Shown: piece by piece, positions 1-62,358 of the stretch | Numbering within the stretch: position 1 is the stretch's first letter | Layout: each line of letters opens with the position of its first letter | Source: Candidatus Thorarchaeota archaeon | Lineage (GTDB): Archaea > Asgardarchaeota > Thorarchaeia > Thorarchaeales > Thorarchaeaceae | Direction: 5' to 3' | Length of the DNA: 62,358 nt | Assembly: GCA_050124975.1 (NCBI GenBank) | Contig: JASFEF010000003.1 | Span: 1 to 62,358, forward strand | The notes under the pieces: model-generated | Seen by the model: only the letters and a program-made list of their open reading frames with translations | The model's database searches: none | What the model was told of the DNA's origin: nothing | Made by a program: the position numbers and the translations under genes

Positions 1-95
1 CAGGGGTTGGAGTAATTCTCAAACGAGATATTGCACCTAACAAACTCGTGATTGCAAAACAGGACCAATCTAAAATTGATTCAGAACGTAGATAG
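1..95 (+). CDS. 3' end of a truncated gene, possibly a hexapeptide-repeat (left-handed beta-helix) acyltransferase C-terminus
   Basis: The frame starting at nt 3 reads GVGVILKRDIAPNKLVIAKQDQSKIDSERR and stops at 93-95. The GxGxxL..DI.PN.LV pattern is typical of LbH transferase C-termini. The gene is cut by the window edge. Confidence 0.3.
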   Translation, partial: GVGVILKRDIAPNKLVIAKQDQSKIDSERR

Positions 96-107
96 TGAGG
101 AGAGGCC

Positions 108-1634
108 TTGTCATCTAAAACGCTGAAAGAGTTCAACACTACTGTGAAGAACATAAGCAGTGTTGATGTCTTGTTCGGATACTGTTACCCCTCCACATAC
201 CGAGCAGGGATGACCGGACTTGCATTACACATTTTCTACTCCATTCTAAACTCAAGACCAGATACCTCGTGTGAGCGTTACTTCCGGTTTGATACTTCAT
301 CGCCTGCTCTTTCGGTAGAGAGTCGGAGACCCCTGAGGAACAATCACATCATTGGATTTTCTCTCACATATGAGGAGGATATACTCAATTTAGTGAAGAT
401 GCTTGATTCTGGAGATGTGCCTGTGCTTGCTGAAAAGCGGACTGATGATGACCCCATCGTGATTGTGGGAGGCCCTGTTGTCACTGCAAACCCAGAGCCC
501 TTTGTTGATTTTGTAGATGCGTTTGTGATAGGTGAGGGGGATATAGTCATTCATGAGATTGTAGAAGCGGTTATGGCAGAAAGCTCCCGCAAAGAGGTCT
601 TGTCACAGTTTGCTGAACTCAATGGTGTTTATGTCCCGACCATACCAAAGGAGAAGATAGAACGTAATATCATACTTGACCTTGACTCACTCGACTATCC
701 TATCGCTCAGATCATCCCTGATGTTTCAGAGGGTTCTCGACTCGAGCCTGTCTTTGGCAAGTCATTCCTTCTAGAGGTGACTAGAGGCTGCGGTCACTCA
801 TGTCGATTCTGTCTTATTGGTCATGTATGTCAACCTAGAAGGACAAGAACTCTGAACAGACTGAAGGACCTCATAAGACTAGGAACAGAGAACACTCCGG
901 TCGACAAGGTTTCCATGATAGGCTCTTCTTTAGGAGATCTTGATGGGTTGGAGGGCCTTGTTTGTTGGTCCGTAGACCAAGGATTGGGAGTATCAGTGCC
1001 CTCTCTGCGTGCAGACTCCGTGAGTAAACCACTTCTTGAGTGTCTAGTCAAAAGCGGGCAACGAACTTTGACAATTGCCCCAGAAACAGGATCAACGAAG
1101 CTACGAAAATCAATTGGCAAAGGGTTGAGTGATACTGATATTGAAAATGCTGTAGAACTCGCAGCTCGTTCTGGATATAATTCTCTCAAACTCTACTTCA
1201 TAATCGGACTACCTGGAGAGACTGACGATGACCTCAAAGACTCCATCAATATGATTTTGAAACTAGTAAAAACCTCTGGATTGAAGGTCACCGCAAGTGT
1301 AAACCCATTCATTCCAAAGGCTCAGACCAGATGGGAGCGAGAACCTCAGCCCCCTCTAGACGAAATTCGTAGAAGGCTAAAACTAGTGGAGAGGGGAGTG
1401 AAAGAAGGTTCAAAGGCCACCATCGAATCGCTTGATCCAAGAAACGCAAGAATTCAAGCCGCACTCTCAGTTGGAGACCGTTCATTGGGAAAAGTGATTC
1501 AAAGTGCGGCAGTGTTTGGTGGGTATGCAGGATGGCGTCGAGCTGAGAAGGAAACTGGAGTTGAATTCTTCTCATTAGCAAATAACATAGAGAGACTACA
1601 AAATGAGCTGCCTTGGTCCTTTTTGCGCAATTAA
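108..1634 (+). CDS. Radical SAM protein with an N-terminal B12-binding-like domain
   Basis: CxxxCxxC cluster motif in TRGCGHSCRFCLIG. An N-terminal Rossmann-like segment (IVIVGGP...VIGEGD) is typical of class B-like radical SAM enzymes. TTG start preceded by GAGGAGAGG. Confidence 0.8.
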   Translation: MSSKTLKEFNTTVKNISSVDVLFGYCYPSTYRAGMTGLALHIFYSILNSRPDTSCERYFRFDTSSPALSVESRRPLRNNHIIGFSLTYEEDILNLVKMLDSGDVPVLAEKRTDDDPIVIVGGPVVTANPEPFVDFVDAFVIGEGDIVIHEIVEAVMAESSRKEVLSQFAELNGVYVPTIPKEKIERNIILDLDSLDYPIAQIIPDVSEGSRLEPVFGKSFLLEVTRGCGHSCRFCLIGHVCQPRRTRTLNRLKDLIRLGTENTPVDKVSMIGSSLGDLDGLEGLVCWSVDQGLGVSVPSLRADSVSKPLLECLVKSGQRTLTIAPETGSTKLRKSIGKGLSDTDIENAVELAARSGYNSLKLYFIIGLPGETDDDLKDSINMILKLVKTSGLKVTASVNPFIPKAQTRWEREPQPPLDEIRRRLKLVERGVKEGSKATIESLDPRNARIQAALSVGDRSLGKVIQSAAVFGGYAGWRRAEKETGVEFFSLANNIERLQNELPWSFLRN

Positions 1635-1742
1635 CGACTATAAGGCGAGCGCCGTCTTGGCAAAGCTCTTAAGTTAATTCTTGGAAGTCACTCTTGAGAT
1701 ACGCCATGACAAAGACTGGTCATGGTTGTCTGGTGACGATGC

Positions 1743-2087
1743 ATGTCTGAAGATGGTGAATTTCGGGAGGTCTTTCCCGCGCTCAGTAAAGAACTTGAAG
1801 AGCAAACCACGAAGACATTCAAGATAGATGGTGTCCGGACAATGGCGGAGGAAACAGATTCTACGGGAGGAAAAGAAACATTCACACCGGATGTCGTGGA
1901 CTATATTCGACGATGTGACACAGTGTCACAGGCTCTGGAAATAGTTGATTTTCTCATGAAACAAAATGAAATTAGTCCATCACAGGCCAAGGAAATAAAA
2001 GGTCAGCTGAAGGCTGATGGCTTGAGAAGCTTTGGTTCGAAGAAGGAAAAGGACCATTACCTCCACCACGGAATCGGCGAAGAGTAG
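1743..2087 (+). CDS. Small conserved hypothetical protein
   Basis: 114-aa ORF with coding-like acidic/helical composition and no competing ORF. Family not recognised with certainty. Confidence 0.45.
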   Translation: MSEDGEFREVFPALSKELEEQTTKTFKIDGVRTMAEETDSTGGKETFTPDVVDYIRRCDTVSQALEIVDFLMKQNEISPSQAKEIKGQLKADGLRSFGSKKEKDHYLHHGIGEE

Positions 2088-2211
2088 TACGGATAACCCC
2101 AAAACGGGGCACAGACTACTATGGGTTTTACAGGCTTATTAGAGTCAGTCTGGTAACTAAAGAGCACTGAGGGCAGTGTCATTCCTTGCACTTTGTCAGT
2201 GGAGGGGAAAG

Positions 2212-2661
2212 ATGAAGAAGAAACCTAAACTAAGTAGGAAACTATCAAAGATAGTCCGTGAGGCGGTATCTGAAGACCTAGAAACCTATGATATGCACAA
2301 GTGGAAAGCTGCGTGTAAAGGATTTGGACCAATTCACTATGTGAGTAGTACTAGAAGAATGTGGCTTGACAAGAATCAATATCGAATCGAAGGTGCAAGA
2401 GAGATTGTAGAATTCATGGATAAATGGATGACTCATTTTCGTAATATGGACGAGTTTGAGAACTATGTTGTGGCTGCAATAAAACAAGAGATTATTCTTG
2501 TCATCAGAAGAGCCCATCTGAGGATAAAGGATGAGAAAGGAATTCTGAATAGTGTAAAACTGAATGGATTCAAGACACTCATCAAGTGGGCGGATAATCC
2601 AATCGAACTCAGGAAAGGCCCTTACAAAGGACGCAAAACACTACCAAAGAGGTCAACGTAG
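2212..2661 (+). CDS. Hypothetical basic protein
   Basis: ORF 2176-2661. The internal ATG at 2212 (MKKKPKLSRK...) is the more plausible start. No recognisable motif. Confidence 0.4.
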   Translation: MKKKPKLSRKLSKIVREAVSEDLETYDMHKWKAACKGFGPIHYVSSTRRMWLDKNQYRIEGAREIVEFMDKWMTHFRNMDEFENYVVAAIKQEIILVIRRAHLRIKDEKGILNSVKLNGFKTLIKWADNPIELRKGPYKGRKTLPKRST

Positions 2662-2664
2662 CTA

Positions 2665-3375
2665 TTAGGGAGGTTTTCCTAATCCTCCTAAGTGGTAAAT
2701 CAACTGTTGGAGATAGGTCAGATTCATCCATTTCTTAACTTCATTTCTTGGATTCCGCCGTTCTAGAGCGTATTGAGCTAGAACTCTGAGCAGGTCACCC
2801 TTGAAACCCACAACTCCGTGAATCTTGTGTCCACGTCTTGAGAACGATTTCATGGTCTCTGCTTGACACGGAATTCGAATCAAGCAGTCAGGATTCAGAG
2901 AATGAAATGCAACTGTAGGAGTTTCTAATATCGACACAACATCCTCTCCCAGAGCAGCCATGTATCGCTTTCCCAAGGCAAGGTAGATGAGATCAAAATC
3001 GTTCTCCATCAGGTTGATGAATGATTCCTTAATCTTCAGTTTTTTGGCCTGTTTTCGTAGTTTTGTCATTTTCATGGATGTGAAACTACAGTCGTAGGGA
3101 GGAACTAGATCTTCTTCGTGCAATATACCGAATCCAGCGGATATGATGACTAATTGCACTGCAACACTAGGAATTGCTCTCAGCAAGTCAACAGCCTTGA
3201 CGAGTTCAGAGCTTTGGGGGCCAGTGTACATATCACGCGCCTGCACACAATCCGAAGAAAGTCGCTTTTTCCAGTAGTTGATATCATGTTCTTCATCGAT
3301 GTCAGTACATGTAGGTTGGTTGGAGTTGGTAGAGGTTTTTTTCTTGCCACAACTGCCTACTACTAAGACCCTCAC
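2665..3375 (-). CDS. Hypothetical protein (possibly DUF6884-like)
   Basis: 236-aa ORF. The motifs MYTGPQS ... ISAGFGIL ... PPYD resemble a family of uncharacterised prokaryotic proteins. It sits where atpD would be expected but does not resemble AtpD. Confidence 0.5.
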   Translation of the reverse strand: MRVLVVGSCGKKKTSTNSNQPTCTDIDEEHDINYWKKRLSSDCVQARDMYTGPQSSELVKAVDLLRAIPSVAVQLVIISAGFGILHEEDLVPPYDCSFTSMKMTKLRKQAKKLKIKESFINLMENDFDLIYLALGKRYMAALGEDVVSILETPTVAFHSLNPDCLIRIPCQAETMKSFSRRGHKIHGVVGFKGDLLRVLAQYALERRNPRNEVKKWMNLTYLQQLIYHLGGLGKPP

Positions 3376-3432
3376 TACTTCTTCCTCGAACTACAAGTAA
3401 GTATTAGCGTTCTTAAACACCGACAAGCTCGC

Positions 3433-4833
3433 TTAGTTTGGTTTGTAGACTCCCTTGTCACGGGCCCAGGATATTGTTTTAGGATCACAGCGCTTGAGCT
3501 CACGTTCAGGGAAGTCACTTAGTAGGTTCCAACCGATGTCAAGTGTTTGCTCAAATGATCGGTCCTCAAACTCACCCTGATTGATGAATTGGGACTCAAA
3601 CTTGTCTGCAAATTTGAGATACTTCTGGTCTCTTTCTGTCAGTGCCTCAGATCCGACGACTGCCACAAGATCACGAAGGTCTCGACCCTCGGAATAGGCA
3701 TAGTAGAGTTGTGCCTGTATTTCCTTGTGATCAAACCGGGTCATTCCTTCACCAATTCCTTCTTTCATCAATCGACTCAGAGATGGACCAGGATCGATTG
3801 GTGGGAAGATACCTCTCCTATGAAGTCCTCTTCCAACAATTATCTGACCCTCAGTGATGTATCCTGTGAGGTCAGGAATAGGATGAGTCATGTCATCCTG
3901 TGGCATGGAGAGAATTGGCATTTGAGTGATTGTTCCATTCCTTCCATGTATACGACCAGCTCGTTCATAGATTAGACTGAGGTCGGTGTAAAGATAACCA
4001 GGATATCCACGTCGTCCAGGCACCTCAGACCTTGCAGCACTAATCTCACGCAGTGCCTCTGCGTAGTTGGTCATATCTGTGAGAATAACTAGGACGTGCA
4101 TATCAGCCGTATAAGCCAAGTATTCTGCTGCGGTGAGTGCAGCCCTAGGAGTTATAATACGTTCAATGGCAGGGTCATTTGCAAGATTCAGAAAGAGTGT
4201 GGTATGTTCAAGAGCTCCTGTTTCTTCGAATGACTGCATGAAGTATTGAGCCTCAGTGGCTGTAATACCCATCGCACCGAACACAATAGCGAAATCACCC
4301 TCCTCACCGGGAATCTTAGCCTGTCGCACAATCTGTGCAGCTAGTCTATTATGAGGAAGACCGGAGCCTGAAAAGATTGGGAGTTTCTGTCCACGGACCA
4401 GTGTGTTAAGCCCATCAATCGCAGACACACCAGTCTGGATAGGCTGTCGTGGATATTGCCGTGCATAAGGATTGATTGGAGATCCGTAAATATCCCAGTG
4501 GTCCTCTGCAGTCAAGGGAGGTCCTTTGTCTAAGGGATTTCCAGCACCATCGAGTACTCTGCCCAGAATCTCTGATGAAACTGGAAGTTTAAGAGTTTCA
4601 CCCGTGAATCGTACAGCCGTTACATCCGTGTCAAGACCACTTGTACCTTCGAAAACCTGTATAACAGCACGGCCTTTGCCTGTTTCCAGAACTGTGCCTG
4701 TCAGTAACTCTCCAGTAGGAGACCTAATCTTCACGACTTCGTTGAATGATACATCATGCGTATTTTCAGCAACTAGTAACGGGCCACTAACATCAGAAAT
4801 TGTTCTGTACACGATTGAGGATTCTTTGGACAT
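3433..4833 (-). CDS. atpB: A-type (A1Ao) ATP synthase subunit B
   Basis: 466 aa. The N-terminus [16 protein letters not shown], the non-catalytic nucleotide-site region and the C-terminal helical domain are typical of archaeal/V-type B subunits. Confidence 0.95.
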
Positions 4834-4911
4834 TGTAGATACCGCCGTGGTCTTTCAGTATATGCTTCACTGCCGTAAAAGCAGCCGAGTTTTAAGAGTT
4901 ACGAAGTGCAT

Positions 4912-5427
4912 CTACAACCATACAACAACATGCAAGAAAGCAAGAATTGGTGCTAGCATCAATGCTCTAACTATTAGGGACTTGCCTTTTCCAGTAATAT
5001 CGTTTGCATTTGGTGTGAAGTATAGAATAGCTCCCACCAATAGACAGATTGCAGCAACAGCATCACCCAACCAGACTAGTAGGGAGATTAGCTCAACGTC
5101 ACTCATTCCAACAAATTGAAGCCATGCTGTTGTGGCACTCTCTAGCGTGATTGTTTCAACGCCACTGAATTGAGCAAACAGATTGACGATTAAGGGACCA
5201 ACGAAATATAGGACAATTCCCAATCCAACTAAGAACTTTGCCAGCCCATCACCTAGTCCAGTGGCGTATACCATAAACCCGATTAGAACGAAGATTAAGT
5301 AGCCACGGATGGCCAATGCAAAAAAGACATTCAAGATATCACTAACAGTATTGAACCAGTTCTCAGGCATCTGTAGATCAAAGGGAGATTGAAGCATTAG
5401 AAGCACTAGACTGACCATATGGCTCAC
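4912..5427 (-). CDS. Multi-pass membrane protein of unknown function
   Basis: 171 aa with 4-5 hydrophobic helices. Located between atpB and udg on the same strand. Confidence 0.55.
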   Translation of the reverse strand: MSHMVSLVLLMLQSPFDLQMPENWFNTVSDILNVFFALAIRGYLIFVLIGFMVYATGLGDGLAKFLVGLGIVLYFVGPLIVNLFAQFSGVETITLESATTAWLQFVGMSDVELISLLVWLGDAVAAICLLVGAILYFTPNANDITGKGKSLIVRALMLAPILAFLHVVVWL

Positions 5428-5462
5428 AGAAAGGAGTCAGTATGAGTGGATATAACGACCAC

Positions 5463-6014
5463 TCAAACGAGTTCTTGGCTGAGAAGATGAAAGTCCTTTC
5501 TCATTGCAGTTTTTATCTTGGGAAATCTGAGGGCTGCGGCAGGATGATAGGTCATGAAGTATTTCCTGTCACCATTTTCAAAGAACTTACCATGAGCCTC
5601 TGAAACCTTCCAAGGACCAATGAAAGAGGAGATTGCTACACCTCCTAAGAGAACTATGATTTGGGGGTTGATTATCTCAATCTGCCGCTCGAGATATGGT
5701 TTACAGGTATCAATCTCAGTCTTAGTAGGAGACCTGTTTCTCGGAGGTCTTGACTTTAGAATTGACGTGATAAAGACAGTGTTTCTAGAAAGTCCGATTT
5801 CTTGAATCATAGATATCAAGAGCTCTCCAGATTTTCCAACAAAAGGGCGACCAGACTCATCCTCTTTTGCACCGGGGGCCTCACCGACAAACATCACACT
5901 AGAGGTAATTGGTCCCTCACCCGGAACTGCATTCGTACGGGTCTTGTGTAAAGGACAAAGTGCGCAGTGTCTAATCTCATTATGCAGATCTTCAAGCTGT
6001 TCCTTACGCGTCAT
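5463..6014 (-). CDS. udg: Uracil-DNA glycosylase, family 4
   Basis: CALCPLHKTRTNAVPGEG ... MFVGEAPGAKEDESGRPFVGKSG ... HPAA match the family 4 UDG Fe-S cysteine and GEAPG motifs. Confidence 0.9.
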   Translation of the reverse strand: MTRKEQLEDLHNEIRHCALCPLHKTRTNAVPGEGPITSSVMFVGEAPGAKEDESGRPFVGKSGELLISMIQEIGLSRNTVFITSILKSRPPRNRSPTKTEIDTCKPYLERQIEIINPQIIVLLGGVAISSFIGPWKVSEAHGKFFENGDRKYFMTYHPAAALRFPKIKTAMRKDFHLLSQELV

Positions 6015-6079
6015 GTCTACTAGCTAAAATACACACATAGCGATAAAGGCCACGTATTTTCTGTGGCAACTTCGTTCAA

Positions 6080-7885
6080 TCATGCAGATTCTTGGTACAA
6101 AAGACCTGACTCTGACATCTCTTGGAGTAGTGATTGAAACTCTCCTTCTATCTTCTTCTCAATTGCATCCATTGTTTCATCATATGAGTCCCAAGGTGAG
6201 ATCTTCATTCTGGCGATGTTGTCAAGAACACTAAGCTCTAAGATTCTCCGGACTTGAACACCCATTTGTACAGCTTCTGTCATTTTGTGTGCGAAGTTGA
6301 TGATTATCTTCAACATTCGGTATGTCTTCCCGAGGGGTGAATACGTATCAATCTCATGTAGCGCACTCTGTGTCAGGAAGTCTTCCTTGATCATACGTGC
6401 AGCCTCTAGAATCGCACGTTCGGATTCTGGAAGTGCATCAGGACCTACAAGCTGGACAATTTCCCTAAGTTCTTGGTCCTTCTGGAGGAGAGCAAGAGCC
6501 TCTGTGACCAGTTCGGGCCAGTCGTCACCCATATTCTCTCTTTGCCATCTCTGAAGTGTGCCAAAGTAAAGTGAGTAGCTTGTCAGTGTGTTGATTGCCG
6601 GGAAGAACCTTCGAGCTGCAAGATCCTTATCCAGTGCCCAGAACACCTTTACAATCCGTAGAGTTGCTTGGGTGACAGGTTCTGAGAAGTCACCACCTGG
6701 AGGTGAAACAGCCCCACAGAGTGTGATTGAGCCGAGTTTTTCATCTGACCCAAGTGTCTTCACTCTTCCACCGCGCTCGTAGAACTGAGCCAGTCTTGAC
6801 CCAAGGTATGCGGGATAGCCCTCTTCAGATGGAAGCTGACCTAGACGACTTGAAATCTCACGCAACGCCTCAGCCCAACGGGAGGTGGAGTCAGCCATCA
6901 GAGCAACATCATAGCCTTGATCCCTGAAATATTCGGCAATTGTGACCGCCACATAGATTGAGGCTTCTCGAGCTGCAACAGGCATATTCGATGTGTTGGC
7001 AATAAGGACTGTCCGTTCCATCAAGGGGCGACCTGACTTCGGGTCTTTCAGATGTGGCCACTCCTCCAGTGCCTCAGTCATCTCATTTCCACGTTCACCA
7101 CATCCGACATAGACAACAACCTGTGCGTCAGCCCATTTGGCAAACTGGTGTAAAGTTACAGTCTTTCCAGTTCCGAAACCTCCTGGAATGGCACCTGTAC
7201 CACCTTTTGCTTGAGGCATGAAGGTATCAATGACTCGTTGTCCAGTCACAAGTGGAGTGTCCATCCCAACACGATCTTTGAATGGGCGACCCACTCTGAC
7301 AGGAGTCCTCTGCATCATCATGACATCATGGACATCGCCATGTTGGTCCTTTACCTTGCAGATGGTTTCATTGACTGTATACTCACCCTTATTGGCCAGT
7401 TCAACGATTTCACCCTGTACTCCCAAAGGAATGAGAATTTTAGATGTGATGATTCCAGTTTCAGGCACCTCGCCAATAATGTCGCCAGGTTCTACTTTGT
7501 TTCCTACTTTGACTGAGGGATTGAATTCCCATTTCTTCTCCTTATTGAGACCTTCAACACTAAGCCCTCTTGTGATAAAGTCGCCGGACATCTCACGTAG
7601 ATCGGGCAGAGGTCTCTGAATACCATCATAGATTGATCCTAGAAGGCCTGGACCGAGTTCTACTGACAACGAATCACCAGTGGCTTCCACTGGTTCACCG
7701 GGGGCAATACCAGATGTTTCTTCATAGACTTGGGCTGTAAACTCCTTATCTCCGACTTCAATCACTTCACCAATAATCTGCTGGTGCCCTACTCGAACAA
7801 CTTCATACATTCGAACAGCAGGAATACCAGAACACTGAACTACAGGTCCTGCAATGTTTTCAATTCGCCCAATTACTTTGGTCAA
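6080..7885 (-). CDS. atpA: A-type ATP synthase catalytic subunit A
   Basis: 601 aa. P-loop GGFGTGKTV, the non-homologous insert region of A subunits and a conserved C-terminal domain. No intein. Confidence 0.95.
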
Positions 7886-7912
7886 GGTTCAAATCTCCGG
7901 TTCAATCATAGA

Positions 7913-8269
7913 TTAGATGTTTATCTCGATTCCAACAGCTCTGCGAATCAGTTCTTTTAGCACTGTTTCATAGGCGCCAGTGGTTCCGTCTCTGTCAGGT
8001 ATCAGCAATATAACTGGTACGGGCGACTGGGACAGTTCAACAATCACATCTTCTACTTCTGCGGCCAAAGGTTCTGTGATCATGATAAGCCCCATAGAGG
8101 GGTTTCTGAAGAACTGATACAGCAAATCACGGGTTTCTTCGGGTGTTTTCGGAATAGCACATTCGCTAACACCGACCAACCGAAACCCGGTGACCGTATC
8201 CCTATCGCCAATCACTGCAATTTTATCACTAGACATGGATGCTACCACTGTAGTCGGACTTAGACTCAT
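7913..8269 (-). CDS. atpF: A-type ATP synthase subunit F
   Basis: KIAVIGDRDTVTGFRLVGV ... ILLIPD is the typical AtpF signature. The long ORF (to 8359) would overlap pyrI, so an internal ATG at 8269 or 8236 is the likely start. Confidence 0.85.
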   Translation of the reverse strand: MSLSPTTVVASMSSDKIAVIGDRDTVTGFRLVGVSECAIPKTPEETRDLLYQFFRNPSMGLIMITEPLAAEVEDVIVELSQSPVPVILLIPDRDGTTGAYETVLKELIRRAVGIEINI

Positions 8270-8318
8270 GCCAAGCTGTCCACTAAAAAAGCATTTGGAA
8301 TTGACGGGAGTACGAGTA

Positions 8319-8810
8319 TTAACCAGTAAATTGAGAAATGAAGTCTTGTTCTTCAACAATTGTCCAGCAATAGAGACATTTCAGCTTCACTGGTGTCTTT
8401 GATACGACTTCATACTTGCTTTGGATTGGCTCTCGCTCCTTGTTTGTCACGCACCTCTGATTTGGACACTGGAAGATGTCAGAGATTATCTCTGGAAGTT
8501 CAACTCTAGTCTTCTTTATGATTTTGAAATCCTCGATAAGGTTGATTGTGGCCTCTGGTGCAACAAGGGCAATCCGAGCAACCTCCTCATCTTCAAGGAA
8601 TCGATGTTCAACCTTCACAATGTCTTTCTTTCCAATCTTTGAGCTGGTTATGTTCATCGCCAATGAAACTATGTTCCCATCTTCGCCAGTAATTCCTAGG
8701 ATTTTAAGAACCTCTAGGGCTTTACCAGCCCTGATATGATCAATCACAGTTCCGTCATGAATTTTGACAATTCTGATCTTTTCAACACCAACTTTCTCAG
8801 ACATGTCCAA
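8319..8810 (-). CDS. pyrI: Aspartate carbamoyltransferase regulatory subunit
   Basis: VKIHDGTVIDHI allosteric-domain motif and the C-terminal zinc domain CPNQRCVTN ... LKCLYC. Confidence 0.9.
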   Translation of the reverse strand: MDMSEKVGVEKIRIVKIHDGTVIDHIRAGKALEVLKILGITGEDGNIVSLAMNITSSKIGKKDIVKVEHRFLEDEEVARIALVAPEATINLIEDFKIIKKTRVELPEIISDIFQCPNQRCVTNKEREPIQSKYEVVSKTPVKLKCLYCWTIVEEQDFISQFTG

Positions 8811-10240
8811 TCACACGCAGGTTCGTCCTATCAATCACCCGGTTTTAGACCTTCCCGTTTCCCGAAACCTAGACATTCCTAGACATTAGAGTCTTGGACT
8901 GATGTTCGGTTCCTGTTTCCTAGAGGTCCGCTCGACAAGTCCTGAGGACCCACCAAGTCTTACATCCTCTCCACAGGCAGTTAGGGTCTCCGGCAAACTG
9001 ACGGTGACCAGATTTAGTGCAGCGTTCAGATCCCTGTCGATCTGTAGCCCACACTGTTCACAAACATACTCTCGTTCCGAGAGCAATAACTCCTTCTTTA
9101 TGTGTCCACAGTGTGAACACAGCTTTGAGGAGGGAAAGGTCCTGGGCACAACGACAAGTTGCGAACCATACCACTGGCACTTGTACTCCAGTTGCCTCCT
9201 AAACTCGTAGAATCCCACATCTCCGATTGCCCGGGCCAGCCTCCGGTTCTTCATCATACCAGACACACACAAGTCCTCAATCACTATCTTGCTGTGGCTC
9301 TTGGCAAGATAGGTGGTTAACTTATGCAGATTATCCTGTCGGATGTTGAAAATTCTCAGGTACATCCTGGCTAAGCGTAACTTTGCTTTCTCGCTGTTCT
9401 TGCTCCCCTTCTTCTTTCGCGAGAGGCTTTTCGAGAACTGTCTGATTTTTTTGAGTTTCCTCCCAAAGGCTCGTGGATTGGCAAAGACAGTTCCATCAGA
9501 GAGTGTGGCCATTGTCTTGACACCAAGGTCCACACCCACCACCTGTCTATCTCTGGGTGTTGGATCAGGAATCTCCTCCTCCACAGTGACTGACACAAAC
9601 CATCGGTCAGCCCTCCTCCTCACTGTAATTGAGAGTATCCTTCCAGAATGATATCTTTCTCGCTTCTCCTTGATTCGGACCTTTCCGATTCGTGGGAGCT
9701 GAATCTTCCTTCCTTCGAACCTGATTGTCCCAGTCAGTCTGAAACTGTCCCTCACTCCCTTTCTCTTGAAGCGGGGAAATCCTATATTTTGTCCCTTCTT
9801 TAATCCTCGATAGAAGTTCTGGAAGGCTCGATGAAGGTCTCTGAGAGCCTCCTGTGGTGCGCACTTCGAACAGTCGTACATCCAAGGGAACTGGGTCTTC
9901 TTCAGACTGTTCAGTAGCTTGTGTTGCTTCATGGCATCAGTGAATCGTTCCTTTCCCTGGTTTGTCTTGATGAGAGTGATGCGTTGTTCGAGACCCCAGT
10001 TGTATGTAAAACGTGCGACTCCTGCATGTTGGTGAAGAGAAGACCTCTGATGGTTGTTGGGGTCGAGCTCGTACCTGTAGGCTTTGATAACCAACATGAG
10101 AGTCAGATGGTAGTGATGATAGTATAATAAAAGGTCATACGGAATTCAGTACATCTCTTAAGACAACAACTTGTTCTATGTTTCAGATTGTCTGAGTTCT
10201 TGGCAGTTGCTATCAAACTCTCCAAGCTTAAAGGCGAAGG
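8811..10240 (-). mobile_element. IS200/IS605-family (IS1341-like) element carrying only tnpB. Ends not defined.
   Basis: tnpB fills 8886-10097. No tnpA lies within the flanks. The boundaries given are simply the flanking intergenic limits. Confidence 0.5.
8886..10097 (-). CDS. tnpB: TnpB (OrfB) RNA-guided endonuclease, IS200/IS605 family
   Basis: N-terminal AYRYELDPN...FTYNWGLEQR. RuvC-I VGVDLGVK, RuvC-II IVIEDL, zinc ribbon CSHCG...CEQCG, RuvC-III DRDLNAALNL. Confidence 0.9.
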   Translation of the reverse strand: MLVIKAYRYELDPNNHQRSSLHQHAGVARFTYNWGLEQRITLIKTNQGKERFTDAMKQHKLLNSLKKTQFPWMYDCSKCAPQEALRDLHRAFQNFYRGLKKGQNIGFPRFKRKGVRDSFRLTGTIRFEGRKIQLPRIGKVRIKEKRERYHSGRILSITVRRRADRWFVSVTVEEEIPDPTPRDRQVVGVDLGVKTMATLSDGTVFANPRAFGRKLKKIRQFSKSLSRKKKGSKNSEKAKLRLARMYLRIFNIRQDNLHKLTTYLAKSHSKIVIEDLCVSGMMKNRRLARAIGDVGFYEFRRQLEYKCQWYGSQLVVVPRTFPSSKLCSHCGHIKKELLLSEREYVCEQCGLQIDRDLNAALNLVTVSLPETLTACGEDVRLGGSSGLVERTSRKQEPNISPRL

Positions 10241-10288
10241 TTGATATGCACAGCAGATGGACCACTCCCAGAAGACGGTGATGGTGTC

Positions 10289-11632
10289 TTGGTTTTAGAA
10301 GGACTTGGAAAATCACTCAACTCAGCTCTAAAGAAGCTCTTCGGCGCAAGTGTCGTAGACGAGGAATTAGTGAAGGAGTTAGTGAAAGACATCCAACGTG
10401 CCCTATTGGTTGCTGACGTGGATGTCAATCTTGTTATGGCAATAACTGAGAGAGTACAAGAACAAGCCCTAGACGAAACCCTGCCAAGAGGTGTATCACG
10501 TCGTGAACATGTAGTCCGTGTTGTTTGGGACACTCTGGCATTTTTCTTGGGAGAGAAGACAGTTCCATTGACAATCAACCCAGGAAAGCCCAACCTTGTT
10601 ATGATGGTGGGCATTCAAGGATCGGGAAAGACAACAACCATCGGGAAACTTGCCCGATACTATCAGAAGCGGGGTATTAAGACGGGAGTGATCTGTGCAG
10701 ACAATTTCAGACCAGGAGCCTATAACCAGTTAAAGCAACTTGCTGAGAAATCAAATGTTCCTTTCTGGGGAGATGAGGAAGAAAAAGACGCCACAAAGCT
10801 AGCAAAGAAAGGCGTTAAAGAGATGCAGAAGAAAGGGATTGAACTCATTCTCCTAGACACTTCGGGTAGGCATAGAGAAGAAACTGGACTCATCAAAGAA
10901 ATGCGCGATATCTCAAAGAGTGTAAAACCCCAAGAGATTGTCTTGGTCATAGATGGCACTCTTGGTCAGCAAGCAGGGGTTCAAGCTGCTGCTTTCCAGA
11001 AGGCAACAGACATTGGATCGATAATAATCACTAAACTTGATGGAGGTGCCAAAGGTGGTGGTGCGCTCTCAGCTGTTGCAGCAACACAAGCGCCAATCAA
11101 GTTCATTGGTGTTGGAGAAGGAATGGATGCCATTGAGCCTTTCAATCCAACAAAGTTTGCTGGACGACTTCTTGGAATGTCAGATATCCGAGGACTCATA
11201 GATAAAGTGCGGGAGGCTCAGATTGAGGTCGAAGAAGACGCTGCGAAGAGGATTATGAAGGGGCAGTTCTCATTGAAGGATATGATGGCCCAGATGAAGC
11301 AGCTCAAGAAGATGGGGCCGATTGGGAAAGTCCTGGAGATGTTAGGCCTTCAATACAAACTCCCTGAAGGAATGGCGGAGATTCAAGAAGAGAACATGAA
11401 GCGATGGGAAGTAATAATGAATTCAATGACAAAGACTGAGTTAGAGGAGCCCAAGTTGATCAAATCGTCAAGGATCAAGCGAATTGCCAAAGGCTCTGGA
11501 ACCTCTCAGAAAGATGTCAGAGACCTCCTCAAGCAACATGAACAAATGAAGAAGATGATGAAGGCGATGGGTAAACAACGCAGAGGCCGGAAAGGAGGAA
11601 TTCCTGGATTTCCAGGTCTTCCAGGTACATGA
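10289..11632 (+). CDS. srp54: Signal recognition particle protein SRP54
   Basis: NG domain GIQGSGKTTT, DTSGR and TKLDG, plus a Met-rich M domain. The ORF opens at 10241, but TTG at 10289 gives the canonical MVLEGLGKSL N-terminus. Confidence 0.95.
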   Translation: MVLEGLGKSLNSALKKLFGASVVDEELVKELVKDIQRALLVADVDVNLVMAITERVQEQALDETLPRGVSRREHVVRVVWDTLAFFLGEKTVPLTINPGKPNLVMMVGIQGSGKTTTIGKLARYYQKRGIKTGVICADNFRPGAYNQLKQLAEKSNVPFWGDEEEKDATKLAKKGVKEMQKKGIELILLDTSGRHREETGLIKEMRDISKSVKPQEIVLVIDGTLGQQAGVQAAAFQKATDIGSIIITKLDGGAKGGGALSAVAATQAPIKFIGVGEGMDAIEPFNPTKFAGRLLGMSDIRGLIDKVREAQIEVEEDAAKRIMKGQFSLKDMMAQMKQLKKMGPIGKVLEMLGLQYKLPEGMAEIQEENMKRWEVIMNSMTKTELEEPKLIKSSRIKRIAKGSGTSQKDVRDLLKQHEQMKKMMKAMGKQRRGRKGGIPGFPGLPGT

Positions 11633-11649
11633 AACGTTCATAGTAGATT

Positions 11650-12111
11650 GTGATTATAGTGCGCCGCTTTCTTGTTAAGTTCGAGAAGTTCCCAATTGAC
11701 AGAAGTTCTGTGAAGTCCGGACAGAACAGCCCTGAAGTGATTATTGCATGTCGCTGCGTCAATGTAGGATTGTTCATTTCAGGAGATCTTCGTCGAGATG
11801 TGATTGTATCATTAGCCATAGGAACTGAAGAAGATTTTCGGGTAGTATCATTTCCAGGACACTCCCTGAGAAGGGTTTCGCCAGATGAGCGATCAATCTC
11901 ATTCTTCCTACTGAAAGCAATGGAAAAAATGCAGAATCTTGAACTAGGAGAAGCATCCATAATGGACAATGGAATCGAGCTTGAAAGGTCATCACTAGAC
12001 GAATTGGTTGAATTATGGGGGTCTAGTGTTATCCAAGTACCTTCAGACAGTCCAGAGAGGTTCATCCTTGATGCCAATCTTTCTGCAGATAGACTAGAAA
12101 ACACACCATGA
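11650..12111 (+). CDS. trmY: SPOUT methyltransferase resembling tRNA (pseudouridine54-N1)-methyltransferase TrmY
   Basis: CRCV..GLFIS..LRRDV and PDERSISFFLLKA match the TrmY (DUF358) signatures as I recall them. The antisense ORF 11529-12104 is rejected. Confidence 0.65.
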   Translation: MIIVRRFLVKFEKFPIDRSSVKSGQNSPEVIIACRCVNVGLFISGDLRRDVIVSLAIGTEEDFRVVSFPGHSLRRVSPDERSISFFLLKAMEKMQNLELGEASIMDNGIELERSSLDELVELWGSSVIQVPSDSPERFILDANLSADRLENTP

Positions 12112-12173
12112 AGAAAGCTTCATAATATCAGCATTCCAATTTTCCAATTGAACCAATCATCGAGTGTGAAACT

Positions 12174-13352
12174 TTGCCTACCAATACATCTCCAGAGTTT
12201 GATAGACAGAGGATAGTTTACGAAGAAACAGAAGACCTCGCTCAGAGGATAGTAGAGCTGGAGAAACTTCTATCTCTTGCACCCAGACATAAGGGTGCAG
12301 AGCGAATGAAGGGTGACTACAGGAAGAAACTAGCGACACTTAAAGCTCAGTTAGAGAAGAAACGAGAACAGGATCGTGCTCGTCGGAGTGGGGGCGGTTC
12401 AGAAGAGGGAGTTGTCAGAAAAGAAGGAGCTGGACAAATCTGTCTCATCGGTGTTACAAACAGTGGAAAATCAACACTCATCAATGCAGTCACCAATGCA
12501 GAGTTTGATGTCGGAGACTATCCCTTCACAACACCGATTCCAACACCAGCCATGTTGACTCTTGAAGACATTAATATTCAGCTCGTAGAACTTCCAGGAG
12601 TCTTTGAAGGCAGCCACGAAGCGGGGATAGGTCGACAAGCTTTAGCAGTGGCTCGAAACTCTGATTGTATTGCCCTAGTTATTGACCTCTCCAAAGATAT
12701 TGATTCACAGATGAACATCATACTTGGGGAATTAAATGCAGCAAGAATTCGTCTTAACAAGGAGAAATCAGCGGTTAGGATTGAGAGAGTGGGACTTGGG
12801 GGCCATATGATCTATGGAGCTCAGAATTTTCAAGGAGACATTGAAGAAGTAAGAGAATATCTTCAAGCTCGCAAAATCACAAACATAATTGTCCGATTCC
12901 AAAAACCAGCAACCTTCGATCAGTTTGTTGATGCCATGGACACTAGTGTTGCATATGTTCGTGCAATGATTGTGGCTACAAAGGGTGACGCAGAGGGATC
13001 TGAAGCGAGATTCAAAGAGCTGGAAGAGAAGTACAGTCACCGGTTTGATATAATCCCTATTTCTGCCGAAAAGAATGAAAATCTCGATGGGATGAGCTGG
13101 TCATTCTATGAACATCTCGACATACTACGGGTCTATACAAAGATACCAGGGAAGAGAAGAGAAGACAAACCAATTGTGCTTCCTGAAGGTTCTGTAGTGG
13201 AGGATGCAGCAGGGAAAGTGCACAAGGAACTATTTGTAGAGAGGTTCCGTTCTGCAGTCATACTCAGGGCTAATGATAAGATAAAGAGAAGAACTGTAGG
13301 CCTTAGCTATCCACTTGAGGATGGAGACGTATTGCAGCTCGCCCATAGGTAG
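12174..13352 (+). CDS. OBG/DRG-family GTPase with a C-terminal TGS domain
   Basis: G1 GVTNSGKST, G2 DYPFTT, G3 ELPG, G4 TKGD. C-terminal TGS-like segment (...EDGDVLQL). N-terminal coiled-coil extension. Confidence 0.85.
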   Translation: MPTNTSPEFDRQRIVYEETEDLAQRIVELEKLLSLAPRHKGAERMKGDYRKKLATLKAQLEKKREQDRARRSGGGSEEGVVRKEGAGQICLIGVTNSGKSTLINAVTNAEFDVGDYPFTTPIPTPAMLTLEDINIQLVELPGVFEGSHEAGIGRQALAVARNSDCIALVIDLSKDIDSQMNIILGELNAARIRLNKEKSAVRIERVGLGGHMIYGAQNFQGDIEEVREYLQARKITNIIVRFQKPATFDQFVDAMDTSVAYVRAMIVATKGDAEGSEARFKELEEKYSHRFDIIPISAEKNENLDGMSWSFYEHLDILRVYTKIPGKRREDKPIVLPEGSVVEDAAGKVHKELFVERFRSAVILRANDKIKRRTVGLSYPLEDGDVLQLAHR

Positions 13353-13355
13353 GGA

Positions 13356-14099
13356 TTGCACTTGGTTGAATTTCCAAATCTGGTTGTTGTTCTTGTGGGT
13401 CCGGAGAATCCGGGAAATGTTGGTTTTGTGACGAGAACGTTAGCAAACTTTGGAGTGCATGAACTAAGAATAGTGGGTGAAGATCATCGACAAGACCAGT
13501 TTGCAAAGATGTTCTCAGTACACGCCCATGAGATTCTGGACAATGCAGGTATCTTTGATGATTTGGGCTCTGCTCTCTCGGATGTTGATCTAGCATGGGC
13601 TGCAACTGCGAGGGCAGGCAGAAATCATAGTGTCACACGAGCCTTGGTTCCACTTGCTGAACTGCCCAATCCGAATTCGCTCGAGAGTCGGATTGCGTTG
13701 GTCTTTGGTAGAGAGAGTACGGGACTGTTCAATGAGGAGATGGAACTATGTGACTTGGCATTTACAATACCCACTTCGAAGGACTATCCAAGCCTCAACC
13801 TCAGTCACGCGGTGTCTGTAGTCCTCTATCATCTTTTCTCAAAGTATGCCCCCGAGGAGCCTCGTCAACCTTCAGAAGCACGAGCTGCAACGTATCAAGA
13901 ACGAGAGCAGGTGTACAAGTTCTTTGATGATGTTGTAGATCAACTGCGTCTAAAAGAACATAGAGTTCCGATTGCCAAACAGGTCTTCAGAAACCTTCTA
14001 GGCAGGGCATACATGACAGGCAGGGAGGTTGCTACGCTCACAGGTGTAGTACGACGAATCAGCGAACTAGTAAATGATAGCAAACAGCTCGTGGACTAG
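13356..14099 (+). CDS. SPOUT (TrmH/TrmJ-type) RNA 2'-O-methyltransferase
   Basis: VVVLVGPENPGNVGFVTRTLANFG and ALVFGRESTGL...IPT...SLNLSHAVSVVLY are class-defining SpoU/TrmJ motifs. Confidence 0.8.
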   Translation: MHLVEFPNLVVVLVGPENPGNVGFVTRTLANFGVHELRIVGEDHRQDQFAKMFSVHAHEILDNAGIFDDLGSALSDVDLAWAATARAGRNHSVTRALVPLAELPNPNSLESRIALVFGRESTGLFNEEMELCDLAFTIPTSKDYPSLNLSHAVSVVLYHLFSKYAPEEPRQPSEARAATYQEREQVYKFFDDVVDQLRLKEHRVPIAKQVFRNLLGRAYMTGREVATLTGVVRRISELVNDSKQLVD

Positions 14100-14635
14100 T
14101 TTCCATAACCCATCTTTCGTTTGATGTCTGGGTCAATCTTGTCAAAGGCAATCTTGCAGGGAGTGGGCATCTTTGGCGCAGCTTTCTTCAGTGCAGCCAT
14201 TGCCTGTTTGATGTGACGAGGGTTGGTGCGAATTGTAATCAAGGGTTGACCAGGTCTAACTCTTGCTGCAATACCTATCACCTTACCCCAAGCTTTTCGC
14301 ATTCCATCCTGAACACGATCTGCACCAGCTCCAGAGATCATCTTGTTCTCTCTGAGGTAATGGTAGGGTTTCACACGTATCCTCAGGTGATAGTTCTGTC
14401 TACCAACTCTCTTGGTCATATGTCGGTTAGAAGCAATACGGGCAGCCTCTAGGGCTTGATGCCTAATCTGGCACCTCTCAAGACCAACCAGTGATAGCTC
14501 TACCTCAAAATCTCCACGAGTGTTGCCCATGTCAAAGCTCACTATTCGGCTTGCAGGCTGTCTGTGGATGTACTTCTTGCGGACGAATGGAGGGCGGTCG
14601 CACTCCCTGTAACAATGTCCAGGTCTCTTTCCCAT
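14096..14635 (-). CDS. rpl10e: 50S ribosomal protein L10e (uL16)
   Basis: MGKRPGHCYR... N-terminus. The ATG at 14635 is preceded by AGGTGAT, complementary to the 16S 3' end, at 5-nt spacing. Confidence 0.95.
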   Translation of the reverse strand: MGKRPGHCYRECDRPPFVRKKYIHRQPASRIVSFDMGNTRGDFEVELSLVGLERCQIRHQALEAARIASNRHMTKRVGRQNYHLRIRVKPYHYLRENKMISGAGADRVQDGMRKAWGKVIGIAARVRPGQPLITIRTNPRHIKQAMAALKKAAPKMPTPCKIAFDKIDPDIKRKMGYGN

Positions 14636-14705
14636 GATTATCACCTGATTGGTCTACGGTCTATAGCATGACCGAATTAGCTCGAACCCGCGAGGATTTC
14701 AATAA

Positions 14706-14721
14706 AAGGATTATGGACTGT
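14706..14721 (+). repeat. Copy of a 16-nt intergenic repeat, AAGGATTATGGACTGT
   Basis: Identical 16-mer at 17532-17547. This copy lies about 70-85 nt upstream of rpl10e, next to an AATAAAA (TATA-like on the minus strand) tract. Confidence 0.7.
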
Positions 14722-14851
14722 GACCTGGGAACAGAGTAGGAAATCGAGTAGATTCTCAAGTGATTATTGTTTTCCTCGAAGAGCATAAATTGATTCATGT
14801 CAATGTATTCTCCGTGGCGTGCGCAAGCACGATTCAGATTTTGGGGGATAA

Positions 14852-15634
14852 ATGTTGAATCCAATCGAGATTAGAAATCTTGTAAAGTCCTATGGCAATT
14901 TGATTGCTGTCAATAACCTATCCTTCGATGTTCGTGAAGGTGAGATCTATGGTCTATTAGGACCAAACGGTGCTGGAAAGACAACAACCTTGAAAGTTAT
15001 GATGGGACTCTTAGATCCTGATTCAGGAACTGTCAATGTCTTTGGAACCAATTCGATCTCTGATCCTATTGAAGTTAAAAAAAGAGTAGGATATGTTCCT
15101 GAAGAACAGCTTCTCTATAATTCGTTAACCTCTCGAGAGATTCTTGAGTTCGTAGCATCAATTCGTGGTCTCGATTATTTTCATGCAAAAAACCGAGTGA
15201 CCGAGATGGCGCGTGCGCTTGATTTTACAAGTCACTATGATAAACCAATTGTGACACTATCTCAGGGGAATAAACAGAAGGCAATGCTTCTCATAGCAAT
15301 GCTACATGCTCCTGATTTGCTGATACTCGATGAGCCTTTCTCTGGGCTAGATGTTAGAACGACTCGTATAATGAAGGATGTTGTTCGTATTCACACAGAA
15401 AAAGGCAGGTCAGTATTACTCAGTACACACGTAATGGAGATGGCAGAGGGTCTGTGTGATCGTGTTGGTATTATCGATGATGGTGTGTTAGTGGCAGAAG
15501 GAACTCTGGAGGAACTTCGGAATCAAGCAGAATCTGAAGGAGCTACGCTGGAGAATGTCTTTCTGAAACTAACAGGTGAAGAGGAGGAAGTCAGAGCGGG
15601 TGTCGATACATTACGGGAGGCTTTGGACAATTGA
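14852..15634 (+). CDS. ABC transporter ATP-binding protein
   Basis: Walker A GPNGAGKTT, signature LSQGNKQK, Walker B LLILDEP. Confidence 0.9.
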   Translation: MLNPIEIRNLVKSYGNLIAVNNLSFDVREGEIYGLLGPNGAGKTTTLKVMMGLLDPDSGTVNVFGTNSISDPIEVKKRVGYVPEEQLLYNSLTSREILEFVASIRGLDYFHAKNRVTEMARALDFTSHYDKPIVTLSQGNKQKAMLLIAMLHAPDLLILDEPFSGLDVRTTRIMKDVVRIHTEKGRSVLLSTHVMEMAEGLCDRVGIIDDGVLVAEGTLEELRNQAESEGATLENVFLKLTGEEEEVRAGVDTLREALDN

Positions 15635-17277
15635 GTTTTCGTGAGCGTTGGAAGATTGCAGGTACCATCGCTCAGGAAATCAGATTTTATGGATTGCTAG
15701 AAGCCAATCCGTCCAATCTTTCTAGAATCAAAGAGAAACCTGAGCAGGTTGTTAAACAAATTAAGAGAAGTGCAACATGGAATGCAGTCCTGACAGGGTT
15801 TATCATTATTATGATTGGTGTTCTGATGGTTGCATCAGTATTGTTCCTTGGAATACCTGGTGAACTCGAACTGAATTTTGCTATATCACTTGGAATCTTC
15901 CTTGGTCTGGGTTTTGTTATAATTTTCTTTGTGAATCTGACCTCCGCAACTGGATTCTTCAATGCAGGCGCTATGTTATTACCTGCTACATTACCATTAA
16001 GCAGATCCGATTTGGAGGGATTGATGACCTTGGTCTTTGTACGAATATTCGTAGCTCCCTTCGTCTTGCTTCTGACTATTTTTCCGATAATAACATCTCT
16101 TGTTTTTGGGATTGTCACAGGAATCTTTGTTCTTGGAGCATTAGCAACAACACTGATTTTGGCCTTGGGTGCCCTAATCAGAGCTGCGGGATGGTTTCAT
16201 CAAAAATCGCAGTCTGGTGACGAATCAGCATTTTCGGTCATCATTCGAGTTGGGGCAGGTATAGGAATGACTCTCGGTATTGTCATGGCCTACAGTGCCA
16301 TGAATTTTGTACCATATATTGTTGAATTTATCATCTATGTTTCAACAGCTTTTAGTCCGGAAGTCCTGAGTGTTTTTGCACTGGTTTTCCCATTCTCCTT
16401 TGGATTCGTTGCGGCAATATTGACATATGGTCCTGTATTCTCTCTCCCAACAAGCATTATTGCTACTGCAGCATCAATCATCTATGTTTTTCTTGGTATG
16501 CGAAGTTATCGTTCAAGCGGTCGAATATTGCGTTCTCTTGCGCTAGGCGGTGTGCCCATGACAGTAGCATCCGCAATAAAGCCAATCGATCTGCGTATCT
16601 CTTCTTCAATTCCGGCTCTTATTAGAAAAGATATCCGTGTCGCAACTCGGAGTCTTGGTTCAATTATGCTCCTTGTGTTTCCTTTTCTAATGATCTTTGC
16701 AATCCTTCCTACTTTGTTCATCGGATACACTGAATCTACCGTTATACGGAGTTTTTCTGTTTTAATGATGGTGGGATATGCTACTATGTTTGCAGGACTA
16801 TCAATGATGGGGCTACTTGGTCTTGATACACAGGGAGCGTCAGTGTACGAAGGATTACCACTTCAAACAAGACAAGTTCTTAACTCGAAGATAGCAATAT
16901 TTGCCATTTCTTATACACTTACATTGTTGATTGTTTTTGTGTTACTTCTATCTAGTAGCTTAATTTCACCATTTCTTCTGTTAATACCATTATTTCAACT
17001 GCCTTGTGCGTATTCGATTGGGGGAGCTGTAGGTGGTGCAATATATCGGATACGTGGTGGTGGTCGAGTAACTTCAGTAAATCTTGTAGGTGATCAGGTA
17101 GTATCACTCATAGCACTGATAGTAAGCGTAACAGTTGGCTTTCTACCTTTGATTGGTTATTCTGTTATCTTATTGCAAACTGGAAGTCATTTGCTATCAG
17201 TCATCTCCCAACTGTCAATATCAATGCTTGAAATGGTTCTGTTGTTAATTGGTATACCCCGTGTCTTGAGAGATTAA
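15631..17277 (+). CDS. ABC-transporter-associated polytopic membrane protein (putative permease)
   Basis: 548 aa with 12 or more hydrophobic helices. Its start overlaps the ATPase stop by 4 nt. Confidence 0.7.
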   Translation: MSFRERWKIAGTIAQEIRFYGLLEANPSNLSRIKEKPEQVVKQIKRSATWNAVLTGFIIIMIGVLMVASVLFLGIPGELELNFAISLGIFLGLGFVIIFFVNLTSATGFFNAGAMLLPATLPLSRSDLEGLMTLVFVRIFVAPFVLLLTIFPIITSLVFGIVTGIFVLGALATTLILALGALIRAAGWFHQKSQSGDESAFSVIIRVGAGIGMTLGIVMAYSAMNFVPYIVEFIIYVSTAFSPEVLSVFALVFPFSFGFVAAILTYGPVFSLPTSIIATAASIIYVFLGMRSYRSSGRILRSLALGGVPMTVASAIKPIDLRISSSIPALIRKDIRVATRSLGSIMLLVFPFLMIFAILPTLFIGYTESTVIRSFSVLMMVGYATMFAGLSMMGLLGLDTQGASVYEGLPLQTRQVLNSKIAIFAISYTLTLLIVFVLLLSSSLISPFLLLIPLFQLPCAYSIGGAVGGAIYRIRGGGRVTSVNLVGDQVVSLIALIVSVTVGFLPLIGYSVILLQTGSHLLSVISQLSISMLEMVLLLIGIPRVLRD

Positions 17278-17491
17278 ATAGAAGATATTGTTGTCAACCT
17301 GTAGACTTGGATTCTTTCTTGCTGTAGGGATTGTCATCGTTGCTGAACTGGTCGGGTGGTATCGATTAATTGAGAGTAGATGATATGTGTTTCATACGAG
17401 AAATAAACACCCTAATCTGAATTGTTTCTGAGAGAGAACCACACTGGTAGGACTAGCAAGTGAAGCCGCGTTCCTAGACTGATGCGTGACA

Positions 17492-17547
17492 TCTCGATGA
17501 TCGGTATCTCAAATAACCGGAGCGCAGGTCTAAGGATTATGGACTGT
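17492..17547 (+). repeat. Interspersed intergenic repeat, copy B
   Basis: 17492-17526 matches 18434-18468 at 32 of 35 positions (TCTCGATRATCGGTATCTCAAAYAACCRGAGCGCA). The tail 17532-17547 is identical to 14706-14721. Confidence 0.75.
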
Positions 17548-17745
17548 TCATACCTTGTTCCGCTTTCTGAACTCAAGTGTGGCAAGAATCAAGATAACGA
17601 TTCCTACAAATAAAAAACCATAGTTGAGATAGCCCAACCATGGTATGGGTACAGTAGTATTGAAGCCAGCGAGTAGTATAAGGACTACACCTATAATTGC
17701 TAATAGAACCCAATAATTCTCCGACTTCTCCATCGCAACCACCAC
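17548..17745 (-). CDS. Small two-helix membrane protein
   Basis: 65-aa ORF with two clear hydrophobic helices. No homology recognised. Confidence 0.4.
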   Translation of the reverse strand: MVVAMEKSENYWVLLAIIGVVLILLAGFNTTVPIPWLGYLNYGFLFVGIVILILATLEFRKRNKV

Positions 17746-17858
17746 CCAAATAGGTTCATTGATTTCTTAAAAGCAAATCATTCAGATGCTGTGCCGTACG
17801 AAAGACAGATGTGATTTCGAACTAATGCATAACTAGACATCATCTGGATGGAGATGAT

Positions 17859-18311
17859 TTGGAGAAGCGCTTGCGGTTGCCCTATGTTGCAGTGGTCCTT
17901 AGTTTACTACTGCCATATGGTGTCATTGAAGGACCCTCGTGGATTGGGACAATCGTACAACAGTGGTTGTTTCCATTCTGGGAAATCGTCAACGTTTCAG
18001 GTACCCACAATTATAGAGCATTCCATTTTCTATTTCCATTCCCTTGGTACGAATTCCCACTGGTTTTGCTGGGTCTGATGTGGTTTATTCTAGGCTTATC
18101 AACAAGCAAGCTCCTGCAAGAGCTCTATATGGGACGAATTCAACGGCGGTTCTTCATATTGCTGCTACTAGGAGCACTGGCATCCCAATACATAATGACC
18201 TATCTGATGCTTTATCATGTCTACATATTCACACTGGACTACGTGCTTCCTTGGCCTGTTCATACACTACTTGTGTTGTCACTAGCTGTTTTGTACAAGA
18301 AGGCACAATAA
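17859..18311 (+). CDS. Membrane protein, unknown function
   Basis: 150 aa with 4 hydrophobic helices and a TTG start. The overlapping alternative frames look non-coding. Confidence 0.5.
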   Translation: MEKRLRLPYVAVVLSLLLPYGVIEGPSWIGTIVQQWLFPFWEIVNVSGTHNYRAFHFLFPFPWYEFPLVLLGLMWFILGLSTSKLLQELYMGRIQRRFFILLLLGALASQYIMTYLMLYHVYIFTLDYVLPWPVHTLLVLSLAVLYKKAQ

Positions 18312-18433
18312 TACATACAGTCAAAATGTAAATATAAAATAATAAAACATATTATTGTGCGTGGAGCTCTGATTGTCACACTAAAGCACGTGCTTTGCTT
18401 GGGGTTGCATGCACACTTCCTTCTAGCTGTGTT

Positions 18434-18468
18434 TCTCGATAATCGGTATCTCAAACAACCAGAGCGCA
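18434..18468 (+). repeat. Interspersed intergenic repeat, copy C
   Basis: 32/35 identity to 17492-17526 in the same orientation. It contains the CGATNATCG palindrome and lies 68-102 nt upstream of the 18536 start codon. Confidence 0.75.
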
Positions 18469-18535
18469 TGCAATTCTAGAAACCCTTCAACATTAATACG
18501 GACTGCAGCAGTATTGTAATTGGGTAGAGGTTTCG

Positions 18536-19069
18536 ATGACTACTGAACATTCAAGCCAGCAGGAGAGAGGAGTCAGGAAATGGTCACGGTCAACTCTTCT
18601 TGTGGTGGTCATAATTCTCATCACTATAGGTGGCACGACCTATTTAGTAGTACAGCGAGAACAGTATACTCGAGTGGTCTACGAAATTGAGGGGCACATA
18701 CTTGAGATTGGTGTCGATTGGCTCTATGGAGAATTCAGGGGGACGGACCTTCCGGGTGACATGTATCTTATGGTGGGCATCGTTGGAGAGATAGCTGAAG
18801 GAACTGGGGGATCTGTGCGATACAATTTCAACCATCGACAGATGGCCCTCGAAGAATATCTTCAGTTGAACGAAACTGAACATGAGGATATGTTCGGTCG
18901 TAGCGAGTCTAGAGAGTACGGTGTACCGGGAACACGTTTCGGGGGCGGTGGATGGGGTGGACCAATCAGAGATGAGACCTATGTGTGGGCTCTCCGTTTC
19001 CTAGAGGTAGGAGGAAGGACTTCAGGAAACATCACTATTTCGTTTCAAGTCATCATTCGTCTTCTTTGA
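18536..19069 (+). CDS. Hypothetical protein with an N-terminal membrane anchor
   Basis: 177 aa. One N-terminal TM helix (LLVVVIILITIGGTTYLVV) followed by a soluble domain. SD-like GGTAGAGGT upstream. Confidence 0.5.
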   Translation: MTTEHSSQQERGVRKWSRSTLLVVVIILITIGGTTYLVVQREQYTRVVYEIEGHILEIGVDWLYGEFRGTDLPGDMYLMVGIVGEIAEGTGGSVRYNFNHRQMALEEYLQLNETEHEDMFGRSESREYGVPGTRFGGGGWGGPIRDETYVWALRFLEVGGRTSGNITISFQVIIRLL

Positions 19070-19153
19070 TTTCTACTTAGGATGCATTGATAACCCCTCA
19101 TGTATTATATCAGGACAGGGATTTTGCAAGACACTGAAAAGGAGTATTGAAAA

Positions 19154-19375
19154 GTGGGAAAGACAGGAGTCGCAGGTGGCGTTTTGGTCTTCATTTTTGG
19201 TTTACTTTTATTCATTGATGATTTACATGATTTTGTGCCAGGAACCGAGTTTCTTCAGTGGTTACCAGATATTTCTGATCCATTCATCATCGGTGGATTC
19301 CAGTTACATCATCTTTACCTTGGCATAATAATCATGCTGATTGGACTAGCCATCGCCGTGAAGTATGATGAGTAG
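19154..19375 (+). CDS. Small membrane protein
   Basis: 73 aa with two hydrophobic helices. GTG start preceded by AAAGGAG. Confidence 0.4.
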   Translation: MGKTGVAGGVLVFIFGLLLFIDDLHDFVPGTEFLQWLPDISDPFIIGGFQLHHLYLGIIIMLIGLAIAVKYDE

Positions 19376-19387
19376 TTGACTAAAGGT

Positions 19388-19792
19388 CTACTTCTCACTC
19401 TTGACTCGAGGTTCTGCTACGACCTGTATTGGATTGCCCTCGGGGTCCTTCAGGTTAAAGTAGGAAACCATGTCAGGGATATCAGTTATGTCAGATGTGT
19501 CAATGCCCTTACTCTCGAGATATGTCTTACATGAATCAAGGTCCTCAACATCCATTGTGAGCGTTCCTGAACCCTGACGATGTTCACCCTCTCGTATCAG
19601 ATTGATGCCCAGCTTGGCTCCTTCTGCGGGGAGTGCGAACTCAGCCCACCCGACCTCTGCTCCTCCATCCCATTTGATTTCTAATCCCATGACTTCGGAA
19701 TAGAACTTCTTTGCACGGTCGAAGTCCTTCACTTGATACTGAAAATACACTGATCCCTTTTTGTAAGGCATTGGCCATTTCTTGTCGCCCAT
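19388..19792 (-). CDS. VOC/glyoxalase-family protein
   Basis: VYFQYQVKDFDRAKKFYSEVMGLEI and the paired beta-alpha-beta-beta-beta pattern. The internal ATG at 19792 avoids overlap with the upstream gene. Confidence 0.8.
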   Translation of the reverse strand: MGDKKWPMPYKKGSVYFQYQVKDFDRAKKFYSEVMGLEIKWDGGAEVGWAEFALPAEGAKLGINLIREGEHRQGSGTLTMDVEDLDSCKTYLESKGIDTSDITDIPDMVSYFNLKDPEGNPIQVVAEPRVKSEK

Positions 19793-19859
19793 AATAATCA
19801 CGTCACTCAATATGTAGAGTCTAAATTTAACTATTGTGAATAATGGTTTGGGGTGAAAC

Positions 19860-20792
19860 TCAATTCTGAAGGGATCCAAGGACAATCAATGGAAACAGAA
19901 TGGTAGCATCGCCTATGACTGTTTCAAAGTTTGCTCCAGTCTGGACCTTTTGCCAAGACACCCCCTCGACTAGAGGTGCACCCCCAAGGCTACCACCCTC
20001 GGGTCGATCAAGCGTGATTTGTACAGCCATATCGAGACCTCCCCTCAAAATCGTAGACCCCATTGTGAAATGTTTCGTGAGACCTCCCCCGAGCATGAGT
20101 GCCCCTGTCTTCTTCTGTTCTGTCACAATTTCACCCAAGATTCTGAGGTCCTTTACAAAATCAAGTGCAAGGGGCTTAGTTGTGCTATACGTGTAGAGGT
20201 GAAGACCCAGCATGGAGTCCATGAGCCCGGGAGAGAATAGGGGAATATCATAATCAGCAGCCTGCTTAACGATTGAGTTGTTATCATCTATAGTCATACC
20301 AAGTTCAGTGAGAAACTCACTGGGAGCAAGGGTTGTTAGTTTTTCCTTAGGAAGACCATCAAGGAACTTGTAGATACCCTTCTCGAGGAGCTCAAAGTCC
20401 TTCTCATGTACAAATATGTCCGCAATTCTCCCCATTCCAGCCTCTCGGAGTTCAGTATCATCCTTTGAGGATGGAACTCTAAAGTGACTACCCCCATATG
20501 CCTCAACGAGGTCATGAACAATGTTTGCGCCACTAGTGACAATGGCTTGGATGTGCTCTTTCTCTACAAGATAACGTACAATGTTACGTAGACCCCCAGG
20601 AACCATGGGACCGGACATAGAGAGAAATGTGAAGCAATCTTTGTCGTCAAACATGCGCTTCACAATTTCAGAAGCTCTTCCCAGTCTTCCTGCACCAAGA
20701 ACGCCAACCTTGTCCATGGCTTTGACATACTCGGGGATGGTTTTGATTTGAGTAGGATCTACATGGTTGACCTTGTCCAAAATAGTCACCAC
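19860..20792 (-). CDS. dys: Deoxyhypusine synthase
   Basis: 310 aa. SGPMVPGGLR...AIVTSGANIVHDL...GGGLTKHF are characteristic DHS NAD/spermidine-site motifs. Confidence 0.92.
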   Translation of the reverse strand: MVTILDKVNHVDPTQIKTIPEYVKAMDKVGVLGAGRLGRASEIVKRMFDDKDCFTFLSMSGPMVPGGLRNIVRYLVEKEHIQAIVTSGANIVHDLVEAYGGSHFRVPSSKDDTELREAGMGRIADIFVHEKDFELLEKGIYKFLDGLPKEKLTTLAPSEFLTELGMTIDDNNSIVKQAADYDIPLFSPGLMDSMLGLHLYTYSTTKPLALDFVKDLRILGEIVTEQKKTGALMLGGGLTKHFTMGSTILRGGLDMAVQITLDRPEGGSLGGAPLVEGVSWQKVQTGANFETVIGDATILFPLIVLGSLQN

Positions 20793-21054
20793 CAGCGAAC
20801 CCTTTGCTAGTTGTGATAAGTCATTCTGTCGAAAAGAAATGAAAGAAACGAGCCCGGATCGTTTTCCGGGAGGGCATGACCCGGACCCGTAAATCCAGAA
20901 CGAATTCTATGCATGTTATTGTAGATAGAATGTTTAGCTTTCTCTCATCCCGAAGTTCTATTTGATGCATGACTGTGTCATGGGGAGTGTTCCGAAAGTA
21001 ATCAGTAATAGCGCACTTCAATACGTTTAAACGCTAAGATTCGAGGCATGTCCC

Positions 21055-21690
21055 ATGCAACTGACTCCCTATAGCACTCTTCCACTTGTTATCATTGTTC
21101 ATGCGCTATTCTTACAGGGAGTCTGGCTTTACTTGGGTCGTCGTGCTAGGGACAGGTATCTAGGAGACATCATGCACTTCCGGAGCCCCTCATCCTCCAT
21201 GTCAAGATATTACAACTGGCGTGTTGCAGGATTCGCGAATGCATTGATAGAGGGGGTAGTCTTCTTGTCAATCTTGTTGATTTCACTAGTCCTACTATCA
21301 GTGGCAATAGCCAATCTTGAAACGTTCATGGCGGCGAACCTCTATGTTCTGTTTGTGATGTTTCTATCATTTATGAGCTCCATGCAGATGGCATGGCGTG
21401 TTAGGGAGATCAACCAACGTGAGAGCAACATATTGTCCTCACTTGGTGCATCGATTGACAAGATAGGAGTAGCGCGAGATATTGTTGAGAACCTCATGAT
21501 TCAGGGCTCGATGGGGGACGGAAGAGTATGGTTTGCACTCTATAGACTAGCTCAAAGACCAAATCAGGTCGGATGGGCAATAAGGGATGTATTGATAGAG
21601 AAAGGCAGAGAGATGAAGGAAATGTACAAGTACGAAACACGTGAGCCTGATTCAGCTGTGCGTGACAAAGGACCTGGAATTGAATCTTGA
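21055..21690 (+). CDS. Membrane protein, unknown function
   Basis: 211 aa. Three N-terminal hydrophobic helices and a soluble C-terminal domain. Confidence 0.5.
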   Translation: MQLTPYSTLPLVIIVHALFLQGVWLYLGRRARDRYLGDIMHFRSPSSSMSRYYNWRVAGFANALIEGVVFLSILLISLVLLSVAIANLETFMAANLYVLFVMFLSFMSSMQMAWRVREINQRESNILSSLGASIDKIGVARDIVENLMIQGSMGDGRVWFALYRLAQRPNQVGWAIRDVLIEKGREMKEMYKYETREPDSAVRDKGPGIES

Positions 21691-21771
21691 TTGAACTGCA
21701 GAGTCTATTCAGTAAGTCTTATATCCGATTCCTAGGGGCGTTGACGAGAATCCCACTGGGAGGAACTCTGT

Positions 21772-22056
21772 ATGTCGAAGAGTGACGTTTTGAAAGGCCG
21801 CAGAGGCGTTGTCACAAGCTATCGTAGGGGAAAGCACCTACAGCATCCAAATCAAGTGATTTTGCTATTCGATGAGATCAAGACCAGATCCGAGGCTGCA
21901 ACACTTATTGGTAGAAAGGTGAAGTGGAGCTCGCCTGAAGAGAAGGAGTTCCTAGGGAAAGTGTTAGGACCACATGGAAACAGTGGTGCTGTTCGAGCAA
22001 AGTTCCGAACCAATCTTCCTGGTCAAGCCATTGGTACACCGGTTGTTCTGCTATAG
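21772..22056 (+). CDS. rpl35ae: 50S ribosomal protein L35Ae (eL33)
   Basis: GVVTSYRRGKHLQHPNQVIL...GRKVKW...GKVLGPHGNSGAVRAKF is the L35Ae signature. GGGAGGA SD upstream. Confidence 0.9.
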   Translation: MSKSDVLKGRRGVVTSYRRGKHLQHPNQVILLFDEIKTRSEAATLIGRKVKWSSPEEKEFLGKVLGPHGNSGAVRAKFRTNLPGQAIGTPVVLL

Positions 22057-22213
22057 ACAATCACGAAGTTTTGTCCAATCATCAGTGGATGCTTATTAGG
22101 CATTATTGATGAGCTGATTATCCAGTGATTGTAAGTATTCACATTCTCGTTTTCAATATCCTCAAGTAATCAAAAACGCAAATGTTCATTTGTTTTCTTA
22201 GGTATTTGTATGT

Positions 22214-22630
22214 GTGGTGAGTGTGGAATCAGAGAAATTGTTGGCAAGTATCGGACTAGTAGTAGGCGTAGTTTTACTTGTTCTGGCAGGACTCTCAGTA
22301 GGAGGTTTTCCTCACAACTACACATTGATTCTCGTTGAACTCATTTTAGGAATCGTTTTCGTCGTATTGGTAATGGGAACTTTGTTGCCAGTACTTGCAA
22401 AAAGACCTGAGAATCGGAGGTCTGTGACTCTTGCCTTTCTTGGTATCATTGTAACAGTGTCTGGAGGAAATCTCCTGATATTCACACCTGTTTCAATAAT
22501 CGTCTTCCAATCCAGCTGGTGGGTTTTCACACTGACTGGTATGCTACTGTTCATCATCGGCATCTTTCTCATCTACAAGTATTGGTCTTACAGAGCAAGC
22601 TTAGAAGAGCAACTTGCTTCTGTCCATTAA
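22214..22630 (+). CDS. Membrane protein, unknown function
   Basis: 138 aa with four hydrophobic helices. Confidence 0.5.
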   Translation: MVSVESEKLLASIGLVVGVVLLVLAGLSVGGFPHNYTLILVELILGIVFVVLVMGTLLPVLAKRPENRRSVTLAFLGIIVTVSGGNLLIFTPVSIIVFQSSWWVFTLTGMLLFIIGIFLIYKYWSYRASLEEQLASVH

Positions 22631-22797
22631 GTTCTTTGTGTCAAGAGAGCAATTGTAGTATCATAAAGAAGTTTTATCAATCAATAATCGAAACCAGACA
22701 AGGCTCCGATGATGCAATTGGCTATCTGAGGGCAGAAATGCCCAGCGACGAGTCATAGTTAGACTGAGGAGCCACTCTTGTATGGCGGAGAATCAGG

Positions 22798-23358
22798 ATG
22801 CTTCAGTGGTTGATGTATTTCTCAGCATATTTCTTTGCAGGACTTACACTGAAGCTCGGAGATGACTTACTTGACGAACTGGACCAGCCGAACGTGGCAT
22901 GGGTCCCACTGACTCTTGCCGGTCTTCTGTTCGGTCTCCTTATGACGGTTTCAGAGTGGGATTTGGTTCTCTTGACCAGTATCGTGATTGGAGTCCTAGT
23001 TTCAGGGAAGGTTAATCGTCCTCAATTCATTGTAGGCTTTGTACTGATTTTCAGTACACTATTCGTTCTCGGAATTCCAGTCATCACACGTTGGTTAGAC
23101 TGGTTGACTGTGCTCATCATTCTGTTCTTGGCGGCTGTTCTTGATGAGAAAGGTAATGATTGGACTGATAGAAACACGTTTCCTCTAGCCTACAAACTAT
23201 TTGAGCACAGGTTTGTCCTGAAGATAGTTGCACTCTGCCTAGTAATACCTTGGCCGATGTTTCTCTTCACAGCAATTGGACTTTGGATGTTTGATCTTGG
23301 ATACGAATTTGTAGGATGGTTGGTCAGACGAACATCAAGCAAGCGTCTTGTAAGCTAG
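22798..23358 (+). CDS. Membrane protein, unknown function
   Basis: 186 aa with 5-6 hydrophobic helices. Confidence 0.5.
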   Translation: MLQWLMYFSAYFFAGLTLKLGDDLLDELDQPNVAWVPLTLAGLLFGLLMTVSEWDLVLLTSIVIGVLVSGKVNRPQFIVGFVLIFSTLFVLGIPVITRWLDWLTVLIILFLAAVLDEKGNDWTDRNTFPLAYKLFEHRFVLKIVALCLVIPWPMFLFTAIGLWMFDLGYEFVGWLVRRTSSKRLVS

Positions 23359-24342
23359 ACTGCAACACACATCTAGAAAAACAGGCTTCAGTCCATTCTC
23401 TTTTGCGAGGTCAACTCCATCTTGACTGATCAGGGCTATTCCATTCACGCCACTGAGAACAGCATATTTGTCAGTCTCTATCTTGTGCTTTCCCATCGGT
23501 CGAGCACATCCTAAAAGAAGTGGGACCTCTTTCATTCCTAGTCTCGCCACAGTCATCACGCGACCAATGTCCTCAGGACTGGGAGGATTAACACCCCCCA
23601 TTGATGTCTTTCTGATAGGGCTCAAAGCAATAATCACAACTGCTGAAGGATTACCTTGTGCAATCAAGTCCAAAGCCTCAATCTCTCCAGCAAGTTTTCC
23701 ATAATCGAGTCCAACAAGGACATGTGGTACAGTCGGCACTCCAAAGTCCTCTAGAATGTCAAGTGACTGCCGCATCTTTCTTGGTCCATCCTTAATGTGA
23801 TAAACCTCTCTGGAAACACTATCGTCACCAATGACGTCAAGCATGGCAGCATCAATCTGTGCTTCAGCTAAACCCTGTGCTGTTTTATCACTGACCAGGC
23901 CTGTGTGGACCACTATATCAAGACCGAGTTCAGATTTCACCCTTTGAATAGAGTCAGTGAATCTCTCTAATGGCACAAATCCCTTAGAGTCCGACCCTCC
24001 ACTGATAAGCACACCTTCCCCTCCCAGTGACTTGATTTCCTTACATCTCTCAAATAGGCTCTCTGGTGTGATTGTGGACTCCATACCCTTGAGAAGATGT
24101 CCTTCGCAGTGTTCACACATGAGTGAGCATGATGTGCCTGTGACGCTCAATGAAACGAAATTATGTGGACCAACCTGAGCATGATCTTTGATTTCGTATG
24201 GATATGCAGTTGGACTATAACATAGAAGATCCTTACCATAAATTGTCAGACGCTGGTCCAGTCCTTCTTGCATCATCACTTGAAGGTCATCATCAGAAGC
24301 GTTCAAGATAGCATTGCCTTCGTTGATAATGTCAAAGCTCAC
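23335..24342 (-). CDS. Radical SAM protein (BioB/LipA-like fold, specific function unknown)
   Basis: CxxxCxxC in GTSCSLMCEHCEG, followed by the GGE-like LISGGSD motif. Confidence 0.8.
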   Translation of the reverse strand: MSFDIINEGNAILNASDDDLQVMMQEGLDQRLTIYGKDLLCYSPTAYPYEIKDHAQVGPHNFVSLSVTGTSCSLMCEHCEGHLLKGMESTITPESLFERCKEIKSLGGEGVLISGGSDSKGFVPLERFTDSIQRVKSELGLDIVVHTGLVSDKTAQGLAEAQIDAAMLDVIGDDSVSREVYHIKDGPRKMRQSLDILEDFGVPTVPHVLVGLDYGKLAGEIEALDLIAQGNPSAVVIIALSPIRKTSMGGVNPPSPEDIGRVMTVARLGMKEVPLLLGCARPMGKHKIETDKYAVLSGVNGIALISQDGVDLAKENGLKPVFLDVCCSLAYKTLA

Positions 24343-24545
24343 AGGAGTGCCTCCAGACTACGCTGGTAATCCCGGCTTTTAGGATTGTCATGTGTACTAG
24401 ATGACAATAAACAAGTACATCTTAGTTATCTCTAGGACTCCGTGATTCACACGAACATACATGGTTTGATGTGACTCCAGTGTCATTCTGGCAAATGATA
24501 AAAAGGAGGAACAAACCAGCAACAGGAGAGAGGTCTGAATCATAG

Positions 24546-25286
24546 ATGAAAGAAGCCAAGAAAATCTTCAAGACTGCTCTGAATGAAGGTAGAACCTTTG
24601 TCCTAGAGCATGAAGCAAAGGACATTATGAAGGCATACGGAATCCCTATACCGTCATATGCAACTGCCAGCACTCCTGATGAGGCAGTTGAGAAGTCAGA
24701 AGCAATAGGTTTCCCGGTTGTGCTCAAGATTCTATCAAAGGATATTCTGCATAAGTCAGATGCAGGAGGAGTGAAGATCAACCTGAAAGACGAAGATGCT
24801 GTTCGAAAGGCCTTTGATGAGATTATGGAGAATGCAAAGAAGTACGGAAAGGAAAAGGGAATCGAAGTAGACTTGAGCAGAGGTGTGTTCATCTCTGACT
24901 TCGCAGACATGGGAACAGAGATTATTGTGGGAGTCACAAAGGACCCACAGTTTGGTCATGCCCTTATGGCAGGTCTCGGCGGCATCTTTGTTGAAGTTCT
25001 CAAAGATGTGTCTTTCAGATTGATTCCATTCTCAGAAGCTGATGCTAGAGAGATGCTGAGTGAACTCAAAGCCTACAAGATTCTTGAAGGTGTAAGAGGT
25101 GAAGGTCCACGTGATGTAGACGCACTGATTAAAGTCATGCTAGCAGTGTCCAAGATGATTGAAGAGAATCCTGAGATAACAGAACTCGACTGTAACCCAA
25201 CCTTTGTGTATGAGAAAGGAAAAGGCGCTATTGTTGTTGATGCAAGAATTCTGATTGATGGGCCAGACAAAACTCCTAGTCACTAA
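24546..25286 (+). CDS. ADP-forming acetyl-CoA synthetase beta subunit-like ATP-grasp protein
   Basis: LEHEAKDIMKAYGIPIP...GFPVVLKILSKDILHKSDAGGVKINL is the ACD beta / ATP-grasp_5 signature. No alpha subunit in the window. Confidence 0.85.
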   Translation: MKEAKKIFKTALNEGRTFVLEHEAKDIMKAYGIPIPSYATASTPDEAVEKSEAIGFPVVLKILSKDILHKSDAGGVKINLKDEDAVRKAFDEIMENAKKYGKEKGIEVDLSRGVFISDFADMGTEIIVGVTKDPQFGHALMAGLGGIFVEVLKDVSFRLIPFSEADAREMLSELKAYKILEGVRGEGPRDVDALIKVMLAVSKMIEENPEITELDCNPTFVYEKGKGAIVVDARILIDGPDKTPSH

Positions 25287-26472
25287 TCAGATCATGAAGA
25301 AGAATTAGACCTCTCTTGAGATCGATGTCCTCCAACGGAGCTTCTTGTGAAGTCTTCGTAGCAGTAGCCAGAAGCAGCAGGAGTGCAATCAATCGAGGAA
25401 CAAGACGGGCATACTGAAGAAGGAAGTCTTTGTTTCCAGTTGAGTCTACAACTAGACCTTCAAGACGCCTTGTCACAAGCTGAATCCTCTCCTCAGCCCC
25501 CGGACCTAGTACGAGGCCTTGAAAGAGCTCCACTGCAGCTGTTTCGTTCTGAAGGAAGTCTGATGATACACCAATTTGCTCAAACATTTGCAAAGCACTG
25601 ATGATTATGGGATCATAATGTTCCTCTTCAAGCCGGTTTATCTCTTGCCTTACCGCCTGAAGTTGACCCAGAAATCGTAATGAGTTTGTCAATATGGTTC
25701 GCGAAGCACCAGAAGTAGCTGCAGCCATTCTAGCTAGATGTTCACCATGGACCTTCTCGAGACTTGAAGCAACTGACGCGTTCAGTTTTCTATCAAATCC
25801 AGGAGAGAATCCAACACTTGCTGCTCTTGGTAGAACAGAGTGTGATCCTAACCGACGAATCATAGTAAGTGCTTTGAAATCTTCACTTGGTACATAGAAG
25901 AAGAGTATTCGAAGAATATCGTATGCTGTTTCAAAGTCGTTCTCTACTATCACATTTCGGCCTTGTCCTTTGCAGGCGAACGCGCTTAGAATGGCCCATG
26001 AGGAAGCAATAGCTTCACTGAGTTCCTTCCTTTGAGTTTCATCTGCAACCTCATGTTCTTCAAGGAATCGAATCAATTTCTCTGAGGAGCCGGAAATCCT
26101 CTGGAGTGTGTTGGGTCCGAATTGCAAATCTACAACGGACTTGATGAAACCCCTTGGTTCTCGGGATGGTGGTCTTAAGACCAGACCTGGTTCTTTTCGT
26201 GTCATTGTCCACCATTTTGAAGTCGAAGTGAAGTAGTCAAGAAGGTCTATTGCTTCAGTGACATCTGAGAGAGTTGCTACATCTCTTGTTTCAAGATATG
26301 TCACAAGCTTCGTGAAAAGTTTGAGAAAGAGTGTTAGATGATCGGAAATCCTAGACCCCAGAAACTTAGCGTCTGTAAACCGTACTGCCACTGTATTGAT
26401 TTGGTCAGATATGTTGTCCTCTAGACGTGTCCTTAGCAAACCTCTGTAGACATCAACTGGAGTCCTTGCCAA
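25276..26472 (-). CDS. Hypothetical 398-aa predominantly helical protein
   Basis: Long uninterrupted ORF with coding-like composition. No motif recognised. Confidence 0.55.
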   Translation of the reverse strand: MARTPVDVYRGLLRTRLEDNISDQINTVAVRFTDAKFLGSRISDHLTLFLKLFTKLVTYLETRDVATLSDVTEAIDLLDYFTSTSKWWTMTRKEPGLVLRPPSREPRGFIKSVVDLQFGPNTLQRISGSSEKLIRFLEEHEVADETQRKELSEAIASSWAILSAFACKGQGRNVIVENDFETAYDILRILFFYVPSEDFKALTMIRRLGSHSVLPRAASVGFSPGFDRKLNASVASSLEKVHGEHLARMAAATSGASRTILTNSLRFLGQLQAVRQEINRLEEEHYDPIIISALQMFEQIGVSSDFLQNETAAVELFQGLVLGPGAEERIQLVTRRLEGLVVDSTGNKDFLLQYARLVPRLIALLLLLATATKTSQEAPLEDIDLKRGLILLHDLISD

Positions 26473-26534
26473 AGCCCTGTAGTCTCCTGTTGTGTCAATT
26501 CACCTAAATTCGGAATATAAAAGCTGACAAGACG

Positions 26535-27311
26535 CTACTTGCCATATCTTCTAGAGCGGGCTCCATAGGAACGTAAAGCGCGCCATATGTCAATCCGTCG
26601 AACGGCAGGCCAGTAGATTTGTGCGAAGTAGAGTTCAGAATATGCAGACTGCCATAATAGAAATCCAGAGAGTCGTTCCTCACCGGATGTACGTATAATG
26701 AGGTCAGGATCAGGAATACCATTTGTGTAAAGGTGACCCTCTATGATGCCCTCGTTAATCTGTGAGGGTTCCAATTCACCAGACTCTATCTTTTCACCGA
26801 TTGCTTTCACAGCATCGACTAATTCAGCGCGACCAGAGTATCCAATAGCTACATTGAGAATATGGTCATCGTATTCCTTTGTTTCTTCTTCAGCTTCTCG
26901 GATCGCTTTCCGAACTCTCTCGGGTAGAAGGTCGACTCTTCCAATGGCCTGTATACGAACACGATGACGGTGAACATCAGGGTTTCCAACTACTTCACCA
27001 AACTTTTCCTCGGCGAGAGCCATAATCTCTTCAACTTCATCTTCGTTTCTCTCGAAGTTTTCGATGGAGAAAGCATACAATGTGCATACTTTGACATTTG
27101 CCTCCCACAGAATTCGCAGGACCTCCATCACTTTGGCTGCACCGCGGTGATGCCCAAACCATGGGACCTCAAGCCCATGTTTTCTCGCGTATCGACGGTT
27201 TCCATCTAAAATGATACCTACATGTCGTGGGGCTCTATCCTTGTCTAACTGTCTGAAAAGAAAGTATTCGTATAGTCTGTACATAGGACCGGATAGGTTC
27301 AACTCTAACAC
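26535..27311 (-). CDS. uppS: cis-Prenyltransferase (undecaprenyl diphosphate synthase family)
   Basis: HVGIILDGNRRYARKHG and the RTSGEERLSGFLLWQSAYSELYF motifs. Confidence 0.92.
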   Translation of the reverse strand: MLELNLSGPMYRLYEYFLFRQLDKDRAPRHVGIILDGNRRYARKHGLEVPWFGHHRGAAKVMEVLRILWEANVKVCTLYAFSIENFERNEDEVEEIMALAEEKFGEVVGNPDVHRHRVRIQAIGRVDLLPERVRKAIREAEEETKEYDDHILNVAIGYSGRAELVDAVKAIGEKIESGELEPSQINEGIIEGHLYTNGIPDPDLIIRTSGEERLSGFLLWQSAYSELYFAQIYWPAVRRIDIWRALRSYGARSRRYGK

Positions 27312-27375
27312 ACTCTGATTTAGTTAGAAATGGAGAATTCAGCTTAATAGAGTTGATGTTATGATTGCAGATGTA

Positions 27376-27747
27376 CTAGATCATTTTCGAAATCTTCTCT
27401 GCAGCACGTTTCATATCTAAGAATATGAGACCTAGTTTTGCGTTTGCAGTAGTGGAAACAGTCAGACACGCATTGATTCCAGCAGCAGTGACCAACAGCC
27501 AGCCATCGATTCCCTTGACATTGACTTGCTCAAGGTTCCCCTTTCCGAGCTCTATCGCTGCTCTCTCGCCAAGACTCAGCATAGCGGCAGTCATTGCGGC
27601 AACCTTTGCCTCATCTACATCAGTGGGAAGAGCTGATACGATTGGTAACCCTTCTACACTGACTATAGCGCAGGCTTCAATCTCTGGAATGCTCCCCTGC
27701 AGTTCATTCAGAACACCTTCGAGAGTATCTTCGCGGGTTTCTGCCAT
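27376..27747 (-). CDS. Roadblock/LC7 domain protein (MglB-like)
   Basis: The alpha-beta-beta-alpha-beta-beta-alpha pattern is visible in ACAIVSVEGLPIVSALP...VAAMTAAMLSLGERAAIELGKGNLEQVNVKGIDGWLLVTAAG...LGLIFLDMKRA. Its start is 13 nt after the GTPase stop, with an AGGTGAG SD. Confidence 0.85.
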   Translation of the reverse strand: MAETREDTLEGVLNELQGSIPEIEACAIVSVEGLPIVSALPTDVDEAKVAAMTAAMLSLGERAAIELGKGNLEQVNVKGIDGWLLVTAAGINACLTVSTTANAKLGLIFLDMKRAAEKISKMI

Positions 27748-27760
27748 TTGGTCTCACCTG

Positions 27761-28333
27761 TCATTTGTACATTCTTTTCAGGATGACTTCTCTTGCTATT
27801 GCTTGAAATGCCCTCTTAACTCCTACGCCCTGTACAGCAATGGTTTCATAGATGGGTACATTCCCACCTAGGCCTAGGAGATCAAGCATTTCATCTCGTG
27901 ACATCCTGTTTGGTAGGTCTCGCTTGTTAAGCATGACCACTATTGGAATCTCACGCCCAAGGGCATCACCGAGGAACAACTTCAGCTCCTCAAAGCTCTC
28001 TGTGTTCTCATCACGCTGGTCTGGTGAGGAGTCGGCAACAAAGAGAATTCCGTCGGTACCCTGTAGGACTACCTTCCTCTGATGTCTATGTCTCTTCTGT
28101 CCAGCCACAGTAAAGACGTCGAACAGAACTCTGCCGCCAGCACTCATGGGCACGTAGTCAAAAAACAGCGTACGATTGGTCTCATCCTCGATTGCAGTGA
28201 ACTCGCCTTTCTGTAGTCCTTCGACTTTTCCATAAAGCCAACGGAGAGCAGTTGTCTTACCACCCAGGGACGGGCCATAGAATACTAGTTTGAGATGAAT
28301 GCGTCCCTTGTCGTCTTTTCGAATTGTAAACAC
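27761..28333 (-). CDS. MglA-family small Ras-like GTPase
   Basis: G1 YGPSLGGKTT. Switch I NRTLFFDYVP. MglA-specific G3 FTVAGQ, with Thr in place of the canonical Asp. G4 NKRD. G5-region GVGV. Collinear with Myxococcus MglA as I recall it. Confidence 0.85.
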   Translation of the reverse strand: MFTIRKDDKGRIHLKLVFYGPSLGGKTTALRWLYGKVEGLQKGEFTAIEDETNRTLFFDYVPMSAGGRVLFDVFTVAGQKRHRHQRKVVLQGTDGILFVADSSPDQRDENTESFEELKLFLGDALGREIPIVVMLNKRDLPNRMSRDEMLDLLGLGGNVPIYETIAVQGVGVKRAFQAIAREVILKRMYK

Positions 28334-28582
28334 CTCGTCGTGTCACTGCAGAGGTCCCTGTAATGGGATGTTGATTGAAAGAAAAGTTCTGTCTAATAAA
28401 AGCCTTTGTGGCACCGAAGGGTGCTTCTGGACGGCATTGTTGCTAGATTGGACTCCTCAATTCAATACACACTGAGTAGTGGAATGCCAGACGTAGATAC
28501 AACTGTATGTGTTATGTTTGTTTTGACTCACTCAAATTGGATATTGTGGAAATTCCAAATCATTATCACCGTTCGAGAGAGG

Positions 28583-28948
28583 ATGAATGCAGAGGGAAAC
28601 CATTTGACTGAAGAACAGGAACATAAGACCTGTCCATCCTGTGGGGAGATGATGGAGGAGGGGTATCTCATTAGCAAGATGGGTGTTTACTGGGATGATC
28701 ATGTCCCAAGATTTGTCGCACCAGGCACACTCCTATCACCCAATACAACAGAGGTTTTCAAGATGCATTACGTTCACTCGTACAGGTGTCGATTCTGTAA
28801 AATCATTCAATATGGAGAACCATCTGATTTTGTGCGATTTGCATGTCCACACTGTGAGGCAAAATATGAGTATGAGATTCCAAAAGACACTGATCAGATT
28901 GTCTGTCAGAACTGCGCCAAGAAATTCTCCAGAACTAATATTCACTAA
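28583..28948 (+). CDS. Double zinc-ribbon protein
   Basis: CPSCG...CRFC followed by CPHCE...CQNC. ATG at 28583 is preceded by GAGAGAGG. The upstream part of ORF 28406-28948 looks non-coding. Confidence 0.6.
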   Translation: MNAEGNHLTEEQEHKTCPSCGEMMEEGYLISKMGVYWDDHVPRFVAPGTLLSPNTTEVFKMHYVHSYRCRFCKIIQYGEPSDFVRFACPHCEAKYEYEIPKDTDQIVCQNCAKKFSRTNIH

Positions 28949-28985
28949 CGAGTAAATCTGCTAGGTGTGATAACAACTACTAGAC

Positions 28986-29478
28986 TCAAACTCTTTCTAG
29001 TTCAGCTAGGGCTGACTTCAGGTCCTCTTCGTCAAGCTCGCTTTCCTTCGGAGATAGCGGTTCCACCGCAAGGAACTTGTCGAGCTCATCAGCCAGTTGC
29101 ACACCTTGTTTCTTCATCACAAGTCGGATCAGACCGATGTTGACCTCTGCCTCTGAAACCACACACAGTACACCTTTCCCACAGGCTGAGGCGAAGATTT
29201 TGCCCTCTGAGAACTCAGAAGTGACTATCTCAAGCTCCCCAATCTGCAGGTTCTTGCCCTGCTCCTCACTTGCACAGAAGACCGCACTGGCGATAGCTCC
29301 AATTGAGTCGACGTCTACTGGGTAGTAGGACAGCTTGGACACGTTTGCGATGGTCAATCCCGTTTTAGACGGCTTGTAGAAATTACTTGCCTTTGTCTAC
29401 GAGAATGACCTTCTTGATGCCCTTGTCCTGTCTGATAATTTCCGTGAGGATCTTATCGAAGGCTTTTGGATCACTCAT
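28986..29478 (-). pseudogene. Roadblock/LC7 gene split by a +1 frame change (or a recoded gene)
   Basis: ATG at 29478 (SD GAGGTG) encodes MSDPKAFDKILTEIIRQDKGIKKVILVDKGK, then TAA at 29383-29385. This is helix 1 and strand 1 of a Roadblock fold. The rest of the domain (IGAIASAVFCASEEQGKNLQIGELEIVTSEF...VLCVVSEAEVNIGLIRLVMKK) is in the +1 frame, open from 29396 to 28986. Confidence 0.6.
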
Positions 29479-29504
29479 TAATAGTACACCTCTATCATAA
29501 TTTC

Positions 29505-29804
29505 CTACTGAGTGTTCTTAAGGACTACTAGGATGAGTCCTTCTTTCACTTCCGGTGCGATGTTAATCTGACCTTTGGTTGTATCCAAGGTCAGGAACGA
29601 CAGCGACCCCTCTTGAAGTTCTCGCACTGCGTCTAGTGCTTTTCCCACAAGGGAGGTGATTATCGCAGCGACGTTCTCTGTAGTTTCGGGGTCTAGATCA
29701 CTACTGAGTGGTAGACCATCCATGTTGGTCACAACAATTCCTCGTACTCCTTCCTGTTCTTTTATTTTGGAAAGAATCCCTTGAAGTTTTTCTTGACTAA
29801 TCAA
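29505..29804 (-). CDS. Roadblock/LC7 domain protein
   Basis: LQGILSKIKEQEGVRGIVVTNMDGLPLSS...VAAIITSLVGKALDAVRELQEGSLSFLTLDTTKGQINIAP...LILVVL. A TTG at 29804 with GAGGAC 8 nt upstream is preferred over the Cys-rich extension to 30020. Confidence 0.75.
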   Translation of the reverse strand: MISQEKLQGILSKIKEQEGVRGIVVTNMDGLPLSSDLDPETTENVAAIITSLVGKALDAVRELQEGSLSFLTLDTTKGQINIAPEVKEGLILVVLKNTQ

Positions 29805-29929
29805 CGTACAGAGTCCTCGCTGATTCAACTGTGTCGTATCATCTACGCCGCAGTTGACTATTTTAGACTTGTGGAGATATGTTACCAGTCCACAGGCATC
29901 ATTTGCGCATTTGGAGAATATTTGGGGTT

Positions 29930-29978
29930 GTGTTACATAGAAAAAGAGGTTGGTCGTGCTCGAAAAACACGCACGACC
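29930..29978 (-). terminator. Hairpin plus T-tract downstream of the vWA gene
   Basis: A perfect 8-bp stem (29952-29959 with 29971-29978) and an 11-nt loop lie 25 nt after the stop at 30004. On the minus strand this is followed by AACCTCTTTTTCT. Confidence 0.45.
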
Positions 29979-30003
29979 GTTGAACGTAATATCAGAGCTA
30001 TAC

Positions 30004-31620
30004 TCATTCTTTGTCTTCAAAGAGCTTCTTAGAACTTCGTTTGCTCTGAGCGAGGCTTCCAGTGAAGGCTTCGTCTGCAGCTCCCGAGGGTGCTGATGCA
30101 GGAGCGGCTTCTAGCATCTCCTCTTGACGAGCAATCTCCTCTTCTTCATCGTTCAGAACATTGTCAGTCTTGTCTAACATTGCTTGAACGGCTTTGGGAG
30201 CTCCTTTCGCCTTGGTCTTCAGAGCCTTTCTGAATTTAGCTATTCGCTTTCGACCGCCCGCTCTGTCACCACGGAATGACTCTTCACCAGCCTTTTGTGT
30301 CACGAATGTGGCACCGACAGTAGGATCAAGGGTTTCCATGATCTCATCCTCCTTCTTGGAAACCTTGAGCTTGGTGGTTACAGCACGGACCCTTCGGGCA
30401 CCTTCCTCATCAGTGTAGGTCACTTGGACCTGTATGGGAACCTCAGGCTCTTTGATTTCCTTTTCAGGTTCGACCTCAAAGTAGAGCTCGTGGTCTTCGC
30501 CAACAACTCCAATCTTGCTCTCGCTAGACTTCTTCAATTGGTCCACAACAGCTCTTGAAACTCCAGATGCATCTTTGACCTTCACACCAGGTGGGGTGAT
30601 TAGACGAACCTCCACATCCCTACCAAGGAGCGATGCTCCGGCAAGTTCTGAGAGGCTTCTGTCAAGCTCGTTGGGCGTGACGTAATACATCTGACCGCCC
30701 GTGGCTTCTGGTAAGAGTCCCAAGGTCTGAAGCTCCATGCCTGCTCTGGACGCAATACCAACGACATCAACTGCTGTACCTAGTTCCATGAACATCTTTC
30801 CAAGGTCTTCATAGTACTTGCTCGCGGGAGTGACTTGGTATCCCTCAAGAGCGCCAATTCCCTCATTGGCAAGTCCGTCTGTAAGAAGAACCACTCTTCC
30901 GACATTTCGATGCTTGGCAATGACAAAGGCCATCCCTACAGCAGGTCCTAGAGCCGTGCCGCCTTGATCACGGAGTGCCTGAACATGCTTCTTCAGCCTG
31001 TCCTTGTTCTTGCCCACGCCTATCAACTTGATATTGTCAAGGAGCTTCTTCGTGGAGTTCATGATATCCTTCAAGCTTGCAAAGGATTCTCTAGGAAGCT
31101 CAACGGGATTTCCATTCTCAAGATTTCTAGCCACAACAGAACTCTCAAACTCTATCAAACCGAACATTGTGTCAGGTGCATTTGCAGCAAGACTGTCAAT
31201 AGATGTGTTTAGACTGCGTTTTACAGCAGCTAAGTTTGCTCCGGCCATTGATCCCGAAACATCAATGAGTCCTAGGAAGGACATACCGCCAACAGCAATC
31301 GCCTCTGTAGCGGTTTCTGGATCTGGGGGTGCTTCGATAACGAAATCCGTGTCGTCACCTGCTACCACAATCTCCCCCTCAATTACATTCAGAGTTCCGC
31401 AGAACGGGCATACAAAGTGCTTGCCCACCTTTGGGTCCTCTTCGATTTGGTCCACACTAAGGAGAAAGCCATTGCACTTGTGGCAGGCGATTGGCTTTCC
31501 TACAATCTTTGTTGTTTCATGCGCAAGATGACCAAATTCTACACGCAAGACATATGGAATGTCGCTCAGGACCTTCTTCGAAGCCGGAAAAGCTTCTGAG
31601 CTAGTTCTCAACATAGGCAT
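30004..31620 (-). CDS. Zinc-ribbon + von Willebrand A (MIDAS) + beta-rich domain protein with a charged disordered tail. Sec23/24-like domain order.
   Basis: Zinc ribbon CHKCN-x22-CPFCG. vWA with complete MIDAS (DVSGSM, GGTALG, LLTDGLAN). Then VDVVGIAS...LQTLGLLPEATGGQMYYV and a beta-rich segment (RDVEVRLITPPGVKVKDASG...IQVQVTYTDEEG). The last ~100 aa are K/E/A-rich. Confidence 0.85.
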   Translation of the reverse strand: MPMLRTSSEAFPASKKVLSDIPYVLRVEFGHLAHETTKIVGKPIACHKCNGFLLSVDQIEEDPKVGKHFVCPFCGTLNVIEGEIVVAGDDTDFVIEAPPDPETATEAIAVGGMSFLGLIDVSGSMAGANLAAVKRSLNTSIDSLAANAPDTMFGLIEFESSVVARNLENGNPVELPRESFASLKDIMNSTKKLLDNIKLIGVGKNKDRLKKHVQALRDQGGTALGPAVGMAFVIAKHRNVGRVVLLTDGLANEGIGALEGYQVTPASKYYEDLGKMFMELGTAVDVVGIASRAGMELQTLGLLPEATGGQMYYVTPNELDRSLSELAGASLLGRDVEVRLITPPGVKVKDASGVSRAVVDQLKKSSESKIGVVGEDHELYFEVEPEKEIKEPEVPIQVQVTYTDEEGARRVRAVTTKLKVSKKEDEIMETLDPTVGATFVTQKAGEESFRGDRAGGRKRIAKFRKALKTKAKGAPKAVQAMLDKTDNVLNDEEEEIARQEEMLEAAPASAPSGAADEAFTGSLAQSKRSSKKLFEDKE

Positions 31621-31813
31621 CTAATACTAGTCTCCAAAATTTATTGGCTGACCTTTACGTGAGCGGTTTTAAGTGAATCGACGAAGAATTGCATTCACAA
31701 AGCACAATCTTACTCCGAAAAAGAGAATAACAGACCGACGCGTAAGATATTTACACACCTATTGTCAGAACTGCGGGTAGACAATTCAGACCACAAGGGA
31801 GGAAAACTCACAG

Positions 31814-32176
31814 ATGGCTGATCAAGCAAAGATTGAACAAGTTGTACAGGAAACGATGGCTGCGAACGCAGATCTCGAAGGCATTGTCATATGTGATGCC
31901 AAAGGAAATGTAGTATTTGGGCATACTATAAGCGGGGGAACAAAGCATGCAGATGTGTCGAATCTTGCTGTGAAGATAGCAGCTAATTCTTCTCAGCTTT
32001 CGGCTGGTCTGGATAAGGGAGGTCTGAAGGAAGTCAGTATTGCATCAGACAACGGTTTCATTATAATCCTCGGCGACGTAAAACTTGTACTGGCAGGAAT
32101 CGCAGGCGAAGGCGCAAGAGAGTCATTAGGGCTTCTTAGGATGGCTCTGAGAAGAGCACTCTTGCAGATTGTTTGA
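31814..32176 (+). CDS. Roadblock/LC7 domain protein
   Basis: LEGIVICDAKGNVVFGHT...SNLAVKIAANSSQLSAGLDKGGLKEVSIASDNGFIIILGDVKLVLAGIAG...LGLLRMALRRA. Strong SD AAGGGAGGAAAA. Confidence 0.85.
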   Translation: MADQAKIEQVVQETMAANADLEGIVICDAKGNVVFGHTISGGTKHADVSNLAVKIAANSSQLSAGLDKGGLKEVSIASDNGFIIILGDVKLVLAGIAGEGARESLGLLRMALRRALLQIV

Positions 32177-32377
32177 TAGAAAGCGACCGAAAAAGTCAAC
32201 AGAGTTACACTTTTCAGCAGTTTAGAGGATGCCCTCTAAGCCTGAATACATAATCCAGATGTAGCTGGAGTAATACTAGGGTCATACCAACCGTATTTAG
32301 GACTGTGTAAAATCGGAATAACACACTTGGTCACGCCAGGGTTGTTCTGACTGTAACTTGCCGGAAGGGAACGGGAC

Positions 32378-35300
32378 TTGGTTCACATTGAGAAGCTTGT
32401 ATGCAAAGGCTTCAAATCATTCGGACGAGATTCAGTCAGTATCAAGCTCAACCAAGGATTCACCTGCATTGTTGGACCAAATGGATCCGGTAAATCCAAT
32501 GTTGTTGATGCTATTCTTTTTGTACTTGGGCAACTGAGTGCAAAAACTCTACGTGCCAATGTGTTCTCAGATTTACTTTATTCTCCACCAAAGCCCAATA
32601 TGCCTCCAAAGGCCAAGTCTGCTCATGTAGAACTCCATTTCAACAACAAAGACAGGAAGCTGCAGATTGATGCAGACAGGGTGGTGATTGAGAGGCAGTT
32701 AGATGATTCAGGAAAGTCTGTGTGTCGAATCAATGGGAAAGTTGTGACCCGTGCTGCAGTGTTGGATGTATTAGGCGCCATTGGGGTCGACCCTAATGGA
32801 TACAACCTTGTTCTTCAGGGCGAGATTGCTCAGATGGTCAAGGTTAGCCCAAGTGAGCGAAGAAAACTGATTGAGGAGATTGCAGGAATATCGGCATATG
32901 ATGAGCAGAAAGATCGTGCTCTGAAGAAACTAGCTGAGAGTGAAACTAACCTAGGAAAGGTCGACATGCAACTCCAGGAACGGCGTCGTCATCTTGAGAA
33001 ACTGGAAGAGGACATGTCGGATGCCCGTAGATATCAGAATCTCCACGAACAGATACGAAAACACAGGGTCGACATTCTCGCATGGAGTACCATCAAGGGA
33101 AGATCACGGATAGAAACGATTAACGAAACTTTGGCACAGCGCGCTGAAGAGGCAGAGAGTCTTGTCAAGGAGTTAGTAGAAGTAGAAACTGGTGTTGAAG
33201 GAACGGACACAGAGATTGAGAAGATAGACCATGATATCGATCAGATCACTGGCGGAGACTCAACCAGGGTATCAGAGCAGTATGGTATAGTATCTGCGGC
33301 TGTGACTCATGTTAAGGGAGACTTGGACAGAGCTCAGGCAGAGTTTGACAGGGCAAATGGTGAAAAAACAGCCCTAAAAGAAGAACTCGAAACTGTTCAG
33401 GATGAAATCAGTCACAATGAACAAATCTTGACTGACAAAACAAATGAACTCACTTCTCTAGAAAAGGAGATGGCGGCTACAACTGCAGAGATTATTCGAT
33501 TAGAGGAGATGTCAGAGAAAGCACAAACGGCATACTATGAAACGACACTACGCCTACAGGATTTGAACAACCAGATGAGGCACTTGGATGAGGGTGTTTC
33601 TGAAATTCGATCAACGATTAAATCTGACAACAGAGAGCTTGGACTAGCTTATGAGGAACTCAGAGATGCAACTGAGAGTCTTGAGAAGGCTGAAGCGGAG
33701 ATTTCACAGTTAAAGGAAACAATTCCTGAAAAGAAAACCGAGTTTGGAAGATCTGAAGAACTTGAAAAGACCAAGCAGGCTGAAATCGACAGTCTGACAA
33801 AACAACTCTCGACTGTGGATGCGGAAGTTGTAGAGAGTGCGAAAATAGTATCCCAGACCAGAGAAGAGCTGATTAAGGTACAAGCTCGTCAAGAAGCCTT
33901 GAAAGAAGCAGAGGATGCTTTTCTAAAACGCCGCCGTGCGATTGCCACAGTCTTAGAGCTGAGAGATGCTGGTGCTATAAGTGGAATCCACGGGACTGTA
34001 GCAGAACTGGGAACAATTGACCCAGATTATGCAGTAGCGTTAGAGATCGCTGGGGGAAATAGGCTCTCCCATATTGTAGTTGAGAATGAGCAGGTTGCGA
34101 CAGAATGTGTCAATGTCTTGAAGAGTGAGAAAGTTGGTAGGGCGTCCTTTATTCCGCTTGACAAAATCAAGACAAGTGCTCCAGGAAAACTACCCAAAGA
34201 TGATGGTGTTGTTGACTTTGCACTTAACCTTGTCAAGTTTGATCCAAAAATGCGACCAGCTTTCGAGTTTGTATTCTCAGATACAATTGTGACTGAAGAT
34301 TTCGATACTGCAAAGCGACAAGGATTCCGGGGCCAGAGAGCTGTTTCTCTTGACGGAGACCTCATAGAACGCTCCGGTCTAATGACTGGGGGTTATTTCC
34401 AGAAGACCACGGCTGGTCTATCATTGCAGGTGGAAGACACCAGTCCTGAAATTGCAGAGCGTCTTCAAGGCTTAGAACAGATACTGACCGACCTTCGCAG
34501 CAAACAAGACTCTCTTAGAAAAGAGCGGTCAGACCATGAAAAAGAGGTGCAAGGTCTCTCAAAGACAAACTATAGGCTCCGTATGGAGCTAGAGAGAATC
34601 GAAGAGCGATTCGAGGATCAAAAAACTAGGGCGGAGATTCTGCAAGAGAGAATAGACAAGGCCAATCTCACCATAAGCGAGCTCGAAACTCAGGTAAAGG
34701 AACTTCAAGAGCGGGATGAAGAGCTCACTGTTCAGCGTGAGCGGGTAAGAGCTCAACGTGATGAGGCTAACGAAATCTTGGCTACATCTGATGCAAACAA
34801 GCTCAATCAGGAAATCAAGGACCTGAAGGAAGTACAGGAACAATACAACAGACAGAGGGAAAAACTGCAGGCTGAGATAACCTCAGTGAGAGTCGCGCTT
34901 GATGAGCGACTCGGACCCAAGGCGATTGACATAGAATCCAAGATCCAGTCTCAAGATGCCATAATTCCAGGTCTTGAGGAGGAAGTGAAACGACTACAGA
35001 TGGGACTCTCAGAGAGAGAGAGCGAGTTCGACAAGCTCAAGGAAGAGAGAGAGAAAATCGATGAAGCTGTCAAGGATAAACGGGTTCGTCAACTTGAGCT
35101 GAAGGAGGATCTTCGAAACCTGAGGCTGAAACACGAGGAAATACGTGAGGCACAGACATCGAATGAAAAGGCAGTTTACCGACTCCAGACTGAACAGAAC
35201 AGACTCGAAACTGATATCGTTGCCTATGTAGCTGAACTGAACACGGTGGCAGAGGCTCAAGTGGCTCTTGAAGAGAGAGAAGAAGAACGAGAACTTACCT

Positions 35301-35968
35301 ACAAGGAACTTGAAGAACTTGAAGATAAGATCAAAGAGATTGAGAGAGAACTCGAAGCTATGGGACCTGTCAATCTGAAATCACTCACGGACTATGACAT
35401 GGAAAAAGACCGGTATGAGGAGATTGTTGACAAGAAGACTCGCCTTGAAGATGAACGGAGAGAGATTCTGGTCTTCATGGAAGAGCTTGAGGCGGAAAAG
35501 ACACAGAAGTTCCTCACGGTCTACAACGAGATTGCTGACAACTTTGCTACAGTATTTGCACAGCTATCACCAGAGGGTGAAGCTAACCTTATGCTTGAGA
35601 ACCCCGAACATCCTCTAATGGGAGGAATCACCGTCAGATCAAAACCTCGAGGAAAAGAACTCGTTACTCTTGATGCCATGAGCGGTGGAGAGAAAACCCT
35701 TACAGGGCTTGCGCTCATCTTTGCAATTCAAATGTATAGTCCTGCTAGCTTTTACATTTTTGATGAAATAGATGCAGCTCTTGACAATGTCAACGCCCAT
35801 AATGTAGCACTCCTCATTTCGGAGATGTCAAAGAATTCACAGTTTGTAGTTGTATCACTCAGGGACACCACAGTTCGAAAGGCTGATTTGCTGGTGGGAA
35901 TATCAAACCAGGATGGAATCTCTAGAATTGTTTCAGTTGATTTGGAGGAGGTTGGTGCATCAGCATGA
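32378..35968 (+). CDS. smc: Chromosome segregation protein SMC
   Basis: 1196 aa. N-terminal Walker A GPNGSGKSN, long coiled coils, a hinge (GIHGTVAELG...), and C-terminal signature LSGGEKTL with Walker B FYIFDEIDAALD. Confidence 0.95.
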   Translation: MVHIEKLVCKGFKSFGRDSVSIKLNQGFTCIVGPNGSGKSNVVDAILFVLGQLSAKTLRANVFSDLLYSPPKPNMPPKAKSAHVELHFNNKDRKLQIDADRVVIERQLDDSGKSVCRINGKVVTRAAVLDVLGAIGVDPNGYNLVLQGEIAQMVKVSPSERRKLIEEIAGISAYDEQKDRALKKLAESETNLGKVDMQLQERRRHLEKLEEDMSDARRYQNLHEQIRKHRVDILAWSTIKGRSRIETINETLAQRAEEAESLVKELVEVETGVEGTDTEIEKIDHDIDQITGGDSTRVSEQYGIVSAAVTHVKGDLDRAQAEFDRANGEKTALKEELETVQDEISHNEQILTDKTNELTSLEKEMAATTAEIIRLEEMSEKAQTAYYETTLRLQDLNNQMRHLDEGVSEIRSTIKSDNRELGLAYEELRDATESLEKAEAEISQLKETIPEKKTEFGRSEELEKTKQAEIDSLTKQLSTVDAEVVESAKIVSQTREELIKVQARQEALKEAEDAFLKRRRAIATVLELRDAGAISGIHGTVAELGTIDPDYAVALEIAGGNRLSHIVVENEQVATECVNVLKSEKVGRASFIPLDKIKTSAPGKLPKDDGVVDFALNLVKFDPKMRPAFEFVFSDTIVTEDFDTAKRQGFRGQRAVSLDGDLIERSGLMTGGYFQKTTAGLSLQVEDTSPEIAERLQGLEQILTDLRSKQDSLRKERSDHEKEVQGLSKTNYRLRMELERIEERFEDQKTRAEILQERIDKANLTISELETQVKELQERDEELTVQRERVRAQRDEANEILATSDANKLNQEIKDLKEVQEQYNRQREKLQAEITSVRVALDERLGPKAIDIESKIQSQDAIIPGLEEEVKRLQMGLSERESEFDKLKEEREKIDEAVKDKRVRQLELKEDLRNLRLKHEEIREAQTSNEKAVYRLQTEQNRLETDIVAYVAELNTVAEAQVALEEREEERELTYKELEELEDKIKEIERELEAMGPVNLKSLTDYDMEKDRYEEIVDKKTRLEDERREILVFMEELEAEKTQKFLTVYNEIADNFATVFAQLSPEGEANLMLENPEHPLMGGITVRSKPRGKELVTLDAMSGGEKTLTGLALIFAIQMYSPASFYIFDEIDAALDNVNAHNVALLISEMSKNSQFVVVSLRDTTVRKADLLVGISNQDGISRIVSVDLEEVGASA

Positions 35969-36687
35969 TGGATGACGATTCTCCTTTCTGGGCGACGCCA
36001 CCCTACATACTTCTCACTGATGTCCTTCAGCTAGATAAAGTTGAACCTTGGAATGTTGATGTGGGAAAACTTGTCGTAGGCTTCCTTGATGAGATGAAAA
36101 GACTTGGTGACATCGACTTTCGCATATCAGGCAATGCATTGTATTCGGCATCAGTGATTTTCATGAGAAAGACCAGAGAACTAGTTGAACTCGGTCTCTT
36201 GCCACCAGACGAGGAGGAAGAGGACGGGGATTTGGTCATTCCACTAATTCGTCCTCCATTCAGACTAACAAATCGACGTGTGACTCTTGAAGAGTTACTC
36301 GTAGCCATGGATCATGTCCTCAGTAAGGGTGTTAGACAACGTTCTACACCTACAAAACGGAAATACAGCGTTAAAGCAGACCCTTTGACATTCCAGATGA
36401 ACATTGGCCGAGCCAACATTGAGGAAACAATTGCTGAGGTCTATGGGGACCTCTGTAGAATCATGAAGATCGGTGATGTTTCGAAGTTCATTGATGTGCT
36501 CATGAACAATACTAGACGAGAGATTGTACGTGTATTCTTCTCACTGTTGTTCCTTTTTGGAAGAGCATTCATTGACCTTTGGATGGATGATGAGGGGGTC
36601 ATCTGGATCAAACTTCTGGAACCACCTGAGGTTACTGATGAGGAGGAGACTCCTGAGGAGGAGATTCAACCAGAGATTGAAGCCTAG
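35965..36687 (+). CDS. scpA: Segregation and condensation protein A (kleisin)
   Basis: ATGA overlap with the smc stop. Size and position match scpA in archaeal smc-scpA-scpB operons. It has an acidic C-terminus and a winged-helix-like C-terminal segment. Confidence 0.8.
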   Translation: MMDDDSPFWATPPYILLTDVLQLDKVEPWNVDVGKLVVGFLDEMKRLGDIDFRISGNALYSASVIFMRKTRELVELGLLPPDEEEEDGDLVIPLIRPPFRLTNRRVTLEELLVAMDHVLSKGVRQRSTPTKRKYSVKADPLTFQMNIGRANIEETIAEVYGDLCRIMKIGDVSKFIDVLMNNTRREIVRVFFSLLFLFGRAFIDLWMDDEGVIWIKLLEPPEVTDEEETPEEEIQPEIEA

Positions 36688-36697
36688 GGTGATAGTA

Positions 36698-37252
36698 TTG
36701 AATGAGGATATGATTACGCTAGAAGCAGCCCTCTACGTTTCAGGTAGAGCGCTGACTCTGGAGGAGCTAGCAGACATCATTGGAAAATCTCAATCAACTG
36801 CTCAGAAGATACTTGACGAGTTAAGCTTCGAGTACAACAAACGAGAAGGGGCTTTAGAAGTAGTGGCTCTACCAAAGGACCGGTATGTAATGCAGCTCAA
36901 ACCAGAACTCACACCCAGGGTTGGAAAACTGATACCTGGAGGCCTCCTGTCCTTCGCGACTCTTCAAACATTGGTCTTTATTGCCCTCAAACAACCAATC
37001 ATGCAGTCAGATCTTGTTGCCCAACGGGGCACTCATTCTTACGATCACATTAGAGATTTGGTTGACAAGAAGTTCGTTGATGCTGTTCCTGAAGGTCGTT
37101 CCAAGCTTTTGACAACAACTCAGCTGTTTGCAGATTACTTCGGTCTTGATAATGACCGTGTCAAACTCAAAGCCCAACTCAAGTTCAAAATGAAGAAGAT
37201 TCTTGAAGACCAGCGCGAGGTGGAAGAGGCTGCTGGACTGGCTCCAAGCTAG
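36698..37252 (+). CDS. scpB: Segregation and condensation protein B
   Basis: LEAALYVSGRALTLEELADIIG... and a second winged helix (LQTLVFIALKQPIMQSDL) are typical of ScpB. TTG at 36698 is preceded by GGTGAT at 4-nt spacing. ATG at 36710 is an alternative start. Confidence 0.85.
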   Translation: MNEDMITLEAALYVSGRALTLEELADIIGKSQSTAQKILDELSFEYNKREGALEVVALPKDRYVMQLKPELTPRVGKLIPGGLLSFATLQTLVFIALKQPIMQSDLVAQRGTHSYDHIRDLVDKKFVDAVPEGRSKLLTTTQLFADYFGLDNDRVKLKAQLKFKMKKILEDQREVEEAAGLAPS

Positions 37253-37319
37253 ATTCCGAGCGGAATGAATATCGACAACCACAGTAGGATTCCTAAGACC
37301 AACAAGAACCTTCGAAACA

Positions 37320-38339
37320 CTAGCATACCCGTGGAATAGGTTCGCCATAGGGCACTTGGATTATCTTACGACCACCAATTGTTGTTCTCATGACAACTCT
37401 TGCCTTGCCATCGAGGACCGTACCAACGGCTTGGGCATCGGTTGTAGTCTTATGTTTAGATAGCGCAGCAAGAATGTCGTCTGTTTTGTTAGAATCTACA
37501 CTCATCACTACTGTTCCCTCACAGCTCATGTGTAGTGGATCTAGTCCCAGAACGTTACACAGAGACCGAACTGCTGGACGAATTGGGATTTGGTCTTCCT
37601 GAAGTTCAAACTCAACTTTAGATTTTGATGCAATTTCATTCAGAGCAACCGCTGTGCCACCTCTAGTGGGGTCTTTCATGGCATGCACCCCGCCTACATC
37701 AAGACAGGAGCGTATGGGTTCCCAGAGAGGTGCGACGTCACTAGTCAAATCGGTCTCGAACTTCAGACCTTCTCGATGTGCAAGTAAGGATGTGCCATGA
37801 TCACCAATTGGTCCAGTTACAATTATGTCATCACCCACCCTTGCACCACTGTCAGAAACAGGACGTTCAAGATATGGAATTCCAATACCTGTTGTTGACA
37901 TTACAATTCCATCAAGGGTTCCTGGAGGCATGACCTTAGTGTCACCAGCTATCATTGCAATATCGAGGGGTTCAATGACGCTATTGAGAGACCTTAGCAT
38001 GGTTTCTAGTACTGAAATCTCAACTCCTTCTTCTACAATCACTGTGTTTGTCATTGCAATAGGTTGAGCGCCCATAACAGCTAAATCGTTGATTGTTCCA
38101 CAGGCAGTCAGTATACCTAGATTGCCACCTGGAAATACAATAGGATGTATTGTATGAGCATCGGTACACACAATCAGATTAGCACCTGCCACTTGAAGAG
38201 TGGCGCCATCGTCCATCTCGTCTAGACCAATTTCCCCAATCTTTCTTCGACCAAAAGCAGGGATTATGACGTCCTCAAGTAGACGCTGCATTATCTTGCC
38301 ACCGGCTCCATGTGCAGTTTCAATCTTTGGCATATTCAT
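37320..38339 (-). CDS. hypE: [NiFe]-hydrogenase maturation protein HypE
   Basis: AIR-synthase-like fold with the HGAGG N-terminal motif and the diagnostic C-terminal PRVC. Confidence 0.92.
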   Translation of the reverse strand: MNMPKIETAHGAGGKIMQRLLEDVIIPAFGRRKIGEIGLDEMDDGATLQVAGANLIVCTDAHTIHPIVFPGGNLGILTACGTINDLAVMGAQPIAMTNTVIVEEGVEISVLETMLRSLNSVIEPLDIAMIAGDTKVMPPGTLDGIVMSTTGIGIPYLERPVSDSGARVGDDIIVTGPIGDHGTSLLAHREGLKFETDLTSDVAPLWEPIRSCLDVGGVHAMKDPTRGGTAVALNEIASKSKVEFELQEDQIPIRPAVRSLCNVLGLDPLHMSCEGTVVMSVDSNKTDDILAALSKHKTTTDAQAVGTVLDGKARVVMRTTIGGRKIIQVPYGEPIPRVC

Positions 38340-38482
38340 CCTCCGACTATGTAGTACTCTGAGTCAGACCTCGGAAGTATTTGAAGAGGTCGCTCTAGAC
38401 ATGAAAGAGAAGTTGGCCACTAAGCAACATTTAAAACGAATCTACAAGGAGCCTCATTGACCCAACCATGGGGTAATCAGAT

Positions 38483-38860
38483 ATGGGTGTCTGGCATAGA
38501 AGATCAACACGTACAGTCACTGGAGCTCGATTGAGGCGATTCAGGAGTAAGAGGAAACACCAGATGGGTCGCACTCCAACTGAAACCCTAATGGGTGAAC
38601 CAAAAAGGAGAACAATCGACAGTAGACGAAAAGCAAAGAAGACACCTGGCCTTCGTCTAAATCAGGTCAATGTCACGGATCCCTCAAAGAATATCACATT
38701 CCGTGCTGAATTGCAAGACGTTGAGAAGAACGAGGCAAACATGGACTATCAACGCCGAAAAGTCATCACACGCGGTACGATTATCAAGACATCAAAGGGT
38801 CGTGCAAAAGTGACCAGCAGGCCTGGTCAGGACGGCATTATCAATGCAGTACTAGAGTAG
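38483..38860 (+). CDS. rps8e: 30S ribosomal protein S8e
   Basis: MGVWHRRSTRTVTGARL...RKHQMGR... and the C-terminal ITSRPGQDGIINAVL are characteristic of S8e. Confidence 0.92.
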   Translation: MGVWHRRSTRTVTGARLRRFRSKRKHQMGRTPTETLMGEPKRRTIDSRRKAKKTPGLRLNQVNVTDPSKNITFRAELQDVEKNEANMDYQRRKVITRGTIIKTSKGRAKVTSRPGQDGIINAVLE

Positions 38861-38890
38861 ATAGCTCTTTTCAACAATGATTATTCGAAT

Positions 38891-39286
38891 CTAACTTGCA
38901 GTGGACCCTGCGATTTCAGCTTCAATACTCGTTATTACGAAGTCCTTCCCACCAGTGATTTTGGTTGAACTGCTTCCGCATTTTGAGCACTTCATGGGTG
39001 CAAAAGCAGCTATCTGATCTGGGATGTTAGGGTCTATCAGTGAATCCCCTTCAAATCCACAGTCGTTGCAAAAAAGTCGACCTTTGACTGTCTTGATCCG
39101 TAGTTCTGCACCTTCTAGAATGGAGTTTCTACTGGCGATTTCGAAATTAAACACTAGTTGCTCAGGGATTAGAAATGTGAATTCTCCCACTTCAATATTG
39201 ACAACGGACACCTTTGTTGCTTTGTTGTTCTTTGCTGCTTCGAGAGCAGTATCAACAATAGAACAGGCTGCAGAGAATTCGTGCAA
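38891..39286 (-). CDS. hypA: Hydrogenase nickel-incorporation protein HypA
   Basis: MHE N-terminal Ni-binding motif and zinc site CNDCG...CSKCG. Confidence 0.9.
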   Translation of the reverse strand: MHEFSAACSIVDTALEAAKNNKATKVSVVNIEVGEFTFLIPEQLVFNFEIASRNSILEGAELRIKTVKGRLFCNDCGFEGDSLIDPNIPDQIAAFAPMKCSKCGSSSTKITGGKDFVITSIEAEIAGSTAS

Positions 39287-39415
39287 TTAGTGACACCGTT
39301 GTGAACAGCATTGTAGTCTAGTTAAGGCATTTCCGCTATAGTCAAAGGTCAGACTCTTTATATGAAACAATGTTCTTTGAAGGCAAGTCCTGTTGTGATG
39401 TAAGAGGGAGTCGCT

Positions 39416-39964
39416 TTGTCCAAGACATCTAAAACATCAAAAAAGGCAACCGCATCAAAGAAGACTACAGGTACTAAGAAGTCTGCAGCTAAACCAAAGA
39501 AGAAGGCTTCCAAAACAAAACCCAAAGAAAAGAAGGCTGCAAAGAAAAAGAAGACTGTGAAGAAAAAACCAGCAAAGAAAGCACCTAGCAAGAGAAACCG
39601 TGAGATGCTTAGTGAACTGGAAACCGAGATAAAGAGTGATGATGAGCAGGTGTGCCTAGGGGCTGTTGAACGTCTAGGTGTTCTCAAACATCCTGATGCA
39701 ACACAGGTCTTGATAATCGCATTAGCGGACCCAAGGTACATGGTCAGGATTCACGCAGCAGCTCAACTTGGAGAACGAAAAGACAAGAAATCTGTTGATG
39801 CCCTAGTCAAATCACTCAATGATGAGTCCATTTTCGTAAGACAGACGGTAGCAGGAGCCTTGGAGAACATCGGAGGCGCTAAGGCAAAGAAAGCAGTTTC
39901 CAAAGCCGAGAAAGACGGTTTGCTTCTGGACGAGCTCCCAGAAGGTAAGAGGTTGGGCGAGTAG
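39416..39964 (+). CDS. Lys-rich tail fused to HEAT (PBS-lyase-type) repeats
   Basis: The first ~60 aa are very rich in K, with A/T/S/P (KKATASKKTTGTKKSAAKPKKKASKTKPKEKKAAKKKKTVKKKPAKKAP). They are followed by three HEAT-like repeats (A..LG.L....A...L..AL.D....VR..AA.AL). TTG start with a GAGGGAG SD. Confidence 0.75.
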   Translation: MSKTSKTSKKATASKKTTGTKKSAAKPKKKASKTKPKEKKAAKKKKTVKKKPAKKAPSKRNREMLSELETEIKSDDEQVCLGAVERLGVLKHPDATQVLIIALADPRYMVRIHAAAQLGERKDKKSVDALVKSLNDESIFVRQTVAGALENIGGAKAKKAVSKAEKDGLLLDELPEGKRLGE

Positions 39965-40075
39965 GACTTGAATGTGTTTTTGTTTCTCTCCAAGCATGGA
40001 TGTATTCAACTACACTCTGCTTATATTGAAAAAAGACAGGGAATTTTGTAGAAGATTTGACGGAGACTTACTATC

Positions 40076-40630
40076 TTGAATGGTTCCCCTAACGATGAGA
40101 TTGCAAAAATCGAGTCAATGATCAAAGATCTAGATTTGGACTACATGCGTGGACTGGTATCTGAAGAGGAGTATAACAAGAAACTGGATAAATTGAAACA
40201 GCAGTTGGGACAGGCCGGTGGATCGCCTCAGGATGTTGCTTCAGTTCAGAGAATAGAGGTGGAACCATCTGAAATTCAAGCCACCAAGCTTCATCCACCA
40301 CCAGTTGAGAAGAAGGCAACAGTAGATCCTGTTTCAGCTGTGAAAAGAACAGTAGAGGGCATGAGAAGACTCGCCTTGGAAAGGATAGCACAAGAGGCGG
40401 GTGTATCCATGATGAATGTCACTAAGATCCTCAGCGACCTTCTTGATGGTAGAGAACTATCTGGAAGAATAGATCACGATAGAGGAGACTTCATTCTAGG
40501 CACCGGATCTGGGCCCCCTCCCAAGACCATTGCTGTGTGTCCCTTCTGCAGAAACGATCTGAAACGAATCGCTGTCAAGGGTGAAACAGTGACCTGCACC
40601 ATGTGTAAGGAGTCATTCATCATTTCGTAG
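40076..40630 (+). CDS. SHOCT-like helix + winged-helix-like domain + C-terminal zinc-ribbon protein
   Basis: DLDYMRGLVSEEEYNKKLDKLKQQL (SHOCT-like). LERIAQEAGVSMMNVTKILSDLLDGRELSGRIDHDRGDFI (wHTH, PCI-like pattern). CPFCRN...CTMCK. Confidence 0.6.
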   Translation: MNGSPNDEIAKIESMIKDLDLDYMRGLVSEEEYNKKLDKLKQQLGQAGGSPQDVASVQRIEVEPSEIQATKLHPPPVEKKATVDPVSAVKRTVEGMRRLALERIAQEAGVSMMNVTKILSDLLDGRELSGRIDHDRGDFILGTGSGPPPKTIAVCPFCRNDLKRIAVKGETVTCTMCKESFIIS

Positions 40631-40645
40631 TGACATCTTAGGTGA

Positions 40646-41923
40646 GTGCAGATGGACTTCTTTCAGGCTTGTCTGAAAGCTGATAATCGGGCAGCTGTTA
40701 ATGCGATTCGGAAGATGATTCCCTCTGCTCGTCCGTCAGCAATTTGGGCTGTCCTTATGCATGGAGCGGCATGGCATGAACAGATTACATATGATACACC
40801 ACACTCAACGATTCTCGTCAATTCTGTTCATAGGATGATTGAAGATTTTGGTAGTCATCCTGGACTTGCTCCTGATGTTCCACCAGAATCAGTCAAGGTG
40901 GCACTTGAAGAGGAAAGGAAAACAGATGTTCAAGAACTACTCATTGAACGCCTTGCACTGCATTTGGTAGATATTGATCACTGGAAACTGGAGAAGGGTC
41001 CAAGCTACAATGTTGAGAGGGGTATTGATTCACCCGATAACGCCGTCCGAAAGCTCGAGAGCACAATACGGCAAAAGAGCTTGGTAGGTTCTTGGGAAGC
41101 ATCAGTCATTCTAGCAGCAAGAGATGAGCCTATTCGGCTAAGACGTGTCATTGCCTCAGTTGCTGCAGAAGAGCCGGATAGGCTGGGACATGCATTCATC
41201 ATGCCTCTATCACTCATTGCGGAGTTACCTGGAGCCGAGTATACTCGACCACAAATTGCATCCTTGTGGCATCTCATGGAGTATCTCGTGCGGAAGGTTC
41301 CCTCAAAATCACCAGATGGGTTTTCACAAGATGATAATCTGAAGAACCTAGTGAAGCCAGTTGATTTAGCAGCATATGAGAATGTCTTCAGGAACTCTAT
41401 CGTTTCATATGGGATACTTGGACACAATGCAATATTTGCTCAGAGAATAGTAGATGCCAACCGTCGGGGCCTTATGACAAAAGAGATGATTCAATGGCTT
41501 GTTGAAAAACTAAAACAGAACATTGGCGACGAGATGGTTTCTGACGATAGTCTGACATGTGAGAAGATATTGAAGAAAGAAGTGCAAGCAGACTGGAACC
41601 AGCAACCCGAGCTTATCAGACTTCCTCACACAAAAGGTATTGAGGAATGGATTAGTTCGGATGACATCTCTGAATTATGGAACACAATGACTCATGAAAA
41701 ATCCAGCGAGTTCGAAAACAGACTCGTTGATTTTGATGGTGAGTGGTCACTTGTTCGGTGCTGCCAATACATCATGGCCACACTTCTGAGTGAACCACGC
41801 GCATCTCATGTGATAATCTTCACCCATGCGGCTTGGAATCTCGTGGATTATGGTCTAGTTCCCAATGATCTAGCTGCTCTTCAAGTTCACAGGATGCTGC
41901 GTAAACACTTGAGTGAGTGGTGA
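40646..41923 (+). CDS. Hypothetical 425-aa helical protein
   Basis: Long ORF with coding-like composition. No motif recognised. Confidence 0.6.
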   Translation: MQMDFFQACLKADNRAAVNAIRKMIPSARPSAIWAVLMHGAAWHEQITYDTPHSTILVNSVHRMIEDFGSHPGLAPDVPPESVKVALEEERKTDVQELLIERLALHLVDIDHWKLEKGPSYNVERGIDSPDNAVRKLESTIRQKSLVGSWEASVILAARDEPIRLRRVIASVAAEEPDRLGHAFIMPLSLIAELPGAEYTRPQIASLWHLMEYLVRKVPSKSPDGFSQDDNLKNLVKPVDLAAYENVFRNSIVSYGILGHNAIFAQRIVDANRRGLMTKEMIQWLVEKLKQNIGDEMVSDDSLTCEKILKKEVQADWNQQPELIRLPHTKGIEEWISSDDISELWNTMTHEKSSEFENRLVDFDGEWSLVRCCQYIMATLLSEPRASHVIIFTHAAWNLVDYGLVPNDLAALQVHRMLRKHLSEW

Positions 41924-41947
41924 TTATTTCCTCATTTCTTACGAAGA

Positions 41948-42208
41948 ATGAAGATATTATCGCTCTTAGGGAAGAGACACACATTCAGTATTCTACGAAT
42001 TTTAACACAGGATGGTGTTTTGAGGTTCAATACTATCGCTAAGAGAGTCGGGGGGAGCACAAAAACTATCACTGAGAGATTGAATGAACTTGTTGCTCAT
42101 GGGGTAGTAAAAAGAGAGGCTTTTGCAGAAATTCCTCCCCGTGTGGAGTACTCTCTTACAGAAATGGGACTTGGTCTTAAACCAACATTCAGATACATCA
42201 AAGAATAG
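41948..42208 (+). CDS. HxlR-family winged-helix transcriptional regulator
   Basis: FSILRIL...LRFNTIAKRVGGSTKTITERLNELVAHGVVKRE...PPRVEYSLTEMG is the HxlR signature. Confidence 0.85.
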   Translation: MKILSLLGKRHTFSILRILTQDGVLRFNTIAKRVGGSTKTITERLNELVAHGVVKREAFAEIPPRVEYSLTEMGLGLKPTFRYIKE

Positions 42209-42276
42209 GGAGAAAAATGGGATTTGTTTAGATGTAAGAAAAACAGGAGAAGGAGAGGGATATACCCTCTCTGGAG

Positions 42277-43839
42277 TTACTTCTCATCACCTAGTCTGTA
42301 GGACTCTGCAAGAAGGTCTGGAATATAGCGGACCTTCATCTTGGTGCCCTTCATCATATCGTTGATTTGGATTGTACAGAAGGGACATTCGGTAGTCACC
42401 ATATCTGCTCCGGTTGCCTCTATGTACTCCTTCTTTGTTGTGGCAATCTTCTGGGACAGTTCACGCAAACCTGCGCGGACTCCACCACCTGCGCCACAAC
42501 AACGATTCTTGTAAGGATCATCGATGTATTCAACACCGGGAATCATCTTGAGAATCTCTATTGGTTCATCATAGACATGCTGACCTCTACCAAGGTGGCA
42601 TGGTTCATGATAGGTGATTTTTAGATTGACCTCTCCCTTTGGTGGAACAATGTTCTCCTTGCCAATAACCTGGATCATGTACTCAGCCATGTCATAGACC
42701 TTGTAAAGAGGTGGTTCACCACGTTCCTCTTCAATGAAAGGTCGGTGGTCCTCACGGAGTGTCTTTCCACATCCAGCACATGCTACTACTACTGTGTCGC
42801 AATCATATTTCTTGCAAGCATCTTCAAAAATCTCAGTGACCCTTTTTGCTGCTGCGTGAGCAGTAGTGAGGTCTCCAGTCCTGAAAGCAGGACTTGCACA
42901 GCACCATTGTTCCTTCGGAACGACTACATCGATACTATTACGGTTCAGGACATCTATCAATGCTTTTCCAGTGCTCTGCATCCGGTAATCAATGAGACAA
43001 CCAGTGAAGAAGGCGACGCGACCACGGGGGTTGTCAACAAAGAACTCCTCTGTGTTAATATCCGATAGTAGTGGGGTGTCCTTCTCAGGAACTGCACGAC
43101 CAGTGGTGTTGACTGAATCAATGAATCCTTGTTGACCTTCAGCTAATGGATAACCTGCTTCTACGGCTTTTGCCCGCAGAAGTTCGACTGCAAGAGCAGG
43201 AATCTTGATACTTTTTGGACATATGTCCTCACACATCTTACAGGTTGTACAGCTGTAGACCGATTCATTCATTGCCATCGCAACTCGGTCTTCGACATCT
43301 CTTGGGTCTAGCTCCAATCTAGCAAGCTGTCGGATAATCATAGGTCCTGGATAATCCCAAGTTTCATGCACAATAGGGCAATTCGACAGGCATGCACTAC
43401 ATTCGATGCATTTTCTAATCTCACGGAGTTTCTCAATCTGCTCTGCATGGATTATTTCTGGATGCTCAGGTTTTTTGTCACGTGCCACATAAGGACGAAT
43501 TCGTCTGATACGAAAAGTTGTCTGGGCCATGTCAGAAACGAGGTCCTTGATGATTGGCATCTTCTCAAGGGGTTCAAGAACGAGATCTTCATCTGGTTCT
43601 ACTTTGGTTCGGCATGCAATACGAGCGATTGTATTCACTCTCACAGCACATGAACCACACTGACCACCTCGGCACTCCCATCTGAATGCGAGGCTGGAGT
43701 CAAACTTGTCTTGAATGTATAGCAATGCGTCCAAAACGGTCATACCAGGCTCATATTCTACCTCAAAGTCTTGGAAATATGGTGCATCATCAGTATCAGG
43801 ATTATATCGCTGCACGCTTGTTTTGATTGTCTTTGCCAT
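42277..43839 (-). CDS. Fumarate reductase/succinate dehydrogenase Fe-S subunit fused to an HdrD-like CCG-domain module (TfrB-like)
   Basis: N-terminal 2Fe-2S CRGGQCGSCAV. Ferredoxin motifs CIECSACLSNCP and CTTCKMCEDICP. Two C-terminal CCG-type cysteine motifs (FFTGC..., CCGAGGG). Confidence 0.85.
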   Translation of the reverse strand: MAKTIKTSVQRYNPDTDDAPYFQDFEVEYEPGMTVLDALLYIQDKFDSSLAFRWECRGGQCGSCAVRVNTIARIACRTKVEPDEDLVLEPLEKMPIIKDLVSDMAQTTFRIRRIRPYVARDKKPEHPEIIHAEQIEKLREIRKCIECSACLSNCPIVHETWDYPGPMIIRQLARLELDPRDVEDRVAMAMNESVYSCTTCKMCEDICPKSIKIPALAVELLRAKAVEAGYPLAEGQQGFIDSVNTTGRAVPEKDTPLLSDINTEEFFVDNPRGRVAFFTGCLIDYRMQSTGKALIDVLNRNSIDVVVPKEQWCCASPAFRTGDLTTAHAAAKRVTEIFEDACKKYDCDTVVVACAGCGKTLREDHRPFIEEERGEPPLYKVYDMAEYMIQVIGKENIVPPKGEVNLKITYHEPCHLGRGQHVYDEPIEILKMIPGVEYIDDPYKNRCCGAGGGVRAGLRELSQKIATTKKEYIEATGADMVTTECPFCTIQINDMMKGTKMKVRYIPDLLAESYRLGDEK

Positions 43840-43851
43840 CTTGTAGCCTCC

Positions 43852-45540
43852 TTATGGTGGCGTGATCTTGGTAATCACCAGGTCTTCCTTTCGCAGCTCC
43901 ATCTTGCCATCCTTACCCTTGCGGATAATGATATTGTAATAGCCCTTATCATTGGGGTCACCATCTACTCGGTAGTGAGCTCCCCTACTTCCCTTTCGCA
44001 TCACTGCAGCCTCGGCAACCATTCTGGCGGTCGTGACCATGTGGACGAATTCCATAGCCTGATGCCATCCAGGATTGAAACGTTTGACGGGAACATCGAC
44101 TTTGATCTTTGGTACTACTTCTTTCTCAATTCGTCGAAGTTCTTTGACTGCATGTTGCATTTCTTCCTCCTTTCTGAAAATCTGAACCTTACTCCACATG
44201 AGATCAGTCAGTTCATCACGAGCGTCTGCTGGAGACACTCCTTCCTTTCGACTGAGCATTGCTTCAAGCCTTTCAAATTCGTTCTTAATCACCTCTCGGT
44301 CAACGCCCAGATGAGTTGTTTCCTTGGCATATTTGGCGGCATTTTCACCAGATAAAGCACCAAAAACCTGAGTGTCTGCAAGCGCATTTCCACCAAGTCT
44401 GTTTCCACCGTGGACACCACCTGTACACTCTCCTGCAGCATAGAGACCAGGAATATTTGTGGATGAGTTTTCATCGATTTTGATGCCACCCATGAAATGA
44501 TGTGCCGTTGGTGAAACCTGCATTGGTTCCTCTCGGATGTCAACTCCAGCGTCTTCGAATTGTTCAATCATGCTCTCTAGTCTGAACTCAATAATAGAAC
44601 TTGGAAGGTGAGATATGCTTAGGTAGACTCCTCCATCTGGAGAGCCTTTTCCCTCGAGGACCTCGGTCATAATTGATCGTGCGACTTGGTCGCGACCTGC
44701 GAGTTCCATGACCTCTGGATAGTATTTGTTCATGAATCTCTCACCTTTGTTGTTCAGAAGGATTCCTCCCTCTCCACGAACTGCCTCTGTTACCAAGCGA
44801 CCCTTGGCTGATTCAGGTTTGACCATTCCAGTTGGATGAAACTGAATCATTTCCATATCCATCATCTCGCAGCCAGCCTCATAGGCCATGCCATAACCAT
44901 CTCCGACATCTAACTGCGCATTACTAGTAACGCTGAAGATCCTACCTGCTCCTCCGGTGGCCATCACCACTGATTTCGCACGGAACACAAGATAGTCACC
45001 ATACTTCAGGTCTACAGCACAAACGCCAGAAATCTTGCCATCTGTGACAAGGAGTCGGGTTGCGAAGACCTCATCAAACACGCGTACAGATGTCTTGCGA
45101 ATCCCCTCAGTGAGAGAGACCATTATCTCTGAACCAGTTCTATCTGAAGCGTAGGCGGTTCTACGCCAGCTCTGTTTTCCAAACACTCTCTGAGCTATCT
45201 TGCCTTCTGGTGTTCTATCAAAGACTGCACCCATGTCCTCTAGGTCAAATATCCTCTGAGGGGCATCCCTCACCAGAATCTCTGCAAGAATCTGGTTGTT
45301 CAGATAGTTGCCCCCCACAATAGTGTCTTTGAAGTGAGTTTCAGGGTCATCATCTGGGTCTACATTTCCCAGGGATACATTGTAGCCACCCTCGGCCATG
45401 GCTGTATGTGCCTTGCCGAGAAGCTCTTTGCTTAACATGATAACGTCCAGGTTGTGCTCTGATGCTTCAATTGCAGCACGGCAACCTGCACCACCAGCAC
45501 CTACAACAAGAACATCGCACATGATTGTCTTGTAGTCCAA
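43852..45540 (-). CDS. Fumarate reductase/succinate dehydrogenase flavoprotein subunit (TfrA/SdhA-like)
   Basis: FAD dinucleotide fold VLVVGAGGAGCRAA, the HPTG region and conserved catalytic segments. Confidence 0.92.
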   Translation of the reverse strand: MDYKTIMCDVLVVGAGGAGCRAAIEASEHNLDVIMLSKELLGKAHTAMAEGGYNVSLGNVDPDDDPETHFKDTIVGGNYLNNQILAEILVRDAPQRIFDLEDMGAVFDRTPEGKIAQRVFGKQSWRRTAYASDRTGSEIMVSLTEGIRKTSVRVFDEVFATRLLVTDGKISGVCAVDLKYGDYLVFRAKSVVMATGGAGRIFSVTSNAQLDVGDGYGMAYEAGCEMMDMEMIQFHPTGMVKPESAKGRLVTEAVRGEGGILLNNKGERFMNKYYPEVMELAGRDQVARSIMTEVLEGKGSPDGGVYLSISHLPSSIIEFRLESMIEQFEDAGVDIREEPMQVSPTAHHFMGGIKIDENSSTNIPGLYAAGECTGGVHGGNRLGGNALADTQVFGALSGENAAKYAKETTHLGVDREVIKNEFERLEAMLSRKEGVSPADARDELTDLMWSKVQIFRKEEEMQHAVKELRRIEKEVVPKIKVDVPVKRFNPGWHQAMEFVHMVTTARMVAEAAVMRKGSRGAHYRVDGDPNDKGYYNIIIRKGKDGKMELRKEDLVITKITPP

Positions 45541-45614
45541 CTACAGTCCTCCAGTGGAGAGTTTTCTCCTTGGTTAAGCCGTCGGGACAGGTGCCTCTCT
45601 TTAAGAGTTACTGT

Positions 45615-45654
45615 TTAACGAAAAGAAAAGAAACAGGCAGACGTGTGTCTGCCT
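45615..45654 (-). terminator. Hairpin plus T-rich tract after the fumarase beta gene
   Basis: AGGCAGAC-GTGT-GTCTGCCT is a perfect 8-bp stem at 45635-45654, 12 nt after the stop at 45666. On the minus strand it is followed by GTTTCTTTTCTTTTCG. Confidence 0.5.
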
Positions 45655-45665
45655 AGTTCTAGAAC

Positions 45666-46274
45666 TCACTCCTTGACTCCAATCTTAGCGTAGACATCAG
45701 CCTTCCGTGAAGCCACGACCTTGTCCATGTCATCATGCATACTGTTCCCATGAGAGTCCATGGTGACCAGTAGGGGTCCAAACTCCTCTGCTGTGATGAC
45801 CCAGAGTGCCTCTGGCATGCCCAAGTCTTGCCATTCGTAAGCACGAACTTCTTTGAGTCCCTTTGCTGCCAATGCACCACATCCACCTGTGTAGCTACAG
45901 TACACTGAACCAACTTCCTTCAAAGCATCAAGGGTCTTCTTCCCCATTCCACCCTTTCCAACAAGGATTCGAGCCTTGTATTTTCGAAGGAACTCGTCCT
46001 CGAAGAGTTCCATTCTAATGCTGGTAGTTGGTCCAGCAGATACAATCTTCCATTTTCCATCCTTTTGCCATGCCACGGGACCAACATGGTAGATTACACT
46101 ACCCTCAAAGTCTACAGGAGGTTTCTCGCCTTTCTCAAACATATGAAGAGCTCTCTCATGTGCCTCGTCACGAGCAGTGTATACATGATCACCAGTGACA
46201 TAGACAACATCGCCAACCTTCAGCTTACGGGCATCCTCTTCAGAGATTGGGGTTGTTAGATGATATTCTGCCAT
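45666..46274 (-). CDS. Class I fumarate hydratase, beta (C-terminal) subunit
   Basis: LKVGDVVYVTGDHVYTARDEAHERA...ILVGKGGMG... is the typical Fe-S hydro-lyase beta-subunit pattern. Confidence 0.9.
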   Translation of the reverse strand: MAEYHLTTPISEEDARKLKVGDVVYVTGDHVYTARDEAHERALHMFEKGEKPPVDFEGSVIYHVGPVAWQKDGKWKIVSAGPTTSIRMELFEDEFLRKYKARILVGKGGMGKKTLDALKEVGSVYCSYTGGCGALAAKGLKEVRAYEWQDLGMPEALWVITAEEFGPLLVTMDSHGNSMHDDMDKVVASRKADVYAKIGVKE

Positions 46275-46275
46275 C

Positions 46276-47163
46276 TTAGTTTCCCTCCACTGGATGTGTC
46301 AAATAAGTGACCTTCAGATCTTTCGAGATTATCGCAGTACTTCGTCGAGCAGCCCAACATTGAACTGCAACTCCGACAGGCAGACTGGCAGGGTGACGCA
46401 TGGCATAGTCGACCTTCACACCAAGGACTGTGGTCTTTCCTCCGAGTCCCATAGGTCCAATCCCTGTCGAGTTAATGGCATCCATGAGCTCTTCCTCAAT
46501 CTTTGCTACTTCTGGTTCAGGGTGTTTGTCATCAAGAGGACGCATGAGCTGTTGTTTAGCAATCTTGATTGCAATGTCTGAACCTCCGCCAATACCAACA
46601 CCTATGATGTTGGGTGAACAGGCCTTTCCCATGTAGGAAAGGGCATTGTCGACTACGAGTTTCTTCACTCCTGTTAGACCAACTCCAGGCTTGAGCATTC
46701 CAACAATGCTGACGTTCTCACTGCCTCCTCCCTTAGGAAATGCTGTAATCTCCACAGAGTCCCCATCCACAATCTCCCAGTTTATCCATGGAATCTTCAC
46801 TCCAGTGTTGTCGCCAGAGTTGCCTCCAACAATGGGATGGACTGCGTTTGGTCTGATTGGGACCTCTTTGGTTGCCTTTCGGCTGGCCTGAGTGAGCGCT
46901 TCTTTGATTTCACCCATGTAGGGGAACTTCGCACCGACTTTGACATAGAAAATCATGATTCCTGTGTCCTGACACATAGGAACACCAGTTCCTGCTATCT
47001 CTAGATTAGTCAGGATAGCAGAGAGTTGGGTCTTTGCAGTTTCATCTGTTTCATTCTTGCTGGCTGTTTCAAGAGCCACCTTTATGTCTGAAGGTAGTTC
47101 AGTGACTGCCTTCTTCAACAGACGAAATGTAGTATCATGAATTACTTGATACGGGTCTTCCAT
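46276..47163 (-). CDS. Class I fumarate hydratase, alpha (N-terminal) subunit
   Basis: GVPMCQDTGIMIFYVKVG and the CSPNIIGVGIGG motifs. The ATG at 47163 is preferred over the upstream extension to 47217. Confidence 0.9.
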   Translation of the reverse strand: MEDPYQVIHDTTFRLLKKAVTELPSDIKVALETASKNETDETAKTQLSAILTNLEIAGTGVPMCQDTGIMIFYVKVGAKFPYMGEIKEALTQASRKATKEVPIRPNAVHPIVGGNSGDNTGVKIPWINWEIVDGDSVEITAFPKGGGSENVSIVGMLKPGVGLTGVKKLVVDNALSYMGKACSPNIIGVGIGGGSDIAIKIAKQQLMRPLDDKHPEPEVAKIEEELMDAINSTGIGPMGLGGKTTVLGVKVDYAMRHPASLPVGVAVQCWAARRSTAIISKDLKVTYLTHPVEGN

Positions 47164-47318
47164 TTGATCAGCTTCTGAACTTGATTCTGTGAGGTACAAT
47201 AGTATGTCCCCACACACAGGCCGCGGAAACCGACGGGGGCTTAATCTGTGTTACTATCAAGACCAAAGGCTATGACTATATACGGGAGTATTCCAACTGG
47301 AAAGCAGGAGTCTGATGA

Positions 47319-47819
47319 GTGATGGTTCTAGACCTATCAGTTGCAGCAATTTCATCATTTCTTACTATCACTACACTCCTTGTGATTTATTCGATTCTAG
47401 ATGTCCGTGAAAGGAGGGTTCCTAACGAGTTTATTGTTGTAGGAGGTATTGTGGGGAGTGCTGTAATACTACTCACTGGCCACTTTCTTTCTAACTTGGT
47501 TCTTCACGTGACTGCATTGGTGATTGTTTTTGCAATGAGTTACACGCTTTTCAGAATGCGATCTATTGGTGGAGCGGATGTCAAGAGCCTGCTACTAGTC
47601 GCGTTAATCAGTCCGGGGATAGAACTTAGAGCGTTGAACATCCCAATTCTAGAAGCAGTTACCGGGATGGGAATAGAATTCTTCGTTATGCTTTTGGGTG
47701 GGTATCTCTATTGGAGAAGCAGAATATACAGTGAAAAGACCACTCCGCCATTGATACCGTTCTTATTACTTGGTTATCTGGCAGTCCAACTGCTTGCCTT
47801 ACCTCTTAGCTTTCTTTGA
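47319..47819 (+). CDS. A24-family aspartic peptidase (prepilin/prearchaellin peptidase-like)
   Basis: A polytopic membrane protein with the two catalytic-Asp contexts LDVRERRVPNE and IGGADVKSLL. Confidence 0.75.
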   Translation: MMVLDLSVAAISSFLTITTLLVIYSILDVRERRVPNEFIVVGGIVGSAVILLTGHFLSNLVLHVTALVIVFAMSYTLFRMRSIGGADVKSLLLVALISPGIELRALNIPILEAVTGMGIEFFVMLLGGYLYWRSRIYSEKTTPPLIPFLLLGYLAVQLLALPLSFL

Positions 47820-48539
47820 ACTAGACCTCTTCTTGGACATCTCGATACCTGACTTTCCAATCTTGAAAGCATGTTTCTTCAAGCTATGAGGTGTCTGTTT
47901 CATCTTCCAGACGAGAAGGTCTCTCTTTAGTGACCCATCCGCTTCTGAAAGGTTGAGTGTGATTAGTCCCTGAGTAACGAATTGCTCAACACCTGCACGA
48001 CTCTGAGAGTCGGGTTCTATTATCTCACTGATGAAAAGGGAAGTCACTTTGAGTTCTCGAAGTAACGCACTGATTCTGAAGAGCTCATTTCTTACTTCAG
48101 ATGGCTCACTGAATCTAATCCCGAGTCCTGAAATACAGTCAATGACGAGGCGCTTTGCTTTTGTTTCATCGATAGCTCTGTAAATCTCTTCTGCAAGAGT
48201 ACTCATGTCAAAACCCCGACGAAGGGCGTATTTCTCAGAAGTAGGCAAGCCGGCCTTACCCGAGGCAGCATCAATGATAGTTAATGCATTCTTTTCTTCC
48301 AAGTCACGTAGATTCCAACCAAACTGAGATGCTTCAGACCTGAGCTCATTTGGACGTGTTTCCAGGGTGACAAACACACCCGGTTCATCATACTTGGTGA
48401 TTCCATTGTATAGAAATTGAAGTCCGAAGACCGTCTTTCCAGACCCTGATTGTCCTGACAGCAGGACTGTGCTTCCCTCAATTATACCACCACCGATTAG
48501 CTTGTCGAGCCCGGTGATTCCAGTTTTCGCACGGGTCAT
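47799..48539 (-). CDS. KaiC-like RecA-superfamily ATPase (single domain)
   Basis: TGITGLDKLIGGGIIEGSTVLLSGQSGSGKTVFGLQF (Walker A) and Walker B LVIDCISGL. Basic C-terminal tail. Confidence 0.85.
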   Translation of the reverse strand: MTRAKTGITGLDKLIGGGIIEGSTVLLSGQSGSGKTVFGLQFLYNGITKYDEPGVFVTLETRPNELRSEASQFGWNLRDLEEKNALTIIDAASGKAGLPTSEKYALRRGFDMSTLAEEIYRAIDETKAKRLVIDCISGLGIRFSEPSEVRNELFRISALLRELKVTSLFISEIIEPDSQSRAGVEQFVTQGLITLNLSEADGSLKRDLLVWKMKQTPHSLKKHAFKIGKSGIEMSKKRSSSKKAKR

Positions 48540-48550
48540 AGAATTTCAAC

Positions 48551-49021
48551 TCACTTTGGACTACCGCTGATTTCCCAGCCCTTGACAACAGCACTTACTG
48601 GAGTCATAATCACATTCACAACATCTGGGGATTTTCGAAGGGTTTCTGCGCGTTTTTTAAGGTCTTCTTCATCCACACCCATAGTGAGTGCGTGGACGAC
48701 CATCGGTTCTTCATCCACAGCTACCCAAAGGAATTGTTCATTCTCTGCAAGCTCTTCTGCAAAACTATGGGTTCTGTCCTTGCTGATCTCGGGGAGGATA
48801 TGGCCGCCTATCTCAATTCTAAAGATGGCAGAAGTATTGTATCCAAAGGCTTCAGGACGAACCAATGCACAATAACGTGTAACCGTATTATTTTCCTTCA
48901 GTCTCTTCGCTCTGAAGTGAATGGTGGTGTCTGGTTGTTTGAGGTCCTTTGCAATCTTAGTGAAGGGTGTCTTTGCATCCTTCTGCAGTATACGAATAAG
49001 GTCTCTATCTAGTTGGTCCAT
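48551..49021 (-). CDS. Lrp/AsnC-family transcriptional regulator
   Basis: LDRDLIRILQKDAKTPFTKIAKDLKQPDTTIHFRAKRLKENN HTH, followed by a RAM-like domain. Confidence 0.9.
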   Translation of the reverse strand: MDQLDRDLIRILQKDAKTPFTKIAKDLKQPDTTIHFRAKRLKENNTVTRYCALVRPEAFGYNTSAIFRIEIGGHILPEISKDRTHSFAEELAENEQFLWVAVDEEPMVVHALTMGVDEEDLKKRAETLRKSPDVVNVIMTPVSAVVKGWEISGSPK

Positions 49022-49204
49022 TGTCTAGATACCACCATGCCCATCAGGAAGGGTTCTTGCGCGGTCAGTAATTCCACTGAGAGCGCTATTAAGGGTTTTT
49101 TGTACTATTCGCAATTATTGAGAGTCTTATTGAGAATGATACTAGAAATGATATCAGAGATGCCGATGGAAGTATGAAATTCTTGTGATTCTCACAACCA
49201 AGAA

Positions 49205-49561
49205 TCAGAGTGTTGCTAGAATCTCAGGGGAGATTGTGAAGGCATACATCAATGTCCATAGCACTACCCATAGCATCAGATATGAGGGTAGTGAGTTTGT
49301 GATCATCTTCTGTGTACCACCCAAATCCTCTAAGGAAATCTCCAGTAGATACCGAATGACATAGAGAGACAGCACATAGACGAGGAATCCGAATATCACT
49401 CCACGAGTTCCTGCGAAAACTGGACCTGCAATACCACAGACCAAAGCGCTGATAATAGCGAAGAAGATTTTCACATAGTACTGTTGGTCATTTGGAGAAT
49501 CATCCCATCGTCCAAACATACGTTTGAAGATGTTCTGTAACGGATCGAGATTCATCGTCAA
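49205..49561 (-). CDS. Small glycine-rich two/three-helix membrane protein (possible EMC6/Rab5ip-like family)
   Basis: The 118-aa segments ISALVCGIAGPVFAGTRGVIFGFLVYVL and SYLMLWVVLWTLMYAF parallel, as I recall it, the human EMC6 segments [24 protein letters not shown] and TYVLFWTFLYGMV. Confidence 0.45.
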   Translation of the reverse strand: MTMNLDPLQNIFKRMFGRWDDSPNDQQYYVKIFFAIISALVCGIAGPVFAGTRGVIFGFLVYVLSLYVIRYLLEISLEDLGGTQKMITNSLPSYLMLWVVLWTLMYAFTISPEILATL

Positions 49562-49634
49562 TCACAGCCTGATTGAGGGCTGGTTCAATCGACGAGGTTA
49601 TAATCATGTCGGTCTGATTGCGTAGTGAGATAAT

Positions 49635-51650
49635 ATGAAGGACTCAATGAGTAACGTTGACATTAGGCTCATTTTACCAGAGCTACGTGAGTCCGCAGAA
49701 GGTGCCTTCATCAAGAATGTGTATCAGTATGGTGACATCTTTGTACTCAAGCTCTATCAGCCAGGGGGTGGCACGTCACAGCTCCTCATCCACCCGGGTC
49801 ACCGTATTCACCTCACTGAGTTCGCACGGAAAGCCTCTCGGACTCCTCCGAAGTTCTGTACAGTGTTGAGGAAATATCTCAGAGATAAACGGATCAGTTC
49901 TGTGAAACAGCACGAGTTGGACAGAATTGTCGTGTTTGAGGTTGGGGATGAGGAGAATTCATACAAACTTGTTGCTGAGCTGTTTGGAAACGGAAACCTG
50001 CTTCTTCTAGACCCAAAGGATACCATCTTTGTGGCCATGAGGTACAGGAGAATGCGAGACCGGGATATCATCCCAAAAGCAACCTATGAGTTCCCGCCTC
50101 CTCGGGGAGCCGATGTACTGACTCTAGAATCAGACTCACTTCAAGATATTATTGCAGATTCAAATGCCAATATAGTTCGGACATTGGCAAGTCGACTTAA
50201 TCTTGACTCATTGAGTTGTGAGGAGATTTGTGCTCTATCTAAGGTTTCTCCGAAAGTAATGAGTTCAGAGATTGATGGCCAGACTCTGTCAGACCTCCAA
50301 ACAGGTTTGGCGGTATTTGTTGAGAGATTGAAGGCAGGAGTTAAGGAGCCTAACATAGTTCTTGATGATGAACCAGTTGAAGATGATGAGCCTGAGTTTA
50401 TTGCTTTCTTGCCATTTCGGTTTGAGCTCTATCAGGAGTTACCAATAGAAACATTCGATACATTCAGTCAAGCCATTGACGAGTTCTCAGGAGTGTCTGA
50501 GAGCGAGTTGGAGGATGAGCAAGAGCAAGATGTTCTGTCTAGAGAACAGAAACGATTGCAGAGGATTATCGACAAACAGAACGAGAGCATAGAAAAATTG
50601 GTGACAAAAGCCAAAGTTCTCAGAGCCAATGGAGAGCTGATTTACTCACATTTCACCATCATCAAAGAAGTGTTGGAAACTGTCACAAAGGCTAGATCAG
50701 GAGGAACACAGTGGGAGGAGATCATCACCAAGATTGAGCAGGGCAGGGAACAGGGAATCCCATCTGCACAGTTGATTCAGAGAATCATTCCATCCCAAGG
50801 CCAAATCATAGTGAAACTGAATGACACGGACATAACCTTGGACATTCGACTCTCCGCTCAGGATAATGCCTCCCTTGCATATGATCAGGCAAAGAAAGCA
50901 GAATCAAAGATGGAAGGCGCCAAGAAACAGATTGTGAAAACAAAGGAAAAACTGGAAAAAGTGGAAGTGAAAGTTGCAGAACCTGATGTCAAGAGAGTCC
51001 CTGTGAAGACCAGGAAGAAACGGTGGTATGAGAAGTTTCGTTGGTTCATCTCGTCTGAGGGTTATTTAGTATTGGGAGGTCGTGATGCAAAGAGCAACGA
51101 GAACCTCGCGAAACGTCAAATGGGAGCCAATGATGTCTTCCTGCATGCAGCTCTCCACGGAGCGCCATATACAGTAGTCAAAGTGCCAGATGAACCACCT
51201 GGACAGACAACTTTGGAAGAAGCGGCACAATTTGCAGTCACGTTTTCTAGAGCTTGGCAGGATGGTTTGTCTAGTGGTGACGCATACTGGGTAAACCCCG
51301 AACAGGTGAGCTTCAGTCCACCCTCAGGAGAATATCTGCCCACAGGTGCTGTGATGCTGTATGGCTCGAAGAACTATATTCGTAGAATGTCTGTTGAGCT
51401 AGCTGTGGGAGTTATCCTTGAGGACGAGTACGCTATTCCAATTTCTGGTCCACCTTCAGCAGTAACAGCTCAAACAGAGTTCTATGTACGAGTGATGCCA
51501 GGTGATATGAAAAAAGGACAGCTTGTCAAAGAGGTGCTCAATCAACTCAAAGGCCTAGTGCCTGATGAGAGTGCAGATTTGGTCAGTCAAATTCCTCAGG
51601 AAGATATGATGCGGGTGTTGCCCACTGGAGGAGGAAAAATCGCACGCTAA
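49635..51650 (+). CDS. NFACT-family protein (Rqc2/NEMF/RqcH homolog)
   Basis: NFACT-N N-terminus, a central coiled coil and an NFACT-R region (RWFISSEGYLVLGGRDAKSNE...DVFLHAALHGAPYTVVK). Confidence 0.9.
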   Translation: MKDSMSNVDIRLILPELRESAEGAFIKNVYQYGDIFVLKLYQPGGGTSQLLIHPGHRIHLTEFARKASRTPPKFCTVLRKYLRDKRISSVKQHELDRIVVFEVGDEENSYKLVAELFGNGNLLLLDPKDTIFVAMRYRRMRDRDIIPKATYEFPPPRGADVLTLESDSLQDIIADSNANIVRTLASRLNLDSLSCEEICALSKVSPKVMSSEIDGQTLSDLQTGLAVFVERLKAGVKEPNIVLDDEPVEDDEPEFIAFLPFRFELYQELPIETFDTFSQAIDEFSGVSESELEDEQEQDVLSREQKRLQRIIDKQNESIEKLVTKAKVLRANGELIYSHFTIIKEVLETVTKARSGGTQWEEIITKIEQGREQGIPSAQLIQRIIPSQGQIIVKLNDTDITLDIRLSAQDNASLAYDQAKKAESKMEGAKKQIVKTKEKLEKVEVKVAEPDVKRVPVKTRKKRWYEKFRWFISSEGYLVLGGRDAKSNENLAKRQMGANDVFLHAALHGAPYTVVKVPDEPPGQTTLEEAAQFAVTFSRAWQDGLSSGDAYWVNPEQVSFSPPSGEYLPTGAVMLYGSKNYIRRMSVELAVGVILEDEYAIPISGPPSAVTAQTEFYVRVMPGDMKKGQLVKEVLNQLKGLVPDESADLVSQIPQEDMMRVLPTGGGKIAR

Positions 51651-51775
51651 GAGTTTGACGTACAAAAGCACAGACACATTTAAAATCAGACGAGTGGCAG
51701 TCCAGCTCGAGAAGACACTCTACCAGTTGGTGGTTGAGCGTCTGACCAACTTCTGAAAGAATTGAGGTAAAGCAA

Positions 51776-52333
51776 ATGTCTGAGCCCTCTCATTCAATGT
51801 TTGTGAGAGACATCATGTCTGTCAATGTAGTGACGATGCCTCCTGATGCAACAATCTTCGAAGTTGCTTCTTCGATGAATAAGATGGACATAGGTTCCAT
51901 TATCATTGCGGATCAAGACCGTCCTCTTGGAATCATAACTGAAGCCGATATTGTAAGACGTGTCATAGCGGATGAGAAGGATGCAAAGACCACAGCAGCC
52001 AGAGATATCATGTCATCACCTATAATTCATGTAGAGCCTGGAACTGCACTAACTGAAGCCATGCGAGTGATGGCAAGAAGCAACATTCGCCGTGTAGCAG
52101 TTTTGAGGAATGACTCCTTGGCTGGAATCATCACTTCAAGGGATCTACTTCGGTGGTCTCCAGAGCTCATCGACATTCTTGTAGAGTCATTACGTCTCAG
52201 AAATGAGGGTGCCAAATACGAAGAGGATGCTGAAGATATCGCCTATGGAGGCGAATGTGATAGCTGTGGAGAGTACTCAACTGAATTGATTGAGGAAGAT
52301 GGCGATTATCTATGCGAAAATTGTCGCAGTTAG
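51776..52333 (+). CDS. CBS-domain pair protein with a C-terminal zinc ribbon
   Basis: Two CBS repeats (VRDIMS...GIITEADIV and ARDIMSSP...GIITSRDLL) plus CDSCG...CENC. Confidence 0.85.
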   Translation: MSEPSHSMFVRDIMSVNVVTMPPDATIFEVASSMNKMDIGSIIIADQDRPLGIITEADIVRRVIADEKDAKTTAARDIMSSPIIHVEPGTALTEAMRVMARSNIRRVAVLRNDSLAGIITSRDLLRWSPELIDILVESLRLRNEGAKYEEDAEDIAYGGECDSCGEYSTELIEEDGDYLCENCRS

Positions 52334-52397
52334 TTGGTCACACACTCAGTAACCAGCCTGTATTGTGTATATACAGCTGTGATAGGAGACTATTATC

Positions 52398-53216
52398 ATG
52401 AAAGTGAGCCAGATTATGGTCGAGCCAGTCACTATTGATAAGGACCAGAGATTGTCCTATGCGCTCGAGCTACTAGAGAAGAAGGGTGTTGAAAGGCTAG
52501 TTGTAGTGGAAAATGGGAATGTCAAAGGAATCCTCACATATGCGGACATAGCTGATAGGTTGGGTGTAAGCAAGGTAGTAGCCCTTTCAATAAAGAGGCT
52601 CCATGTATCCAGTGCAATGACTGATACTGTCATTACAGTAGGTCCTGATGAGGAAGTGACGGATGTTGCTCAACTCATGGTTGAACGTGGGATGAGCGGA
52701 TGTCCAGTGGTGGATAACGAAGGTACACTTGTCGGTGTGATCACAAAGGTGCAGATTTCCCAATTGGTCCAGAAGTTCAAGAAAGTAAAAGTTGAGGAGC
52801 TTATGACCACAGAGGACATTCTTCAGGTCAATCCTGTGTCACGCCTAGTGAAAGCCAGAGGGGATATGCTTGCCGCAGGGTACTCTGGATTGCCTGTCAC
52901 TGATGGTGGTCGTGTACTAGGGCTAATCACAGAACGCATGGTCGCTGAAGCCATGGCTCGGTTCACTGTGGAAGTACCAGACAAACACCGTGCAAATCAG
53001 GTGAGACAGATTCGTGTGGTAGATGCTATGCTCCAACAACCACCCCTTGTGACTGCAGACGAGTCGATTGCAGACGCCTCAGTAAAGATGTTAGACGCAA
53101 AGCTGAATACCTTGCCTGTTGTAGGTAAGGGCAACAGGCTAATTGGGATGATTAGCGCAACAGATTTCACACGATTTGTTGCAAACAAGTTTAAGGTCCC
53201 CGATGCATCTGAGTAA
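52398..53216 (+). CDS. Protein with four CBS domains
   Basis: Four repeats of the h-x-x-h-M/V...G-h-h-T motif pattern across 272 aa. Confidence 0.85.
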   Translation: MKVSQIMVEPVTIDKDQRLSYALELLEKKGVERLVVVENGNVKGILTYADIADRLGVSKVVALSIKRLHVSSAMTDTVITVGPDEEVTDVAQLMVERGMSGCPVVDNEGTLVGVITKVQISQLVQKFKKVKVEELMTTEDILQVNPVSRLVKARGDMLAAGYSGLPVTDGGRVLGLITERMVAEAMARFTVEVPDKHRANQVRQIRVVDAMLQQPPLVTADESIADASVKMLDAKLNTLPVVGKGNRLIGMISATDFTRFVANKFKVPDASE

Positions 53217-53266
53217 TGGTTAGTTCAGCGTCAATCTAGCGCTGGCGACCCCGGCGTTGATATCAC

Positions 53267-54580
53267 ATGGCTGTTGATATGGTCCTCAAGGATGGTATTT
53301 TCATAGAGAATGGTAGAGAGACCGTACGCTCTGTGGCGATTGAAGGGGGCAAGATTGAGGGAATCTATGAACATGGGGATGAGCCTCAATATCGACACTC
53401 GATAGATTGTAGAGGGTTCTACATTCTTCCAGGTATGATAGACATTCATGTTCATCTTCGTGATCTTAGGCGAGCTGACAAGGAGGACTACGAAACAGGC
53501 ACGATGGCTGCCGCTGCAGGTGGAGTGACTACAGTCGTTGATATGCCAAACTCGGACCCTCCGGTTCTTGACAAGAGAACACTTGATGAGAAGATCGCTC
53601 GAGCTCAAGAGTCGAGTTATGTGAATGTTGGGTTTTATGCGGGAATCCCCAATAACATTGAGGACTTCGATGTCCAGATGCTTCGGGATATTCTAGGGTT
53701 GAAGGTCTATCCGCATTTACCCCTAGATAAGGATGTAGAATACACGAAAGACAGAATTAGGGAGTGTACAAGACTAGCAGTCGCAAGTGAAATCCCCCTT
53801 CTTTTTCATCCTGACTTACCTGCTCGGGAAAAAGTACCAAAGAACATGGAGGAGTTCTTCCTTGCACACAGCTGTGAGGATGAAGTGAAGTCAGTCCAAT
53901 CGTTCATAGATGCCAAAATCGAGTATGAGGCAAGACTACACGTATGTCATGTCAGCTGCGCAGCAACTGCTAGACTGATCTACGAGAATCGTGCAGAAGA
54001 CACACTAACAGCTGAAGTCAGTCCTCATCATTTGTTCTTGTCAGGGGGAGATTATGCCCATGACGATGGTCTGGCAAAGATGCTTCCGCCATTAAGGTCA
54101 CCCTACGACAACAAGATGTTAATGGAAGCCCTGTGTAAGACATTAGCAATCGATTGTGTTGCTTCTGATCACGCACCACATAAGAAATGGGAGAAAACAG
54201 CACCATTTCTCAAGGCGTTACCCGGGATGCCCGGTCTCGAGACCACACTGCCACTGATGTTGACTGAGGTGTTTGAAAAACGAATGGCGTGGATAGACTA
54301 TCTGAGGGCTTGTTCCTCTGCGCCTGCAAGAATTCTTGGACTCGAAACTAAGGGTATTCTCACAAAGGGTTATGATGCAGACATTGTGCTGGTGCGGATA
54401 CAGGAGAGCAGAATCACAGGGGAGAACTTCTTCTCTAAAGCGAAGATAACTCCATTTGAAGGAAGAAGGGTTCTGGCCAGGGTTGTGACAACCATCGTGG
54501 GAGGAGAGGTTGTGTTTGATAATGGCGAGTTTGTAACAGGACCAGGTATTGCGGGAAGAGTTCCAGTCCAGAAATCTTGA
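53267..54580 (+). CDS. pyrC: Dihydroorotase (cyclic amidohydrolase superfamily)
   Basis: Metal-binding DIHVHLRD, GGVTTVVDMPN and the later SDHAPH motif. Confidence 0.85.
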   Translation: MAVDMVLKDGIFIENGRETVRSVAIEGGKIEGIYEHGDEPQYRHSIDCRGFYILPGMIDIHVHLRDLRRADKEDYETGTMAAAAGGVTTVVDMPNSDPPVLDKRTLDEKIARAQESSYVNVGFYAGIPNNIEDFDVQMLRDILGLKVYPHLPLDKDVEYTKDRIRECTRLAVASEIPLLFHPDLPAREKVPKNMEEFFLAHSCEDEVKSVQSFIDAKIEYEARLHVCHVSCAATARLIYENRAEDTLTAEVSPHHLFLSGGDYAHDDGLAKMLPPLRSPYDNKMLMEALCKTLAIDCVASDHAPHKKWEKTAPFLKALPGMPGLETTLPLMLTEVFEKRMAWIDYLRACSSAPARILGLETKGILTKGYDADIVLVRIQESRITGENFFSKAKITPFEGRRVLARVVTTIVGGEVVFDNGEFVTGPGIAGRVPVQKS

Positions 54581-54633
54581 AGTGTCAAGATAAATAACAA
54601 TGATAATGCACATGTAGATGGAGTTGAAGTCTA

Positions 54634-55266
54634 GTGTCTCACTCATATTCTGACGATGATGGAGTCTTTCTCGTCAATTTGGCCAGAAGAACAGTTGACG
54701 AGATTGTTAAGACTGAACAAAAGACAAAACCGCCAGAAGATACACCAGAGCATCTGCGCGCAAAATCAGGGGTTTTTGTCACACTGAATTCAATTCTTGA
54801 TGGTCGAGTCAATCTGAGGGGCTGCATCGGTCGCCCATATCCTTCTCAGCCTCTTGTCGAGGCTACTATTGATTCTGCAGTGGACTCCGCAATCAATGAT
54901 CCACGCTTTTCAGCTGTTACACCAAAGGAACTAGACTCGATTTTGGTAGACCTAAGTGTCCTAACTCCTCCAAAGAAGATCGAGTACTCAAACCCAGAGG
55001 AGTTACTGGACTTGGTAAAAGTTGGGCGGGATGGATTGATTGCCATCAGAGGAATGTTCCGCGGTCTTCTCCTCCCTCAGGTACCAGTGGACTGGAAATG
55101 GGACACAAAACAATTCCTAGAGCACACCTGCAACAAGGCAGGTCTACCAGCTGACGTTTGGAGGGACCCTGAGACTGAATTTATGTCGTTTCAGGCGGAA
55201 ATCTTTGGTGAGGAGAAACCAAAAGGCAAGATTGTGAGAAACCCAAAACATCCAAGGTGTGATTGA
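54634..55266 (+). CDS. AMMECR1-domain protein
   Basis: GVFVTL...LRGCIG motif and the following conserved region. GTG start. Confidence 0.9.
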   Translation: MSHSYSDDDGVFLVNLARRTVDEIVKTEQKTKPPEDTPEHLRAKSGVFVTLNSILDGRVNLRGCIGRPYPSQPLVEATIDSAVDSAINDPRFSAVTPKELDSILVDLSVLTPPKKIEYSNPEELLDLVKVGRDGLIAIRGMFRGLLLPQVPVDWKWDTKQFLEHTCNKAGLPADVWRDPETEFMSFQAEIFGEEKPKGKIVRNPKHPRCD

Positions 55267-56130
55267 ATGAAATTCGGAAACCTCCCTCCTGAAGTACTAG
55301 AAGCACTGAAGAGATTCTTGGATGAGGATATTAGGTCTGGAGACCTCACAACTCAGTTGACTATCCCAGAGGACACTGATGCATTAGCCACCATCTATGC
55401 GAAGGAAAAATCTGTACTTGCAGGGATTGAGGAAGTCGCAGCAATCGCAGAATTTTCCGGTCTTACCTATGAGGTTCTCGCCTTCGAGGGGAACTGGGTA
55501 GACCCACAACAGCCGGTGATGCGTCTAAAGGGATCTGCCTGGACCTTGTTGACCATAGAACGAGTATGTCTGAATATGGTACAGAGAATGAGTGGGATTG
55601 CTACTAAGGTCTACAACTTGGTCAGTGCTGCAAGAGAAGTGAATCCGAAGGTGAAGATCGCAGCCACGCGGAAGACTACTCCAGGTTTCAGGTTCTTTGA
55701 GAAACGCGCTGTGATGGTTGGTGGCGGTGACCCACACCGTTATGCACTTGATGATATGGTTTTGATAAAGAACAACCATATCACGGCTGCCGGCGGGGTT
55801 CGCGAAGCTGTGACCGCAGCCAGAGAGAAAGTGTCATTCAGTAAGAAAGTATCATGTGAGGCCCGTACTCTTCAGGAAGTCCAAGAGGCTATTGGGGCTG
55901 GAGCGGACATTATTCTGCTAGATAACTTCAAGCCAAAGGATATTGGAGGGCTCATTGAAGTTCTCAAGAAGGAGGGCACACGTGATAAGGTGATACTAGA
56001 GGTTTCTGGAGGGGTCAATGAAGATAATGTCAGGGAATTCGCAAAGACAGAAGTAGATGTGCTATCGTCTGGAGCGTTGACTCACTCATACACGTCCGCG
56101 GATTTCAACATGCTCTTGTCTATGAATTGA
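55267..56130 (+). CDS. nadC: Nicotinate-nucleotide pyrophosphorylase (carboxylating)
   Basis: LDEDIRSGDLTT N-terminal motif, TRKTTPGFR, and the IILLDNF ... EVSGG TIM-barrel motifs. Confidence 0.9.
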   Translation: MKFGNLPPEVLEALKRFLDEDIRSGDLTTQLTIPEDTDALATIYAKEKSVLAGIEEVAAIAEFSGLTYEVLAFEGNWVDPQQPVMRLKGSAWTLLTIERVCLNMVQRMSGIATKVYNLVSAAREVNPKVKIAATRKTTPGFRFFEKRAVMVGGGDPHRYALDDMVLIKNNHITAAGGVREAVTAAREKVSFSKKVSCEARTLQEVQEAIGAGADIILLDNFKPKDIGGLIEVLKKEGTRDKVILEVSGGVNEDNVREFAKTEVDVLSSGALTHSYTSADFNMLLSMN

Positions 56131-56132
56131 CA

Positions 56133-56582
56133 TCATCCAAATGATTGATTGTTGTAGTCGCCATGAAACTCGGTAGGAATCTCACGCAACAGTGTCACTA
56201 GTCTATCTGTGGCTTTTGCAGTCTTTAGTAGCCTTGGCATATTTCCCTTGATGCTAAGCTTTCGTGTGATGAATGCCCGATTTGCACCTATCTTGCCAAG
56301 AAGTATATCTACCCAAACCCTATACGGGGCACTAAGGATGAAAGAAGTTTCTTTCTCCCCGGACCAAATGTCAGTCATCTTGCCAGATTTTATCTCAAAG
56401 CCAACAATCATGGTGTCTTGAACTCCTTTATCAGGCTCAGCCTGTAAGACGAGCGTGTAAGAGTCCTCTACCCCACTAGCTAGTTCAGCATATTCTACAT
56501 CGCTGTTGATTCTCTCCTTGAATTCATTCTTGTATTCGTCAGACCCAAGCTCTAATCTCTTGCTCATTTTGTATTCCTCCAA
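56133..56582 (-). CDS. SCP2 (sterol carrier protein 2)-like domain protein
   Basis: The C-terminal pattern GANRAFITRKLSIKGNMPRLLK is typical of SCP2 domains. It abuts the upstream ADH gene with no gap. Confidence 0.65.
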   Translation of the reverse strand: MEEYKMSKRLELGSDEYKNEFKERINSDVEYAELASGVEDSYTLVLQAEPDKGVQDTMIVGFEIKSGKMTDIWSGEKETSFILSAPYRVWVDILLGKIGANRAFITRKLSIKGNMPRLLKTAKATDRLVTLLREIPTEFHGDYNNQSFG

Positions 56583-57596
56583 CTATATCTTAACCAGCAC
56601 TTTCACATCTTGATTATCTGGACGGGCCAGTGCCTCAAACCCATCAGTGACTACACTACTCAGCGGTATTATTCTAGTTATCATTGGCGTGGGATTGATA
56701 GTACCTTCTGCGAGAAGCCTAATTGCCTCAGGAAACTCTGCATAGCCAAGGTAACTGAACTGAAGACTTAGTTCATTTAACACGCCTCGCATGAAATCAA
56801 CTTCAACTGGTTCCTCGCTAATCCCAAGAACCAAGATAGTTCCACCTCTCTTCACAAGCTGGAAAGACTCAGCACTGGGGCCAGGTGCACCTGTGCATTC
56901 TACAACCACATCGACCCCCACACCTTGAGTCAGACTCTCAATCCTGAGTGGTAATGGCTCCTTTGATGGATTGATAATCTCATCAGCACCTGCTTCTCTA
57001 GCCATCTCAAGGCGAGTGCTCTGTATTTCAGATGCATATACCACTGAAGCGCCTCGTAATTTTGCCATATGTATACTCAAGATTCCAATTGGTCCAGTGC
57101 CTAGGACAAGTACACTGTCACCAGGTTTGAAGTCAATCAAGTTAAACCCACGAACAGCAATTGATAACGGCTCAACAAAAGCACCTGTCTTGTAGTCAAC
57201 TGTATCGGGCAATTGATGAAGCATGGTCTGTGGTACTGCAACGCGCTCAGCCAGCCCACCATCCATTGAGATGCCAATCATCTGCATGTCATCGCAGACT
57301 GAATACTTCTCAGCCTGACAGAAGGCGCATTTGCCACAGGGAAGGAGAGAGTTAGGCACAACTCTGTCACCCTTCTTCCACTTTGTGACTTCTTTACCGA
57401 CTTCAACAACCTCACCAGAAAACTCGTGTCCCAGTATCAACCCAGCTTCATACATCCCGTACTCCCATGCGCTGAGGTCTGACCCACAAATACCAACGAA
57501 CTTCGGTTCGACAAGAACATCTGTAGGACCAAGATTCGGCTCTGGAACATCCCTCACCTGTATCTCGAGAATGCCCTCAAATACAGCAGCTTTCAT
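56583..57596 (-). CDS. Zinc-dependent medium-chain alcohol/polyol dehydrogenase
   Basis: GICGSDL, GHEFSGEVVEVG, structural-zinc Cys cluster CGKCAFCQ...C and Rossmann motif VLGTGPIG. Confidence 0.9.
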   Translation of the reverse strand: MKAAVFEGILEIQVRDVPEPNLGPTDVLVEPKFVGICGSDLSAWEYGMYEAGLILGHEFSGEVVEVGKEVTKWKKGDRVVPNSLLPCGKCAFCQAEKYSVCDDMQMIGISMDGGLAERVAVPQTMLHQLPDTVDYKTGAFVEPLSIAVRGFNLIDFKPGDSVLVLGTGPIGILSIHMAKLRGASVVYASEIQSTRLEMAREAGADEIINPSKEPLPLRIESLTQGVGVDVVVECTGAPGPSAESFQLVKRGGTILVLGISEEPVEVDFMRGVLNELSLQFSYLGYAEFPEAIRLLAEGTINPTPMITRIIPLSSVVTDGFEALARPDNQDVKVLVKI

Positions 57597-59321
57597 CTAT
57601 TCCTCACCTGGAAGCTGGCAACCCTCAAGCCATACTGAGGCGACAGAGTCAAAATCTGGTGGGACTAGGTTAATGTCTGGATCAATGACGATGTCAAGCA
57701 CAGAGGGTAAACCAGAATCCTTGGCCTTTTGAAGTGCAGGGGCGATGTCTTCAGGTTTTTCCACTCTAAGACCAAAACAACCCATAGCTTCAGCAATCTT
57801 GTCATATCTGACATCAACAAAATCTACTCCAACATACCTCTCCTCGTAGAGACCCTTCTGTCCAGCCTTTATCATTCCGTAAGCCCTATCATTTGCAATA
57901 GCTATGATGAATTGGGTGCCCAATCGTTTAGCAGTTTCAAGTTCTTGCGCATTGAACATGAAAGCCCCATCTCCCGATATCACATAGACATCTTTGTCTG
58001 GATGGGCTAGCTTTGACCCAATTGCATACCCTGTTCCAACACCAAGATGACCGGAGTCAGATGGCCAAAGGAACGTTCTCGGTTCATATATTCTGTTCAA
58101 GTAAATCGCCCAGACTGCTATGTTTCCCCCATCCACAATGGAAATTGCATCCCGAGCGTAGAAGTTACGGACCTCTTGAATCATCCTTAGGGGATGAATT
58201 GGGATCTTGTCCGACTTACCTTGCTCGATGAAATCTACGAGCCAGTTATCTTGGGCTTCTCGGCAGTCAGCCATCGACGGACGGGGCTTCGCCTTTGGCT
58301 TGCTCTTGATATGTTTGAGAAGCTCGGATAGAGTGCTTTTAGCATCTCCAACAATTGCCAAGTCCACAACACGGTTGTGTGCAATCATCTCGGGTGCAAT
58401 ATCAATCTGTATCAATCTTTGATCTGCACAGTCCGCCCAGCCTGGTGCTCGTCCCCAGAAATCGAGGTCTCCAAGACGTCCTCCCACGAGTAAGACAAGG
58501 TCTGACTGACATTGTGCACCGATTGCCCCAAAACTAGCAGGTACAAGTGAGAGTGGATGGTCTTCGGGAATCGCACCTCTTGCAGCAACAGATGTTGTGA
58601 CAGGAGCCTGCAGGTGTTCTGCTATAGCAACGAGTTCTTCAGACGCGTTTGACGCGAGAATACCACTACCTGCATGTAAAAGCGGAAACTCTGCTTTCAA
58701 CAACATCTTGGCAGCCTCAGATATGAGAGTAGGGTCTCCCACTGGTGGTTTGGTCATCCTGTACCTATCAGTAGGCACAATTCCATCTTCCAGTGTATCC
58801 TCCTTACATTTCAAGTAAAGGACGTCTGAAGGGATATCCAAGAAGATTGGTCCTGGTCTTCCTGAAGTTGCCTCCCTGAAAGCCCAATGAACAAGATGTG
58901 GAATTCGTTGCCAATGTGAAACAGTTGCACCCCATTTGGTGATAGGCTTAAACAGACTGAGTTGATCTAGCCCTTGTGTGCTTCCATGGTCTGGGTTTAT
59001 CCGCCAGGACTGATTCTGGGCACAGAGTACAATCATTGGAATACTGTCTGCAAAAGCCGGATACACTCCTGGTACCAAATCAGCTGCACCCGGACCTACT
59101 GTTCCTAGGCAAACACCCGGTTCACCTGTGGTTCGAGCCCATGCGTCTGCAGCGTGTGCTGCCGCTTGTTCATGTCGAAAAGTGATAAAATCGATTCCAT
59201 CGGAGGTATAAACAGAGTCAAGTAAGGGATAAAGTTGGTCTCCAGGGACTCCAAAAACATACCTGACTTTTTCTTGTAAGAGGCACTTTGTCAGAACCTC
59301 ACCGCCAGTCATCATAGTCAT
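57597..59321 (-). CDS. Thiamine-diphosphate-dependent enzyme (acetolactate synthase large subunit / sulfoacetaldehyde acetyltransferase-like)
   Basis: N-terminal Pyr domain (YVFGVPGDQL) and the ThDP-binding motif GDGAFMFNAQELETA...IAIANDRAYG. Confidence 0.9.
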   Translation of the reverse strand: MTMMTGGEVLTKCLLQEKVRYVFGVPGDQLYPLLDSVYTSDGIDFITFRHEQAAAHAADAWARTTGEPGVCLGTVGPGAADLVPGVYPAFADSIPMIVLCAQNQSWRINPDHGSTQGLDQLSLFKPITKWGATVSHWQRIPHLVHWAFREATSGRPGPIFLDIPSDVLYLKCKEDTLEDGIVPTDRYRMTKPPVGDPTLISEAAKMLLKAEFPLLHAGSGILASNASEELVAIAEHLQAPVTTSVAARGAIPEDHPLSLVPASFGAIGAQCQSDLVLLVGGRLGDLDFWGRAPGWADCADQRLIQIDIAPEMIAHNRVVDLAIVGDAKSTLSELLKHIKSKPKAKPRPSMADCREAQDNWLVDFIEQGKSDKIPIHPLRMIQEVRNFYARDAISIVDGGNIAVWAIYLNRIYEPRTFLWPSDSGHLGVGTGYAIGSKLAHPDKDVYVISGDGAFMFNAQELETAKRLGTQFIIAIANDRAYGMIKAGQKGLYEERYVGVDFVDVRYDKIAEAMGCFGLRVEKPEDIAPALQKAKDSGLPSVLDIVIDPDINLVPPDFDSVASVWLEGCQLPGEE

Positions 59322-59419
59322 TTGTTTCTCTCCCTCGTTCTAATCCGAGATACCTCATACCCTATGATGCGGTGTGATTTATCAGTTATGACATAATAAG
59401 CGGATAAAACCTGGGTAAG

Positions 59420-59445
59420 TAGTGCTCCGATCGGGATTCGAACTC
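59420..59445 (-). repeat. Degenerate third copy of the tRNA-Glu 3' end
   Basis: TAGTGCTCCGATCGGGATTCGAACTC matches TGGTGCCCCGACCGGGATTCGAACCC (60245-60270) at 22 of 26 positions, in the same orientation. Confidence 0.55.
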
Positions 59446-59477
59446 TAACTCAAAATAATCAGAAAAGCATATCATAA

Positions 59478-59828
59478 ATGTCCCCATATCTTGTTCTTGA
59501 GGAGCCTGTAACAATGCAAGAGAGTCAAGTGATGTTTGGGTTGAGTGGACCAGGTATTCTTGGGATTGGTTATCTTATTGCTATACTGTTGATTGTAATT
59601 GGATACAAAGAGAAAGAGGATATCCACAAGAGAGTTAGATACATCCGTATGGGAGGTGTTCTATTTGGAATAATGATTATTGTAACCGGGCTTACTGTGT
59701 ACGGATACCTAGTAACAGTGATGTTTTTGGTTATGACTCTTCAAGATGTATTCATTCTGGCTTTGGTTTCATCCATTGGTGGCTTGATTATAGGAATCTC
59801 ATGCTATTATCCAATCAGTCAACAATAA
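59478..59828 (+). CDS. Small membrane protein (cassette ORF)
   Basis: 116 aa with three hydrophobic helices. Its stop lies 2 nt before the 31-nt tRNA-derived repeat. Confidence 0.45.
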   Translation: MSPYLVLEEPVTMQESQVMFGLSGPGILGIGYLIAILLIVIGYKEKEDIHKRVRYIRMGGVLFGIMIIVTGLTVYGYLVTVMFLVMTLQDVFILALVSSIGGLIIGISCYYPISQQ

Positions 59829-59830
59829 GA

Positions 59831-59861
59831 TGGTGCCCCGACCGGGATTCGAACCCGGGTC
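59831..59861 (-). repeat. Perfect 31-nt copy of the tRNA-Glu 3' end (att-like)
   Basis: TGGTGCCCCGACCGGGATTCGAACCCGGGTC is identical to 60245-60275. It covers CCA, the discriminator, the 3' acceptor strand, the T arm and 3 nt of the variable region. Confidence 0.9.
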
Positions 59862-60160
59862 TAGATTTTATTGCTTTTATGAAACTGAGACTTCTTCAAT
59901 CGGTTTAGAATGATTACAATCCTTGAACGGATGATGTAGTTTAGTGGGATAGTCAAGACCTTGTATGAACGTATTTGACTCGGTGTTTCAAATACTCTTA
60001 TACTGGCGGCGAGTGCGAATATTATAATCCCACCATATAGTAAGAGACCGAAGAACATTGCTACCCAGACCATACGAAGAGCGATTAATTGTGTATACAG
60101 AATAAATGCTGAAACTACAATAACGAAGATAGCCCCTATTTCATAATCCAGCCGACTCAT
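59861..60160 (-). CDS. Small membrane protein (cassette ORF)
   Basis: 99 aa with two or three hydrophobic helices and a basic tail. Its stop codon abuts the 31-nt repeat. Confidence 0.4.
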   Translation of the reverse strand: MSRLDYEIGAIFVIVVSAFILYTQLIALRMVWVAMFFGLLLYGGIIIFALAASIRVFETPSQIRSYKVLTIPLNYIIRSRIVIILNRLKKSQFHKSNKI

Positions 60161-60244
60161 TTAGTATCTCCAACTAGAGATGAAGTTGCATTAGATGATG
60201 TTTATGTTTTTCCAAAAAGCGTAAACTCTTGAATGAAAATAGAG

Positions 60245-60322
60245 TGGTGCCCCGACCGGGATTCGAACCCGGGTCATAGGGTCGAAAACCCTAGATGCTG
60301 GGCCTGGCTACACTATCGGGGC
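60245..60322 (-). tRNA. tRNA-Glu (anticodon UUC), CCA encoded
   Basis: Manual cloverleaf on the minus strand: acceptor GCCCCGA/TCGGGGC, D arm GTGT..GCAT, anticodon arm TAGGG-TTTTCGA-CCCTA (anticodon TTC), T arm CCGGG-TTCGAAT-CCCGG, discriminator A, CCA. Confidence 0.9.
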
Positions 60323-60350
60323 CTGTAGCATCGAGAACTTTGCCAAGCGG

Positions 60351-60358
60351 TTATTAAG
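60351..60358 (-). promoter_or_regulatory. TATA-like box upstream of tRNA-Glu
   Basis: The minus strand reads CTTAATAA, 29-36 nt upstream of the mature 5' end. Confidence 0.35.
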
Positions 60359-60381
60359 ATTGTGCAGAGGACGCGAATAAA

Positions 60382-60735
60382 CTAGGAAGCAGTTCGAATT
60401 AAGGTGTCCTTGGAGGACTCAGATGCTCGTATTTGATGCACATCACGTAGAACAGATTTGACACTCCTTCTTCCATATCTGAGGAAACCGCTTGAAACTG
60501 CCTGAAGCAGGAATGACCGCAGATCACTTGACTCTGGGACTCCTGAAATCTTGCAGGATCCAGCAACAAGTGTCGGTACAACTAAGATACCATATGCCTC
60601 AGCAATTCGGTATTGTCGCTCAACATCAACCTCGTAGATGTTCTGTTCAGTCCCTAGAGCCTCACTTTCTTCCTCTAGCATTGATTTGAGCACACCACAC
60701 CATGCGCATTGGTCTGAGGTGAATAGTAGAATCAT
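60382..60735 (-). CDS. Thioredoxin/glutaredoxin-fold protein
   Basis: MILLFTSDQCAWCGVLK (CxxC) ... VVPTLV (cis-Pro region). The internal ATG at 60735 is preferred over the ORF start at 60882. Confidence 0.7.
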   Translation of the reverse strand: MILLFTSDQCAWCGVLKSMLEEESEALGTEQNIYEVDVERQYRIAEAYGILVVPTLVAGSCKISGVPESSDLRSFLLQAVSSGFLRYGRRSVKSVLRDVHQIRASESSKDTLIRTAS

Positions 60736-60900
60736 GGAATCCGCACCTAGGAGTTGCCTCGTAGTTGCTCTGATAGAATATAAAGTCCGAAAAAGTACGA
60801 CACTAAAACAGTCCTTCAAAACAACTTCTTGACAGTCAGAATACTCTGAATCGTTCCCAAATCGTGTTGCCTTGACTGACAATCAGAAACCATTCGCAAC

Positions 60901-60908
60901 TTTAATAT
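60901..60908 (+). promoter_or_regulatory. TATA-like box upstream of tRNA(CAU)
   Basis: TTTAATAT lies 36-43 nt upstream of the mature 5' end at 60944. Confidence 0.35.
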
Positions 60909-60943
60909 CTCAAAGCAAATGCAAAGGCCTTGTTCCTGAATCA

Positions 60944-61050
60944 GGGCCCGTAGCTCAGCTTGGTAGAGCAGCAGGCTCATAACCTGTATGTCCGAAGACT
61001 TCCTTCGGCCAGGGGATCGGTCGTGCGTTCAAATCGCGCCGGGCCCACCA
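60944..61050 (+). tRNA. tRNA with anticodon CAU (elongator Met or Ile2), CCA encoded, with a ~30-nt intron-like insert in the variable region
   Basis: Acceptor GGGCCCG/CGGGCCC, D arm GCTC-AGCTTGGTA-GAGC, anticodon arm GCAGG-CTCATAA-CCTGT, T arm GTGCG-TTCAAAT-CGCGC, discriminator A, CCA. There are 35 nt between the anticodon stem and the T stem, where 5 are expected. Confidence 0.85.
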
Positions 61051-61114
61051 TTTTCTAGAATTAGATAGGACCATAAAAGCCTCTCATCCAACGGTATTTT
61101 GAGAGAGTTGGGAG

Positions 61115-61867
61115 GTGGATTCATACTACCAATCATATTTACCATTGAGCCGAGAGAAGCGGATTACAAGTCCTAGAAAGAAGAAAAAGCCAACTGGACT
61201 CCCCAAACATGCAATATGTAGACCTTTGCTTATCGTGCCATTACCCCCTCTCAAAAACCTTAGAGGTGGGCGTAATTCATCCAAACTTGTTTGGTATAGA
61301 TGTGATTTTTGTGGTGCATATTTTCATACAAAAACAAGTAGGATGAAGAAAAGCGAATATGGGTTCTGTAGTAAGAAGTGTCAAGCGAAATTTCATAGTG
61401 AACGACTTAAGGGTCATAGGATATCAAAGAAAACAAGACAGAAAATTTCTGACACTAAACGAGGAATAGAAAGGATAACTGAACCAAAAACTGATGATGG
61501 TTCTACATGGAGAGATTTCTCATCAAATCCAAAGAATCAGTTATGGTATAAAAAAGCGACAGAGTTAGCTACCTCTTATCGTGATACGGGGGAGTGGAAA
61601 CGAAAGTCAAAGGAGATTAAGAAACTAGATAATTACACCTGTCAAGGATGTGGAATTGAGAGGAGAGAAGTAGGTCAAATTGGAGTTCATCATGTGAAGA
61701 AACTTGCAGACTGGATCTATGAAGAAAACAACCCAAGTGAGTATCCAGATGAATTTCTTGTCACTCTATGTCATAGATGTCATACACATACTGAAGCTCA
61801 ACCCGATGAATACAAGTGGCCAATTTCTGCAACAGGAAATGAAACGATAGCGGGGTACCCTAGATAA
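61115..61867 (+). CDS. HNH endonuclease with a NUMOD3-like motif and an FCS-type zinc finger (homing-endonuclease-like)
   Basis: HNH core CQGCG...VHHV...N...LCHRCH. NUMOD3-like LKGHRISKKTRQKISDTKRG. CDFCG...FCSKKC zinc finger. GTG start within GGGAGGTG. Confidence 0.8.
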   Translation: MDSYYQSYLPLSREKRITSPRKKKKPTGLPKHAICRPLLIVPLPPLKNLRGGRNSSKLVWYRCDFCGAYFHTKTSRMKKSEYGFCSKKCQAKFHSERLKGHRISKKTRQKISDTKRGIERITEPKTDDGSTWRDFSSNPKNQLWYKKATELATSYRDTGEWKRKSKEIKKLDNYTCQGCGIERREVGQIGVHHVKKLADWIYEENNPSEYPDEFLVTLCHRCHTHTEAQPDEYKWPISATGNETIAGYPR

Positions 61868-61885
61868 ATCGCGCCGGGCCCACCA
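61866..61885 (+). repeat. 20-nt direct repeat of the tRNA(CAU) 3' end
   Basis: AAATCGCGCCGGGCCCACCA is identical to 61031-61050. It overlaps the stop codon of the HNH gene. Confidence 0.9.
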
Positions 61886-61889
61886 CTTC

Positions 61890-62348
61890 TTACTGACGAT
61901 GTTTCTCACGGATTCCTTCTATTTCTGCTTGAATTTGCTCATAATGTGCAACCAGTTCAGGTTTACCAGATTGAATAGCCTGAGATTTTGCCTGGTCGAG
62001 AAGTGCAAGGAGAGTAGATGCTTCTTTGACAATCTCTAGACCAAGCTTTTGCTGTTTCTTCGGTTTTTCGTTATACTTGGCGATTGTCTTCGCGAGGCTT
62101 TGTCTTTCTTTTGCAATTTTCTTATCCATATTCAAGTGTATCATCTTGTCCAGTGTATCAAGAGGATCTTCTTCAGCCTCAGTAACTGGAGTTGGTTTCT
62201 CCTGTTGAGCTGAGAGTCCAAGAACTCGCTTCAAATCATCTCGGAAGAAGCTGATTAGGAACCCTATGAAGATGACAACAACACCTGCAAGAAAGCCCTC
62301 TATGCTAGATAATAGGAAAGCGATGATACTTACAATGATGAGAATCAC
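61890..62348 (-). CDS. Hypothetical protein with an N-terminal TM helix and a coiled-coil tail (N-terminus may lie beyond the window)
   Basis: 152-aa ORF with a GTG start at 62348. The frame stays open to the window edge. Confidence 0.45.
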   Translation of the reverse strand: MILIIVSIIAFLLSSIEGFLAGVVVIFIGFLISFFRDDLKRVLGLSAQQEKPTPVTEAEEDPLDTLDKMIHLNMDKKIAKERQSLAKTIAKYNEKPKKQQKLGLEIVKEASTLLALLDQAKSQAIQSGKPELVAHYEQIQAEIEGIREKHRQ

Positions 62349-62358
62349 TATGAGTGCG

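Follow-up and report, generated by a model that had tools for sequence, protein, structure and literature searches.

Tandem "accretion" arrays of tRNA-targeting elements include streptococcal integrase-less cis-mobilisable elements (CIMEs), and CALINs are clusters of attC sites without an integrase. "Gene capture" by SSV/pNOB8-type integration was reportedly described by She et al. in 2001 for Sulfolobales and Thermococcales. Sublocation classes exist for tRNA-targeting elements (Williams 2002, as cited in PMC8813620), integrons have been described in archaea (Ghaly et al. 2022, PMC9668308), and so have archaeal tRNA fragments (PMC9897764, PMC3293823 and PMC5495485). In Heimdallarchaeum, CRISPR-Cas operons and aloposons are integrated at tRNA genes (PMC8813620). 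A full-text literature search returned no description of arrays bounded by tRNA tails like the one that we report here.

We analyzed a stretch of 62,358 nucleotides from a Candidatus Thorarchaeota genome (contig JASFEF010000003.1; hereafter the window). An intron-less tRNA-Glu(UUC) gene with an encoded CCA lies at 60245-60322 on the minus strand (ARAGORN; Rfam RF00005, 58.8 bits) and acts as the docking gene of an array, its 3′ end facing two small cassettes. The proximal, attL-like repeat copy comprises the final 31 nt of this gene (TGGTGCCCCGACCGGGATTCGAACCCGGGTC, 60245-60275, minus strand) and spans the variable-loop/T-stem boundary, the T-arm, the 3′ strand of the acceptor and the CCA. The same 31-mer occurs a second time at 59831-59861, also on the minus strand, with 0 mismatches; this orphan copy is the attR-like junction of the proximal cassette (cas2). 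The second orphan copy (59420-59445, minus strand) is the decayed attR-like junction of the distal cassette (cas1) and matches at 22 of 26 positions, all four changes being transitions. Recurrence of the 31-mer by chance is excluded. The original prediction, made from the sequence alone, had described this perfect repeat and the degenerate third copy in the same orientation, and our measurements reproduce its coordinates, copy number and match, as well as the intervals of 383 bp and 385 bp. It had also placed one small membrane ORF in each interval, on opposite strands, and this arrangement was recovered, with two versus three predicted transmembrane helices. The perfect repeat does sit between the two stop codons, as had been claimed: the TAA of the cas1 ORF ends at 59828, and the TAG of the cas2 ORF overlaps the first base of the repeat copy at 59861.

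The locus is a real, mobile mini-cassette array. Its three tRNA-Glu tail copies are very probably the junctions of two single-gene cassettes, acquired independently and lined up at the tRNA-Glu(UUC) 3′ end on a chromosome of Thorarchaeota. The proximal cassette, cas2 (59862-60244, minus strand, 383 bp), aligns end to end, from CCA to CCA, with units of G002 and L105, including the non-coding leader, and the three units occupy array positions 1 (here, genome G000), 2 (G002) and 1 (L105). After the CCA come a T-rich tract, a conserved promoter-like box (GGAAAAACATAAACA, about 60199-60213), a Shine-Dalgarno-like GGAGAT and the ORF (59861-60160, minus strand), which encodes 99 aa with two predicted transmembrane helices and a basic C-terminal tail. 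The distal cassette, cas1 (59446-59830, plus strand, 385 bp), has homologous units in G011, L105, L258-L260, L276 and L279. Its ORF (59514-59828, plus strand) is antisense to the tRNA and starts with the ATG at 59514, which is preceded by separate TATA-like and GAGGAG signals. Counted from the ATG that the homologues use, it encodes 104 aa with three predicted transmembrane helices. The dN/dS ratio is 0.20 for cas1 and 0.33-0.62 for cas2, which indicates that both cargo genes are real and under purifying selection. The comparison of synonymous divergence with the neighboring thioredoxin-like gene covers about 100 codons, and the history of that neighbor is itself discordant.

Neither cassette protein matched a Pfam, PHROG or PADLOC family, and comparison of the two with each other revealed no relatedness and no shared repeat unit. 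The near-equal length of the two units appears coincidental, since the proteins are unrelated and units elsewhere are anywhere between 408 bp and 8.5 kb long. Among 5.8 billion proteins, the two families comprise 12 and 5 clusters. Wherever the context of a member can be resolved, it is that of a tRNA-Glu array; on one contig, L274, no tRNA is seen. Conservation of the membrane ORFs as chromosomal genes, which the original prediction had named as a refutation, is therefore not what the data show.

Across Thorarchaeota, the ancestral neighbor of the tRNA-Glu 3′ end is nadC, which encodes quinolinate phosphoribosyltransferase (55267-56130, plus strand, in the window), and the gap between the two genes is usually only 15-37 nt. 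Of 50 nadC/tRNA-Glu loci, 34 are empty, with the tRNA adjoining nadC, and 16 are occupied by inserts of 0.2-8.5 kb with differing cargo, most of them below 1.4 kb. Occupancy differs with the tRNA gene itself, as 8 of the 11 intron-bearing genes are occupied, compared with 8 of the 39 intron-less ones. In the subclade of G000, G009 and G014, and only there, a 3.2-kb block of SCP2, Zn-dependent dehydrogenase and TPP-enzyme genes (56133-59321, minus strand) lies between nadC and the tRNA; no tRNA copy remains at its far end, a point against the cassette explanation of the locus. The leader of the TPP-enzyme gene (59322-59419, minus strand), containing GTCATAACTGATAAATCAC, is what originally lay downstream of the tRNA in these genomes: it follows the tRNA CCA directly in G014, whose site is empty, and follows the orphan copy in G009. 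Within the closest subclade, G014 has no unit, G009 has one SnoaL unit with a 24-nt copy, the window has cas2 and cas1, and the L105 array consists of cas2, a DM13-domain unit and cas1.

Another Thorarchaeota tRNA-Glu site, L064, contains a type I cas operon of 8.5 kb that is bounded by tail copies. Depending on the genome, cas1 units adjoin the TPP gene, an Ssb-like unit or nadC, and in L279 two tandem cas1 units are followed by another unit and then by a cas2-like fragment, in reverse order. Given the empty sites, the varied occupants and the re-ordered homologous units, it is the CCA-to-CCA unit itself that comes and goes. The comparison of the locus among relatives that the original prediction had called for therefore yielded presence/absence polymorphism and re-ordering, which support its reading of an unusual mini-cassette array. 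Relatives carry no units, other units or re-ordered units, and an integrase was not detected, so that the site looks like a place of integron-like gene shuffling.

The tRNA-Glu gene is not the only docking gene in the window. An intron-bearing tRNA-Met(CAU) gene (60944-61050, plus strand) is followed by a single-gene cassette (61051-61885, plus strand) with an HNH-endonuclease ORF (61115-61867). The last 20 nt of this cassette (61866-61885) repeat the tRNA-Met tail perfectly. The bases after this copy, CTTCTTACTGACG, match the empty site of G004, G006 and G007. We considered the HNH nuclease as the engine of the arrays and rejected it, as homologues occur in only 7 of 28 genomes. Besides tRNA-Met, at least seven further tRNAs of the genome have tail copies. 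A census of the last 18 nt of the tRNAs, within 10 kb downstream and in the same orientation, gave 10 orphan tails downstream of 8 tRNAs and 0 orphan heads; the tail recurred 11 times downstream (the 10 orphans and one true tRNA pair) and once upstream, and 0 and 2 times in the opposite orientation. At least one-fifth of the tRNA genes of the genome are affected.

The far copies are hybrids, with a cassette-specific left edge and a host-specific right part. The left edge GAGTTC (tRNA strand) is common to the cas1 orphans of G000 and G011, each of which has the T-loop variant (G or A) and the acceptor variant (GGTC or GGCC) of its own host. Similarly, ACCTGGG is common to the cas2 orphans of G002 and L105, and the host tRNAs read ACCCGGG. 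The lengths of shared identity are 20, 24, 26, 31, 42 and about 68 nt, and an entire intron or an entire T-stem can distinguish the two copies (G009, L258, the tRNA-Tyr of contig C20 and the tRNA-Ala of contig C29). The hybrid copies fit a circle that integrated via a crossover within the T-arm of the tRNA; host-type right halves could also be imitated by gene conversion of nearby orphans with the tRNA. Three cas1 orphans (G000, L259 and L260) have CTA instead of CCA, and this common variant would fit common descent of unit and copy better than three independent integrations.

Based on these data, we propose a putative mechanism. Each cassette would be a small, presumably circular module that contains one gene with its own expression signals, a mimic of the 3′ part of the tRNA and a T-rich terminator, and the junction of one such circle would read …TCTAG-tail-CTCTATTTTC…. 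Entry would take place via a single reciprocal (Campbell-type) crossover within the T-arm region of the tRNA, so that the mimic replaces the 3′ part of the tRNA gene and the former 3′ part is displaced downstream to become an orphan copy. As a new cassette would land beside the tRNA, the proximal cas2 with its perfect copy is probably the younger and newest unit, and the distal cas1 with its decayed copy the older. Recombination between any two copies may then delete, excise or re-order units.

Tyrosine (PF00589), SSV-type (PF16795) and serine (PF00239) recombinase families are absent from G000, G002, G009, G011 and G018, and no recombinase family matched among the scanned insert ORFs of the 16 occupied tRNA-Glu sites or among the scanned cassette ORFs of this genome. 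The statement in the original prediction that no integrase is present holds for the whole metagenome-assembled genome (MAG) and to four relatives whose arrays were examined in detail, and the search for a tyrosine or SSV-type integrase that it proposed detected none in these five genomes. Within the genus, 8 of 28 genomes have a match to PF00589, 0 of 28 to PF16795 and 8 of 28 to PF00239; the tyrosine recombinases do not lie beside tRNA tails, a doubtful case on a 4.5-kb contig excepted. A complete Thorarchaeota chromosome lacks PF00589 and still has perfect tail duplicates. Completeness of the MAGs is 71-99%, and bins often lack mobile elements, so the absence of an integrase is not proof. 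No match to four tRNA tails or to the two cassette proteins was found in 2.9 million viral contigs, and no circular contigs were found in the MAG. A metagenome scan with a 25-nt tail gave 120 loci, with one match each, in many kinds of samples; the 25-mer is evidently not specific to Thorarchaeota.

As the catalyst of the crossover, we give nearly an even chance to an undescribed recombinase that acts in trans. Host homologous recombination on the 20-70-nt tails is a lesser but still substantial candidate for the catalyst, and an integrase encoded on unbinned viruses or plasmids is a rather doubtful one. Host recombination might even be the whole mechanism, with circles that carry 20-70 nt of a conserved RNA-gene 3′ end integrating and excising by the cell machinery and no dedicated enzyme. 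We consider this broader reading somewhat unlikely. It would accord with the lack of a detected site-specific recombinase, with the wide variation in identity length, from 20 to about 68 nt, and with inferred crossover points that are unequal among cas1 units. Additionally, the genome contains similar single-ORF inserts flanked by 21-28-nt repeats that are not derived from tRNAs, one of which, on contig C40, has empty sites in G021, G015 and G042. However, 20 nt is very short for homologous recombination, the asymmetry between orphan tails and orphan heads is strict, and many identity blocks begin in the T-loop, the classic crossover site of tRNA-targeting integrases. The compactness of the cassettes, in which genes run right up to the copy as they do in cassette systems driven by an enzyme, also speaks against it. 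The serial decay that the original prediction had offered as one reading seems improbable. Under it, larger viruses or plasmids that encode an integrase would have entered at the tRNA ("gene capture"), and the small genes would be what remains of them. Such elements classically leave repeats of a tRNA 3′ end as their scar (Williams 2002, cited in PMC8813620), integration-derived tRNA fragments are documented in Thermococcaceae and Caldiarchaeum (PMC9897764, PMC3293823), and one cassette carries only an N-terminal fragment of an ABC-permease gene. Nevertheless, the scanned ORFs yielded no recombinase match, most inserts are small, and tails and cassette proteins have no counterpart among the viral contigs. 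Homologous units keep both boundaries across species and positions, and independent decay would not leave the same boundaries from one species to the next.

If an enzyme cut the two strands 20-40 nt apart, like Cas1 at a CRISPR repeat or a casposase, the copies would be long target-site duplications. This would explain a polarity like that of CRISPR arrays, with new units beside the "leader", and the perfection of several recent copies. Such duplication could not produce copies that differ by a whole intron or a compensated T-stem, as proximal and distal copies may do, and we rejected it because the two copies can be heterologous; it is also hard to reconcile with duplicated lengths from 20 to about 68 nt at one kind of site and with cassette-specific left edges that orphans in several hosts have in common. 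Neither inverted terminal repeats at the tRNA-Glu units nor a Cas1 gene in the units was found, and we regard this origin, casposon-like or otherwise, as very improbable. Reverse transcription or a tRNA-primed origin was likewise rejected, as ORFs occur in both orientations and promoters are part of the units. Unlike a split or permuted tRNA gene, tRNA-Glu is complete, and the extra pieces are redundant 3′ parts only. An assembly artefact, or a structural or regulatory feature that is conserved and does not move, is a negligible alternative for the repeats: nothing but their own presence favors it, most relatives lack them, occupants vary by species, and empty sites refute it. The original prediction had named a conserved non-mobile structure as its refutation, and the array structure is not conserved in relatives. 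An independent assembly from a second metagenome sample (L104) has the layout of the window, which is thus not an assembly artefact, and a 26-kb contig of a third sample has a matching order of called genes (known from gene calls).

The preferred reading, a mobile array of single-gene cassettes, has several implications. The locus represents a concrete route by which ready-to-express single genes are slotted behind tRNA genes, swapped between species and re-ordered, without a classical integrase having been detected. A dedicated enzyme, if there is one, would represent a new family of recombinases whose target is simple and portable. Should host recombination be enough, foreign DNA would have universal landing pads in the conserved ends of RNA genes. 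The intron and occupancy data tie tRNA introns to insertion events, and a role of mobile elements in shaping the structure of archaeal tRNA genes, an old idea, becomes directly testable. On a practical level, orphan tails break assemblies and mislead tRNA finders. We speculate, although we hold the idea to be unlikely, that Thorarchaeota own a dedicated, separately evolved, integron-like gene-capture system. In such a system, one-gene cassettes with an end mimic would dock at the 3′ ends of genes for stable RNAs, namely many tRNAs and possibly other small RNAs, and would be moved by a recombinase that is neither a tyrosine nor a serine enzyme of known type, and as a by-product tRNA 3′ halves would be rewritten and introns delivered or removed.

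Among the described systems, tRNA-targeting elements share with this locus insertion at the tRNA 3′ end, regeneration of the gene, a co-oriented partial copy at the far end and a crossover probably in the T-loop. Direct repeats of the tRNA 3′ end, an intact tRNA and empty attB sites are all present here, and no integrase lies inside the unit; furthermore, the units are 0.4-2 kb long with a single ordinary gene, in contrast to kilobase-scale elements with mobility genes. Like accretion arrays, the units are stacked serially with the newest beside the tRNA, and some lack an integrase of their own. Unlike in those arrays and CIMEs, none of the 16 occupied tRNA-Glu sites has a cognate element with an integrase, and the five tested genomes gave no integrase at all. 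Of the features expected of cis-mobilisable elements, att-flanked units that lack an integrase are present; a cognate integrase was not found in this genome, in the four relatives examined or in viral contigs, and unbinned elements may carry one. As in SSV/pNOB8 gene capture, foreign genes are bordered by tRNA fragments and the tRNA gene, introns included, can be rewritten; those cases involve split or intact integrase genes and multi-gene elements, whereas PF16795 and PF00589 are absent here and the unit is one gene. The Heimdallarchaeum case also has Asgard tRNA genes as landing sites, but its elements are large, and rows of single genes bounded by tails are not mentioned in the available part of PMC8813620. 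Integrons and CALINs offer further parallels: single-ORF cassettes are compact, their gene ends abut the recombination site, the content and order of arrays vary, the same cassette recurs in different arrays, the cargo is diverse and mostly of unknown function, and excision as circles is presumed. In contrast to integrons, there is no IntI here and none beside an attI, and the boundaries, as judged from copy sequence, are copies of the docking gene's own 3′ end instead of attC hairpins. Some copies are only 20 nt long and lack one T-stem strand, so they cannot fold as a hairpin. Finally, the cassettes here have their own promoters and lie in either orientation, and each genome offers many platforms, one per RNA gene, where an integron has one attI.

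The array behind the tRNA-Glu gene is real and represents tRNA-anchored, site-specific accretion with integron-like behavior. The tRNA-Glu(UUC) gene (60245-60322, minus strand; called by ARAGORN and Rfam) encodes its CCA. Its last 31 nt, which read TGGTGCCCCGACCGGGATTCGAACCCGGGTC on the plus strand, recur in the same orientation as a perfect tail copy at 59831-59861 (31 nt, no mismatches) and a degenerate one at 59420-59445 (22/26 identity). The tail copies are spaced by 383 and 385 bp, with one ORF per interval. The ORF of the tRNA-proximal cassette, cas2 (59861-60160, minus strand), encodes a 99-aa product that has a basic tail and is predicted to form two membrane helices, and that of the distal cassette, cas1 (59514-59828, plus strand), encodes 104 aa, counted from the ATG used by its homologues, with three predicted helices. 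Their stop codons flank the perfect copy. The two proteins are unrelated to each other, and neither has a family match in Pfam, PHROG or PADLOC. When the tRNA calls, repeat positions and identities were checked, the original prediction proved right in all details of the repeats, intervals and ORFs.

The window is an entire contig of a 3.08-Mb metagenome-assembled genome (MAG; G000) that is 88% complete. Relatives were located via the neighboring nadC gene; every one is labelled Thorarchaeota or Promethearchaeota, and the genus takes in SMTZ1-45. The class-wide gene order is nadC, tRNA-Glu, a thioredoxin-like gene and tRNA-Met, usually with 15-37 nt between the tRNA-Glu CCA and the nadC stop codon. 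Among the 50 loci having both nadC and tRNA-Glu, 34 are in the empty state and 16 hold an insert of 0.2-8.5 kb.

The tRNA-Glu site is hypervariable among these relatives. Reading outward from the tRNA, one genome (G014) has no unit before the leader of a TPP-enzyme gene, and G009 has a SnoaL unit and a 24-nt copy before the same leader. The window and another locus (L104) reach that leader through cas2, the 31-nt copy, cas1 and the 26-nt copy; gene order points to the same layout on a 26-kb contig that a third sample yielded. At L105/L106, cas2 is followed by a copy, a DM13-domain unit, a decayed copy and cas1, and in G002 a 1.16-kb zinc-ribbon/membrane unit is followed by a copy, cas2 and a copy. 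cas1 and its copy precede an Ssb-like OB-fold unit and nadC in G011, and nadC directly at L260-L262. L279 carries cas1, a copy, a second cas1, a copy, a 157-aa membrane unit, a copy and a cas2-like fragment, while G018 carries a 1.5-kb leucine-rich-repeat unit and a perfect 42-nt copy before nadC. Inserts in further species encode GNAT, a DUF362 protein, membrane proteins and a 52-aa zinc ribbon. In another Thorarchaeota MAG, a set of type I cas genes (L064, 9868-18365) spans 8.5 kb between tRNA-Glu and a tail copy with one mismatch; its ORFs look like cas3, cas5, cas7, cas8 and cas6, its repeats look CRISPR-like, and no integrase-like ORF was seen in it. None of the scanned insert ORFs at tRNA-Glu sites matched any recombinase family.

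In the window, genes for SCP2, a Zn-dependent dehydrogenase and a TPP enzyme (56133-59321) fit exactly into the stretch from nadC to the tRNA-Glu site, with a 2-bp gap to the nadC stop codon. This block is restricted to the G000/G009/G014 subclade; it may represent a bigger insertion that entered the tRNA-Glu hot spot earlier and has since lost its far copy. The contigs of many relatives tend to stop at most 1-3 kb from the tRNA-Glu/tRNA-Met region (G002 C63, G011 C161, G018 C113, G006 C74, G012 C270 and G004 C108), a pattern that population heterogeneity or repeated tails would produce by breaking assemblies there.

The CCA-to-CCA unit is modular. cas2 units from three species can be aligned from CCA to CCA, with a conserved promoter-like box and ribosome-binding site, and occupy array positions 1, 2 and 1. 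cas1 units have three different distal neighbors, and at L279 cas1 is proximal to the cas2-like sequence, opposite to the window order. The cas1 and cas2 families form 12 and 5 clusters in 5.8 billion proteins, all on Thorarchaeota-type contigs, with dN/dS values of 0.20 for cas1 and 0.33-0.62 for cas2. Both are real genes under purifying selection and are not conserved chromosomal ones; that case, named against the original prediction, fails. The comparison among relatives that it proposed yielded empty, differently filled and re-ordered sites, and with the modular units these uphold the mini-cassette array, one of its two readings.

Tail-bounded units are a genome-wide habit extending beyond tRNA-Glu. 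Behind tRNA-Met(CAU), an 835-bp unit (61051-61885) carries a single gene for a 250-aa HNH endonuclease and is closed by a perfect 20-nt tail copy (61866-61885); the sequence past it directly flanks tRNA-Met at empty sites in G004, G006 and G007. In the rest of the MAG, one tRNA-Leu has three units; tRNA-Asp, tRNA-Tyr, tRNA-Phe, tRNA-Ala and a second tRNA-Leu-like gene have one each; and the tRNA-Lys, tRNA-Thr and tRNA-Ser loci show the same pattern. For 38 tRNAs, copies of the terminal 18 nt were counted within 10 kb. Downstream and co-oriented with the tRNA there were 11, of which 10 are orphans (extra tail copies) and one is a true tRNA pair, against 1 upstream; counts for the opposite orientation were 0 and 2. 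Orphaned 5′ heads were absent from this MAG-wide count. The cargo ranges from an acyl-CoA thioesterase and a hemerythrin to a large repeat protein, an ABC-permease gene fragment and orphan membrane proteins; one product, lacking a family match, may be nuclease-like on our reading of a motif. Of 12 cassette ORFs tested for a second genomic copy, 9 had none and 3 had distant or partial matches. In the tRNA-Phe cassette (G000 C36, 17233-17580), an oligopeptide-type ABC permease is represented by its N-terminal 75 residues alone, which share 57% identity with the full-length version that G000 encodes on contig C163; thus, cassettes can hold gene fragments.

Single ORFs also lie between perfect 21-28-nt non-tRNA direct repeats in G000 (C40 16151-16830, L263; C12 18468-19242; C9 14508-15554). 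The repeat spans a TATA-like box in C12 and C40, and that in C9, for which Rfam gave no match, resembles a structured-RNA terminus. The C40 insert has an empty site in G021, G015 and G042 and several copies in G005.

We propose that an incoming unit carrying a tRNA-like segment would undergo one reciprocal crossover with the chromosomal tRNA gene (Campbell-type integration). Hybrid orphans, intron differences, T-stem differences and a variable shared block argue for this crossover rather than target duplication. In G000 and G011, the cas1 orphans have a common non-tRNA edge, GAGTTC, versus GGGTTC in the tRNAs, and a host-specific right part (T-loop base G or A, acceptor GGTC or GGCC); in G002 and L105, the cas2 orphans have a common ACCTGGG versus ACCCGGG in both host tRNAs. 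A T-loop intron in the G009 and L105 tRNAs is missing from their orphans, and in L258 and G000 tRNA-Tyr the intron is on the orphan side instead. At tRNA-Ala of G000, the two copies differ by a compensated T-stem and have a common acceptor strand. The shared block measures 20, 24, 26, 31, 42 or ~68 nt and often starts at the T-loop or within it, which is where tRNA-targeting integrases classically cross over. Gene conversion could be an alternative source of the host-like orphans. CTA replaces CCA in three cas1 orphans, a hint that the cas1 unit and its copy descended together to some extent. Under Campbell-type integration, sequence past the tRNA CCA would derive from the newest unit, which would explain why a T-rich terminator-like tract opens every unit; the newest unit would also adjoin the tRNA, so cas1, with four transitions in its copy, would be the older cassette and cas2, with its perfect copy, the younger.

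The orphan CCA is often altered by one transition, to CTA at tRNA-Glu and TCA at tRNA-Leu orphans (G000 59420-59445, L105, L259, L260; G000 contigs C21 and C2). Possible reasons are common ancestry, a site prone to mutation or the persistence of units with a recombination-dead site. Introns of tRNA-Glu (L043, L048, L049, L052, L061, L065, L066, L073 and L105) are found past GTTCGAA in the T-loop or at the boundary of variable loop and T-stem, and orphan copies tend to start at these positions too. Occupied sites number 8/11 among intron-bearing and 8/39 among intron-less tRNA-Glu genes (Fisher p = 0.002, uncorrected for phylogeny); a cassette-borne 3′ half apparently brings an intron with it or removes one.

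The evidence on the catalyst points in two directions. A dedicated enzyme acting in trans is favored by the strict 3′-end bias, the shared blocks starting at the T-loop and the compact units, whereas host homologous recombination is favored by the variable identity lengths and crossover points and by the similar inserts between non-tRNA repeats in G000, one of them empty in three relatives. Phage-type tyrosine recombinases (PF00589) and serine recombinases (PF00239) were each detectable in 8/28 genus genomes and SSV-type integrases (PF16795) in 0/28; none of the three was found in G000, G002, G009, G011 or G018, in agreement with the lack of an integrase that the original prediction had noted. 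The PF00589 search was positive in each of the 14 controls, four of which are archaea; 20/28 genus genomes had no PF00589 match, Xer-like or phage-type. Where present, tyrosine recombinases of the genus were not found beside tRNA tails, apart from one doubtful case on a 4.5-kb contig. The complete Thorarchaeota chromosome CP070761 lacks a PF00589 match, yet its tRNA tails include perfect 24-nt duplicates at spacings of 890 bp and 3.7 kb. The HNH nuclease was rejected as the engine because its homologues are too sporadic. The original prediction had also pointed to viral or circular contigs as a place to find the cassettes; viral contigs matched neither four tRNA tails nor the cas1 and cas2 proteins, and the MAG has no circular contigs.

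It is textbook knowledge that elements integrate at tRNA 3′ ends, that tRNA fragments are left as orphans and that islands stack (Williams 2002 via PMC8813620; PMC9897764; PMC3293823; PMC5495485). Heimdallarchaeum tRNA genes with cas operons and aloposons beside them are on record (PMC8813620), as are archaeal MAGs whose integrons have IntI and attC (PMC9668308). Full-text literature searches found no description of arrays like those reported here. In contrast to known tRNA-integrating elements, each unit consists of a single ordinary gene, a few hundred bases long, that brings its own signals and no mobility gene. Moreover, classical recombinases went undetected in the genomes tested here, at least one fifth of the G000 tRNA genes are affected, and the same units are shuffled between species.

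Follow-up and report, generated by a model that had tools for sequence, protein, structure and literature searches.

Does the DNA enclosed by two identical copies of a tRNA 3' end in a Thorarchaeota archaeon represent a mobile unit, and is the HNH nuclease gene that fills it the motor of that mobility or merely its cargo? The window, i.e., the whole stretch of 62,358 nt that was analysed, is the entire contig C3 of a 289-contig assembly, which the NCBI names of homologous proteins assign to Thorarchaeota. From its sequence alone, an earlier note had described a homing-endonuclease-like cassette bracketed by a duplication of the tRNA(CAU) 3' end, and had read it either as a minimal mobile cassette or as the remnant of a larger element. 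Our analysis makes it likely, with a probability of roughly 0.7, that positions 61051-61885 are a mobile one-gene cassette and the newest, tRNA-proximal unit of a Thorarchaeota cassette array lying between tRNA(CAU) and a ZIP gene, and that the HNH protein is cargo left over from a trimmed operon. The literature that we searched contained no paper describing such cassettes in Thorarchaeota or this arrangement in Asgard archaea. The features of the locus are as follows.

60944-61050, plus strand: tRNA(CAU) gene with encoded CCA, the docking site (Rfam RF00005, 57.9 bits)
61031-61050, plus strand: proximal, attL-like repeat copy, exact 20-mer
61051-61885, plus strand: inserted cassette, 835 bp, with empty sites in relatives and the same unit in loci L096 and L097
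61115-61867, plus strand: orphan HNH nuclease gene, 250 aa; Cys4 zinc finger, NUMOD3-like helix, and HNH domain at the C-terminus
61866-61885, plus strand: distal, attR-like repeat copy, beyond which the junction strings are collinear with the empty sites of relatives
61890-62358, minus strand: older cassette with the gene for a 152-aa membrane/coiled-coil protein (61890-62348), homologous units in relatives

The duplication itself is exact, as claimed. The 20-mer AAATCGCGCCGGGCCCACCA matches in 20 of 20 nt at the 3' end of the tRNA(CAU) gene and at 61866-61885, and a search for further copies in the 3.08-Mb assembly (289 contigs) returned these two and no other. Identity at the repeat extends beyond the 20-mer to 22 of 23 nt, and none of 100 shuffles produced such a repeat by chance. 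The proximal copy spans the last four bases of the T-loop, the 3' strand of the T-stem, the 3' strand of the acceptor stem, the discriminator and the CCA. ARAGORN detects the tRNA gene solely when introns are allowed and then calls tRNA-Met(cat), because the gene carries a 30-nt insertion in its variable region (an intron at about 60988-61017), as revealed by a genus-wide comparison with the intron-less alleles of sister species. The insert is bracketed by direct repeats that match the 3' part of an intact tRNA gene, which is what characterizes a tRNA-targeted element.

Between the repeat copies lie 815 bp with a single long ORF, the 250-aa HNH gene at 61115-61867. Its TAA stop codon (61865-61867) shares its last two bases with the distal copy, as the note had seen, and the cassette as a whole is made up of a 64-nt leader, this ORF and the distal repeat. 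Terminal inverted repeats were not found at the cassette ends. Given their absence and an HNH gene as the single ORF, we rejected a transposon or casposon of the DDE type.

Comparison with relatives demonstrates that the 835-bp unit is a true insertion. In the sister-species genome G004, the site reads TCGTGCGTTCAAATCGCGCCGGGCCCACCA|CTTCTTACTG, i.e., the left half of copy 1 is fused to the flank of copy 2. Thus, CTTCTTACTG, which follows copy 2 in the window, directly abuts the tRNA end in G004, and the G004 flank beyond this junction is 86.9% identical to the window flank over 472 nt. The HNH cassette is absent from the same site in G004, G019, G022, G006, and G007, and three further genomes (G001, G002, and G024) carry no cassette of any kind behind tRNA(CAU). 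Full-length homologues of the HNH gene are present in just 2 of 28 genus genomes. Therefore, the gene is not a conserved syntenic chromosomal gene, which the note had named as the finding that would speak against an insertion.

Using the 90% cluster of the HNH protein, we reached two other metagenomic loci, L096 (ENA ERZ23498365) and L097 (Logan SRR14699978), which contain the same 835-bp unit with identical boundaries and different downstream DNA. The L096 cassette is 92.9% identical to that of the window across all 835 bp without a gap and the tRNA is 100% identical, whereas the thioredoxin-like backbone gene upstream is only 76.9% identical and the DNA after the distal 20-mer is different. 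In L097, cassette identity is 96.9%, the alignment breaks off precisely at position 61885 of the window and the flank differs. The HNH genes of the window and L096 have diverged by a dS of 0.18, whereas synonymous sites in the backbone thioredoxin gene are saturated (pS 0.81). Therefore, the trimmed cassette itself spread between diverged lineages and occupies the same slot in both. The cassette moves horizontally as a discrete unit, and the description "minimal mobile cassette" in the note is supported. Among the three 835-bp copies, dN/dS ranges from 0.19 to 0.58 and, judged by these ratios, the orphan HNH gene is under purifying selection. The locus provides a clean, dated example, in which a base-exact 835-bp unit recently passed between lineages that show saturated synonymous sites in the genes next to it.

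Downstream of the tRNA(CAU) gene lies a conserved gene for a ZIP zinc transporter (Pfam E=3e-33) and, across 20 loci, the distance between them varies from 101 nt in G001, which carries no cassette, to 10.1 kb in G042; the docking site of the HNH cassette holds zero to 10 kb of other small cassettes. The gap contains varying stacks of mostly one-gene units, each of which has a terminal 20-24-nt copy of the tRNA 3' end. Their cargo includes radical SAM proteins (G021 and G015), FAD/GGR-like reductases (G018 and G007), and membrane or secreted proteins (G011, G016, and G042). The radical SAM cassettes of G021 and G015 are 98.3% identical, whereas the DNA upstream of the tRNA is 80.4% identical, which shows that a nuclease-free cassette also transfers. 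We found three nested presence/absence differences and all of them map to the tRNA-proximal slot: HNH is present in this genome and absent in G004; the 152-aa unit distinguishes G007 from G018, with the downstream DNA then aligning at 89% over 4.3 kb; and the radical SAM unit distinguishes G021 from G009 and G014. The order of the units varies and they are joined exactly at fragment ends. In the window, HNH is followed by the 152-aa unit, in L096 by the ZIP gene and in L097 by the unit that comes after radical SAM in G015. A class-wide pattern count of tRNA(CAU) fragments was discarded as unspecific, since a pattern with one mismatch also matches other tRNAs.

The 152-aa gene is found directly behind the tRNA in G004, G019, G006, and G007, where it has a degenerate 3' fragment of tRNA(CAU) behind it at +605 to +690, and therefore represents an older cassette. 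The array thus runs past the second repeat to the end of the window. The proposal that an element may continue there holds in this modified form, the continuation being the older 152-aa cassette. The window contig stops 473 nt past the distal repeat, ahead of the degenerate tRNA fragment expected for the 152-aa unit. In G011, a copy of the 152-aa gene with 80% identity lies in a tRNA-Ala array and, therefore, cargo can switch arrays. In this genome, such arrays are found at about nine tRNA loci, which together account for at least 14 cassettes, 0.4-2.2 kb in length and almost always with a single ORF. One of them lies next to tRNA(CAU) and includes the following features.

60245-60322, minus strand: tRNA-Glu(UUC), 0.6 kb upstream of tRNA(CAU)
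59420-60322, minus strand: tRNA-Glu array with cassettes of 414 and 411 bp, bounded by perfect 31-nt and degenerate tRNA 3' copies
59861-60160, minus strand, and 59478-59828, plus strand: small membrane-protein ORFs, one per cassette
60382-60882, minus strand: thioredoxin-like gene, conserved backbone between both tRNA genes (Pfam Thioredoxin_3, E=4e-6)

The 31-nt 3' end of tRNA-Glu is repeated at 59831-59861 and a degenerate third copy is located near 59420. The region downstream of tRNA-Glu is unrelated in six relatives, and the backbone joining tRNA-Glu and tRNA(CAU) is syntenic in nine. The thioredoxin-like gene in this backbone probably starts at an internal Met. With cassettes behind both genes, the two divergent tRNA genes are insertion hotspots as proposed, and the neighbouring tRNA-Glu array, placed 0.8 kb away by the note, is present with its tRNA gene 0.6 kb upstream.

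What, then, is the HNH protein? The domains named in the note have weaker support than it implied. No Pfam match reaches its curated cut-off: HNH has E=0.0028 and 18.2 bits against a cut-off of 21.4, zf-FCS E=0.042, and NUMOD3 E=0.056, the latter for the excised segment only. In favour of the assignment, the Cys/His residues (CxxC...HH...CxxCH) and the ISDTKxGI residues are invariant in six HNH homologues, and the C-terminal domain matches the ZorE HNH profiles of PADLOC with E=6e-6 to 1.5e-6. The AF2 model (pLDDT 52) was too poor for a fold search.

Three of the five closest HNH homologues (57-61% identity) are encoded by the last gene of a tight four-gene operon, whose products are about 90 aa, about 326 aa (PriS-like), and about 570 aa long, followed by the HNH protein. 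As gene 4 of such an operon, HNH is found in L068, L071, L072, and G021:C435 (the G021 copy is 50% identical), and in the more divergent L093. The operons of these three of the five closest homologues sit directly behind tRNA(CAU) or a fragment of it, amid defence genes that include GmrSD, Hachiman, and HD-CE. The G021 operon is an exception as it adjoins tRNA-Lys-type fragments and not tRNA(CAU), and more distant operons, which end in homologous nucleases, belong to a tRNA-Leu array or lie apart from tRNA genes. The close HNH homologues, at 57-61% identity, without exception reside in tRNA(CAU) arrays, a distribution that makes a specific link between this HNH protein and tRNA(CAU) possible.

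The operon partners of HNH have no PADLOC or Pfam match, and the profile of gene 2 matches Sulfolobus PriS (1zt2) with E=3e-7. Gene 3 forms 53 clusters, almost all from Thorarchaeota, and belongs to no Pfam family. Its model (pLDDT 84) gives weak matches to TIM barrels, with no PDB match at E<=1e-3. A CxCxxC...H pattern had led us to consider gene 3 as tRNA-guanine transglycosylase-like; this was dropped as no tool supported it. Among the viral contigs of IMG/VR, gene 3 has no match and HNH one weak domain match. The analysis thus brought to light a Thorarchaeota-specific operon of four genes, among them those for a PriS-like primase, an HNH nuclease, and a novel protein resembling TIM barrels; it travels as cassette cargo among defence genes.

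Operon genes 1-3 were absent in a search of the genome studied here. Two other loci with a solo HNH gene directly follow tRNA(CAU) and keep pieces of both the operon leader and the gene-3 tail, with deletion junctions that differ between loci. In the window, the gene-3 tail is reduced to about 20 nt and the leader to 64 nt. The cassette is therefore a trimmed derivative of a four-gene cassette of about 3.9 kb or more, and the part of the note that saw in it the remnant of a larger element is correct in this sense. We found no integrase in the parent four-gene cassettes either. Taken together, the sequence comparisons are best read as HNH being the surviving last gene of the four-gene operon, i.e., cargo and not motor. 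The retention of solo HNH after at least two independent deletions, together with purifying selection, hints at a function of its own.

How the units reach the tRNA is suggested by the repeat. We infer that cassettes enter by DNA recombination at the segment of the tRNA gene that extends from the T-loop to the CCA. The tRNA would be kept intact, a 20-24-nt copy of its 3' end would mark the far side of each unit, and every new unit would displace the older ones away from the tRNA, whose copies in the older units would then decay. The HNH operon would have been trimmed from both sides down to the ORF. In some arrays (L068 and L093), the repeated block extends into the tRNA trailer, which points to DNA-level recombination at the gene and not to priming by the mature tRNA. 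Under this mechanism, the empty-site junction would read ...GGGCCCACCA joined directly to CTTCTTACTG, and the junction of an excised circle would read ...CCCTAGAT-AAATCGCGCCGGGCCCACCA-TTTTCTAGAATT.

Recombination might be brought about in two ways. Transient elements could supply a tyrosine integrase in trans, the crossover then falling in the T-loop or the 3' end. Alternatively, recombination over short homology could use the tRNA as left and the fragment as right arm, and such recombination between tRNA and fragments is a serious alternative. We searched for PF00589 integrases and detected none in this genome nor in 19 of the 28 genus genomes. The remaining nine contain the domain mostly on tiny contigs, in one case beside a tRNA 3' fragment (G019:C202). 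As the family is absent here, sporadic in the genus and only once found by a tRNA fragment, a tyrosine integrase was not retained as the engine; the genus genomes are MAGs, in which integrase-bearing elements may have escaped binning. T-stem variants of the distal fragments gave contradictory patterns: some match the resident T-stem (G007) and others have a hybrid or foreign one (G021, G015, G042, L071, and L085). We therefore gave up mapping the crossover from them, as no clean point emerged. Not all cases can be explained by a simple attP x attB reaction that crosses over in the T-loop.

A broader interpretation, which we hold to be possible but with odds clearly below even, is that the arrays represent an independently evolved, integron-like capture system, in which one-gene cassettes, each with a 20-30-nt mimic of a tRNA end, pass between lineages and dock at the T-loop-to-CCA end of ordinary tRNA genes in newest-first order through an enzyme that the cassettes themselves do not encode, such as a host recombinase or RadA-type short homology. 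This enzyme would not be a recognisable tyrosine recombinase, and orphan nucleases such as HNH might raise transfer by breaking empty sites. An enzyme-driven process would imply a site-specific recombination system that still awaits discovery, and one based on short homology would make tRNA ends into universal, portable landing pads.

The mobile, trimmed cassette as we read it has to be weighed against three other explanations. It is unlikely, in our opinion, that the unit is a selfish cassette of the homing type, in which HNH would cut a cassette-free tRNA(CAU), e.g., in the T-loop, or the trailer junction, and repair from the donor copy would install the cassette, with the tRNA and the 20-nt distal copy as left and right homology arms, respectively. 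The combination of zinc finger, NUMOD3-like helix, and HNH domain does resemble free-standing homing nucleases, although the Pfam matches for HNH, NUMOD3, and FCS are all sub-threshold. The sporadic occurrence of the full-length gene (2/28 genus genomes), the horizontal movement of the cassette into the same site, the left edge of the repeat inside the T-loop, and the maintenance of solo HNH after independent deletions (dN/dS 0.2-0.6) would likewise fit, as would the invariable position of close homologues in tRNA(CAU) arrays. Yet HNH is ancestrally gene 4 of an operon that is also found in tRNA-Leu or tRNA-Lys-type arrays or away from tRNAs, and many tRNAs have arrays, as do genomes that lack this HNH. 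Cassettes without a nuclease share the site and the repeat, and they also transfer, as shown by the radical SAM unit (98.3% versus 80.4% for the flanks). A homing engine is also not supported because the 20-nt duplication re-creates the junction of tRNA end and flank which classical homing would destroy; with 20 nt of target and the original flank rebuilt, it would not be obvious how the insertion protects the site. The homing-endonuclease part of the note's proposal is thus not upheld, and a helper role for nucleases in cassette recombination is a serious alternative.

Equally improbable to us is an inert scar, i.e., a decayed, CIME-like remnant of a larger integrase-bearing element that lies between attL and attR and no longer moves. 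Deletion from a larger four-gene cassette did give rise to the unit, integrase-bearing elements occur in the genus, one of them adjoining a tRNA 3' fragment (G019:C202), and serial integration with decay is documented for tycheposons and for ICE/IME-derived CIMEs. The parent four-gene cassettes, however, also lack an integrase, and the trimmed 835-bp form is present with identical ends in three populations, next to different downstream DNA and with a dS of 0.18 against saturated backbones. A form that is this young and found in three populations must itself spread in its reduced state. An assembly artefact or chance repeat, finally, can practically be dismissed. The MAG is fragmented and the contig ends 473 nt past the repeat, but zero chance matches are expected, the 20-nt repeat is shorter than assembler words, and three other samples yielded this architecture in independent assemblies (ENA, Logan, and JGI).

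The trimmed mobile cassette that we favour shares individual traits with several known systems. Free-standing HNH homing endonucleases with NUMOD modules, of the I-HmuI type, likewise combine an HNH core with small DNA-binding modules, a sporadic distribution, and insertion polymorphism. Unlike in these, the HNH domain here lies at the C-terminus, the gene was ancestrally part of a four-gene operon, insertion produces a 20-nt duplication, and nuclease-free neighbour cassettes behave alike. Homing implies mobility that depends on the nuclease gene, whereas here cassettes without a nuclease transfer in the same slot. The HNH domain also relates to ZorE, which serves type II Zorya defence systems as HNH effector and is represented by the PADLOC profiles, through its match in the C-terminal domain and through the location of homologous operons amid defence genes such as GmrSD, Hachiman, and HD-CE. 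The likeness is at the domain level only: ZorA or ZorB are not found and the partners are a PriS-like primase and a TIM-barrel-like protein.

Integron cassettes resemble the units described here in being promoter-poor, tightly packed one-ORF units, in which the terminal copy of the site can overlap the stop codon, and in their platform-proximal insertion and combinatorial orders between strains. In contrast to integrons, there is no IntI (no PF00589 in the genome) and no attI/Pc platform, the platform being a tRNA gene, many of which serve per genome. The ends bear no attC hairpin or inverted repeat, what is repeated is a 3' fragment of the tRNA, and both strands are used for ORFs.

Tyrosine integrases at tRNA genes reportedly use a T-loop/3'-end sublocation (Williams, 2002), and the T-loop-to-CCA identity block of our repeat corresponds to the classical sublocation of one class of tRNA-targeting integrases. 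Like tRNA-targeted elements, and like tycheposons in particular, the units insert at the 3' end of an intact tRNA and are marked by a direct copy of its 3' part. They differ from both in size (0.4-2 kb), in carrying mostly one gene, and in occupying many tRNA loci per genome. Whereas a tRNA-targeted element encodes its own integrase, the sole ORF here is HNH, PF00589 is absent genome-wide, genes for an integrase, an excisionase, or replication are found neither within the units nor next to them, and most genus genomes are without any tyrosine recombinase. The tycheposon islands of Prochlorococcus arise by serial integration at tRNA genes and contain scattered partial tRNAs (bioRxiv 10.1101/2020.12.28.424599). 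As in these islands, each newer unit displaces its predecessors inward, and partial tRNAs are dispersed through a variable island between conserved genes. CIMEs, known from the accretion of ICE/IME-derived islands in streptococci, keep attL and attR without genes for integration and transfer (PMC5704250), and so does the HNH cassette. CIMEs are decayed ICEs or IMEs with a known related resident integrase (PMC5704250), whereas the parent cassette here is also without an integrase, shows no visible relation to ICEs, and resides in an Asgard archaeon. The newest-first stacking of the tRNA(CAU) arrays matches both the serial integration of tycheposons and the accretion of CIMEs (PMC5704250).

The first 44 nucleotides of tRNA(CAU) are nearly invariant throughout the genus. 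Alignment of window positions 61020-61050 with loci L009-L027 showed that the T-stem of the same gene occurs in at least five versions (GTGCG/CGCGC, AGGGG/CCCCT, TCGAG/CTCGA, GGGCG/CGCCC, and GGGAG/CTCCC), each of them fully compensated. Judged from these alignments, the 3' portion of the gene seems to have undergone repeated replacement. The gene also carries a 30-nt intron-like insertion within its variable region (window 60988-61017). Comparison of loci L009-L013 and L029 revealed that this insertion is carried by genomes G000, G023, G007, G002, G015, and G011 and is missing from others in the genus; in G003, an insertion of about 29 nt is placed in the anticodon stem instead of the variable region. 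G015 and G021 share T-arm and cassette, yet differ in the presence of the intron. At locus L059 (genome G012, contig C252; oriented positions 4590-5158), the intact gene is preceded, at a distance of 491 bp, by a 5' fragment comprising nt 1-53 of tRNA(CAU), which mirrors the more usual layout with 3' fragments.

Contigs of several relatives stop inside tRNA(CAU) or a few hundred bases from it (G019:C112, G022:C379, G013:C6, G008:C344, and G041:C8, given as genome:contig), as does the window itself at 62358. Such ends would be expected if the site is heterogeneous in populations and the assembly graph branches there.

The DNA downstream of tRNA-Glu (window 57000-60244) was compared with that of six relatives (G007, G018, G006, G042, G024, and G004). 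Its first 0.9-1.4 kb is unrelated between this genome and the relatives, indicating that the second tRNA is also a variable site. The neighboring thioredoxin-like ORF (window 60382-60882, minus strand) has 166 aa. Its translation probably starts at an internal Met (MILLFTSDQC...), where the homologue in L096 (ENA ERZ23498365) begins; nothing corresponds to the 49 residues at the N-terminus.

Among the genomes of the genus (G000-G043), 19 of 28 gave no match to Phage_integrase (PF00589), so that even a XerA-type chromosome resolvase is undetectable there. The matches present in the genus lie mostly on contigs of 1.4-6 kb.

The operon from which the orphan HNH gene derives was located at five loci:

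L071, 3019-6780, four-gene operon
L068, 3064-6777, four-gene operon
L072, 2967-6771, four-gene operon
L065, 1376-5155, four-gene operon
L093, 6730-10526, four-gene operon

Its first gene encodes a small protein and its second a PriS-like primase; the third product is a 570-aa TIM-barrel-like protein, in which a CxCxxC...H motif is invariant, and the fourth an HNH/NUMOD3-like nuclease. The operon is specific to Thorarchaeota, with 53 protein clusters and several copies in some genomes, and was not found in IMG/VR. L072 additionally contains a Hachiman-type pair, HamA and a DEAD/ResIII helicase (8541-12718), bounded exactly by two tRNA(CAU) 3' fragments, and thus a known defence system packaged as a cassette.
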